Shown here: piece by piece, positions 1-64,000 of the stretch
Position numbering within the stretch: the stretch's first letter is position 1
Layout of the letters: the number at the start of each line of letters is the position of its first letter
Assembly (NCBI GenBank): GCA_951406725.2
Contig: OX597823.1
Coordinates: 11,098,001 to 11,162,000, forward strand
Direction: 5' to 3'
Length of the DNA stretch: 64,000 bases
Origin: Octopus vulgaris
Taxonomy: Eukaryota
The notes under the pieces: model-generated
The model's database searches: none
What the model was told of the DNA's origin: nothing
The model's input: the letters and a program-made list of their open reading frames with translations, nothing else
Program-made: the position numbers and the translations under genes

Positions 1-418
1 AAAAAAAACTACTTCAGCTTTGAATGCATAATATGTAGAGATACATGTAAATAATGGAAGGTTTTTAATCTGGTGCTATACAGTGTATAAAGAATGTGAA
101 TACATATATATACTGAGAGATTGTTTTAATTTTGTGTTCGACAATAGATAATGTTAGTGATATCATATGAAGTACTTTGTATAAATGTTCTCATGTTATG
201 CATTATACCGATGTTCTGTTACTGCTACTACAGTCATTTCATTAAGACACCAATTGGAGGTTACTGCCACTTACCTATTGATAACTTAATTACCATATGA
301 TTTACTCATACACACACACAGACACACACATATGAAACTAAATAGATTTTAACTTTACTTCCTGTAGTATTAGGTACTATATTGTAATAAGTGAAGGCCT
401 TTTTCTTTTATATATATA

Positions 419-797
419 CTAGCAGTATCGCCCGGCGTTGCTCAGGTTTGTAAGGGAAATAACTATAAAGCATTTTTAGAGAGTTATAGCCAAAAAATAG
501 CAAAAAAATGGGGAAAAAATGATGGTAAATTTTTTTGAGAGTTAAAAAAGGTGGAGTTGCGTCCCCTAGACGGTCTGTGGTTTGGGTTTCTGATTCTCGA
601 CCCCATGTCGAATTTATCGATTTTTTCAGAACTGGGGGAACTTTTCAAAATTTTCGCTGCGTTAGTTTTGAATTATGACATTGGGCTATGTGTGTGTCAA
701 GTTTCATCAGAATCGGTTGAAAGCCGTGGTCAGGGTGAGAGTACGAGAAAACAGACACACAGAAAACGCACAGACAAACTGCCGTTTATATAAAGAG

Positions 798-798
<1 letters not shown>
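419..798 (-). mobile_element. Non-autonomous Helitron
   Basis: Minus strand starts TC (TCTCTTTATATAAACGGC) and ends with subterminal hairpin CCTGAGCAACGCCGGG followed by CTAG. It sits between A and T with no TSD. Its 3' ~100 bp matches the element at 45628-46028. Confidence 0.85.
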
Positions 799-831
<33 letters not shown>

Positions 832-1739
832 ATATATACACATATATATATTCGGAGAGAGAAAGAGAAAGGAGGAGGGAGAAGGAGAGGCACTTGGGAA
901 AAAGATATTACATTGTTTCTGAGACAAGTTCACTCATTCAAGTTCATTTACATCAACTTTAGAGTTTTTAAAAATCATTTCTTAATTTAAACAATTTTAG
1001 CATTTAATATTGTTTCTTTGGCAAAGGCTAGTTTACGAATTATCACTATAGACATAAATGGAGGTGTATACAGAAGCAATATAAATATATTATAATAAAT
1101 GAATAAATTTATTCACATCCATTTATCTAATCTTTAAAATTTTTGAATTAAAATGCTATATTAATAATAATAAGAAGAATTTTCAGTATTTTTCTTTTCC
1201 ACGTTATGTTCTAAGACGTTATACTTTATTCTTATATTGTCTAATTCTGTTTTTATTTAATGTTCCATAATCTTTTGGATTTTATTTTTACCAGATTAAT
1301 ATACACTTCACATCAATGATATTAATTATAATTATTGTTATGTCTTTCAAACATTTAAAAAAAATTTTTAAAAAACACAAACCAAGACAGTGTTTTAAAG
1401 TTAATCATACTGACAATTAATATGTCAAAATTTTAAAAAATGTTGTTATTGTTTTTTTTTTATAGTCACATGATAATGAAGAAGAGGAGAAGGAGAGAGA
1501 GGAAATTGGTGAAGATAATAGTTATGATAATGCTATTGATGATGATGATTTTGAAGATGATGATGATGGTAGTGGGGAGTAGTGGTGATGGGATTATAAA
1601 AACTTGGAAATGAGTTATAATTTCTTTAAACACTGCTTGATGATGATGGGGTGTGTGTGTGTGTGTATATGTGTGTGTACATATTACCATTGAGTTTAGG
1701 GCTCAGTAACTGGTTCCACATCAAACTCCTCTGCATTTT

Positions 1740-1759
1740 ATGTATGTATGTATGTATAA

Positions 1760-1803
<44 letters not shown>

Positions 1804-1816
1804 GTATGTATGTATA

Positions 1817-1867
<51 letters not shown>

Positions 1868-1886
1868 GTATGTATACATATGTATG

Positions 1887-1926
<40 letters not shown>

Positions 1927-1966
1927 TACATACATATGTATGTATGTATGGAAAGAGAGAGAGAGT
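1740..1966. repeat. Compound (TA)n/(TATG)n microsatellite block
   Basis: Seen directly; source of several spurious Y/I-rich ORFs. Confidence 0.95.
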
Positions 1967-2304
1967 GAATTAGGAATATTTCTAAATTTAAAATATATTA
2001 TACTACCTAACATAAATCATATTTTTCATGCATTTTTCCCACCTGAAGAACATGAAAACAGTGTGTGTGTGTGTGTGTGTGTGTGCGTGTGTGTGTGTGC
2101 ATATATGTGTTTTTATATGTATGCTTGTGTAATTATATGTGCATGTAATTGAGAATGAAGTACCAATTCAGTTTTTGGCACTGGTTATATAAGAACAGTA
2201 AATGGACATTGCTTCCTACCTCCTTTTATGCTTTATTAAATCCAAACCTTCTCTACAGATTGTCATATGTAAAGAAAAAAACAACTAAAAGAAATATACA
2301 TTAA

Positions 2305-2524
2305 CCCTTTAGTATTTAAACCAGCCATATCCGGCCAAAATAGTTAATCTGTTTTATGTTCAAACTGACCAGATCCAGGCTCTCACACCTACCCTACAAT
2401 GTTATTCTATATTAAGTAATTACACCATCAAGATCTTGAAGATATGAGAAAATGCATGATTAATCCAAATCAATGGGAATCAATAAGGCATTATGTTTGA
2501 TAGAATAATCTGAACACTAAAGGG
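2305..2524 (+). mobile_element. piggyBac-type MITE, family 1
   Basis: TTAA|CCCTTTAG...CTAAAGGG|CTAA (right TTAA mutated). A near-identical inverted copy lies at 48001-48218. Confidence 0.8.
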
Positions 2525-3154
2525 CTAAAAGGGATGTTACTAAATATATTTAATTAAGATTTAAATTAGAAATAAGACTTAAGTATATTTTCTCCAAATA
2601 TGTGTTCCAGCATGATAGCTAAAAAAATCCCGCAAGAATTCAGAGAAACCAATAAACAAACCAATAAAGGTTCTTCTCTATGGTTATTCAACATTATAAC
2701 GATAGCAGTCAAATCTCCCTCAAACCACACTATTTATTACCTTAAGGAAAAAACAAAAAACTCATTCAATAATATGATCTAGAGTACAATTATGTCCTGG
2801 AAAAATAAAATGTGATAGTCATGCCTCAGGTGCCATTAATTAGAGGCAACAATAATACACAAACACACACTTAATGTCTAAAATACTTATATCAATGCAT
2901 ATTTCTAACGATAATATCAACATTCTCATTGTTCTTTACGTCCACAGTTTTATGCTTTATGGGTAGTTGGACAGAAATTTTTTAAAGCAGATTTTTATAG
3001 CCAGATGCCCTTCCTGTCACCAACCCTTATCTATTTCCTAGCACGGTAATATTTCCTGATAAGTAGACATATTTTCACAGAGTATTGGAAATGAATTACA
3101 TTCATTCACACCAATCATGCAATGTCAAGAGGAGACACAAATATACACTCACAT

Positions 3155-3226
3155 CATCATCATCATTGTTCGACCGTGGTCGAGACAATGGAATTTACCA
3201 TGTTGCGCCAGACTTCACGGTCCATC
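3155..3226 (-). mobile_element. Very short 5'-truncated RTE-clade LINE 3' end with 14-bp TSD
   Basis: Reverse complement of the 3' end of the fragment at 4660-4948, with a (GAT)n tail. TSD ATATACACTCACAT at 3141-3154 and 3227-3240. Confidence 0.85.
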
Positions 3227-3613
3227 ATATACACTCACATACACATATACATTCATATATGTGTGCGTGCGTGTGTTTTTGTGTGTTGGGCTTCTTTCAA
3301 TTTCTGTATATCAAATCCACTTACAAGGATGTATATCTTGTGTCTAAGATCTGACATATCAGGTTACATAATCCTTCATTAAAAGCTGTTCATGGCATTA
3401 CATGGATTTTTTTATAATGACCTGCCAGTTGAAATGAAGATTAACAAAGGGCATAAAACCTGGTTTTTTTTTTTGTTTTAGTTCTATAAACTACTATCTA
3501 ATTATCACTTACTTACCTACTTTGAACTATTAAAAACTTATGAATTGATACAGCATTTAAATATAATTGAAACGCGTTAACTTCATTATAGATATATATA
3601 TTTATAGGTTTAT

Positions 3614-3853
3614 AAAAAGGGCGGCGAGCTGGCAGAAACGTTAGCACGCCGGGCGAAATGCGTAGCCGTAGTTCGTCTGCCGTTAAGAGTTCTGAGTTCA
3701 AATTCCGCGGAGGTCGACTTTGCCTTTCATCCTTTCGGGGTCGATAAATTAAGTACCAGTTATGCACTGGGGTTGATGTGATCGATTTAATCCCTTTGTC
3801 TGTCCTTGTTTGTCCCCTCTATGTTTAGCCCCCTGTGGGTAGTAAAGAAATAT
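3614..3853 (+). mobile_element. tRNA-headed SINE family B (Deu/Nin-like central domain), young copy
   Basis: A-box-like TGGCAGAAACG, B-box GAGTTCAAATTCC and central GCCTTTCATCCTTTCGGGGTCGATAAATTAAGTACC. A 22-bp direct repeat ATATATATATTTATAGGTTTAT flanks it (3592-3613, 3854-3875). Many copies occur in the window. Confidence 0.85.
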
Positions 3854-4387
3854 ATATATATATTTATAGGTTTATTTCCAAAACCTCAAAGATGAACATG
3901 ATCATGTACATATATGAATATATATATATCTATATGTATCATAAATGTGTGTGTGTGTGTGTCATTTTTTATGTGCATAAAATTGTGCATAGAAATAAGA
4001 ATTTATGTAAATCTGTATTTATATGTACATGTGTGTGAGCATGAATGTGTTAATCTGTGTACATACAAGTGATATGTAAATCAAAAAGAGTTGACGGCAA
4101 AAAAAAAAATAAAACAATAATATAGGAGAAAAATGTGGGGTTTTTTTCATAATTGCAATAAATAATAATCTTTAACTGGATCTAAACAGGAATACTTTAA
4201 ATTCAATAAATATTATTTCTACAGCAAAGGTAGAAAAATAAGGAAATAAGCGAAACTTATTTGATTTGTATGTTATGTGAGTATATATATCTTGTTACAC
4301 ACACACACACACACATGTGTGCACAAGTGTGTGTGCATATAACTTATTCTAACACCTGCTTTTCCATTATTGTATTTATATACATAC

Positions 4388-4610
4388 ATCATCATCATGA
4401 TTTAACATATATTTCCATGCTGGCATAGGTTGGATGATTTGATAAGGATCCACTGGGTTCAAGAATTGCATCATGCTCCAGTGTCTGCTTTAGCATGGTT
4501 TCTTTAACTGAATGCCCTTCTTAACACCAACCACTTTACAGTATGTAGTGGGTGCTTTTCTCATTCCACCAGCACTGTTGAGGTCACCATATAGCTCACA
4601 AGTCTAGAAA
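4388..4610 (-). mobile_element. Diverged RTE-LINE 3'UTR-type repeat (family C)
   Basis: (CAT)n tail, TTTCCATGCTGGCAT and GAATGCCCTTC motifs shared with 9338-9785. Confidence 0.7.
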
Positions 4611-4659
4611 CTCAAGGGATGGTGAACAATGCATCCTTATGTTAGATGGGTGTTGGGGA

Positions 4660-4948
4660 ATGTTATGGGAAACTACCACCTGTGTCATCTCTTGTGAAGG
4701 GTAAGAGAGTCCAGTTTGCTAGACATTGTTGTAGAGATGAAAAAGAGGTAATTTCTACTCTTCTCCTCTGGAAGCCATCTACTCGCAATACCAGAGGGCG
4801 CACACTCTCCTACCCTGATGTAATCTCCAGGGATACAGGCATCCAGCAACAGGACCTCCGTAATGCCATGATGGACCATGAAGTCTGGCGTAGCATGGTA
4901 AATTCCATTGTCTCGACCACGGTCAAACAGTGATGATGATGATGATGG
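4660..4948 (+). mobile_element. RTE-clade LINE 3' fragment (ORF C-terminus plus (TGA)n tail)
   Basis: Translation YGKLPPVSSLVKGKRVQFARHC...LLLWKP...RGR...DVISRDTG...AMMDHEVWR* resembles RTE C-termini. The tandem TGA tail follows the stop immediately. Confidence 0.8.
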
Positions 4949-5380
4949 GGTAGAGCAGGTTCTTGATGGCTACTCACATTTAGGAGAGTGAGAATGTATT
5001 AGTGGTGTCTCCAAAGAGATAGTGGTGATGAAGTGTCCAGGTGGTAGTACGTGGGTGGTTGTAAGAGTGTGTGGGGAAGTGGAAAAGAGGTATATAGGTA
5101 GGCAATGTTTGTAAAGATTGAGAGAAGGGTTGGGGATAAGGGGTACATTAGTAGAGGGATGTTAGTGTCAGAGTAGTAATGATGATACCATTGACAGGAG
5201 AAACTGGGAGAGATGATGTATTTAGACAGGCTGCAGGAGTGAAATAGAGAAATGGACAGATGTAGTGCATGGGAAGAGATAATTTGGTGGTCCTGCAAGG
5301 AGGCAGATGGAATGGCCACTGTAACAGGTGGGTGTGAAGAACAATATTAAAGGATGAAAAATGCCTATCATCATCATCAT

Positions 5381-5587
5381 CCCTCTCTCTCTTTCGGAGA
5401 GGCACTGAGCAGCTATACGCACACATACACACACGGCAGTAACTTCCACCTACCGAATTCAATCACAAAGCTCTGGTCGGCTCGGGGCTATAGTGGAAGA
5501 CACCTACCCAAAGTGCCACGCAGTGGGACTGAACCCGAAACCATGTAGCTAGGAAGCAAGCTCCCTAACCACACAGCCATGCCCGCG

Positions 5588-5589
<2 letters not shown>
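5381..5589 (-). mobile_element. Short SINE sharing the family A head but with a different 3' tail (A-short)
   Basis: Head GGCGCGGGCATGGCTGTGTGG...GGGTTCAGTCCC, then a distinct 3' end GCTCAGTGCCTCTCCGAAAG(AG)n. A near-identical copy lies at 32709-32915. Confidence 0.85.
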
Positions 5590-5624
<35 letters not shown>

Positions 5625-5832
5625 TCAACTTTTCCATGCTTGCATGGGTCAGATGGAATTTGTTGAGGAAGGTTTTCTATGGTTGGGTGCCCTTTCTGTT
5701 GCAAGCCTTCTATTTCTAAGTAAGGTAATATTTCCTCTTGGAAAACTGGAAATGAACAGCATTGCTTAGATGATGATAATGCTCATTTACAGCCATCACA
5801 TGTACACACAAACAAACATACAATATGCATGT

Positions 5833-6004
5833 CATCATCATCATCATCATTTAACATTTGTTATCCATGCTGGCATTGGTTGCCTGGTTTAATGGGCTGG
5901 TGAGCCAGAGGACTGCGCTGAGCTCTGCAGTTAGTTTTGGCATAGCTTTTATGCCTGGATAGCCTTCCTAATGGCAACCACTTTACAGACTGAACAAGGG
6001 TGGC
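5833..6004 (-). mobile_element. Diverged family C repeat
   Basis: (CAT)n, TCCATGCTGGCAT, CCTTCCTAATGGCAACCAC. Confidence 0.65.
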
Positions 6005-6049
<45 letters not shown>

Positions 6050-6111
6050 ACATATACATGTATTTATATGTATATGCATAAAGTATATCTATCTATCTAT
6101 CTATCTATCAA

Positions 6112-6161
6112 CAAAACCTGTTACTCTGAGTTTCCCGTTGCCGTTCATCGGACAGTTTTTG
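6112..6161 (-). ncRNA. Minimal type I hammerhead ribozyme-like motif
   Basis: Minus strand CUGU-CCGAUGA-A CG GCAA CG G-GAAA-CUCAGAG-UA-ACAG. Stem I is CUGU/ACAG (extendable), stem III ACU/AGU, triplet GUA. Stem II has only 2 bp, and U4 is replaced by C. Confidence 0.55.
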
Positions 6162-6172
6162 CTAGATATATA

Positions 6173-6217
<45 letters not shown>

Positions 6218-6491
6218 ATGTATGTATGTATATATCATTATTATTATTGTAATTATATCCACTTGCCCATTCTTGTATGAAGTGGATAGGATTAATTGAA
6301 GTAGATTTTCTATAGCTGGATGCCTTTTTTCATGAGCAGGACATTAAAAAAAAAGCCACGCACACACAAACACACACACACTCACTCACCACACACTCTC
6401 TCTCTCTCTTTCTCGTACACACACACACACGCAAATATGGAACTGCACCTGGACCCACAGTTGGGAACCACACATCCATTCTTATATATAC

Positions 6492-6690
6492 CATCATCTT
6501 AATCATTTATAGTCATCTCCCCATGCTGGCATGGGTTAGACAGTCTGACCGGATTTGACGACAGTTTCTGTTTTGGCATGGTTTTTACAGGCTGATGACC
6601 CTTCTAACACTAACCACTTTACTCAGTGCACTGGATTGCTTTGTTCATTGCACCAACACTTGTAAGGTCACCTTGCAACTTGCACATGAA
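6492..6690 (-). mobile_element. Diverged family C repeat
   Basis: CCATGCTGGCATGGGTT...TTTTGGCATGGTTTTTACAG...AACCACTTTAC motifs. Confidence 0.6.
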
Positions 6691-7199
6691 GAGACCCCTA
6701 TAAATGAGGGAGAATAGGAGCTAGAGAGAGAAAATAATGTATTTCTGATGATTTTTGGTAAGTTGATGAGGGTTGGTGAAATATGAAGAGATGTACAAAT
6801 TTATCGTACTGAGAGGTGGTAGTGGAGAGAGTAACAGACACACTATTGGAAGTTGAAATATGGAAAGGACAAAGTAGGGGTAGCATCAGTGGTCAGTGAG
6901 AAAGTGAGGGACAGATTAGTAATGTTGAAGAGATGGGTTGTGTAGAGGTGAGCTATCTACACTATAAGGGGAGGTAATGTGCATAAGGGGGGCATAGAAA
7001 GAAAATAGGTGATGGCAATAAGGATCCAGGGTGAGTCATTGCAAGAAAGAGATGTGTGTGGGTCGTGGATGTAGGCTTGAGAGTGAGCAATGCTACAGTG
7101 ATAGAAAACTGAGGGGAGAGCAGTGGAAGGAAAAGTGGCTGAGAGGGAGTGATGAATGACAGTGAGACAGAGAATGAGATAGAGAGGTGTGTGTGAGTT

Positions 7200-7239
<40 letters not shown>

Positions 7240-7325
7240 CAGGATTGGATATATATCCTGTATATATATGCTGTATATATATATATACAGGATTGTGTGT
7301 ATATAGATATATATATATATATACA

Positions 7326-7496
7326 GGCGCAGGATTGGCTGTGTGGTAAGTAGCTTGCCTACCAACCACATGGTTCTGGGTTCAGTCCCACTGCGTGGCA
7401 CCTTGGGCAAGTGTCTTCTACTATAGCCTCGGGCCGACCAAAGCCTTGTGAGTGGATTTGGTAGACGGAAGCTGAAAGCAACCCGTCGTATGTATG

Positions 7497-7553
<57 letters not shown>

Positions 7554-7760
7554 TTGTGTGTCTGTGTTTGTCCCCCTAGCATTGCTTGACAACTGATGCT
7601 GGTGTGTTTATGTCCCTGTCACTTAGCGGTTCGGCAAAAGAGACCGATAGAATAAGTACTGGGATTACAAAGAATAAGTCCCAGGGTCAATTTGCTCGAC
7701 TAAAGGCGGTGCTCCAGCAAGGCTGCAGTCAAATGACTGAAACAAGTAAAAAGAGAGAGT
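7326..7760 (+). mobile_element. tRNA-headed SINE family A (CORE-like domain, internal TA/TG microsatellite), full length
   Basis: A-box TGGCTGTGTGG, B-box GGTTCAGTCCC, CORE-like CCTTGGGCAAGTGTCTT, and 3' GGTGCTCCAGCA...GAAACAAGTAAAA-GAG tail. Multiple copies in the window. Confidence 0.9.
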
Positions 7761-7836
7761 ATATATATATATACGTATATGTCAGTATTTATGCAATGAA
7801 TATGTGTTTATGTGTATGTATATATATATATATATA

Positions 7837-8009
7837 TATAAAATATTATTAGAGACAAAACCACTATTTTGTAAAACAAACAAGGAAAGACTTAATCAAT
7901 ACATAAAATTTTAATAAATTTTGACTATTTATTAAAATTTTATGTATTGATTAAGTCTTTCCTTGTTTGTTTTACAAAATAGTGGTTTTGTCTCTAATAA
8001 TATTTTATA
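7837..8009. repeat. Perfect 83-bp inverted repeat with 7-nt spacer
   Basis: Arm 7837-7919 is the exact reverse complement of 7927-8009; the spacer is TTTGACT. Confidence 0.95.
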
Positions 8010-8088
8010 ATATTTTACTATAAAATTGGATTTAATCCTAAATCTGATTTTTTTTCCCTGTAAATTTGGATTTATTCCCTAATATTTA

Positions 8089-8132
<44 letters not shown>

Positions 8133-8566
8133 ATATGTATGTATTTAGTGGTAGTCAAGTAACAACTGTTAACCAGATTTCTATGCTCCATAAATGATAC
8201 TCATTTTCATCTGAATGTCTAATTATGTACAAAATTTCAATATTGTGGTAATTGATTTTTATATTGCCCATTGTTAATCTCTTTAGTGTGTAATTAATGG
8301 AGAACCTGTCTTTGATACACTTCTATGACATGAAAATATATCATAAGTGTGTGTTTATTAATATGTATAAATTAGATGCACACATACTTGTTTGTATCTC
8401 TCTTTCTAGAATAGGAACACCATACCCTTGCATGACATAAGAGTTGACCAAAAGGAGTTGGCATTAAGAAGGGTATCCTACAATAAATCCCTTCAGTGAA
8501 AATCCCTTCAGTTCATGCACGTATGTATAAGCATATCTATGTGTGTGGTGTTAGTATGTGTAATAC

Positions 8567-8603
<37 letters not shown>

Positions 8604-8649
8604 CACACACACTGTATCTATGCAAGTTAAATATCTGTATATACATGTC

Positions 8650-8689
<40 letters not shown>

Positions 8690-9337
8690 CACATACATAT
8701 ACGTATATATACCTCTGTTTGTGTATCAGGTATAATAGCATTAAATACATTATCATTTTTATAACCAGTATATAGATATACCAATGAATTTATTAAATCT
8801 TGTTCAAAGACTTAATTATTAAAGCGTTATCATGGGAAGAAGAAAGAAATATACTAAACATATGAATATTTTTTCTGACTATTTATTATTAGTCTTTATA
8901 ATTAGCATCTTTGTCATTAATACTTTTTTTTTTTTGGCATGTTAGACATTATTTTCATCAGTGTAATTTATGAATTATTTCTCTTTTGCATTAGACGGTA
9001 AAGAAATAATAAGAATAAGTCAATTTTGAAATATCTATCAACAATATACTCTGTCAATATATATACAATGTTGGTGGTGTTGTTGCTGTTGTTGTCATCA
9101 TTGTCACTGTTTATGATTAAGATGAGGTAATCTCTGATTGAGCAGATCATTGATCAAAAGTGTAACAGTTGACAAGACCAATCCATCTTTTCTCTTTTCC
9201 ATTATAATGCATTCGACTCTTCTTCAATATCCTGTGTGAATCTACTCAGTTAAAAAAACAAAATGGGTGTTGTTTGTGAAGGGATATTTTGCTGCTGTTC
9301 CTTGCTGATCAGGCAACCTCATTAGATTGACATACAT

Positions 9338-9785
9338 ACATCATCATCATCATCATCATCGTTTAGCGTCCGCTTTCCATGCTAGCATGGGTTGGACGGT
9401 TCAACTGGGGTCTGTGAAGCCAGAAGGCTGCATCAGGCCCAGTCTGATCCGGCAGTGTTTCTACGGCTGGATGCCCTTCCTAACGCCAACCACTCCGTGA
9501 GTGTAGTGGGTGCTTTTTACGTGCCACCAGCACAGGTGCCAGACAGAGCCGGCAAACGGCCACGGACGGATGGTGCTTTTTACGTGCCACCGGCACGGGG
9601 GCCAGGCGAGGCTGGCAATGGCCAAGAACGGATGGTGCTTTTACGTGCTACCGGCACGGGGGCCAGGCGAGGCTGGCAACAGTGACGAACAGATGGTGCT
9701 ACGTGCCACCAGCACAGGGGCCAGGCGAGGCTGGCAACGGCCACGCACGGATGGTGCTTTTTATGTGCCACCGGCATGGAAGCCA
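9338..9785 (-). mobile_element. Family C (RTE-LINE 3'UTR-type) young copy with internal ~62-bp minisatellite
   Basis: (GAT)n tail on the minus strand and AGGAAGGGCATCCAGC motif. GGTGCT-start units occur at 9509, 9572, 9634, 9695 and 9753. Confidence 0.85.
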
Positions 9786-10789
9786 TATATATACATATTT
9801 AATGTTATGAGTGTTTAACATATGTATACGTATACATACATATATATACATATTGTAATGTTATGAGTGTTTAACAGATGTATATGTTAAACAATGATTA
9901 TGCATTTTCAGATATAGAACTCAATACAAAATGTAGTGTGTGTATGTCTGTACACGCACACATACAAACACACACACATGTATACATGCACATGCACACA
10001 CAAATTTTCTAATTTTTGCTATGCTGCCCCTCTAAGAGCTACTAGGTGAAACTTAGAAGTAGCAATTGCATTTTCTGATGCAAAATAAATATTCAATGGT
10101 TGCAGTTGCTTTTATCAATGAAAGAGGGGTATATGTGCAAAATATATAGTCTAGAATATATTGTTTATTTAGCCTGGGGTGTTTTTCTTGTAACTATAGT
10201 TTCACATCACTGCATTTATTATGATTATTCAGTATTTCAGGTTGATCTTTTATGCAATTTATAACATATCTAACTGAAATACCAAAAGGAAAATGGTTGA
10301 CATAATGATTGCAGTAGTTGTGAGAATTTGAGTCATGAAAAATAAACAGTTCATTTGTAATTGACAACATACACACATGCGCACACACACATATCCGCAT
10401 GTGCACACACATATATGCGCATGCGCACACACACACATCAATATCATCATCATCATTATCATCATCATAAGGCTATGGCCATGCTAAGACGCTGAGAGAG
10501 AGATATACTCAGAGAAAGACAGGAGTCATGTTGCTGCATTGATACTGTCTGCATCATTGCTGTCAGCATTGATGTCAATGAAAGATATTTCTTCAAAGAA
10601 ATTATTTACATAATCTTGCAGGGAATATATATTGTTGGTGTTGATCTGCATGTAAGTAGTTCAAAACAAGTGTGCTGGGTTAATTCTTTAATCTAGGCAT
10701 ATTTGAAGTCTTTGTAAAGAACAATTCCAACCTCCTAGGAAAGGTTATTCCATTTTAACAGATTTTGTTAAAAACTGACTGCTTGAACC

Positions 10790-12210
10790 AGTGGTTTGAA
10801 AATGATGCACAACCACAGGTTGGTATGCTGGGAAATAAAGATAGGTCTGTCATAAAAATAATAAAATTACATTTTTTAAATGCAAAAGAAGCAAACAGAA
10901 ATTTGAAATGTAAAGTCTTGATAATTCTGCTTCATTTATTGATAATTTTCTGTACTTTATAGTATTTACATTTAATGTATAATATATATAATTTCCTATT
11001 TTATATATATATATTTTTATATTTTACAAAGTGCATCAAAATATTTTTATGTATTTTAAAGTACACCAATCAGTGCAAAAAATTGTTTTGAAATCCTTGG
11101 TTTAAGTAAATGAAATATTTCAGCAGAAAAAAGTTTACATTCACTTCTGTGTTCCTTTAGATAGTGAGATAGTGCTCCCTTTTTAAATGTGCAGTTTAGT
11201 AAGAAGAGGAAGAGTAGCTCCCATGACCTTCTTCAAGGTATTCTGAAACAAGCTGGAGAAAGCTATTTTCAAACCTGACATGAATAACTGCAACACTGTA
11301 TACTTCATGAAATTGCTCCTTCCTCTGAGGCATTTAGTAGTGTTAAACGAGACATTGGCTTAAGTCAACCACCCAAAGAATGATTTTGTATAGGTTTCCA
11401 CGTAATTTATGTCTACCAAATTTCACTTACAAGATAAAATGCTTTACAAGTTCAAATCTCTGTAAGATTGTAACAGCTCTTTTCAAAATTCCAGCTAAGG
11501 TTAATAAAAATAAGCCTATCTCATGTACTGATGCTGATAAATTCAAATGCTTGTGCCACCAGTATTTGTAATCTTGTACAAATTTTCAGACTCTGTTTTA
11601 GGGTGGATCTTTTTTTTTATATCAGAGATACTTGAAATAACCTTCGTCGTATATATGTACATATATATATGTGTGCGTGTGTTTGTGTGTCTGTGTTTGT
11701 CCCCCTAGCATTGCTTGACAACCGATGCTGGTGTGTTTATGTCCCCGTTACTTAGCGGTTCGGCAAAAGAGACCGATAGAATAAGTACTGGGTTTACAAA
11801 AGAAATAAGTCCCGGGGTCGAGTTGCTCGATTAAAAGGCGGTGCTCCAGCATGGCCGCAGTCAAATGACTGAAACAAGTAAAAGAGTAAAAGAGTAAAGA
11901 GTAAAGAGTATTTAAGAACCATCTAACAGATACTAGAAATGCAAATTGGTTGTAAAATCCCCAAGATCTTAAAGCGAAACCTTGCTACAGCCATTGTACT
12001 TTGTTCTTTTGAATGATACCCTCTTGAACGATGCACCCATCAACAACCTCGCTCATTTTATAATTCATTATGGTAAAGTGGTGACCAATTAGTAAGCATA
12101 TTGCATAATAATGACTACAAAGTACATCAAACAATTCATATAGATACAATTATCCAAGTTAGCAACTCTTACTTACTGCACTTGAGAAAATGTTAAAAAT
12201 CTGAGATATC
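10790..12210 (-). pseudogene. Highly decayed hAT (Charlie/Buster-like) transposase remnant, interrupted by a SINE
   Basis: Frame-shifted minus-strand patches (ILQRFEL; EEQFHEVYS...EYLE; LKEHRS...KPRISK) loosely resemble hAT catalytic and dimerisation regions. CAGTGGTT near 10789 may be a TIR. Confidence 0.35.
11644..11910 (+). mobile_element. SINE family A, 5'-truncated
   Basis: 3' half near-identical to 7484-7760, with a (TAAAAGAG)n tail. Confidence 0.9.
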
Positions 12211-12344
12211 TGATAAGAAGCTTGCTTCCCAACCACATGGTTCTGGGTTCAGTCCTACTTCATGGCACCTTAGACAAGTGTCTTCTGAAATCAACCAAAG
12301 CCTTGTGAATGGATTTGGTTGACAGAAACTGAAAGAAGCTTGTC

Positions 12345-12382
<38 letters not shown>

Positions 12383-12600
12383 ATTTGTGTCTGTGCTTGT
12401 CCTCCACCACCACTTGATAGCCTGTGTTGGTGTGTTTATGTCCTCATAACCTGGCAGTTTGGTAAAGGAGACTGATCAAATAAGTACCAGTCTTTAAAAA
12501 AAGGAAATAAGTAATAGGATCAATTCATTCAACTAAAAATTCTTCGAGGTGGTGTCTCAGCATGGCTATACAGTCTAATGTCTAAAATAAGTAAAAGATG
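12211..12600 (+). mobile_element. SINE family A, older copy
   Basis: GGTTCAGTCC, CCTTAGACAAGTGTCTT and the 3' CAGCATGGC...AAGTAAAAG are all recognisable. Confidence 0.8.
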
Positions 12601-15600
12601 TGTGTCTTTGTGTATGTATTTGTGAGTATGTGCGTGTTCATATTTTCATTCTTTAAAGCATTATTCTTATGTTTGTTATAAACTATGTAACTATAATTCT
12701 AAGCACAAATGTTAAATTCTTTTGTTTTGTACAGTTTTAAGATATTAAGCAAAATAAATCTCCTAAATACTTTTTATTAATTCATGATTTTCATAAACAT
12801 TATATTTTAATGTTAGAGTATTCTTCCCTTAATGTATAAATTTTTATTCGTCTATTTTAAGATAATTTTTATGGTAAATTTGTATTTTTAACATTTAACA
12901 GATTACAGCTGTATTGGCTGATAATATTCTAACTGGTTCCACTGCAAAGATGCCTCTTTCTTTCCGTGTCATGTGTAAATAATCACTTGATGTGTTCCGA
13001 TAAGGATTGGCCTACAAAGTGCAAAGTTCTCAGGCTAGATATAAAAGCTCTAGTAATATTTCTTCAAAGATGCCCCAGTTACCTTGATAAATTAAAGAAA
13101 CCAGTATCAGAGAAAAAGACAGGTAAAATAGTTGGTCATCACCTAAGGCAATAAAAATATTCTCACACACCTATCTTTTACAATATTTTATTAAAATATA
13201 GGAGTGAACATTGCTATTTATGATTCCTACTACAGCATAACTACACTATAGAGTTGGCAATGTTGTTACTTCATTAATTCCAGAAGTATCAATGACAAAG
13301 CTTGGTTTAATAAGATATAGCCTGAAACGAAACAGAGCTCATTAGTGGCTCCTTATACCAACTAAATTTTCATATCTTTTCTTGTTATTTAATCATTAGT
13401 AGTGAAATTATTTATTATTTAGTTCCCTATTTGTATTTAAATAAGACTGACTAAAACTACAAATTAAAGGAAGCCTTAGAAAATATAAATTAATAAGTAA
13501 TAATTAATAAGTAATAAATTAAGTAATAATTGTTGTCTGTTCAGATTTGTTCTTCATTATAGTTCTGATCTGAGAAACTAGGGAGCCATATTTTTTAGAT
13601 CAACATCTCAGTGGTTATAGATTTCTTGATTATAATTAATGAAATTTTGTTTTATAATCTCAAGTGAATAAGTATTTAAAATAATGGAAATGTTTCATAC
13701 AAATATATATATAAAAATTCATATTTAGATATTTTTGATAATGTTTCATTAAATATATGTATTGTTTTTAAAAACACATTTCATTACAGAACATAACTTT
13801 TCAATGACTATTCTGTTTGTACTGTTATTAATCAGTCATTAGTTTTAATTACTTGCTTAAAGATATTGATAATAAATCTGAAATTCTATTGATTATTGTA
13901 TCTTTTTTTCACTCCTATAATTTCACTTCAAATCTATATTATTTTATTTTCTTTAATTTTATCATGTGTGAAAGATTCAATCAAAAAGTTTAAAGGATCA
14001 CTTGTGAACAATAATTTTTATTTCATTGTTATTACTGCTCTTATCTTTGTTATTCCATTCAACATTTACTGGTCTGCGATTTGTACAATTTAGACAAATC
14101 TGATTGGCCTCATCCATCATAAGTATTGCTAGATGCATCAAGAACTAGAATTCTGTTGCTCAGAATGTCTAAACAGAGCAACAACAATTTGAGTTTTATG
14201 GGTTTTTTTTTTTATATTGCTCAATAACAAATGTATTATATTTTTGGCATTTTGCTGCCAACTGATCATTGCATTTCTTATATAGAAATTTAATTTTCTT
14301 GATTTATCTTGTGCAGTCTGACCTTAGATGAAATAAAATATATATGCATGCACACACATACACACACAGACATGTGTATATACAGTCACATGCATGTATC
14401 CATACACATACATACATGCATGCAATCATGTATTGTTTCTTAGCTCCTTTACTTTTTTTATATCATCTTATTGTGACATTGGCACTAGAGAAGTTGTCTA
14501 TGGTGAACCTAATGATCTGTTTTACTTTTCATTTCCTTATTCCCTCTTACAACTTGATTTAAAAATAACTTTTTATATTTTGATGTCCTTCAAATCAACA
14601 ATTGCATTGTATGTGTGTGTGTGTTTATAGTTGGTATTTATGTGTGTACTTTTCCCAAATACAGCAAAAGCTCTTCAGAAACTGAGAAACACACCTATTT
14701 GGCTGTTTTGTGTCTGATCTGAACAAACATGCTTATAAAGTTAAAATATTAACCTGTTTAGATAAACCATTATCTAACTATTTCAACCAAAAAGTATTCT
14801 TTGTTAATGAAATTCACAATATTTGTATAGAGTATACAAGATCAAGATAATGAAGACACATGTCTTTCATTTTATGACACTTTCAAAAGTTAAAACCTAT
14901 TAATGTTGATATTTTAATTAGCTATTTGTTGCTTCATCCACCTAATCTCTTGTTTGTATCATGTTTATATGATAATTTTCTAATTGGCTACATTAGGTAC
15001 TTTTTTATTTCTTTTTTAAGCTTTTAATTTTAAGCTTGGAATGAAGTTTGAATGTTTTGATATACTGCAAATGAACTGAGTAGTATAAAGTAGCTCACCA
15101 ACAAACTCTTACTTCTGGTCCATAGACATGTTATCTCTTCCCCACCTCCTGACTCTCCCTTTTTTCACCCCTCCTGCTGTAGCTTCTGCTTTTTGGAGTT
15201 AAACTTGTGTTACCTCCATTCACTCACTCATTCACTCATCCCCTCATCACACATATTGTGATCCCCGTACTAATCATACCCTCCAGCTTTTTCACCTTGA
15301 GATGTCAGCCTGCTAGAATTACCTACATCTTCACTATTTCCCTGTCATCATCGACTTGCAGCTTTTCTCTAGCAACATTAACTCTGCATTGATCTCACCA
15401 GTGTTAAAACAAGGACTGCAGATGTCAGATGTAGCACCCTTTCCTCCTGACCCACCGAACTGAGTGAAGTTTTAAAAACATCTTCATCAATAAGAGTTTG
15501 ACCATGATCAAGTGATGTCTAACAAAATAGATTCCAATCCAAACTACCAAAATACAAGAATGAAATACAGAGCCAAATAAGCCAAGTATCTTCGATTCTG

Positions 15601-15863
15601 ACTTATATTAATTACAGTTATTGTTACTTAATCTCAAATTGGCCCTGATTGAGCACACCTGTAATCAAAAGCATTTCAGCCTCAACACTTATGTGTATAG
15701 CATAACCTTGACTACATTATCCAAAATGTCATTTTTCTAAGGTAGCAGGGTGTAACATGAGAATGATTTGACTGCTGTTTCTGGCATATTGAATTAATAC
15801 ATGGTGGTTCATTTATTGGTTCATATCAGGAACTCTGAGACTGATGAAAGAAAAGCATGAAAT

Positions 15864-16092
15864 TGGCCGTTGCCAGCCTCGCCTGGCACCTGTGCAGGTG
15901 GCACGTAAAAAGCACCCACTACACTCACGGAGTGGTTGGCGTTAGGAAGGGCATCCAGCTGTAGAAACATTGCCAGATCAAGACTGGAGCCTGGTGCAGC
16001 CTTCTGGCTTCCCAGATCCCCGGTCGAACCGTCCAACCCATGCTAGCATGGAGAACGGACGTTAAACGATGATGATGATGATGATGATGATA
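15864..16092 (+). mobile_element. Family C young copy
   Basis: AGGAAGGGCATCCAGCTGTAGAAAC...GACGTTAAAC(GAT)n. Confidence 0.85.
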
Positions 16093-16977
16093 ATGCCTAG
16101 CTCAAATGTTTAGCAACCAAGAGATAATGGTTGACAAAGCTTGAAAGACCTATGATTTAGTATCAATAGTCCCATGTATCTGCCAAAATGCTTCACTGTT
16201 TATTTGATCATAAATTATAGTAGTTTTATGAACAGAACTTTACAATAAGTATTTAGTTAAGTTTCAAACTTATTAAACAATTGAATTTAACCTATTGTTG
16301 AGAATCCATAATTTTATTTGGATTAAAAATTGAAAACAGAAAAAAAAAATCATAAATGAAATTAAACCCAATAGTTGTTACACTGTGATGCTGGTCAATT
16401 GATCACATGGTCATAATTCAGATCTTGCTTCAGTCATTGTCTAGTGCTTTTGAACAAGGTATAAACTCCGCTTGCTTGTGTTCGCCTGACTAAACTTGCT
16501 TCACAGTTGACTGGCTTGCAGTAGGAAAGGCATCCAGCTGTATAAAATAAAGAAACAATTGCTCAAACAAATAAACCATCCTAAATCTGCAAGCATGGTA
16601 AAACAGATGGAAAACAATAAAAAATAGAATAGGAAAACAAAAATTTAATTGATATTTATTGATATCAGCATATTTCTTTGGGCACAATTCAATCAAAAAT
16701 ATTTACTCAGGCATTCTAGTTATTTCATGTATGTTTATATATAGTAGAATCAGTAGAGCATTTAACAATATTCATTGTAATACTTTTGTTTTGAGTTCAA
16801 ATCCCATTAGGGGCTACTTTGTTGTTTTTTTTTACTTTTCTGTGATCAACAAAAAAACAAATAAGTATGGACATCCATACAATAACTATGCCTTCCCCCC
16901 TTTAATTTTTTACTTGTGTCTTTGTTAGAAATTTATATTTATGATGATCTCTCATGCAATTTCTACTTTATGTCCTG

Positions 16978-17012
<35 letters not shown>

Positions 17013-17219
17013 GTTAATCCAAACAAGAAAACACAAAAAAAACACAGCAACACCAGGATGTGGAACAAATAAAGTATTATTGGATGCTCAGGAAAGAAGG
17101 GAAGAAGGAGGGTTTAACGTTTCGAGCGGAGCTCTTCATCGGAAACAAAGGAGAAGGAAAGATCCTGAGAAGGGAAGACAGAGGAAAAAAAATTGCTGGC
17201 GGTGCTCACGAGGTCACAT
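17013..17219 (-). mobile_element. ~207-bp Penelope-like (pseudo-LTR-type) element carrying a hammerhead motif, inserted at (TA)n
   Basis: Near-identical copy with the same ends at 39828-40032; internal minimal hammerhead motif. Confidence 0.7.
17112..17146 (-). ncRNA. Minimal type I hammerhead ribozyme-like motif
   Basis: GUUU-CCGAUGA-A-GAGC UCC GCUC-GAAA-C GU U-AAAC. Stem I is GUUU/AAAC, stem II 4 bp, and stem III the loopless palindrome ACGU. Confidence 0.7.
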
Positions 17220-17226
17220 CTGTAAT

Positions 17227-17298
17227 AACAGATTTCTTAAAAATTGTATACATATATATATATATATATATATGTATACAATTTTTAAGAAATCTGTT
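17227..17298. repeat. 72-bp perfect palindrome centred on (TA)n
   Basis: AACAGATTTCTTAAAAATTGTATACA(TA)nTGTATACAATTTTTAAGAAATCTGTT. Confidence 0.95.
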
Positions 17299-17518
17299 TT
17301 TACTCTTCAGTGTTTGAGTATATTTGTTAGTTATGATATTGATAGGTTCTTTTGTTCTTTGGCATTTTTTTAGCCATTGCTGAGCACTGCTTTTCATTTA
17401 AATTCAAAGACCCAGTCATTGATGATGTGATAGTACTAATAAAATAAACATTTCTAGGGAATAGTAGTTTGTTTCATTTGAGGAAATCACTGTTGTTGTT
17501 GTTATTATTGTTATTGCT

Positions 17519-17560
<42 letters not shown>

Positions 17561-17599
17561 ATGTCTGCTTTCCAACCAAACCGAGCCCATCACTTGCAA

Positions 17600-17860
17600 A
17601 TATATACAACCTAGTTGCTTGTGTCATGCTTTTGCTATTGGTGCCTTATGCAGTCATCAACAAATATAGACCCTCTCAACTCTCACAATTTACTCAATGG
17701 AGGAACATCAAGGATGTGAGAGCAAGAGGGAGCAAGCACTGGAACAATGTGAAATGAAGACCTTACTCAAGGATGCAACATGCCACCTGATCCAAGAATT
17801 TAACCCCTGATCTTATGATTATGAGCCTTACACTTAATACGCTAGGCTGTGTACTTTCAC
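17600..17860 (-). mobile_element. Old tRNA-headed SINE, related to 40400-40680
   Basis: Minus-strand tRNA-like head followed by CCTTGAGTAAGGTCTTCATTTCACATTG. It shares GTTGAGAG-G-GTCTATATTT with the copy at ~40600. Confidence 0.55.
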
Positions 17861-18910
17861 TGCACAAACTAAGTACAAGTCTGTGTACCTTGTATAATTA
17901 TTATTGAATGCAGTTTAAAATTTTGGCAAAGGTGCTATTAATGAGGTTGGTGCTTATTACTTGTAGTATGGTTGTAAGCACTGGGTGGTTGTTTGGGATA
18001 AAATATAGGGGCATGGTAGAGCCCAAATGTACACAGAAACGAAACCCTTTTGCATGCACTCACTTATTGGCTGAGTATTGTTGATTCCAGGATTTATGTG
18101 GTTATTATATTACATTTAGGACATTATGATATGATATGAAGAAAATTTGGTTGCTATTTCTACAGGTTGAGTGAACATTTAAAATAAATTCCTTTATTTA
18201 TTTTCTTAATGTTTTGCCTAATCAGCTTTTATTTTTACTTTAGTAGTTTCAGTTTGAGAGCCGCAGCCATTCTGGGGTAGCAAAAGTTGTTCTACCACTT
18301 AACTGCTAGACTTCCATAGAGTCTTAACCAATTTGGTAGCAGACATGTGTTTCTGTGCATGTCTACATGCACATACCTATACATAGGTGCACCTTAATGT
18401 ATGCTTAAATTGTGCAATTTTAGGCCAGGATATTTGAATAAGAACAATATCTTACCTTTATGTCACTAACTATTCTACTTTAATGCATAATCTTTTGTGC
18501 TATTAGCCATCTAAATATTATGCTACTTGCTTCACTTACATAATTTGATGTCCTGACCAACACAGTAAATTGACAGAGTTGTTAGAGCATTGAGTAGAAT
18601 ACCTTATGTATTAAATCTAGCTCTCTACACTTTGAGTTTAAGGTCACCTTTGCTTTTCATCCTCTCAGGGTCATTTAATACTATGGTACCCAGTCAAGTA
18701 CTAGAATTGATTCTTCTCTCTCTCTTTCTCTCAGAATTAGCCTGGTTGTGCTGGGTGAAGGGTCATGAGAAACTACTCACTACATACTTTTCTCAATAAA
18801 TGGAGAAGGATTGAGTGAGGGGCCATCAACTTTTCACTGATATGCTAGGGGAACTGTTCACAAACAGCCAGATGTATAGTATGATATGGAACAGAAATAT
18901 AGAATTAAGA

Positions 18911-18957
<47 letters not shown>

Positions 18958-19799
18958 TGTGTGTACATGTGTATTCCCATTCAAGCATTTGAACAGTCTC
19001 GGGTAAAATGTTAACCTACAGCTGAAAAGTAAGTATCACTTTCTATTACATGATGGAGTGTTTTACTGTAGAATTTGACATCTATCTGTAATACCAGTTT
19101 CTCCTCAAAAAATTCTAGCAAATGTTCAAATATTTAGAAACATCTACACATACACACTTACTCTCCCTTTCTCTCTCTCTCTCTCTCTCTTTCTTTCATT
19201 CTTTCTTCAATCCATTTTTTTTTGTTTTTCTAGCATAGGTTGAATGATTTTTGCAAATTTAGATATTTGCACCTGAATTGTTAAAGCAAATAGTTTGGAT
19301 GTTCTTCCTTCCATGAACTATTCAAAGATGAAGCGAATGTAGAGACTTAAATTTCATCTAGAATCACTAAAGAAGGATAACGCCTTGTCATTGGGTTTAA
19401 ATAAATATAACTATTATCAATCATCAAATATTTTCACTGCATATTTAGCTTCATAATTTCCTTTTTACTTTTCTAATTTCTTTTTTTTTTTTTTGCATAC
19501 TATGAAACAGTATATTTTGATCTTTCTAGTCATTTCATTATAGATGTATCTCACTATAATTTATTAGTAGGCATCGTAAAGTTAAGATAAAGTTTGAACA
19601 AACCATATCCATAACCAGTTTTGATTCCTGGTTGTTAGTGTTTCACTTCATTTATAACATTAATATGTTTGACAGATACAATTTCATTCTTTCTTCCTTG
19701 AAACTCAATAATACTGATTACAAGGCCTCTCTACAGTCATTCAGCCTGCTGACCAAATAGAAGTCCTTGTTATATTTGTTGCCAACAAAAAGGTTTTGT

Positions 19800-20080
19800 T
19801 TTTGCATACAAAAGGCAGTGAGACATGAATAGTGAATAGAGAAGTTCTACAACAATTAGTTGGGAAGTGTATGAATAAATAATAATAAAAAGTTGATATG
19901 GTACCTCTGGTAGATGTAGGCCAAGAAACACTTGGGAGAATATGGTTAAATCATATCTGAAAATATTGATTTTCACAAAAACGATAACTACCATAAGATG
20001 ACATCAGATTACAATATACATGGTTTAATGTTGTATTACAGACCTGTCTGTACCAGCATAGAATAAATGGATACTAAAAC
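19800..20080 (+). mobile_element. Decayed RTE LINE 3' end
   Basis: Patch GRCRPRNTWENMVKSYLKIL resembles the RTE GRGRPRKTW motif. Confidence 0.55.
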
Positions 20081-22264
20081 TATGTGAAGAAAACAATCAG
20101 ATTATTATTATCAAGCATATAATAGATAACTTGATATTCTATTAATTGGGTTTATTTCTGGTTTAGCTATCATTCAAATTGAAATTAAAAATTTCATCCA
20201 TCGGATTATATGGTTTTGATTTTATTGAAACTGTGTTTAACTTTGGTTGTTTATTCATATTTACACAACAGATTCAGAATTCAGTCATAACGGCAAAAAA
20301 TTATTCAAATACTGATTTTTCTTTTTTTGTTGGGAGGAAAGGTGGATTATATTTTTAACAGTCTGTTCATACAATACACAGTTTCATTCACCACCAATAC
20401 CACCAACCATGTTCTCTGGTGTCTTTCAATGCTTTTTGAAGCATACTAAATGAGAAGGGCATGCTAGCTTCTCACTCACATCATCTCCATTTTCTGAAGG
20501 AAACAAACACTGTGAATAGTCCCCTCCACAACCCTCTTAAAGTGTAGTATAGCTGATTCTCAGGAAGTGTGTACATGAGAAAGAGAGAAAGACAGAGGAG
20601 AAGTAGAATCTATTCTGGTGTTTGAATGGCATGTTGTTTATCAACCTTTGAATGATAAAAAAAAAAGAAACATAGTTTACCTTGACAAAATTTGGACTTG
20701 GAACAGTTACTGCAAGGCTCTGACAATTCTGCCAAACATTCACATTAGAGTCTATTTAGTTTTGAGAATAATTAAAATCTATGATAATATTAGTCTCTAA
20801 CATAACTATAGGAACACAGATTTTAGTGTTTGGATGAAATATGCATGTAGATCAGCCTAGTAGTTCACCTGTTCTTATTTTATCAAATCCCAAAAGTATA
20901 AAAAGAATTGTCTGGCAGGATTTGAACTGAGTTAATATTGTCTGTTCATTTTCTGAGTAAGTAAATTTATAAAAAAGAACTTTACAAATGTTTGAATGGT
21001 TTTACATAGACTGTTTCTTTTGCTCCAGGATAAAATGTAAATTATACCCTGAGAGTTGCATATTAAGTAGCAGTTGAAATAAAATTTTAGATATTTTACT
21101 TGCTACAAGTTACTGAAGTTTTGATATATTTATGTCAGTTCTTTAAAATCCATCTTTATTTAGATGAAGAGAAATGAATTTTAGCTTTTGGGTGTTCCAT
21201 CAGTTTTACTGAAAATATCACAGTTATTTATAAACATTATTAGTTATCACTATTTATGAATATATGCTTAGAAAAACAAACATATGTACAGGAAAAATTA
21301 TGTGAGTGTACACACACACACACACACACACACGCACGCACACACACACACTCAGAGAGAAAGACAGAGATGAAAATTAATGTAGGATTAAATACAAAAC
21401 TATGTGTAGCTGCAAATATAAAAAGTATTTGCAAGAAATACAAAGAAAGATAAAACCTATATATTCTAATTACATAAATGCTCTAACACATTAATTAACA
21501 CACTCATATATTTCATAGGTATGTATTTTTGTTGTGCTACCAAAGATGGTAAATTTTCTTGTAATAATTCCATTTTTGTATTATTTTCAACTGTCACTGT
21601 CAAGAATTTGAATCCAGGTCTTGCAGTATCATGATATAATCTGGCTGTAACTTGTTTTGAAATCTTATAATACACTTAAAAATTGTCAGGTTTAAGTTGT
21701 ATTATGTATGGAAATAGACTAAAGTTTGTATGTTTATTCCAAAGCAGTAGATTCAGTATGGTTTCATTCACCATGGCAAGATTTTCAATTAAATATAGTT
21801 TCTTAGGTATAATTATTAGATATAGATTATCAGTATAGCTATTTCGTTAAGGCATTCAATTGTAACCACGTGTCCTAGGTTGATCCAACTGTATGTCACC
21901 TTATGCAAGTATCTTCTACCAAAGCTTTGGGTTAGCTAATGCCTTTTGAGTAAAAACTGCTAAATAGAAACTATGCTGAAGCCCATTGTTCATATGTGTT
22001 TATGTATGTGTCTACCAGCTTAAACAAAAATTAGTACATTTGAAGAAAAATACCTGAGGTATATACTCTAACAAAGTTGCAAAGATATTATTCTCACTAT
22101 TGGAAATGCAGTAAACCAGTGATTGCATATCAGAAACATTTAACCAATGACTCCATACTGTTCATAATGCATGGAAAATAAATAACTGATTTATGCCACT
22201 TTGAAATAGAAATCTCTACACTTGTTATAGCACTGTGTACTTTGACATAACAGTGCTGTCTCTC

Positions 22265-22580
22265 TTGGTGTAACAGTGATAAATACCTTTGTGTTACAAA
22301 CATATCAACCATCCTGATGGAGTGAAAATTGCATTGGTATTATAAAAACACCCATCTATGTTGTCATAGTAATATTCATCTAGATATATATCAATCTTGG
22401 TATTATACTAATATCTGAATTAGTGTTATTGATATTGGCATTGGTATCATAGTGATATCAACTGAGGTTCTATAGTCATATCTACCTCAGTGTTATAGAG
22501 ATTTAAGCATTGTTGTTAAAGTGACTGATTTCTATCTTCATGTTGCAATACATACCCTAGTGTTATGGTGATACCTAACT
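22265..22580. repeat. Degenerate ~22-24-bp minisatellite
   Basis: Recurrent units like TGGTATTATAGTGATATCTACCT. Confidence 0.55.
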
Positions 22581-24159
22581 TATTTTAATAAAACTAACAT
22601 AAGACAACAAGAAAATTTCTGTATGACTGTTTGACCTGCAATAACAACCTAATTCTCTGATATTTTTCTTGAAGTGTGAATAAACTATTTTGTTTCTACA
22701 CATGCGATTTGCATAAACAGATTTCTTGTATCAAATATTCTTTAATAGTATGGAAGGGTATGGAAGAAGTGGAAGATGATGGGCAAAACGACATATGGTC
22801 ATTACATTCTGAGTTCAAACCACACTAATACCTGTCAAGTTAAAAAAAGGGATATAATTGGCTATACCTGTCCCCTTGAATGTGCACTGTTATGCCTTTG
22901 TCAGAAAAGAATATCCCTTTTAATAATATATATTTACAAAGTAACTTTTCGATATTTAAAATTCCTATCAAAATGTTTGATTTGGATAGATTGGTTGTTA
23001 AATAACACTTTATTTACTTTAAATGAATATCGTTCATTGGTATTTTCTGTATGGTTATAGGTATTTCTATATGCTTTAATTTTGTTATATTCATGTGTGT
23101 GTGTGTGTATACATGTGTTTATATATACATATATGTATGTATATATTTTTTAAAACATACTGAATTGGATGTTTTACAAGCCTTATCAATGTTAGATTCT
23201 TTTATCCTCACTCACTTAATTTGAATTTGAATTTTATTACATAATATTTCTTAGTTAATTCTTAACTATTAATCATCAGTCACCATCATCCAATTATTGT
23301 CCATCCTATAAAAAAAATTAAGCTGACTCTTTCATTGCAGATAGAGCTTTACTCACTTAGCTTTAATCTATCTTTGAGATTCCCATTATATATCCACAGG
23401 ATGAATATATTTGAATAAATATATTTAAATTTACAAGCATATATTCAGCTAAATTGTGAATTTTATTGATTTATATAAAACTTGGAAGAAATGTTATTGC
23501 ATGCACGATTATATTGGCTATGTTATTCAATGGAATTTTTTTTTATATGTTAGTCGCTGAATTTTAAATTAAGATAGAACTCATTTCAAAGATATTTACT
23601 TAAAGATTTTTATTTAAGAGAGCTAACTGAAAAATTATTCAAAATAGTTTTTTAAAACAAGAATCTACTTTTCAAATTGTTTTGATTTAGTTTTTCATTT
23701 TAGTTAAAATTTCCATATCACACACTTTTAAAGCTCTGTTTCCTCATTCGTAATTCATTATAGAGAAAAAATAGACAACCGATATCTTTCTTGTCAACTA
23801 AAACAACGCTGCTGAGATATTTAATGGCCTTAGATTGAGAAATACTTCTGATGAGTATGTCTGTGGCTTGATCTTTTACTTCATTTAATACAACAACCTG
23901 GATATTGCTTGTCTTTATCCAAATCTACTTTTTGCCAAAATTTGGGCTGGGCTTCCAATTTGAAGATAACTGCAAACTCAGTTTCTTCACTTGTCATAAA
24001 CACTGCTCTTCTTCCTCTGGCTAAACCATAAAAATAGCAATAACAGTTACAAGTACTCTTTTAGTTGTCAATGTTCATGTTATGAACTTTCAGAGATACA
24101 AACAAGCTTGCTTGCAAATACAAATTTTGAACACTGCACCTGTTTGGAAGTTCAACTAC

Positions 24160-24900
24160 GACATAACAGATGGATTTAGCTCCTCGTAATCACCTTGTAA
24201 ATACATTTCTTGTCATTTTGTGCAATGTCATGCTTATCATATATTGTTATTTGTGGTTTTTACAAATAAATTTTCAATCACCCTAAAATATCTTAGAAGC
24301 TTTAGAGTGGAGCCAGTGATGATGGTGGTAGAAATATTGCAACATTATATTGGAAACCAGGGTGGATATTATAAAGGGAATTGAAAGAAGTGAGAAAATG
24401 ATAAACAGAACAGATGTGCTTGGCATGATTTGCTCTACTGGTGCAAAATTTTAAAGAACAAATAGTGTATTATGTAACATCTAAAAGATTCTGTGCCAAT
24501 ATAAATCCATGATAATTAGAAAGAAATGAAGCTCAGTGATGAAAGAAATAGAAAAACTGTGTGAATGGATGAGTGCATCAACATAATGATGTCTTAATTA
24601 CATTCAGAGAAAGCCATAACTCGTTTTGAAGATTTAAAGGTAAAAAATAGTCAACATGTTGAGGAAGAAATATTTATTGTTGCCTGGTTGATTTTACAGG
24701 TTTGTACATAAGGGTAAGTGATGAAACTGTTAGAGCTAACATGGAAGTGATAGGCAAGTTTCATAAGTTACTATTGGAAATTATTGACAAAAAGGTGTTA
24801 TCTGTGTTAACTCTCAGAGTTGATGTTCAATGTCAATAAGATAGAGTTGTAATGGAAAAATTTCTTGACTATACATACACTAAAAGGAAAAATATGTGCC
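24160..24900 (+). pseudogene. Tigger/pogo (Tc1-mariner superfamily) transposase remnant
   Basis: Frame-shifted patches are collinear with Tigger HTH-psq, CENP-B and start-of-DDE regions: ILETRVDIIKGIERSEKM; SMIIRKK*SSVMKEIEKLCEWM; KAITRFEDLKVK...EEEIF; RVSDETVRANMEVIGKF...LEIID; MFNVNKIEL*WK. Confidence 0.8.
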
Positions 24901-25092
24901 TAACTCCATCTTCCCTACCAGCAGCATCAGTATTAGCAAGCAGGGCAATGCCATGAATAAAGAAAGTATCATAAAATTTTAAGATCTTCTGAAGATCTGA
25001 TGTTTCATTGTTACTATGCAGTCATTTACATACTGATTAATACATGACATACTATTATTTGCTGTAAGTGTAAAGATTATGTAATCTATAAA

Positions 25093-25482
25093 GGTGCGAG
25101 TGTGGCTGTGTGATAGGAAGTTTGCTTCCAAATGACTAGGCTCCAGGCTCAGTCCCAGTGTGTGGCACCTTGGGAAAGTGTCTTTTATTATAACCTCAGG
25201 TCAACCAAAGCCTTGTAAGTGAATTTGATGGACAGAAATTGAAAGATGTGTGTGTATATGTGTGTGTGTGTGCCCCCTCTACCACAGCTTGCCAACCAGT
25301 GTTAGTGTGTTTATTTCCCTGTAACTTAGCAGTTTGGCAAAAGAAACTGATAGAATAATTACCAGGCTTAAAAAATAAGTACTGGGTTGATTCGTTCAAC
25401 TAGAATTCTTCAAGGATATAACCCCAGCATGGCCGCAACCTTATGGTTGAAACAAGTAGAAGAATAAAAAAGTAATAAAAAG
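25093..25482 (+). mobile_element. SINE family A, older full-length copy
   Basis: GGTGCGAGTGTGGCTGTGTG...CCTTGGGAAAGTGTCTT...CCCAGCATGGCCGCA...GAAACAAGTA. Confidence 0.85.
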
Positions 25483-26111
25483 ACAAAATTGCATAATTGA
25501 ACATGCTTGGTACTGAATAGCAACAAAGTGAACCATCAACTGGCTGCTAATGTATGTTTGTATGTGTGTGTATCCTTTGTTATACAATTTTCTTTATAAT
25601 TTGCAATTTAACATTTTGATATTTTTTTTATCAATTTTTCTTTTTTGTTGAACATTAAAAGATGATGATGATGATGATGATGGTGGGAATGACTCTTTGT
25701 ATTTAGTTAGCTCTTTGCTTATTGGCAATATAATTTAGAATTTCTGCAATGAAAGAGGCTGGTTTATAACAATGAGATTTTTTTTTCTTCTTCTTTGGAC
25801 CGGACAAATTAGCTGATGGTAACTTACAAACTGATGATTCATCGTTTAGAATTAATTAACTAGGAAATATGAAATGATGAAATCTAAATTAAGAGGATTT
25901 GGATTGGAAAATATAACATGGTTGAGTAAAAAAAAAAATTAAAATATAATTAAGGTCTATAGATATACTCTGTAGTACATACATAGCATAGAAACAAAAC
26001 ATAGTTAATGCACCAGTAATTCATTAATTATAAGTGAGCTAAGTACAAAGATAGGTTCTCTAACATCTCACAAGCATTAGAAAACATTAAATCTATTTAT
26101 ATGGTAACAAA

Positions 26112-26370
26112 AAATCAATTTCCCAGCATGGATCTATATGAAAACAGGAAATCTATTTTTTAGTATGGATCTTTATGAAAACATGAAATCCATTTTCATG
26201 TGTGGATCTGCATAAAAACAAAAAAATTGTATTCCAGTATGGATCTATATGATAACATAAAATCCATTTTCCACTATGGATCTATATTATAACATGAAAT
26301 CGATTTTCTTTTATGGATCTGCATAAAAATTTGAACTCTGTATATCAGCATGAATCTATAGGAAAAGTTT
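26112..26370. repeat. 37-bp minisatellite, 7 units
   Basis: GGATCT at 26130, 26167, 26204, 26241, 26278 and 26315, and GAATCT at 26352 (exact 37-bp spacing). Confidence 0.92.
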
Positions 26371-29300
26371 AAATGAAGGTTTGCATATTTGATGTTTGTG
26401 GATGTTAGAATTGGCAGAACCTTGGAGTAAAAATGCCTTGTATTTAAATTATAAGCTTTTAGGATGTGAGTTGAAATCCCTACAAAATTAACTTTATCTT
26501 TTACCTCTCCAGGGTTAATAAAATAAGTACCAGTAATAAACTGAAAGTCAGACTATACTCATTTCTATAAATGTATGGTTGTGTATAATACAAAACTTAT
26601 ATTTATTTAAACAGACCTTTCTAGTTTTTGAAATAAAGTAACATTTTGCAATTAAATTTGTTTGGCAGAATCATTAGAGTAGTTGGAGACACTCTTTTCC
26701 AGTATTTAGTTATTTGTTCTTTGCATTCTGAGTTCAAACTTGTCAAAGTACCAGTTATTTACTGGAATCAATCTTATTAACTATACCTCTCCACTAAATT
26801 TAGTGTCTTGTATCTACATTTGAAATCTGAATTTATTAATATAACAGCCTACAATAGTTAGTTGGTATAAGTGATAAGATTGGAATAAATATATAACTTT
26901 ATTTTATTATTGAAAAAGATAACATTTTTTGGGGGCTGTTATCAAAGACCATGAAATCTATTTTAACTCTCATATCTATTTGATACATCTAATATTTTAG
27001 TATATTCATATAATAGTTTAATATTCATATATATTTCTATATTTTTGGTGTATATATTATAGGATATTGTATGAGTCATATACGTTTTCAATATAATTTT
27101 AGGAAAATCTTGATTCTGAGGACCTAGTTAGATTTATGCAACAGACCTTTAGTTAGATTTATCATATTCAGTCAACAACAGTGAAAGCATATATACTTAA
27201 GCACACATTTTTTATTCCTTTAAATCCTACTCTTTACCTTTTATCCTACTGAGATCAATAAAATAATACTGGGGATGATGTAATTAATTATCCAGAAAGT
27301 CAATGTTGAAACATGTCCATAGTTCACTGACTGACAACAGTAAACGAATAAAAGAATTAAGCAAATGAAAGCCCATATGTACTCATATTGAGCTTGTATT
27401 CATATGTACTTGTATTGACTTCTAACCAACCACCCACTGAACGACACCTGTTTATGTTGTACTTTAGACTCTGAAGGGATTACACTTCTTGCCTGCATTT
27501 AAAAGTATGTGTTTTATGTATGCTAAAATCTTGGTATCAACAAATAGTGCATGAGCCAGAGATAGGACCAGCATCACTAAATATGTGATGAAAATCTAAA
27601 AGTAGTTTTCACTGATGACCATTATAAATCTTTTTGTTTGTAAGTATGGGTGATAATTTTGGACATTTTGCTCTGATTTGAGATCATCACTGCAATTCAT
27701 AAAATGGCTGTACTTCAGAATTTTATATGTTATAGTAGGAAGATAAAGAGAAGGAGAGAGAGAGAGAGCTTTGTCATCCCCTCTGTCAATCTACAATAGT
27801 TTGTGTGTGTGTGTGCACGCATGCATGTATGCTTGTGTATAAGAGAGAGAAGAGAGAAAATAGTTTGAAATGGAATAGATTCCCAGGTACTATCTTCAGG
27901 ATAAATGATAGTTAATTTGGAGCATTCTCCTACTTCCACTTAGCATGACTTACCAATCAGTCTTAATGAGCTTTGAATATCTATTATTTCAATACAATTT
28001 TATTATTTAGCACAAAATATACAGCTAATTATTCATTTGTTTCTGACTGATTTCATTAAGTTGGTATCTGAATTAAAAAACCAAAAAACAAAGACATTAT
28101 TCTTTATATGGAAAATATAATACGAATGAATTTAAGGACTTGAATGTGAATGAGTCTCAATTTAATGAAACAAAATACAATTACTGAAGTAATCTTATTG
28201 CAATTTGTTAAAACATGAATAATTGGCAGTTATAACCTGAAAAAGAGATAATCCAATTTTGATAATGGAGTTACATGATTGAGAAAAAAATTCAGAAAAT
28301 AATTAAAAATGAATAGTCTTCCATTTTCTTATTGCATTTAACAAAAATGTTATTTTTCAAACAATCACAATTTCCATTCTCTTACTCATGTTTGTTGTTA
28401 ATACTGCTGTCGTTGTTGTTTAACCCCGAAAGTTAGTCTACGACAAAAGACATTCCTAAGTATTACTGTCCCATCTTTTTTTGTATAAAGAAATAGTGTA
28501 TCTAGGACTATATTATTTAATGTGCCAATGTGCCTTGTTTTCTTTTTAGACTGCATGGATATACTTAGGCTCATGTTATTGTTGTTAGTGTCATTTAAGT
28601 TGTTAGTGCCATTTAAGTAGTGCTGATATTATTGTTGGTGGTGTTCCTTGCAGGTTAGACCTAGTCAAACAGATTATGATAAAAGATATTACGACTATCA
28701 CTAACCTATATTTTCTAATCAGTGTTAAATTGTATTAAATTGGACATCGAAGTTCTTTCTCATTTAAAATGGGAGGACGTGATTTGACAATTTATTAGCT
28801 TTTTCTAACAGCTCAGACAATTTTATAAAGACTCCCCCAACTTTCCTAAGGTTGACTGAACAGATTGAGCTATTAAAATTACTTCTCTATTATAATATAC
28901 TTGCTCATTTCATTTAATCTAGCACTTCTGAGATGAGCTCATTGAAATATATATATATTTTTTTTAAATCTTAGTCATTTCTGTGCTCTGATCATAACTT
29001 TGTGCTTTATATTGCTCACAAAACTTTATCTCCCATTGCCAACACCATTCTATGCAGCTCACTTGTGAACTGTGTTTGAACCCTTTTATACCCTACTATG
29101 TCCAGTCACCAAAACAGTTTAGTGAATCATAGTTATCTCATGTGTGTTCTCCCATTTTACAGATTTCCAATGAGTCATATTCACTATTTTTTTCATTTAT
29201 TCATTCATTTTGCCTTTGCAAGTTCTTCCATCAGTTTCTGTTTGAAAGAAAAATAAGTTGAACTCTGTAACTTGTTTACAATTATATTTTTGCAAATGAA

Positions 29301-30473
29301 TATTCTCATTATCAGTAATCGAATTATCAGCAAAATTGAAGTAAGATGTATCATATTCTTCCTCGATATAAATAAATAATTTACTTTCTGATTAATTTGC
29401 ATTTATGGAAGAGTTAACAAACACATCCACTCCTCACAACAAACCCTACCCCTTCAAAAAAAAAAAAAAAGAAGGAACCTCATTCTTGTATCTTGCTTTA
29501 TTTATCAGTTTTTTAAATTCTAAGTTTTTAAAATTGTTGTCCTTGTCTTTCATTTTTCCCATGTTGATTGAATAACTACAAATGATTTTCTGGAATTAAT
29601 TCATGTTACTGTAACTATCCATATAAAAACAAACTAGCTTTGTTTCTGCTAAAATGAAGACAATGGTTAATTATTCCATGATGATGATGATGATAATGAT
29701 GGTGATGGTGATGGTGGTGATGATGATTAGATAAAAAAAAAATACTTTTATTTTAATCCCGAGCATCTATATTTAGGTATCCATAAAATAATGTTCAAAA
29801 ACCTAAATATTACTCCAATTACCCTGAAAATATTGATTTGTCTTCGAAATGCCATTATAAAATAAGTTATTCAACTTTATAATGTTTCTTTCTCTATTAT
29901 GAACCTTTGATGTTGTGAAGTCTCAGATCAACCTTGATCAAAATGTTCTATGATTAAAGATGACATAACCAAAGCCAGTGTGTCATTTTGTGTATCTTGA
30001 TAATATATTACACAATGTGTCCTTCCACTTTCAAAAAAAAGGATTGAGATGAGGCAGTTTTGACTATTATTTCTTGGAGGTTAAACAATCATGTAGTTTC
30101 CATCATTGGCTCACTAGAGCAGAATCATTTATTTACTTGTATAATCATGTTATTTCTAATGAATTAAACCAAATAAATTCTTCTTCTTCTTATTATTATT
30201 ATTATTATTAGTTTCATATTTGTTGTTGACAGTTTTTTCTAAAGAAAAATGATAGCTTCAAAATATTCTTGTATGTAGAAGTCCTGAGGAAATGATTTTG
30301 AATATTGATGATTTAATAACCATGATCTTCACAGTCAAATAACAGTTATAGAAGAACACAGAGACAAGCCTGCAAGCCATGTTCTGTTGGTGTAAACAAT
30401 GTCAACATAAATATTCTTAACACAAAACTTCACTGAGGTTTTTTATTAAATCAAAATATAAATGTCAAAAACA

Positions 30474-30806
30474 TGAGTGCAGACATGGCTGCATGGTTAA
30501 GAAGTTTAATTTACAAACACATAGTCCAGGGTTAAATCTTAATGCTTGGAACTTTGGGCAAGTGTTTTCTACCATAGCCAAGAATTGACCAATACCTCAT
30601 AAATTTATATTTAGTAGGCAAAAACTCTGTGCAATCTCATTGTTATATGTGTATGTTTCAATGTCCACTTTGCATTTGGAATGTTATGAGAATGATAAAA
30701 TAAGTACCAGACCAGAATAATATAATATAATCAACTAATACTCTTCAAGTTTGTACCCCACAATGGACAAAGTCTAGTGATTGAAACTAGTAAAACTAAA
30801 AGAACA
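30474..30806 (+). mobile_element. SINE family A, highly diverged
   Basis: CATGGCTGCATGGTTAAGAAG...TTTGGGCAAGTGTTTTCT...TGAAACTAGTAAAA. Confidence 0.65.
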
Positions 30807-31379
30807 GAAAATATTCAAGTTTTTCTCTTTAATTATTTTTAGATGAATATTTTGATAGTCTGCCATTTTACATATTTATATGCACACACACATACACACA
30901 CTCATACACGCGCATGTGCACACCCACGCACACACCCCCACAATTCTTGGTACTTTAATTATAAAAGTCTTCATGTAATTGGTGGAAAATTAAATTTCTA
31001 ATAAGTGCTCAAATTGTGTATTGATGCTAAATGAAAGTCTTCTTATTAATTAAATGTTACGATGATTCTGATATCAATAAGTAAGAACTATTGCTATTTG
31101 TTAAGACTAATACCAGAAATAATAGATTTCCTGAGATTATGGGTAGTTTCCATTGGGTAACCTAATCAATGCAAGATAAAGTAAATTTTAAATACAATAT
31201 CAAGTGTCTGTTGTTGTATAAGAAAAAATTTGTGTTCCATATTGATTACAAATTTTCTTGCCACTTATTGTTGTGCTATATACACTGTTTAATAGTAAAC
31301 ACTATTTAATAAGATAAAAATAAAATACTGTCTGGAAATTAGTGGAATTACTATGAGAAATATTGTAGTGAGAAAAAAA

Positions 31380-31745
31380 CGGCATCTATGTAGTTGCTTG
31401 ACTGCTGAAATTAGCAGCCAAATCTCCTCCTTCAAATCATGTCATTCCATCTTTAGAATGGAAATATATATTTGAATAATGTAATCTTAAATATACAATG
31501 TCTGAAAAAAAAATATGAAGGGATAGTCATGGCTGTAATGCTTTTGATGATTGGTTGGCTTGGGCTGATCTTCTATGTAAGTACTCAATCTGATAGAAAT
31601 AGTTACCAGATCTTTATCTAATAAGAGAAGAGCATTTTGGAGAATGCAATCCTAGGTGTAACCTTTAAAAGATGTAATCTTGGCTGGACTGTCTTTGATT
31701 GTAGGTCTGCTCAGTCAGGGTTGACCTGAAGCTACACAATAACAA
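31380..31745 (+). mobile_element. Two adjacent copies of an old unclassified ~200-bp interspersed repeat (family E)
   Basis: Shared motifs CTGCT-GAAAT-AGCAGCCAAATCTC...TCATGGCTG-AATGC-TTTGAT...GGTCTGCTCA-TCAGGG-TGACCT...AACAA; many other copies in the window. Confidence 0.6.
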
Positions 31746-32413
31746 GTGGATTCAAACATGTTAAAGTCAGTATATAAAATATTTTGAATCTAGAATTGCG
31801 TTATTGAGATTTAAAGTAATGTGAGGTAATGGAATTATTGAATCTGATATAGCTAAATAACTGTTATAGGTTTGCCCCTTCTAGAATAGAAATAATACAC
31901 TGTCTTAGATGGTGTAATGAAAACTGACCTGTGCAAATTTGATACAAGAAGAGGTTAGAAACATAGTGAAATGAAAGTTGATGCCAGCTACACCCATATT
32001 ATTTACATCTAGATAGCATAAAATAGAAAACCATGATGATAAAGACAATGATTATAAAATAGACTTGTAAATATATCAAAGATATTAAACTATTGTATGA
32101 TTGAGCTTGATGTTGTAAGAATTCATAATTCTGTAGTTAATATTGGTGATTTCCTCTTGGAATTATGAGCTCTATACTGTTAAGTTGGCATTGTTTATTT
32201 GATAAGCTGTTAGAGTCAAACAGATAGTATTGATTTCTGCTTTCATAATTATATTTGATATCATTTAGTAATATTCTATTGCATTGTTATAAAAGATATT
32301 GGAGGTGATAATGATAATTTGAATGAAGGTTCAGATTCAAGACTCAACAGTTACTGAAAATAAATTAATACAAACCTATACATGCGTATTATTCTTTTGT
32401 TCTAAGATTTTAA

Positions 32414-32604
32414 CCCTTTAATAGAGCGATTGTTAATAAGTGATTCATTAAAAATATGTTGAGATAGAAGTAATCAATAAGTGATTCTGACTTAAAGCAT
32501 TTTTGAAAGGTATAAAACTTCAGTTTAAACCCATTATTAATTTTACATTATATTTTTGGGACTCAAGGTAAGAGGCTCAAATATTAATTAGTGTACTTAA
32601 AGGG
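32414..32604. mobile_element. piggyBac-type MITE, family 2
   Basis: TTAA|CCCTTTAA...TTAAAGGG|TTAA; the interior differs from family 1. Confidence 0.7.
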
Positions 32605-32708
32605 TTAAAAATCCAAAAGAATGTCTATAATACAAATTTATTAGCCAATTTATGGTAACTAACTATAGCTGTCTTTTAGTAAATCATCTTTTGCAATTCT
32701 CCATTATT

Positions 32709-32915
32709 CCCTCTCTCTCTCTTTCGGAGAGGCACTGAGCAGCTATACGCACAGATACACACACGGCAGTAACTTCCACCTACTGAATTCAATCACAAAG
32801 CTCCGGTCGGCTTGGGGCTATAGTGGAAGACACCTACCCAAAGTGCCACGCAGTGGGACTGAACCTGAAACCATGTAGCTAGGAAGCAAGCTCCCTAACC
32901 ACACAGCCATGCCCG
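32709..32915 (-). mobile_element. A-short SINE, second copy
   Basis: Differs from 5381-5585 at only a handful of positions. Confidence 0.88.
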
Positions 32916-34206
32916 TCAAAATGAAGAGACACTGAAGTGACTGAAGTCATTGAGTATTAAATACTCTGCAGTTTAAGATTTAATCAGAATGACTGCTTTT
33001 TGTCATTTCTGTAGCAATGGGTAGGTTTTATGGGGGGCAGATGACAAGGCCAAATGGAAACAACTCATCACCTGATGTACCACAAAGGATGGAATTAACT
33101 TTAGAAAGAGAAGAGTTGGTTTAAACTCTCGATATTCTTAGCTCAAGTCCCAACAGAGTTGTCTTTTCTTTTCATCTTACTAGAGTTAATAAAATGATTA
33201 TCGGTGATTCACTGATGTCAATTTGAGTTTACCCATTTTCACCACAGATTTTCAGCTTTGTAATAGTGCAATAATTTTTTATTGTATCCTAATCAGTTTC
33301 TTCTCATTTTTCTTGGTTACTTTGAATTGAAAATTTAAAAAATTTTTCATCTTCCTAGTCATCTTCCTTCTCTGTTAATCATTCAATTAGATTAATAGTG
33401 TCTTAGTTCCTGCTTAATTACTCCATTCCATACCTTCTTTGACTGGCCTACTTTTCTTCACAAATCTTACACCAAGTACATCATCCATTATTACATCTCC
33501 AAATTCTTGCAATTTCTTTTCCCTTATGCATCACTTAATGCATTTGAAACTTCCTATCCCATCTCAGGACATCTGGCTCCTTTCAGATTTGTGTTAGACA
33601 TTGGAAATCCTATTCAGCTCACTCTTTATCAGCTGCTGAAGATCTTTCACTTCTCATGTTTCATATTACAATCTGCCTTTTGAGCAAATAATGCTTTTAA
33701 CATTATTAGAAACAGGAGATCAACTAAATTCTATCCATTCTCTGTTAATCTCAAAACTCATTTAATTCACCATGGCAACAAATATTATCTACTACAAGCC
33801 AAGCAAGGCAGCTCTATGTAGATGCTCAATCTGCTATAAATAGCTACCAAATTTCCCTCAAACTACTCTTTCATTTTGAAAAGAATAAGATACGTTGGAT
33901 TATATAGATAGCAAACTGACAAAGGAAAGATAGTGTAGTTATTATTGGAATGTCTGTGACGCAAAAAACAATGTCAAGTGCCTTATTTTTTGAAATGATG
34001 TAAAAGATAAAATAAGTTTTCTCAACTGGAAAAAAAAAGTACAAGAATGGTGGTTACTTTGAACAGCTAAAATCCTTAGAAGCAGTGCCCCAGCATGGTC
34101 GCAGTCCAGTGACTGAAACCAGTTAAAAAAAATTACAGAATGTGTGTGTGTGTCTGTGTGTATCTGTCTATGTATGTGTGTATATAATGTATGCATATAT
34201 GTGAGT

Positions 34207-34599
34207 GTGGAGGCGCAATGGCCCAGTGGTTAGGGCAGCGGACTCGCGGTCATAGGATCGCAGTTTCGACTCCCAGACCGGGCGTTGTGAGTGTTTATTG
34301 AGCGAAAACACCTAAAAGCTCCACGAGGCTCCGGCAAGGGATGGTGGTGATCCCTGCTGTACTCTTTCACCACAACTTTCTCTCACTCTTACTTCCTGTT
34401 TCTGTTGTACCTTTATTTCAAAGGGCCGGTCTTGTCACTCTCTGTGTCACGCTGAATATCCCTGAGAACTACGTTAAGGGTACACGTGTCTGTGGAGTGC
34501 TCAGCCACTTACACGTTAATTTCACAAGCAGGCTGTTCCGTTGATTCGGATCAACCGGAACCCTCGTCGTCGTAACCGACGGAGTGCTTCCATCCATCC
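34207..34599 (+). mobile_element. Young tRNA(Arg-like)-derived SINE with 10-bp TSD
   Basis: A-box TGGCCCAGTGG, B-box GTTTCGACTCC, CpG-rich body and (CCAT)n tail. TSD ATATGTGAGT at 34197-34206 and 34600-34609. Confidence 0.88.
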
Positions 34600-36336
34600 A
34601 TATGTGAGTCTTTGAAGAGATCTGGTTTCCCATCTTTGTTCTTTCCAGAACAAAAATTTCCAGTCACAGATCAATTCAATCAACCTCCTGAAAGTTAATA
34701 TTTAAATTCTTTCTAACCAAAGCCATTATCCTTTTCCCCTACTTTAATCATATGGTTTATCAGTTTTGATGGCCCTGAAGTTAACTTTATTGTACTACTC
34801 TTGTACTTAAAACATTTGATGGTGGTAATAATGTAGCTGTTATCTATAATAATATCTCAACTATCTTTATTTATCTATTTATATGTGTGCATATATTATT
34901 TATATATATGTGGGTGTATAAAAAAATAATATTGCTCCAACTAATCTTAATGCTCTTAGCTTTTAGTATTTTTTTTTTCTTTGGTACACCTCTCTAATTT
35001 GTTTACCTACTTGTATTGTTTGATTTATGTTGTCTTTTATGCCATCATTCTTAGTAATGTTTCCAAGCCTGTTCCTCTCTATTGCTAAATTCTAGTAACC
35101 ACACATCATTATAAATGCATAATTTGAAACATTTGCAAGATACTTAAAAATGACACAATTTTTTCATTGTAACTTGTATTTTATGTCAGTGTCAGTTTCA
35201 TATAAAATGCAAAATAGAATGGAAAATTTTATAAATATTTTATACAAATCTTGTATAAAATATTTGTATGATTTTTGTCTTTACATCTAAAATTAATAAA
35301 CTCGGAAATAATACTACTTCTCCTTTACTTTTTCATCAAGTATGAGTAATCTGTAAAGCGAATAAACATACATGCAACACTAGACTTCTATTTGTGGTTA
35401 ATATATGTCGGAAAGCTTCTCTATCATGAAGGTTTGGCCCTCTTTGACTTCCACATGAGTAATCATTAAAGCCAAGACCTTAGAAAAACACATATTTCAT
35501 ACTGATTAATAAACTGGTGAATCAAATGCATGACTTCCTATGTGATATGACGTCATTCATCTGAGATTTCTTTAGAGTCCAGCACCTAGAAGTTTCCACA
35601 CAACTGGGCACGTTGCTAGACAAAAGGAGACTATATTAGATATTGATTGTTAAATCATGTGATTTCCTACACAAAATCTGTCTGAAATGGAACATACAAA
35701 TGGAAAATAAACTAGGAGTTCAATTCTATTCACTATATTTCTTTGTGTATTTAGCTACAAATACACATTTGTTACATTATTTGTTATAATTAATTTAGTC
35801 ATATATTTTAAATTTAGACTAACAGAAGCAGTATGAATTCTGTGTGTGTGAGAGGGAGAAAGAGAGAATGTGTGTATATAAATTTGTGAAAACAATGAAC
35901 AGTTTTTCTATTATACATACTGTGTTAATTGCATTTAACTTTAATCTTTTTAGCTTCACACTTTCTTATAATCCTTCAAACTGGAATAATAATTATTTTG
36001 AGGTCTATCAATATTTCTTGACCTTCTCAGTCTCATTTCTGGATGACATGCTTGTTAGCGGCAGGTTTTTATTGCTGTGGTCTTGTAGTGGGTTGTAAGG
36101 ATGTGATATGAAATGTTTAACCTTTAATTCCAAGTTACATTAATATATCATGTTCTTAGTTTATTACTTGGGTTTTGTATCTGTATGTTGAAATTCAGTT
36201 TCTATTTTACTACTAGCAAAGTTATGAGTGTTAGTCTTTATAAGTAAAAAATTAAAATCTCTCTCTCTCTCTCTCTCTGTATGTGTGTAGAGTAGATTAA
36301 TCTCCTTTAGACCTTTAATTAATGTAATTGTGTGTA

Positions 36337-36743
36337 TACTCATTTACTCTTTTACTTGTTTCAGTCATTTGACTGCTGCCATGCTGGAGCACCGCCTTTA
36401 GTCGAGCAAAACGACCCCGGGACTTATTCTTTGTAAGCCCAGTACTTATTCTATCGGTCTCCTTTGCCGAACCGCTAAGTGACGGGGACGCAAACACACC
36501 AGCATCGGTTGTCAAGCAATGCTAGGGGGACAAACACAGACACACAAACACATACACACACATACATATATATATATATACATATATACGACAGGCTTCT
36601 TTCAGTTTCCGTCTACCAAATCCACTCACAAGGCTTTGGTCGGCCCGGGACTACAGCAGAAGACACTTGCCCAAGATGCCACGCAGTGGGACTGAACCCA
36701 GAACCATGTGGTTGGTTAGCAAGCTACTTACCACACAGCCACT
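36337..36743 (-). mobile_element. SINE family A, near full length
   Basis: Reverse complement of the 7326-7760 sequence. Confidence 0.9.
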
Positions 36744-37870
36744 ACACAGATGTGTATATTCTTCCATCCATCCATCCATCCATACATACATACATACATA
36801 CATACATACAACCATACATACATGTATACAAACATACATGCATGCATGGTGATTGCTTCATCTTGCCAGAGGATAGCCATCTCACATTAAACTAATAAAT
36901 GAAATGATGTAAGTGAAACATCTGTAGATTGTTAGATTTAAGTGACAAAAAAATGTACAACTTTCTTTGGTCACCATAGTAGGTTTCGGTTACATGCATT
37001 GCAAAATAATTAGACTGCAAATTTTATGTCTAAGTATCTTTCTTGAAGAAGAGCAGCCTTCACCATGGCTTTTTCAAAAATGACAAAAACCTGCTCTACT
37101 CTTAGGAAATCTATTTAAAACATAGGCAGGACCCCAATACAGGTGTGTACTGGATATGACATTAAACTGCATCTGGTGATGAGTTTCCAGTTCTGGAGTT
37201 GTGGAATCACCCCTTAATTATCATCACTCCCAAGCCCATTATTCATGCATACATGCATGCATGCATGCATGCATGCATACATACATACATACATACATAC
37301 ATACATGCATGCATGTGTACATGTAGTTTCAATTTCTTGTAATTTTGAAAATGTCATATTCCTTTGTTAAATATATAAATGGTGTTTTGCTTATACAGTT
37401 TGAATGAATTCTATAGAAAATGGAATAAAAATAGCAGATATTTTTGCTATGGTTAAATGTAAAGATAATATATTTCTTCCTCATCTTCAAAATATTTTAG
37501 ATATTTATGTATATGTCTGTCTGTATGTCTGAGTACTTTCTTTATACACATAAATTACTTTTCAAAGCATTTTCAAATTAAGGTATGTAGTTAGTTCGAA
37601 TTTTCTACATATGTCTAATTATTAAATGTGTGCATGTGATTGTGTGTCCTAAGATACTGCACCTGTTTCTGCTATTATTAAATTTTACTAATTACGTTTT
37701 TGGAACTAATATCATAAAATGGATTAAAAATTAATTTACAAATCTTCACCAACATTCAAACTCTAAAGTGACATAAATGTTTGTGAACTTATATTTAATG
37801 AAGAATATCTTTCTAATTTGGTTCTGCTGCTGGTTTTAAATTACTGGAGATGGTAACCTAGATATTAACC

Positions 37871-37878
37871 TTATTATA

Positions 37879-37940
<62 letters not shown>
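37871..37940. repeat. (ATT)n microsatellite
   Basis: Seen directly. Confidence 0.95.
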
Positions 37941-39787
37941 CATGTTGCCATTGTTCACTGCCTTTCATCCTTTCATAGTCTATCAATTAAGTACCAGTCA
38001 CACTGTAGGGTCAGTATAATCATCAAGTCCCCTCTCAAATTTTAGGCTTGCACCTGTAGTAGAAAGGATTGTTACTATTATGAAGGGGAGGAGGAAAAGG
38101 ACAATGGTGATTTAGCTGAAAAAGTAGAGTGACAAGTGATATATACCCATTTGCATTTCGATCTTGACAATATTTTTAAAATTCTGTTCTAAGCCTTTAT
38201 TTACCTGCAGTTAAATAATTAGATCTGGAAAGACAAAGACTCTATATATATATGTGTGTGTGTGTGTAAAGAGAGAGAGGGAGAGCAAAATACAAAGACT
38301 GTGAGAATTATTGTTTCAATCAATGACTAATTTCTTAATTTTTGTAACCTTCTAAAGTGGTTGGGGAACCACAATACAAAGATTTGTTTACTGTCATATT
38401 TTTCCTTAAGAAATTTAGATTCAATTTTTAATTTATTCAAATTGGAGCTATATATATTATATATTTATTGTTGAGTAAAACATATATATATAGGTATAAA
38501 CTCAACTTTAGTCTTGGCTGATGAATCTCACTTGTGGTAATGTTTATCCAAGACATTTAGATTATGTGTAAATATTTCTGTACATTCATTCTACTTAATA
38601 TCCAATTAATCTCTTTCAAATAATTAGGTACATTTCATTTACAAGTTGATTCTTGTCTTGTTATTTTTATTGAAATATTTTTAATTATTTTTTAGCTCGC
38701 TTATTGTTAGATGATATTATTTATTGAGATTTGATCTGATTCAAAATAGACAAAATGAGATTGATGTCTTACTTTGATTTATTCATAGAAAATGGAGATG
38801 ATATCAATGATGTGTTTTATAATAGGAAAGATTCTCAAGAATTTACGATGACAAAAACTGAAAATAACTTCGATATATTTGATCTTATGTGCTGCAAACA
38901 CACACACACACACACACTCAAATTCAGAAATCAATAGTTTGTGCACACTCATCCACTGACGAATGAAGTCTTATTCAATGTCTTTTGTGAATATAGTTTG
39001 CTAGTCACAAATTTTGTAGTCTGAAATTTGCATTAAATTCTTTAGTTTCTTGCAAAAGAAATATTTAAAAAAAATAATTGTAGTTATCAATTTCAAAAAC
39101 TCTGTCAATATTTTTTAAATGCAATTTCTTATTATATTTTGAAATTTGAATCCTATAGCATTTTCTTTTTTATGCTTTGTTGAAGAAAATATTTCACATT
39201 TTTATTCTATTTGTCATTATTCAAAATCTTGCTAAAGAACTCAGACTATTGTTTGTCAAATCCTATTTCTATCATTAAAAAATTGACATAACAACATTCC
39301 TTTTTAGGCACAATATCTGAATCATTATCACACTTTGCTTGCTTTTGCATGTTCTATGTAATGTATTTTTTCTGAAACATAAGTTACATGAAAATATTAG
39401 CCTTAAATGATTGATTAACTCTTCATATGACAGACAAAATAAGATGTTAATTTCACTCAATGTTTCTTGATAATTCTTCAAATGAAATAAGTTGTGGATT
39501 GTGTTCCATGATATCTATTTCACTGAAAATTATTAGGTTGTGTATGATTACATACCTTCTCTCAATATCTATTTTATTTCTATAGCTGTTCACAACATCA
39601 AGCAATGAAACATTGCTTAATATGCAAGTCATCTTAAACAAAACTTGTCAATAGAAATTAGCAAAATCAGCAAAAGTAATTATCCCATGTAGAGGCAAGA
39701 GTAGGCTTAACTTAATAAAATTCTGAAACTGCTACTCCAACCTTTTTGGGGGAAAATATGCAATTCTTACATTCAGATGTATGTGTG

Positions 39788-39827
<40 letters not shown>

Positions 39828-39831
<4 letters not shown>

Positions 39832-40027
39832 ATCCAAACAAGAAAACACAAAAAAACACAGCAACGTGAGGACGTGGAACAAATAAAGTATTATTGGACG
39901 CTCAGGAAAGAAGGGAAGAAGGAGGGTTTAACGTTTCGAGTGGAGCTCTTCGTCGGAAACATAGGAGAAGGAAAGATCCAAAGAAGGGAAGACAGAGGAA
40001 AAAAATCGCTGGCAGTACTCACAAGGT

Positions 40028-40032
<5 letters not shown>
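39828..40032 (-). mobile_element. Second copy of the ~207-bp hammerhead-bearing Penelope-like element in (TA)n
   Basis: Same termini as 17013-17219; flanked by (TA)n on both sides. Confidence 0.7.
39926..39960 (-). ncRNA. Minimal type I hammerhead ribozyme-like motif
   Basis: GUUU-CCGACGA-A-GAG CUCCA CUC-GAAA-C GU U-AAAC. Confidence 0.62.
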
Positions 40033-40085
<53 letters not shown>

Positions 40086-40399
40086 TATTAATAAAATAGT
40101 CATAGTCAGCATTAATACTTTGAGTATTTTATTCTAGGTGGCCTTACCATATTTTCTTGAACTAGTAACCAGGATCTATTTATCTATATATCTGTCTGTC
40201 AACACAAACACATACACACACTCAAACACACATATACATGGGCACAAACATGGCTATGTGTTTAGAAACTTAGCTTAGCAATCACATGGTTTTGGATTTG
40301 ATCACAGGACCCTAGAGAAGTGTCTATTAGCTTTGGGTCAACTAGTGCCTTACCAGTGAAATTTGGTAAACAGAAACTGTGGAGGCTCCTCAAATGATA

Positions 40400-40680
40400 T
40401 ACTGGTTAGAGTTAGAATGTTGAACTTATGATCAAAAGGTTGTGGGTTTGCTTCCTGGGCCAGGTGATGCATTGTATTTTTGAGTCAGGTGCTTCACTTC
40501 ACATTACTCAGCTGAAAATGATAAGTAGCTGGGTGCTTGTGCAGCCTTTTCCTCATCTTGCTGTCACATCTGTAGTGTTTTACTCGATTAAGAGTGGGAA
40601 AGTTGAGAGAGCGTCTATATTTAATCACAAATATATAAGCATATAAAACAGTTAGTGAAATCATAGTACATGTTTCCAGG
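40400..40680 (+). mobile_element. Old tRNA-headed SINE
   Basis: Degenerate tRNA-like head and body shared with 17600-17860. Confidence 0.5.
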
Positions 40681-42617
40681 TCCTACTCAATGTGAATGGC
40701 ATCTATGAATTACACACAATGGTTTGCAAAATTGTTTTTATTTAGAGTTTTGCTGTTTTTTCAAGTACCATATGAGTATTTTTTAGAGTATATATGCTGC
40801 ATTAAACTGACTCTAACTTAGATATACAAAACGATGGGAGGGTTAGTAATGGAATGTTTTTGATTATTAACTCACTCCATGATGGGTCTACACATTATGA
40901 ACAACAATCTCTGATGGCATGTTTTCTTGTTTTTTGTATTTTTTAATGACTTCAGCTTCATCAACTGCAAGGATTGTCAGAGCTTTCTTTTGAGGGGAAT
41001 TCTTTTGGTTAAAGGCCTTATTCATTCAGGATTGACTGATATGGTGCTCTCAACTTGTGTCTCCTTGTTTTTAGCAGTTCATCTTTGCTTGATCATGACT
41101 TATTCAAGTGTATCCAAGATAATATAAATTAATGTTATTAGTCTATACCTTCAAGCACTTCTGTATACAATAATCATCATCATTGCTTTTATGTTTGCTC
41201 TTCTATGGGTTGGATGGGACATTTTAAGAAGCTTTTTATAGCTGAATGCTTTCTCTGATATTAGTATCATCTTGCAACATGCAGGAATATGATATATCTA
41301 TCTTTAAGATCCAGGATATACATGGTTATCAACATTTCTTAAAATAAAGCATTCCATGTGAAGTGACAGTTTGAAATCTGGAAAGAAGTATGTCTACTGC
41401 ATATTTAGATTCTGTATAACTCTTTAAATTTGGGGTTTTGGCATTTGTAGTCTTAATAATTAATGCTGTATATCTCACAGGTTAAAATTGGGTAACTTAG
41501 ATTATACTTTAAAATAAAATATATTGATCAATTATCTTGATATATGACTACTTTTTGTATACTATATAATCTAAAGGTACTACTCCAGAATAATCTGACC
41601 TTTGCCATGATAGCTAAAAGAAATATTATTACTAAATTATGTATCTGCATTGTTTTCTTTCCTTCTATCCAAACATCTATTTTATGTGAAAATACCATAA
41701 TCTTCACATGATTTTTTTTTGTGTGTTTATTTCATTTATTTTTTGTTTTATATATTTGTTTACTTATTTATTCATCATCCTCTGCATCATCATCATCATC
41801 ATCAGCATCATCATCATATTTTCATTGATTGCAGTACAATTTATCCATCATCTACTTATTGAAGTAAATTAGTATTTATCTAGATTATACAAAAAAAAAA
41901 GTGTAAATAATATTGAATATAAATGTGAAATTAACTATATAAAATAATCTTACATGAAATCACTGATATATTGTTTAAAATAATTTCGAAATTTGCAATT
42001 TTATTATTGTGTAAATCTAATAAAATTTTCAAATCTTACATAAAATCATACCATATAGTTGTTCACATAACAGCTCAAAGTAAAAAATGGTTTTATTTAA
42101 CCAGCAATTATTGTGTGTTTAAAACTAGGTTTCAGTTTAACTGCAAATTTTTAAGAAATAACTCTTCATTTTTTCCTATATCTAAATAATGCTTCAAAAT
42201 TCAATTGAAATAAAAGATTATGTTGTTTTTATTATGATTATTATTCAACAAATAAATAAATAATAAAAAGAATCCTTATTATCATTGAAGCAAGATCTCA
42301 AGAAATATTTTTCAATAAATGATGTTTTCTGTATTAATAATGCTCTCATTAGATTTCAAAAATAATATTTGCAAAATAAAACTCTCAGTGCCTGAATATC
42401 TTTGCATATATTTGATAATATTTATTGGTATTGTGGCCAAATATCATGTATTGGTGCTTTCAAAAGTATTTGACATATTCATTAGATTATAAATTATCGT
42501 CTACAAGAAAGAAGCAAAAGATTTATTCTGATAATATTATGAATATACATAATATTGCATGATTCAAAAGGAACACACATGTGTGCACGTACAATGAGAA
42601 ACTCCTATACACTTATA

Positions 42618-42664
<47 letters not shown>

Positions 42665-43420
42665 ATATATCATCATCACCATCATTATAATAATAATAAT
42701 TGTTTTAACATTTTGCATGTTTGCATGGGTCAGATGAGTCTACATGGGGGGGGTAGAATTTCTTGTGGCCTGATGCACCTCCTGATGCCAAGATTTGTCT
42801 GTTTCCAAGCAAGGTAATAATCCCCAACTCTATCAAACAACAAACATAGTTGCATAGAGAGAACTAGAAAGAATCAACACATTTTAGAGGGGCCTTTTGT
42901 TTACAGAGGTTGTCAAAGATGTCAAAACGTATCAAGAAGGCTGAATGTACTTTCACAGTAGACTGCAAGCAAATGGCACCAACTGTGCAGCTGTGGTTTA
43001 CAGTCAGTGAACATGTGAGGCAAGGGGAAATACAAACTCACTCATACAAACACATACTTGTAAAAACACACACACAAACACATGACAAGCTTCTTCAGGT
43101 TCTGTCTACCAAATTATACTCACAAAGTAATCGGTTGATTTGCAGTTTTGTAAAGGAGGCCAGGTGATAGTATCCATACAGCCAGACTAAACTTCTAACC
43201 ACATAGCTCTGAAGCAAACTTTTAACCCACATAACCCAATTTCACTCACATGGTATGGACCAAACATGCTACAGAAAATTAGAAAATGATATAGGCCCAA
43301 GATGCCTAGCATTAGAATGGACTCCAGAACCTTATTGCTGCGAATTGATCTTCACCATTTGATATTCTGCATTTATGAATATATGTACAACATATGTATA
43401 TGTATATACATATATGCTTG

Positions 43421-43461
<41 letters not shown>

Positions 43462-43468
<7 letters not shown>

Positions 43469-43699
43469 ACAAGATAAATTCTTATGCCAGATACGCCGAA
43501 ACAAAAAAATTGTTGATGACCATTAAATTTATGCGTCTCGAAATAAACCGATAGAAATCTCTAAAAAATTCGTTATTACCGTATTGGTCCAATTTCGGTC
43601 CAATCTTGTAAATTATGTATAAATTTTACCTTTAAAGGCATTTTTTGATATGTTGGCCATTGATAAAATTTTTTTCCGAAAAAAATTTTATCCTATATC

Positions 43700-43703
<4 letters not shown>
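43462..43703. mobile_element. Unclassified ~240-bp insert in (TA)n
   Basis: CpG-retaining unique sequence between two (TA)n tracts; 14-bp inverted repeat at 43462-43475 and 43603-43616. Confidence 0.5.
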
Positions 43704-43742
<39 letters not shown>

Positions 43743-44586
43743 ACCAGTAAATCTTATCTTACACATGCAAGTGTGAGAAAGTGGATGCTAAAATGATAAT
43801 GATGTGTCCATAATATATGGACACAATCACATACATACACATACATACATATCCCTAATAATTGATAGGTGTCTGCAAATTGCAGTATTTTTTTTTAAGC
43901 GTTTGCTCTTTATTGCATAGAATTTTGCTGTACAGACCAGACTTTTAGAGGCAATTCTTGCATATTGATAGGCATCTTCAATGAACAGATTTGATAAAAA
44001 CTACAAAAACTGCCATCAGGCTCTCTGTTTCTTTCTCGTCTGATGTTTAGAATCCGGTGCTTTGTTTAATGTATTCTCCCCCATTGTAGCTGTCTGTATT
44101 CTACACATTTCATATAGATTGAATGTAATCCCTTTAAAGAATTTGTTGGCATATTTTTGTGATAATCAGCAGTTTTGATGTTAGCTAAAGAAATATTTTC
44201 AACATTATAAAATGCAAAATATTTATATTTAGTAATTAAGATATATTCAAATTAAAAAGCATTTGTTTGTATATTCTTTTAGTCATATTCTATATACTTT
44301 CAGCATTTGTTGATAAATTCTTTGATCAGCAACTAATTCAATTCTTGCTGTGATAATTATTGCTGTAAATTGAAATATCTGCTTATAAAAATTGCATTTT
44401 ATACTTTTTACTGCATATGATGGTTACTAAGATAGATGTTATTGAATTTTATTTCTCCTTTTATTAGAAACAAGTATTTACTACAAGAAAATAAAATATA
44501 ATAAAGAAGAGAGAGGTTTGGAAGTAGCTAGATGAATTGTATACCTGAGCACTATACTACAAACTCATTATCTATCATCATCATTG

Positions 44587-44623
<37 letters not shown>

Positions 44624-44640
44624 TATTATTATTATTATTA

Positions 44641-45075
44641 AGGTGGCAAGCTGGCTGAATCGTTGGTATACTAGACAAAGTGCTTAGCGGCATTTTGTCC
44701 GTTATTATGTTCTGAGTTCAAATTCTGCTGACATTGACTTTGCCTTTCATTCTTTTGGGGTTGATAAAATAAGTACCACTTAAACACTGGGGCTGATGTA
44801 ATCAACTATACCCCACCCCCAAATTTCTGGCCTTTAGTAGAACTTATTATTATTATTATTTTGTGGTGAGCTGGCAGAATCATTAGTGAGTCAGACAAAA
44901 TGCTTGGTGGCATTTCACTGCTTTTACATTTTGAGTTCAAATTCTACTGAGGTCACCTTTGCTTTTCATCCTTTTGGGATCAATAGAATAAATACAAGTT
45001 GAACACTGGGGTCAATGTAATTGACTTATCCCCTCCCACTGAATTGCTGACCTTCTTGTGTCAAAATTTGGAACA
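44641..45075 (+). mobile_element. Two head-to-tail family B SINEs
   Basis: GAGTTCAAATTC and GC(C/T)TTTCAT...TTTTGGG motifs occur twice (44641-44845 and 44862-45075), separated by (TTA)n. Confidence 0.85.
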
Positions 45076-45627
45076 ATTATTATTATTAATGTTATTATTA
45101 TTTGTTTTAAAGCATTGTACGTCTCTAGAGACAACTCCGGGAATATTGGATCATTACCAATTTTTACTGGATGAAATTTTTTCTGTTTTGGATTATTTTG
45201 CAAAGAGGACACTTTGAAACATTTGGACATCTATCCCAATACCTGGGATAGGCTAAAGGTCTGTCTTTTAGACATTATTTTTTTCCAAAACTTTTCTGTG
45301 TGCTTGTGTTTACTCTCTATTCAGTAAGGCTTTCACTACACAAGGAGTTGTAACATGCATCAGTATGAAAGGATGTAGCTCTGGATATGCTCCCGTTGAA
45401 GCAAAATGATAATAAAATAAATACGAACAAATACTTCAAAAAATGGGAAAATGGCAATGAAACAAACAGATACACTTGCAAACAATGACAGTCATATTTT
45501 AACACCCATAAATACAAATTTGCTCAACATAAGCAAGAGTGTTGTCCACAACAAGAACTTGTGTGATATTAATAAAGGTACTGCCAACAGAACCTTTTCT
45601 AGCATTACAAATTGTAAGTTTTAGTAA

Positions 45628-46028
45628 TCTTTATATATAAAAGTCAAGTTGTGTGTCTGTCTCCTACGATTTAGATTCCTAACTACTCCCACATTTTGCG
45701 GTGCAGTGTAACCAAAAGCGGGTATCTTATAGTCGTGATTCATATCAAGCCCTTCTGGGTATTAGCACGCATCTACGATGAGTCTACGATTTTAAAAATA
45801 ATTTACCATCATTTTTTTCCGTTATAATGCATTTTTTTCGCTATTATATAAAGGAAGTAACTCTCTAAAAATGTCTACGATGAGTCAACGATTTAAAAAA
45901 AAATTTACCATAATTTTTTTCCATTTTTAATGCATTTTTTTTTGCTATTTTTTTGGCTATAACTCTCTAAAAATGCTTATATAGTTATTTCCCTTACAAA
46001 CCCGAGCAACGCCGGGTGATACTGCTAG
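45628..46028 (+). mobile_element. Non-autonomous Helitron with internal ~102-bp tandem duplication
   Basis: A|TCTTTATATATAAAAG...CCCGAGCAACGCCGGG-TGATACTG-CTAG|T. Internal repeats at 45772-45873 and 45874-45975. Confidence 0.88.
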
Positions 46029-48000
46029 TAAGTCATAATGTGGTGTTCCTTCCCTGAGTAATTTATCTGAAAGGTAGAAATTAACATTATCTTGCTGTAT
46101 GAAAACTAGATGAAATTTCCCCATGACCTCAAAGGAACAATTAAAGGAAGTACTTGGTAATATGTAGCACGAAGTATGCTCCATTGATAGGAATATGGTG
46201 GGCCATAGAGAATAGTATGCCTGGTCTTGAATACTTAGGATGAAGCAAGAAAGCAGGCCAGATTGGTGTAACACAGCTTTATTGTATGGAAAACAAGTAT
46301 TAAAATTGCTTTAGAAAGTGGGATTACTGCACTCATTTGACTTTATCTCATATTAATTACACTGTGTTTTAATAACACTGAAGCTTTCTAAATCTGGTAT
46401 TTTTCAACTTTTCTACAGACAGTGGTTGAGCGGTTCAAATCATGTTAGAACAAATTTGCCTGTCATTTATCCATTCAGAGTTTATTATAATCTTCATCCT
46501 TGGAGTAACAACATTTTTATGTCTGCTTTTCTTTGCTGGTATGGGTTGGATAGTTTCTTTAACCTTAAGGCAGTGTTTTAACAGTGAGATGCCATTCCTG
46601 TTGCTAATCCTCTCAGTTGCCTATTATTATGTGTACTTATTCTGAAACTGGGATTACACATGGTAAGCAGTTTCATTAAATATGGAAACAGTCATTAAAT
46701 AAATACATTGGCTATACTCATTAAAACATTACATTGCAATCAATCAAAAAAATAATCAATAATATATTTATTTTATATTTTATTGATTAATTACTTAATT
46801 ATTTTTTAACAACATGAAAGATAAAAATTTAATGAGTGGAAAATGACTTTTACATTTGTCTCTTTTGGTACTGAGTTGTTATAAAATTTTATGTTTTAGA
46901 AATTAATTTTCTAGTGTAGGTTGTATTTTTTTTTTTATTTTAACTCTATTGGTTTTGATTATTTTTACTTGATTAGTAATTTTATAGAAAATTAATAAGA
47001 ATTAATAAGAATAAGCCACAAATTTTATAAGAACTAAAGTTAATTTGATACTAATCCTAGTATTCGCCGTTACTTTTAATCAGATGTGAAAGCTTTACTA
47101 ATGACCCTTTATATCACCTCTAAGACTTGAAGTGGGGAAGGAAGTTACCCTCAAAGTGGACTTTGCTAAAGACACCCAAAATGTCAGGTGGTGGTTTTAG
47201 ACTGGACAACAGCTCGTCTACAACCCAAGTAGGTTATAACCAGTTTTGAACTCAGATTGTAAAGGGTTAGAACAAATATCATGAAGCATACATTTCCGCC
47301 TCCATTGCACTGAATTGGTATTTCTTATCAACCTCTAGAGAATAAAAGGGAAAGCTGACCTCAGCAAGATTTAGGCTCAGATATTTAGATATCAATTTCT
47401 TACATAAGCACACGGGACTACACATTTTTGGAATGTGAGAAAGGGATATTGATAATTTAATCAAACACACCTCTCATGTATTTATGTTATTGTTTGTAAC
47501 TAGATAACAAAAAGAAAAAAAATCAGTGCTTTGAAATAGAGTACCATTGATATTTGTCCTCACTGAGTAACTGACACCTCCTTGTTATTCTTGTCACAAG
47601 AGAAACACTGTGAACCAGTGATGAGTCCTCGGCAAACTTGTAACTATTAACACTGTTGTCCATCCATTACGGTATAAAACAAAATAAAATATTTTATTGT
47701 ATGCACTTTACAGGCATGCATATGTGTATCTGTGTTTAATCTCATTAACAGATGTACATTCTTATAACCATGGGAATAGGATGCTATTTATTAGTTAAGT
47801 ATATAATGATACAGGTAAGTCACCTTAGACGGTTAGAAATTAAATCTGACTACATTCTCCCATATGAGTAATAGAGAAATGTTTACATTTCTGAAACCTA
47901 TGTTAACAAAGAAAGATTTAGTGAGTTTTCTAAATAATACTGCCCTAACTTTAGTGATATGACTAGGTTGAATGTTAGCAGTTGTTACAATGTCACTTAA

Positions 48001-48218
48001 CCCTTTAGTGTTCAGATTATTCTATCAAACATAATGCTTATTGATTCCCATTGATTTGAATTAATCATGCATTATCTCATATCTTCAAGATCTTGATGGT
48101 GTAATTACTTAACGTAGAATAACATTGTAGGGTAGGTATGAGAGCCTGGATCTGGTCAGTTTGAACATAAAACAGATTAGCTATTTTGGCCAGATATGGC
48201 CAGTTCAAATACTAAAGG
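48001..48218 (-). mobile_element. piggyBac-type MITE, family 1
   Basis: TTAA|CCCTTTAG...CTAAAGG|TTAA; reverse complement of 2305-2524. Confidence 0.82.
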
Positions 48219-49083
48219 TTAATGATGTAGCTTCTACATAAATGGCTTAACCTGCTAGAAATAACAACCAAGTCTCCCTTGATTCACCCTCTACTGACTT
48301 AAATAACACATGTTAGATATTGTGGTCCTGGGTTCTTTGCACCTAAGGAAAAGACCATGATGTTATTTTTTTGGCTGGAATGCTTTTGATCATAAGTCTG
48401 CTCAATCAGAGATGGCATTGGGCTAAATAACGATAGCAGTTAGAGCCACAGTAAATCTGACATCACTAATGAAAACTTCATAAAGGCTTGAGTTGATGAG
48501 ATAACTTAACACTTTTGTATAAATGGCTAAAAGTAACAACCTCATATATTCCTCAAAGCCAGTCCCCTACCATCTTGGAAAATGGTAGAACACATTAGAT
48601 AATGCAATCCAAGGCACTCCTAAATTGATAGAATGACTAGAGTGGAATGTTTTGATCATAGCTCTGTCTACTTGATTAATTTTGACAGAGACTAAACAAC
48701 CCACTAGCCAACCGGTCAACTTCATAAAGGTTCATTACCATACAGTAATTTATATGAACTTATTATTGCTTTTCATGTTGCTGGTATCTGTGTGCTATGA
48801 GAAATTAATGAATATCAGTGATTTCTTGACATACAAGCTAAATGATCTCATTGCTATAAAAGCTCTGTGATCTTGTTTCAATATAAATTCAGAGCTCTCA
48901 TTGCATGTGAGATCAGGTTTCATTGACAAGTAAGATCAGTGGACTCCTTGTCATATGAAGCCAGAAGTCTTATTTTCATATAAGCTATTGTCTTTCCATG
49001 CTATTGTAACATTTTATTACTGTGCTGGAGAGTGAGGCATTTACAAGATCAATTTTGCTATTACACATTAACATATATATAAT

Positions 49084-49190
<107 letters not shown>

Positions 49191-49194
49191 TATA

Positions 49195-49593
49195 CATACA
49201 TACACACACATATATAGGCACACACAAGTAGGTATATTTGTATGTTAGTGTATATAAATGTGTGTGTGTACACACACACATTTATACACACACACACATT
49301 CACATATATTTATACATAAGCACGCATACATATTACATATACATGTATATTTATGTGTATATAAACATATCTATATATGTGTGTAAATGTGTGTATATAT
49401 ATATATATATATACATACACACATATATAGGCACACACAAGTAGGTATATTTGTATGTTAGTGTATATAAATGTGTGTGTGTACACACACACACACACAC
49501 ACACATTCTCATATATTTATACATAAGCACACATACATATTACATATACATGTATATTTATGTGTATATAAACATATCTATATATATGTGTAA

Positions 49594-49634
<41 letters not shown>

Positions 49635-49635
49635 C
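49195..49635. repeat. ~213-bp tandem duplication of microsatellite-rich sequence
   Basis: ATAGGCACACACAAGTAGGTATATTTG at 49214 and 49427, with collinear downstream sequence. Confidence 0.9.
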
Positions 49636-50026
49636 ATTGTAACCATTCACTCTTCCAACTGTTGAAATATATTGAACCAGAGTTTCAGGAAGGGTAACAG
49701 ACCTTGATACTCTTCCTGTTGCTAACCCTCACCTGGATAATATTTCTCCAAGGTCAAACAAATTATCAGAGAACTAATTGATCTGTAGTTTTCATAAAAT
49801 CTCTCAGTTGTCTTTTATATTAAATGTTTCTATTTCTTTGTGTTTTAAGATACTTTGTTATTAAGTTTGCTTTAATACAAGATTTTGTTATCTAAAGTGT
49901 CTTTAAATTAATGATAATTTAAAATACTCTTCTAAGAAGGAAGTTGACTACAGAGATTTTGCATCTCTGAGAACTCACCGCCATTTCTGTTATGTTCAAA
50001 CTGAGTTGCAAAATGTGTAGTTTTAT

Positions 50027-50365
50027 ATAACTTAGATAACTTAGATATGTTTCAACCAAAGATTGGTCCAGGCCATGTCTAACTTAATAGCACCACCTGA
50101 TAGGATTATTGGAATCCTGTTTAAGTCAAGTTTTGTTCAAGTAGTGAGTTCTTGTTGGGTGAGTTGTATCCAATTATGGGTGGCTTATCTGGTATTCTTT
50201 GAAGGAATCTATCCAGACTCTGTTTAAAGTTGATGGGATCCTTTTCCTCTTTGATCTCTCTCGGGACAATGTTAAATAGGGCAGGGCCTGTTGAGGAAAA
50301 GAAATTATGTTGCAGTGTACATATATGTTGTGATCTTGAATTGGGCATGGTATGTATGGCCCGTG
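50027..50365 (-). mobile_element. CR1/Jockey-group LINE 3' fragment
   Basis: Translation HNFFSSTGPALFNIVPREIK...FKQSLDRFLQRIPDKPP...NSLLE*, then a short UTR with a stem-loop and an (ATCTAAGTT)2 tail. Confidence 0.75.
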
Positions 50366-50911
50366 GTATACCTATAATTATATCTAAAAAATGGGTGGTG
50401 TTGTAGCCTGAATTTATATTGGAGCTGTATCGAATTATAAATGTAAGGAGGAAGTTATATTTAGGATCTTTATCAGTGTGATCATCTGTAACTGTCAGAA
50501 AACAAACATACACACACACACAAGGAGAAAGAGAAGAGGAAAGAACTACACATTAGTATAGAAAAATTCAAGGTGGAGAGAACTAACTAGAATTGGGTAA
50601 TAATAGCAAAAATTTACAGAAAGCAGAAACAACAAAAATCGTGACTGTAAGTTTCAGGTATTACTGATACTCTGAGTTGCAATTTATACAAGTTCAGCTT
50701 TTGGTATTATTTTACTCTAAACACTCACATGTACATATATACATATGCACATGCACGCGTGCACACACACACACACACATACATACACACATGCAAACAC
50801 ATGTACACACACACATGTGCACATACATGTATATGTGCACACACACATACATGCACATCACAGCTGAATATGTTGAATACTGACTTAAGTTTCATATTTT
50901 GAGTGATCACA

Positions 50912-50980
<69 letters not shown>

Positions 50981-52332
50981 TGTATGTATATATATATCCA
51001 CACACATGCACAAGCACAAATAGACATATGCATACACACATGGATATGTGTGTGTGTATAATGGAAAGAAAGATATTTTGCTGGTGCAAAAACAAAATTC
51101 AATATTATTATGCACTGTAGATTCATGCTTATGTATATCTAAATATCACATTTTGCTATGGTAGGCTCCTATTTATGACTGAGATAAGCAGACAGATCCA
51201 TTTTATTACTACTGAAAAGATTCAAGATAGGGAATCAATAGAAATATTTTATCATCAATGTGATGAACGCAAACACAGAAATGTCAACTTTAACTAATGT
51301 AGATAGATATTTTTGTATAGATGAACTTTATATATATATATATATTTCTGTTGCAGTGCTGATAAAATATGCTTTACACCATTGTGGGAATGACCCTTTA
51401 TGTGCTGACTAGAATTGGTAGAAATAACAGCCAAATCTCTCTCATTTTCTAGAATCTTAAAGAAAGTGAAGAAAAGCACATTAGCTTAATGCTCTTCAGG
51501 GTATTACTATACCTGCAAATAAAAAAAAACCCAATGGTCATGGCTGGAATGTATTTAATCATAGATGTGTTTAATCAGTTTGATTTGGATGTTAAGTAAC
51601 AATGAAGTAATGAAGGTGCCTCTAAGTAGTTGCTCTACCTGCTAGAAATAGTTGACAAATCTCTCACAAATTACACCCTGTTTTTTCAAAGAGAAGGACA
51701 TATATTATGTAGTGTCATATATACAGAAAAACTCGATGGTCATGATTGGAATGTCTCTGATCATCAGTGTGTTCAGTCAGTCTTAACTTGAAGTTTAGCA
51801 ACAACAACACCTAACATCATTTGATCCAGTTTTCTCTATCCATATAAACAGAGCACATTTCTTTAATACGCCCACACATCTTCACTGAAAGAAGTGTTGC
51901 CAATAGCATTCCAAACAGAACTGTTTTCAATGATTTCTATCGTTTCAAATAAAAGAAATTAAATATCTGCAATACACGAAGGATTCTAATTCATAACTAA
52001 ATCTAAAAATAAATTCCTCTATATCAAGAAAATAAATTATTTTAGGAGATTCAATTCAAAACTTAAAATGTTTCTGTAATAGTTATTTTCTTCATTACAC
52101 TATTAAATCAAATTTAATTTTGAAATAACTCCAAAATAATAAAATTCAAAATAGAAGCCGGCATATTTTCAAATTAGGTGTATAAAGAAGGAAGCAAAAA
52201 TATTATTATGAGCAGAATTTTCCTATGTCTTTCATCTCTGAATTTTCAATGAGATCATATTTAGAATAAGAAATCTGTTTGTTGACAATACAGCCCTCCA
52301 TAAACACTCATTAAGCATCAATTTGAACACAC

Positions 52333-52384
<52 letters not shown>

Positions 52385-52440
52385 TTTATTTTTTTTATTT
52401 ATTTAAAAAAATTTTTTATTATTATCATTATTTTTTTTTT

Positions 52441-53114
52441 TGTTGCCCACAAGGGGCTGAACATAGAGGGGACAAACAAGGACAGACAAACGGATTAAGT
52501 CAATTACATCGACCCCCAGTGCCTAACTGGTACTTAATTTATCGACCCTGAAAGGATGAAAGGCAAAGTCAACCTCGGCGGAATTTGAACTCAGAACGCA
52601 GCAGCGGACGAAATAACACAAAGCAATTCGCCCGGCTTGCTAACTAATATTAGTTTCAAATTTTGGCACAGGGCCAGCACTTTTTTTTGAGAGGAGGAGG
52701 AAGATGATTTACATTAATCTGAGTACTTCACTGGTACTATTTCACCAATCCCAAAAGGATGAAAAGTCAAGTCAACCTTGGCAGAATTGGAACTCAGAAC
52801 ATAAAGACAGACAAAATGCTACTAAGCATTTTGCCAAGCATGTTAATGATTCTGCTGCCTTGCTACTAATGATGATGATGATGATGATGATAATGATAAT
52901 AATAATAATAATAAGCAAAAGGCCTGAAATTTGGAGGAAGTGGGTTAGTCTGTTACATCTACCCCAGTGCATAACTGGTACTTATTTAATCGACCCCGAA
53001 AGGATGAAAGACAAAGTCAACCTCAGTGGAATTTGAACTCAGAACATGAAGATAGATAAAATACCGCTTAGCATTTTGCTCGGCATGCTAACAATTCTGC
53101 CAGCTTACTGCCTT
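52441..53114 (-). mobile_element. Three tandem family B SINEs
   Basis: AAAGGATGAAA...AAGTCAACC...GAACTCAGAAC repeated three times (about 52441-52645, 52650-52863 and 52915-53114), with (TAA)n/(GAT)n tracts adjacent. Confidence 0.85.
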
Positions 53115-53388
53115 AATGATGATAACAACAACAACAACTATAATTTCCCCAATTTTAGAGGTTATTTATAGTCAATCACACTACTACCTTTTTTGTTCAA
53201 TCTCAAAAGGATCAAAAGAAAGAATCCCACTTGGAAGGATTTCTGTACACAATGAAAAAGGACATAGCCAAATATTATAGAGTATTTAACCATCATTTCT
53301 GCTTACCACTATTATTAAGTAAGTTATTTAAAATTCACTATGCTGGTGGGTTGGCAGGCAAACTGTTTAGCAGCATTTTGTCTGTCTT

Positions 53389-53730
53389 TCATCATCATCA
53401 TCATCATCATCATCATCGTTTAACGTCCGTTTTCCCGCGCTAGCACGGGCTGGACGGTTCGACCGGTGTCTGGGAAGCCAGGGGCTGCACCAGGCTCCAG
53501 TCTTATTTGGCAATGTTTCTACAGCTGGATGCCCTTCCTAATGCCAACCACTCTGCGAGTGTAGTGGGTGCTTTTACGTGCCACCTGCACAGGTGCCAGG
53601 TGGGTCCGGCATCGGCCACGATCGGTTGGAGCTTTTAACGTGCCACCGGCACGGAAGCCAGCCAAGGCAGCGCTGGCAACGGCTACGTTTGGATGGTGCT
53701 TTTTATGTGCCACCGGCACAGAAGCCAGCC
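53389..53730 (-). mobile_element. Family C young copy with three minisatellite unit starts
   Basis: Same body as 9338-9785; units at ~53567, 53628 and 53695. Confidence 0.85.
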
Positions 53731-54099
53731 AATTTAATAGTACTAACAATCTCTTAAATTTTACATGTAAGGTGGTTTCATACCACATTCAGTGAACCAA
53801 ATCCTCTCTTTGCAACTTCTTCATATTCAATGTGATGAAGTGGTTTTTTTTAAAAATTGTGTATTTTTTCCGCACACTGATTTTGATTATTCCATACCAA
53901 CATGCATTTGTGCGTCTCCCCCACCACCACATAAGCACATATGCATACATATGCAGATACATGCATATATGCTCACATACATAATAGCTTATGCACAGTT
54001 TCTGCCTATTTGACTCAGAACAGAACTGCATTGAAACCAGCTGATACTTTAAACAATGGTGTCTCCTTGACCTTTCTATTGTCTAACTGATACAATATT

Positions 54100-54315
54100 G
54101 GTTTCAAATTTTGGCACAAGACCAGCAGTTTCAGGAAAGGGCTTCAGTCGATTATATTGACTCCAGTGTTCAACTGGTAATTATTTTGACATTGAAAGGA
54201 TATTAGGCATAGTCTCAACTTCAGCGGACTTTGAACAAGAACATAAGAATGGATGAAATGCTGCTAAGAATTTTGCCCAGCTTGCTAAGGATTCTGCCTG
54301 CTCACTGCCTTTAAT
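54100..54315 (-). mobile_element. Family B SINE with 12-bp TSD
   Basis: TSD TGATACAATATT at 54088-54099 and 54316-54327. Confidence 0.82.
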
Positions 54316-54337
54316 TGATACAATATTAAGACGGAAT

Positions 54338-54552
54338 AAGGCAGTGAGCTGGCAGGAACGTTAGCACGCCAGGCAAAATGCTTAGCAATATTTTGTCTGC
54401 CTTTATGTTCTGAGTTCAAATTCTGCCGAGGTCAGTTTTGCCTTTCATCCTTTTGGGGTCGACAAATTAAGTACCAGTTGCATACTGGGGTCAATTTAAT
54501 TGACTCCAGCCCTCCTCAAAAATTTCAGGCTTTGTGCCTAGAGTAGAAAAGT
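54338..54552 (+). mobile_element. Family B SINE
   Basis: AAGGCAGTGAGCTGGCAG...GAGTTCAAATTC...GCCTTTCATCCTTTTGGGGTCG. Confidence 0.87.
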
Positions 54553-54805
54553 ATATTAACACAGAGTAAGTGCTGGATGTAAAATAATCCATTAATGATT
54601 TAGTCACTATAGCTAAACTTAGATATAATCTGCTTTTTAATTTTATCTATTTAACAGTAAAAAGCCACCAGAACTATAAACAAATTATTTGTTCATAATT
54701 AGAATGATACTTGGAAAAAACCTCTGTGGCAAACCCACTTCTCTTGGTGTCCTAAGTACATACCTGTTTTGCTTAAGTGCATATTTTGTTTTGTTCATTT
54801 GGAAG

Positions 54806-55700
54806 TTCATCATCATCATCTTTTGACATCTGTTCTCCATGCTGGCATGGGTTGGATGGTTTGACAGGAGCTGGCCAGCTGGAGAGCTGCTCAGACTCCA
54901 GTTGTCTGTTTTGGTATAATTTCTATGGTTGGATGCTCATCCTAATGTCAACCACTTTACAAATTGTACTGGGTGCTTTCATGTGGCACTGACACAGGTG
55001 CCTTTGTGTGGCACTGGCTTGGGTGCTTTTACGACACTGGCATGGGCACTTTTATATGGCACCAATGCACTGATTGCCCTTGCATGGCACCAGCACCCAC
55101 ATACCTGCAAGACTAGGATTTCTCAGCTGAGAGAGAGTGATATAGAAGACATGCCTGTATGCATGGACAGTCTTGATTTTATTTAGTTTTACATGTCTTC
55201 TCATGCACAGAAAACCACCAGAAGTCTCAATTCATTGTCATCTCTTATGTGAGGCCCAACATCTGAAGATCCGTTGTCACCACTTTGTCCCACATCTTCC
55301 TGGGCCTACCCCTTCCACATGTTCCCTCCACAGCTAGAAATTGGCACTTCTTGATGCAGCTGTCCTCATTCATATGCATCACATGACCATACCAGCACAG
55401 TGTTCTCTTTTGTACCCCTTCATCTGATGCCTCATATTCCCAACTTTTCTCTTAAATCACTTACACTGTCGTACATGCACACTGATATTTCCCATCCAAC
55501 AGAGCATGCTGGCTTCATTTCTTACAAGCCTTTGCACATCCTCAGTAGTCATAACTCTTGTCTCACTGCCATGTAGCATAGCTGCTTGTACACAGGCTTC
55601 ATACAATCTGCCTTTCACTTTGAGGGAGAAGTCCTTTGTTACCAACAAAGATAGCAGCTCTCTGAAGTTTGCTCAGCCTGTTTTTATTCTAGCAGCTATG
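54806..55700 (-). mobile_element. RTE-clade LINE 3' fragment: ORF end contiguous with a family C 3'UTR
   Basis: Translation KDFSLKVKGRLYEACVQAAMLHGSET...RNEASMLCWM, later GRPRKMWD, followed by family C sequence and (GAT)n. Confidence 0.85.
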
Positions 55701-55851
55701 CTTTATGTGAAATATGTATCATCCACTCCTTATAGATTTAAAATTCAGTTAACTTTTACATAACATATTCAAAACAAAGTCATTTTATTGAATACGTTTG
55801 GTGTCAAAATAATGATTTTAAATAATGTTAAAAGAATTATTGATAATGCTT

Positions 55852-56004
55852 ATCATCATCATTATCATCATCATCGTTTAACGTCCGCTTTCCATGCTAG
55901 CATGGGTTGGACGATTTGACTGAGGACTGGAGAACCAGATAGCTGCACCAGGCTCCAATCTGATCTGGCAAAGTTTCAACAACTGGATGCCCTTCCTAAT
56001 GCCG
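55852..56004 (-). mobile_element. Family C short copy
   Basis: CATCGTTTAACGTCCGCTTTCCATGCTAGC...GGATGCCCTTCCTAA. Confidence 0.85.
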
Positions 56005-56352
56005 TAGACAATAATTTTCCATATTCTCTCATGGTCATAGTTTTCTGAATGAACCCTAGTATTGGTTTGTTACTTAATTATTGTTTCTGGAGGAATGAAC
56101 AGTAAAGTCAGTTTGGTTAGATTTGAAAGTGGGAAGTGAGGTAACAATTGCTGCTAGGCTGGTTAATCTGGCAATTTAGTCTGCCAGTTCACCACCTTCA
56201 AAACGAAAAATAATTCAAACCTAAAAAAGTAAAAATAAAATGAAAATAAATTGAGCAAGTTAACTTTTTTACATGATTACTGGATTAAGGTCACAGTGGT
56301 TTGTTCTCACAATAATTCCTGACACTGCTTGATGCTAATATATTTCATTATA

Positions 56353-56586
56353 GGGTGGCGAGCAGGCAGAATTGTTAGCACGCAGGGCAAAATGCTTAGT
56401 GGTATTTTGTGTGCCATTACGTTTTGAGTTCAAATTCCACCGAGGTCAACTTTGCCTTTCATCCTTTCGGGGTTGATTAAATAAGTACCAATTACTCACT
56501 GGGATCGATGTAATCAACTTAATCCCTTTGTCTGTCCTTGTTCATCTCCCCTATTTTTAGCCCCCTGTGGGCAGTAAAGAAATAAA
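56353..56586 (+). mobile_element. Family B SINE, full length
   Basis: Collinear with 3614-3853, including the 3' TTAGCCCCCTGTGGG-AGTAAAGAAATA. Confidence 0.88.
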
Positions 56587-58328
56587 TATGCTCCATTTAA
56601 ATAGGTACATGACTAAGATTGTGGGGTAAGAAGATAGTCAATCGAATTATTAAATTGATATCAATGTATGACTGGTGTAATACATTATAATGAGTCAAAT
56701 ATTTTCAAAAGAATAATGTCAAACACAATCAGGATCTAAAATTAGAAAGAGGAACAAAAATATATACCATGGGAGATTTAGTATAGCATTCTGCAATTTC
56801 TTTTTCATTTACATGAATAATTATTGCAATTTCAGATTGTTAAAATATGAATGACTTGACTGTTAAAAGTCTAAAACCACTGAAGATTAATCTAACAGGG
56901 AAACCTCTACTTAGTTGCTAAATCTACTTGAAAAAGCAGTCAGATCTCCCGCAAATCACATCTTATCTTAGAAAACAAAACAAGACAATATGAGCCTAGA
57001 TAGACTGTGTCTGAGAACAAAAGGTTGGGATAGGATGGTCATGGCCGGAATACCTTTGGTTGTAGGTCTGCTTAAACAAGGAAAGCAACAACAATTTACG
57101 ATATTCTCATATTCCGGTTCTAACTACAGGACTGTGTCCCTACTGGTTCACAACCATTAAATGTTAAAACGCTGGGTGAAATACTTTCATATTTTTGTAC
57201 ATTTTTTTTTAATTTCCTAAATTTGATAATGACTCAGTGTATTGAAATATTTACTTAAAGAGCCAGACTTATCAATTAATGGGACTCCATTTCCATAAAA
57301 TAAAATTGTTTTTAGCTATATGTCCTAAATTTCTCTGTGTAATGTAAATAGTATGATAGCCATCTATGATCAATAAAATCTCTACTCAAAACACACTGTC
57401 TGCTTGATTGGATTACATGATCAAATCTATGGTGATCATAACACCAACAAATATTCAATATCAACACTGACTCATGCTACTGCTGCTTGCTATGCTGATT
57501 CCATTTTCTCCTGATGTTCAATGTTTTTATTTATTTATTTATTTACTTTTTTAAAGTATTGGGTTGATAATATGAGATCCATTACTTCCTATTCATATGT
57601 GATGGCTGGTAAACACTATATCAACCCTTATATTAATCTTTTGGGCTGTTAAAGAGTTTGTATGTTAATTGGATGTTCAACCCGGCAGAGTAAATCCCCA
57701 TCTCTTATGAACAGAAGGATGATAATGAAAAGGGAAGCAAAACAAGCAAAAACAAAAAAAAAAAAACTACTGAATACAACAAGTACAACAGACCTATCAA
57801 TCTACAATGCTAAACTATAAGTGAAGTTTTTCTCAAATATTTGTCTAGTAATTCAAATAGAATCTATTGATTAGGAATTCTCTACAACAGAAATCATTGG
57901 TTCTAATAAGATATTCTATAAGAAGAATGATATCCTGAAGAGAAATTTGTTTCATCATTATATACTACAAACAATGTCTTCTAAAATAAGTAAAGGTTTT
58001 GTTTTTGCATTAAACATTAGCCATGAGCCAGAAATAGCAGAGACCAAAAATAGTTTATATAAATCCATAATTACAGCCAACTTATGCAAATGCAAGTTTT
58101 TATGTGCAAATTTAATGTCTATTTTCTTTCCAAAGGATTCTCAATCATTTGTTAGTGATAATCTATGAAACCACATTCATTTGTAACCTTCTCTTAAATA
58201 ACCCATCTCTCTCTCTCTCTCTCTCCATCTCCTTGGATATACACACCAACATGTATACATACATGCATGTATGCATTCAGACAGACATGCATGCATATAC
58301 ACACATACATATCTATCTACATGTGTTG

Positions 58329-58367
<39 letters not shown>

Positions 58368-58479
58368 ACATCTATATATATGCAATATGTATGTTGGTGA
58401 AATAAACATCAGAGATGCTTTGCTCCATGCAGAAATTGCAGGAGTTACTTGGTGACCCTGCAAGCTCTCCTAGCAGTGG

Positions 58480-59250
58480 CTAAAACTATTGCATTGTAGG
58501 AATCTCTTCTTTGTAATCTGGAGGTGTATGAGTCTTACAAGCTTTTTAACCCTTAGCCTATACACTTCACTTGTGTAGTGCAGCAAAGACTGAAGTTAGC
58601 TTCACTTGTGGAAGGGTTCTATCTGTAGTCTCTTGTCAACTATAGCTAACTTGAACTAGTTTCAGCTGTCATACCTATATTTATGGTATAACTTTCAGTC
58701 CTTTGGTTTCTAAATGAATCTTCTGCAGGAAATAGACATTGCCATATGGCAATATCTGTAAGGACCTTGTCAGGATCCTACTGGTCTCAGTCTTCCTCTA
58801 ATGTCCTAGAACATCCAGTTGAAATGTGGTTCAGGATACAAAGAGTTTCTCCACATTTGTTTGCAGGATGGGTCTTCTTCATTGCCCCATATTTTAAGGT
58901 TATTTAGAGTTGGCAAGAGGACATTTTCCTTGGTCAATACTCCAGTTTCCTCCAGGACAATAGGTGATCAAGTACCTGGCTCAATGGGTGCTTGAATGAC
59001 TCAGACTACTCCAACAATCTCCTTGTATCTCCAGTATGTTTCCCTTCTTTCACATGTGTGCTACACTTTATGGTCTTGTTGGCATATCCAATTTCCTCAT
59101 CCTTCAGATAGTAGTAATGTGCTGACTGCTCTTATCTTGGTGGCTTTGAATTCTTCCACTACTGATGAAATTGGTTAGTAGAGCTTGAAGGTTTTGCTGT
59201 ATAGTTTTGACTGAGCTGAAATTTGGGGAAATGTCCAGCCACCTTCTTTA
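58480..59250 (-). pseudogene. HERO-clade (restriction-like endonuclease) non-LTR retrotransposon remnant
   Basis: Frame-shifted patches in the HERO order: WLDISPNFSS; LYSKTFKL-PISSVVEEFKATKIR; YKEIVG; NLKIWGNEEDPSCK-CGETLCILNHISTGC...DKVLTDIA (CCHC knuckle). Confidence 0.75.
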
Positions 59251-60479
59251 TTTACTACCCAAACTCTCCATTGTCTACATCCCAATCACGGCTAAGACAT
59301 ATATCAAGAATATGCGATACTGGATCATTGAAAAATTAAAATTTTCTTTCCTTTTAACATAAACCTTTCATTTGTTATGGTTAATCTCTATTCTGTCTCT
59401 TAGAATGGATTGTATTTTATCTTCATGGAGATTATGTGTTCTTGCTTAAGACAACCACTACATCAGAGAATGAAACTGATGTCTCTTTTCATCTCAGAGT
59501 ATAATTTAAGTACTATCCTATTGAATGACTAAAATGTTGAAGTATTTTGTTGAAGTGTTTTACTGTTTAGCCCTAAATATATCATTGATCCAGGAGATCT
59601 ACAAGCATAACCATCCTAGTAATGGCCATCCCAATTTCTTTTAGATACAGCATATCTAAGACTACATTATACATAATATCTTCCCTTCTTTAAAATAAAG
59701 GGATGTGATCTGTTGGTCATTTAGCTGCTGTTCTCTTGCTGGTGAAGTTTTTCTGTGGGCTTTTGATTTTGATGGAGATGCTGAATTTAGAAAAAAAAAG
59801 ATTTTCTCCACATCATAATGTGATAAGTTCTTTAATTTGGAGCTCTAGTTAAATATAAACATTCTTGGGGTGTACCTGTTTACCAAATGTATTGGTGCAT
59901 GTTTGTATTAGAACTGAAACAACTGTACCACTCTACTATTAGCAGTGTCAGTGGCCAGTTTGTACATGTGTTGCAAAAGACTTTGATAATAATATATTAA
60001 TGTTACAGAATACTAATAAAATAAAAGTGATGATGTGCTTGTGATTTTAACGACTACATTGACTTCACTACAATGTATTTGTAAATGCAAATTCTTAAGG
60101 AGATATTAACATTAATCTGTAGTCAAGTTAGAAAGTAGGGTGACCATAGCTGATGAGCTAGAAAATGGTTAAATGATTTAGAACATATGGAATTAATTAT
60201 TAGGTATTATAATTATAAGATATAGGTATTATAATTATAAGATTAGTAAATGCTTTGCAGTATTTATTCCAACTATTCTGAGTTTAAATATGACTGAGGA
60301 TAACTTTGCCATTCAACTTTTCTGGTTTGATAAGTATTGGAGTTGATGTAATCAGCTAACCCCTTCCATTTGAACCTTGTAGGCCTTGTGTTTAAATTGG
60401 AAACAAAAGATATCTGTACTCTCACCTTCATTGCACTTGGTATTTTTTATTCTTTTTAATAAGATAATCAGAGTAGGAA

Positions 60480-61640
60480 AGGCCATGCAGCTGCTTCACA
60501 TATCATTTGGATTGATGCGGTTAATGTTCATTTCAACATATATAAGTTGGTGTTTGAAAGAAAAATGTGTAGGAAGGGAATTTCAGAAGATTGCTGTTCA
60601 AGGGAGGAAGGATTGGGTAAAATGTGTAGTACTGTGTTTAGGACATGAAACTCAAAAAATAAGAGGGTTGACTGGAGGAGAAAAGATAGTGGAGTTAGTT
60701 CTCCTGAGTGAAGAAGGCATGTCCTTAGTTTATTCAAATAAGCAGAAACTATATGAATAATGAACTAAGAGGCGCAGAAGTGGCTGTGTGGTAAGTAGCT
60801 TGCTTACCAACCACATGGTTCTGTGTTCAGTCCCACTGTGTGGCACCTTGGGCAAGTGTCTTCTACTATAGCCTCTGGCCAACCAAAGCCTTGTGAGTGG
60901 ATTTGGTAGACGGAAACTGAAAGAAGCCCGTCACATATATGTATATATATATATGTGCGTGTGTGTTTGTGTGTCTGTGTTTGTCACCCTAGCATTGCTT
61001 GACAACCGATGCTGGTGTGTTTATGTCCCCATCACTTAGCTGTTCGGCCAAAGAGACCGATAGAATAAGTACTGGGCTTACAAAGAATAAGTCCCAGGGT
61101 CGAGTTGCTCAACTAAAGGCGGTGCTCCAGCATGGCCGCAGTCAAATGACTGAAACAAGTAAAAGAGTAAAAGAGAGAGTAAGACACAATAAGCACAGAA
61201 CACTGATTCACAGAATCTGCCTGTGAACCAGTGGTTGATGCTGTTTGGTGTTGGAATTTTGCCAATCTATCAGTTGTGCTTCTTCTAGATGTAGTCTGAG
61301 AGTCTGTGTGTACAACAGTATCAGCTGCAGAATCCCATGGATACGAATAATACTCCACTATGAATCTTACTTGAGTTTTATGCAACATGTCTTTTTTATC
61401 AAGTCATTATAAATCAGCTCTCGAATACAACAATGGCTGAATGGTTCTTGGGTCCCTGTCAGAGAGATTGAACATGTAAATTAAAGATTTATACATTGTA
61501 TCATGCTGATTCAGTATGAGAATAGCATAGCATAAAGAGTTGCTTGCATGCTAATTCAGGTAATTCGGTTGTTTCAACAGCTGAATTCTTGTAATCAAAA
61601 CTGACAGGGATACACTCTTTTTACAAATCAGCTCACTAAA
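60480..61640 (-). pseudogene. CR1/Jockey-group LINE RT C-terminal remnant, split by a SINE
   Basis: LHKTQVRFIVEYYSYPWDSA lies upstream of the SINE; TTHFTQSFLP*TAIF*NSLP...NINR lies downstream. Confidence 0.65.
60771..61179 (+). mobile_element. SINE family A, full length, nested in a LINE remnant
   Basis: Complete head-to-tail match to family A; possible short TSD TAAGA. Confidence 0.9.
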
Positions 61641-62379
61641 CACATTGTACTTTAATATAACAGGATGTTTATTATATATTAGTTACTGCTAAAAACCTTT
61701 TCACTTGGAGTCAATACGGGAGCCTCTGCTTGATTGCTATATTTACCAGAAACAACATCCAAACTTCCTCCAAATCATGCTTTACAATCTTAAAACTGGG
61801 AGGAAACATCAAGCAAACAGTTGTAGCATGCCAGTTTCAGCCATTTTGAAATATGACTATAGCGATTTCTAATATCTTCACTGTGTGAAAGGCAAGGCAG
61901 AAATGATCTCGTTTGAGGTTACAACCATCTTTGGCCAACTTGTTCTTGTTCTAAACACTAACTTGATTGGTCGACAGGTGATACGAGTGGTCTCTATGTA
62001 TTTCGCACCACTGGTTGACATGTGACACGAGGGTCTCTAGTCTTAGATACACTATTCCTAGAAAACAAAGCTGGGATGGTTATGACTTGAATACTCTTGA
62101 TCATGAGCCTTCTGAATCAGTGCTGACTTCTGTAAATATTTTTTAACAGTGCTTTTTTTCTCTTCTTGCCAGGTGCTTCTCTAGCTATATATTTCTTTTA
62201 ATTTAACTGGTTATGCTAACTTCTACACAGCAATATTTTTCTGTTGTTTAGTCCCAGATCAGTCCTTATCAAACAGGTTATTGATGAAAGACAAAACAGT
62301 CGTGATTGTCCTGCCATTTTGTATATTGGGGACTACATTGCCCACTGCATCTTCCCTTTTTTAATACACTTGTGGGGCA

Positions 62380-63815
62380 AGTCTTGACAGAGCCTCAATT
62401 CTGCTGAGAAAGACAAGTCTTCACAAGTACAGCATATTACTATCCATCTTGGTTTCTCATCATCCTTTCTGAGAGACATCTTGAGGTCAGTCTTCACCGC
62501 TTCATCCCACATTTTCCTAGGTCTTCCTCTTCCACAGGCTCCTCATCTATCTGCATCACATGACCATACCAGCACAGTCTTCTCTCCTGTGCACATATGA
62601 TGCCTCTTATGGCCAATTTCTCTCTCAGCACATTCGTTCATTGTTGTACATGCTCACTGATGTTGCACATCCATTGGAGCATACATGTTTCATTTCTCTC
62701 TAGTCTCCACATATCCTCTGCATTACAGCCCATGCTTCACAACCATGTAGCATTGCTGGTCATGCAGAGGCATTATATATCTTCCTTTCACTCTGAGAAA
62801 GAGACCTTTTGTTATCAACAGAAGTAAAAGCTCTTTGAAGTTTCTCCAGCCAGTTCTTATTCTAGCAACTATACTTTCATAGCATCTTTCTCCACTGATG
62901 TCTTGCAAACAACTTGCACATGCAAGTGCTACCAGTTAAAAGCTCCATATATCAGAAGCTAGCAAGTGTATTGGGTCATCAGGAGAGAATGCGCGCTGTT
63001 TCGGGGCCTACCTCTCGACGGTATCAATGTGCACCGGCCCCCCCTCACTGATATGAAGCCCCGCTTGCTAGATCAGCTGGTTATGAAGAACTCAATATAC
63101 TTCTAGCCATCGCTCATCGTCTCTTTTTAACCAAATCCAGTGGCTAGCCTTCTCCACTGTAGATTGGATATCAGTCATGGGTCACTTAGATAACATAATC
63201 TATCTACTAGTACTACCCAAACCTCCTGGACATTCCAGAATATCTATTTCTTGTGTGCTCTTATTATTTATTATTCCTGCTCAACTGCCGCAAACAGATT
63301 CTACTTTCCTGTGATTCCCCTGCACCTCCTATATGCCCATAGTTATTAGATTACTGAGTGAACATACAGAACAAAGCCATTTACTCAAAGGGGTTAGTAT
63401 CCTGTATGTTTTTCTGGTAACTAGAACTGTGGTTTAAGTTAACTTTAAGACCCTTTGATTCCAGGTTTTGCTTCTACACCAGGAATTCCATTTCTTATTC
63501 TACTACTGTTTCAGCTATAAGAACAAGGTCATTGGCACTGAGGGCTTCCCATGGGCAACTAGTCTTAAGTTCCTCTATTATGTCCTGAAGGACTGATAAA
63601 CAGGAGGGGACTGATAACTGAGCACTGACGATCTCCTATCTTCATACTAAATTCATCATTGTATTCATTGTTAACTCTCACTTTGCTGGCAGCATCCTTG
63701 TACATGGCTTGCATAGCAGTTACTAGTCATTCATCTACTTCTGGCTTCCATAGTAACCACCAGATGTGGGAGTGAGGCACCCCGTCAAAGGCTTTCTCCT
63801 GGTCAATGAATGTTT
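62380..63815 (-). pseudogene. RTE-clade LINE reverse-transcriptase remnant, interrupted by a 252-bp insert
   Basis: FIDQEKAFDGVP...AMYKDAASKVRV...SPLLF...CPWEALSANDLVLIAE...GLKVN...VDRLCYLSD | ISGERCYESIVARIRTGW; many stops and frameshifts. Confidence 0.85.
62898..63149. mobile_element. Unclassified 252-bp CpG-rich insertion with 10-bp TSD
   Basis: TTCTCCACTG at 62888-62897 and 63150-63159; the RTE homology resumes across the insert. Confidence 0.65.
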
Positions 63816-64000
63816 AAATACATTGGTTTGCTTTTTTATGAAGTTATTTTATGATATAAACAAACAAAAACAGTTCTATTTTTTTTCATGTGATTGCACA
63901 TTTATGCAGGGAAATATGATAGAATATTTATTTGGAAACTGAAATTATGCACAATTCTTCACTTTAGAGTTTAAAAAATAATACATTATATAATGAAATT

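Follow-up and report, generated by a model that had tools for sequence, protein, structure and literature searches.

A small hammerhead-bearing unit in the genome of Octopus vulgaris is almost certainly the pseudo-LTR (pLTR) of an EN+ Penelope-like element (PLE) and not a stand-alone element, because the same unit lies at both ends of elements encoding a reverse transcriptase (RT) and a GIY-YIG endonuclease. The ORF-bearing element itself is ordinary and of a known class. The feature is real and was correctly spotted in an initial annotation made from the sequence. The new points are modest: variants of the hammerhead core at high copy number, a reversion of core position 4 to U in one subfamily, and a sharp 5' boundary, here called the wall, where most copies begin.

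The genome comprises 2.8 Gb in 227 contigs, and the analyzed stretch of 64,000 nt (the window) is part of contig C10. The window's two copies of the unit (Table 1), annotated as near-identical, agree in 191 of 207 columns (92%), and direct reading of both finds neither TIR nor poly(A), again as annotated. Compared with the 3' end of an endonuclease-bearing copy (L061), copy 1 is identical in 194/207 columns and copy 2 in 197/205. The described lack of an ORF applies to the unit but not to the family, whose longer copies lead to an RT-endonuclease ORF. Similarly, the (TA)n said to abut each copy is present for copy 2 and at the 3' end of copy 1, but on the 5' side of copy 1 the next TA run is 27 nt away, within a palindrome that may be connected to this insertion.

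Table 1. Features of the two window copies and related sequences (positions in the window unless a genome locus is given)
Feature	Position	Strand	Comment
Copy 1	17013..17219	-	Solo pLTR, 3'-terminal 207 nt of a PLE, very probably Neptune-type
Copy 2	39828..40032	-	Solo pLTR, 3'-terminal 205 nt; same element family as copy 1
Copy 1 hammerhead motif, minimal type I	17112..17146	-	Sequence reading; predicted fold
Copy 1 stem I	17146-17143 / 17115-17112	-	GUUU/AAAC
Copy 1 core CCGAUGA	17142-17136	-	C4 at 17141
Copy 1 stem II; GAAA	17134-17124; 17123-17120	-	Sequence reading
Copy 1 predicted cut	Between 17116 and 17115	-	
Copy 2 hammerhead motif, minimal	39926..39960	-	Stem II with one C.A mismatch
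Copy 2 core CCGACGA	39956-39950	-	C4 at 39955
Copy 2 predicted cut	Between 39930 and 39929	-	
(TA)n run	16991..17012	.	Joined to RNA 3' end of copy 1; target microsatellite
(TA)n run	39789..39827	.	RNA 3' end of copy 2
(TA)n run	40031..40088	.	RNA 5' end of copy 2; AT common with the element's first bases
72-bp perfect palindrome	17227..17298	.	Centred on (TA)n, near 5' end of copy 1
Young subfamily, L103-L110	e.g. G000:C10:97802000-97831999		Open ~949-aa ORFs, ~6.2 kb arrays
Dispersed repeat, ~400 bp	36339-36743, 60779-61175, 7336-7751, 11649-11800	Both	91-93% identical
Minisatellite, 37/111 bp	26069-26366		
GC-rich tandem array, 61 bp	9509-9776		

The family is large. A 20-mer near the 3' end of the unit has at least 9,896 genome matches, a lower bound on family copies, and the copy 2 unit gave 2,037 first-look candidates genome-wide. 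The 35-nt hammerhead pattern is far above chance, with 5,714 exact matches versus 0 for the reversed control. Seven of the top 30 unit matches extend beyond the supposed right end with common sequence. This extension is itself a repeat with 1,792 candidates, and the unit is present at 29 of 30 of its loci. Outward from the unit follow a CA-rich 3' UTR of ~2 kb, a GIY-YIG domain, the linker CSRSRCNTC (CxxxxCxxC), and an RT with YIDD; the RT segment alone gave 13,397 first-look candidates. Copies with 96% identity to window copy 2 likewise have RT and GIY-YIG domains upstream. Thus, the annotated solo pLTR of a PLE is borne out, and the proposed search for copies adjoining Penelope RT/GIY-YIG ORFs was successful (e.g., L061, L095, L096, L098 and L102).

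The unit flanks the ORF on both sides in L095, L096, L098, L102 and L108-L110. Upstream pLTR repeats vary in length from <130 to 1,555 nt, those of L108, L110, L109 and L096 measuring 394 to 1,555 nt, and L103-L105 form a head-to-tail array of ~6.2 kb. These last examples belong to a young sister subfamily (320 exact marker matches, near-identical copies), whose longest open frames span 1,008 codons between stops. In L108, a single ORF of 949 aa from the first ATG contains YIDD and IYC...LYVG (RT and C-terminal GIY-YIG, respectively); Pfam matches to RVT_1 (E 0.001) and GIY-YIG (E 0.011) were both below the curated cut-offs. The endonuclease translations contain CIKCNLC ... EHLR ... ARHF, which we read as the CCHH motif of EN+ PLE endonucleases. 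Four sequencing runs, presumed to be of RNA, have contigs over the young pLTR and its 5' UTR that list no intron joint, although such contigs cannot show absence; they are also blind to starts, strand and level. At L062 (395-3712), a broken non-LTR retrotransposon, presumably with AP endonuclease, RT and zinc fingers, lies upstream of a truncated PLE copy. The host element very probably belongs to the Neptune clade, judging by its linker motif and TA bias; Nematis also has the linker motif. A Cx2-5CxxC linker between RT and EN is a described feature of the Neptune clade (PMC8557442).

To describe the ends of the unit, we surveyed 60 unselected copies in genome order, all of them from the beginning of contig C1; the count keeps an apparent duplication (L138/L139) and an inverted pair (L156). 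Inverted pLTR pairs also occur at L037 and L119/L120. The standard 3' end was found in 55 of the 60 copies, and TATATA lies within 14 nt of it in 53 of these 55, versus 3% of random window positions, which agrees with the annotated targeting of TA repeats. Free 3' ends read GGATTAAC(TT)TATATA. Since the pLTR-body junction reads GGATTAACTTTATATAC, or GGATTAAAATTATAC in the young subfamily, the RNA may be able to base-pair there with a TA target that has been nicked. Its 3' end is fixed, on (TA)n, and its 5' end is ragged. Of the fixed ends originally described, then, the 3' end stands; the 5' end is a ragged stair.

Relative to the predicted cut, 42 of the 60 5' ends lie at 88-112 nt, 14 are shorter, and 4 lie beyond, two of them by at least 657 nt. 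The wall is thus located ~110 nt upstream of the predicted cut, with 42/60 ends within its 25 nt. Loss of 5' ends is ~0.3% per nt before the wall (14/60 over 88 nt) and ~9% per nt within it (42/46 over 25 nt). In the subfamily of copy 1 (171 exact marker matches), 95 of the first 100 copies reaching GTGACC have their ends in a stair of 11 nt up to CTTTC, and 2 continue into the 3' UTR (both counted by eye). At the junctions of several rows of this subfamily, a short part of the element's own 5' end is duplicated, inverted or in direct orientation. The homologous TCACCATGTG, a motif without TA microhomology, is where 5 of 30 copies of the young subfamily begin, and 23 of the 30 extend >240 nt. 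A third related pLTR family (L014, 2487-2690), ~83% identical over the 3' 146 nt and with the core CCGACGA, carries CTTTCAGCATGT at the wall position.

As read from DNA ends alone, the wall is probably a transcription start site. The old and young subfamilies are 69-74% identical and keep the wall, but neither a hairpin nor TA homology is conserved at it, and it is therefore best read as an RNA 5' end. The CTTTC at the wall resembles, in our view, a TCT initiator. In Drosophila virilis Penelope, a start site (initiator) and an internal promoter lie inside the pLTR (PMC2377424). Plain 5' truncation, in which RT falls off near 205 nt at a hairpin or at TA microhomology and no start site exists, would account for the AT or TG microhomology used at many 5' junctions and for the broad spread of copy lengths beyond the wall, and in old subfamilies the wall sequence allows a hairpin of 4-7 bp (a weak GGUC/GACC pairing that overlaps it and is stronger in a TCATTCA variant). 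We regard this explanation as quite improbable: it does not fit the jump in loss at the wall or the young subfamily, which keeps the wall without hairpin or TA homology, and the CA/TA-rich UTR offers far more microhomology and has no pile-up of ends.

If the wall is a start site, solo pLTRs are likely to be reverse transcripts of uncut RNA extending from this site to the pLTR end. Pol II would start at the conserved CTTTCA(N2)ATGTG, ~110 nt upstream of the predicted cut, comparable to the internal promoter of Drosophila Penelope. The element's endonuclease would nick (TA)n, and RT would prime where the RNA reads ...GGAUUAAC(UU)UAUA, a sequence present both where pLTR and body join and at every passage from a pLTR into a TA flank. 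RT would then proceed to the RNA 5' end, and joining would trim 0-25 nt, often to TA or TG microhomology. Long copies and partial tandems could arise from read-through or circularized unit-length RNA. Cleavage by the hammerhead would be slow and restricted to dimers, such that most templates are copied intact.

Solos might instead be what remains when the two pLTRs of a full element recombine, as for solo LTRs, but this appears highly improbable. Some upstream pLTRs do start in the wall zone (L095, L102), and solo pLTRs of Adineta have been ascribed to recombination or deletion (PMC3846280). However, many upstream pLTRs are long, as given above, while solos are short; solos carry inversions and self-duplications at their 5' ends, as new insertions typically do; and the near-identical young copies already include solos.

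The initial annotation had also inferred a non-autonomous, possibly retrozyme-like family; as an independent lineage, this was not supported. Copies passing the wall numbered 188 in a first pattern search, and a search with the TCATTCA variant added 131 more. Of the variant set, 18 of 30 examined copies belong to the subfamily with U at core position 4 (U4), and five of these 18 align over ~900 nt or more, although CA-rich alignments can over-extend. Thus, the idea that the U4 subfamily is solo-only (it made up 2 of 100 wall-passing copies without the variant) was ruled out once the variant was searched. An influence of the base at position 4 (U4 or C4) on the solo fraction was also rejected, as no difference was seen. 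Long members occur in all three older subfamilies tested. In a tree of 68 rows, solo and long copies interleave, with 16 label changes, at least five of them forced by well-supported branches; the extraction pattern had dropped 9/39 solo, 6/36 long and 1/8 young loci, the two window rows were added, two pairs of loci are duplicates, and the bootstrap had not settled. Together, the long members and the interleaving argue against an independent solo lineage.

Nevertheless, solos might mostly copy themselves, keeping the internal promoter, being transcribed into the TA flank and being mobilized in trans, like SINEs or retrozymes. This is consistent with the proportion of short copies, 57/60 in the old family (~95% of old copies are solo pLTRs) versus 6/30 in the young subfamily, a gap that the single-step model leaves unexplained unless long copies were purged or extra solo-to-solo copying occurred, and that leaves room for either. 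It is also consistent with all 20 of 20 sampled U4-subfamily copies being short, with a weakly supported clade of six solos only (support 97/75), with L102, which is followed by two further solos spaced by (TA)n to give a run of three units, and with the Drosophila pLTR, which holds sequences needed for carcass transcription (PMC2377424). In addition, solos cluster on the tree beyond what shuffled labels give (0/500 as low). Against self-copying, each subfamily tested has long members (the 188 and 131 wall-passing copies, and 2/100 in the copy 1 subfamily), and the sampled units are dispersed monomers, the short-unit arrays typical of retrozymes not being seen apart from L102. We therefore consider predominant self-copying unlikely and retain single-step copying of start-to-end RNA as the preferred account.

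The hammerhead anatomy originally described on the minus strand was found as stated, copy 2 adding the C.A mismatch in stem II. The copies read GUUU CCGA(U/C)GA A GAGC UCC GCUC GAAA CG UU AAAC, that is, stem I GUUU/AAAC, one extra A after A9, stem II GAGC/GCUC, and a palindromic ACGU. The cut is predicted after GUU in both window copies. Position 4 is C in both, and all other core positions match CUGANGA ... GAAA ... UH; the canonical CUGANGA itself is found in the U4 subfamily. Old and young subfamilies are identical at 33 of 35 hammerhead positions versus 127 of 198 elsewhere (Fisher p 1.4e-4), the conservation relative to the rest of the element that the annotation had called for. The young subfamily has a GUC cleavage triplet and one U.U mismatch in stem I. 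The proposed check with hammerhead models gave nothing, the Rfam scan of the window containing no hammerhead family among the best 150 of 197 rows and microsatellite noise only.

The annotated U4-to-C variant is real in both window copies but not family-wide. Among the first 100 exact hammerhead matches, 83 read CCG. In a count by eye of the first 100 copies, 29 had canonical U4, and 22 of these belong to a single marked subfamily, which has 2,637 exact matches. C4 also occurs in the young subfamily, the third relative (L014) and the intact-ORF tandem arrays, and the U4 group nests inside C4 lineages on the tree; we conclude that C4 is the ancestral state, from which U4 arose later as a reversion to CUGA. 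Mere CpG decay is ruled out as the source of U4 by its linkage to a second marker (22 of 25 readable cases) and by the nested clade.

A second TA-anchored family of ~200 nt (L305-L316) has the core CUGUNGA (A6U), with at least 16,123 exact matches genome-wide. It reads U6 in 96 of the first 100 copies, with all four bases at position 7 (by eye), and its stem I is UCUUU/AAAGA, with a stem I G-C pair changed to C-G. From its sequence, this family looks like another PLE pLTR. Other hammerhead-like motifs, in L095 (minus strand), L022, L034 and L105, have U3-A8 cores (UUGAAAA, UUGACAA, UUGAUAA), the palindrome being CCGG or CUAG; next to the L105 array lies a canonical CUGAUGA motif. In a literature search of mainly open-access papers, we found no description of the family, of a U4C or A6U PLE hammerhead, or of a start-site wall in solo pLTRs; Lunse et al. 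2017 reportedly deals with PLE hammerhead variants and may already include U4C or A6U. The supplement of PMC4209133 may also show such core variants.

Whether these motifs cut was approached by folding and from copy ends. Shuffled sequences folded as stably as the monomer (z -0.45 to +0.23). In dimers, the active hammerhead is predicted at no better than -7.3 kcal/mol and is not the minimum-energy fold, an inactive duplex reaching -21 to -24. Every one of 100 copies with an anchor just 3' of the cut continues through it, and with a farther anchor there was no pile-up of 5' ends at the cut, 4 of 100 ends lying in the 21 nt 3' of it and 6 in the next 37 nt (by eye). The proposal that 5' ends mark the ribozyme cut was therefore rejected. 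Cleavage may still occur, since cut RNA re-ligated into circles would leave no footprint. Published minimal PLE hammerheads cut weakly even as dimers (PMC4209133), and a natural U4C viroid hammerhead has much lower activity in vitro that still allows infectivity (PMC3088659). On balance, slow but real cleavage seems slightly more likely than not in the octopus family.

The role of the hammerhead in PLEs is described as unclear (PMC8557442). Alternatively, the motif may be kept as a fold and not as a catalyst, with templates copied uncut, the motif serving as an RNA dimerization or RT-binding signal, and start-to-end pLTR transcripts seeding SINE-like or retrozyme-like elements. We think this doubtful, but it would fit the most successful families having fixed changes in the CUGA turn (U4C, A6U) and yet keeping the stems, a free position 7, GAAA and the palindrome. 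The natural C4/U4 pair in otherwise identical motifs, each in thousands of copies, together with the U6 sister family, is suited to asking whether catalysis matters. The wall offers a DNA-only estimate of a start site and a simple account of PLE hammerheads being mostly solo. In practice, CUGANGA-based descriptors miss C4 and U6 motifs, and repeat annotation could file solo pLTRs as unclassified SINEs.

Compared with known systems, the octopus motif is similar to the minimal PLE hammerheads of Cervera and de la Pena 2014 (PMC4209133) in its short helix I, extra base between 9 and 10.1, G10.1-C11.1 pair, and loopless palindromic 15.2-16.2. The published motifs are mostly single ones, "probably related to truncated PLEs". 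The octopus motif differs from them in the U4C core, the available text naming only C3U/G8A as a core change, and in a helix II of 4 bp versus 7-8. The viroid U4C hammerhead (cited in Perreault 2011, PMC3088659) has the same core change, but in the octopus U4C is found both in intact-ORF arrays and in genomic copies by the thousand, and the minimal motif that carries it has no evident compensating tertiary contacts.

Non-LTR retrozymes (PMC7229834; bioRxiv 10.64898/2026.07.22.740005) are likewise non-coding units of 150-450 nt with a type I hammerhead, are derived from PLE pLTRs, and can be common as monomers. They are, however, described as short tandem arrays with canonical hammerheads, whereas the octopus units are dispersed monomers with a minimal motif and a 94-96% match to ORF-linked pLTRs. 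Of these retrozyme traits, short head-to-tail repeats were not seen among the sampled octopus copies apart from the (TA)n-spaced run in L102, and a lineage independent of the ORF-bearing parent was not found in the three subfamilies tested.

The element as a whole is most similar to Neptune-clade EN+ PLEs (PMC8557442), sharing one ORF with RT, Cx2-5CxxC linker and C-terminal GIY-YIG, partial-tandem pLTRs, inverted and tandem copies, microsatellite bias, and a hammerhead in the pLTR. Unlike them, the octopus family has a CA-rich 3' UTR of ~2 kb, old copies that are ~95% solo, a sharp 5' wall, and a CCGA hammerhead core in most lineages. Some EN+ PLE families retain a spliceosomal intron, and none was seen in the octopus contigs, which cannot show absence. 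Finally, a start inside the pLTR would parallel the Drosophila virilis Penelope promoter (PMC2377424), where it was established by work on RNA and is here suggested by DNA ends.
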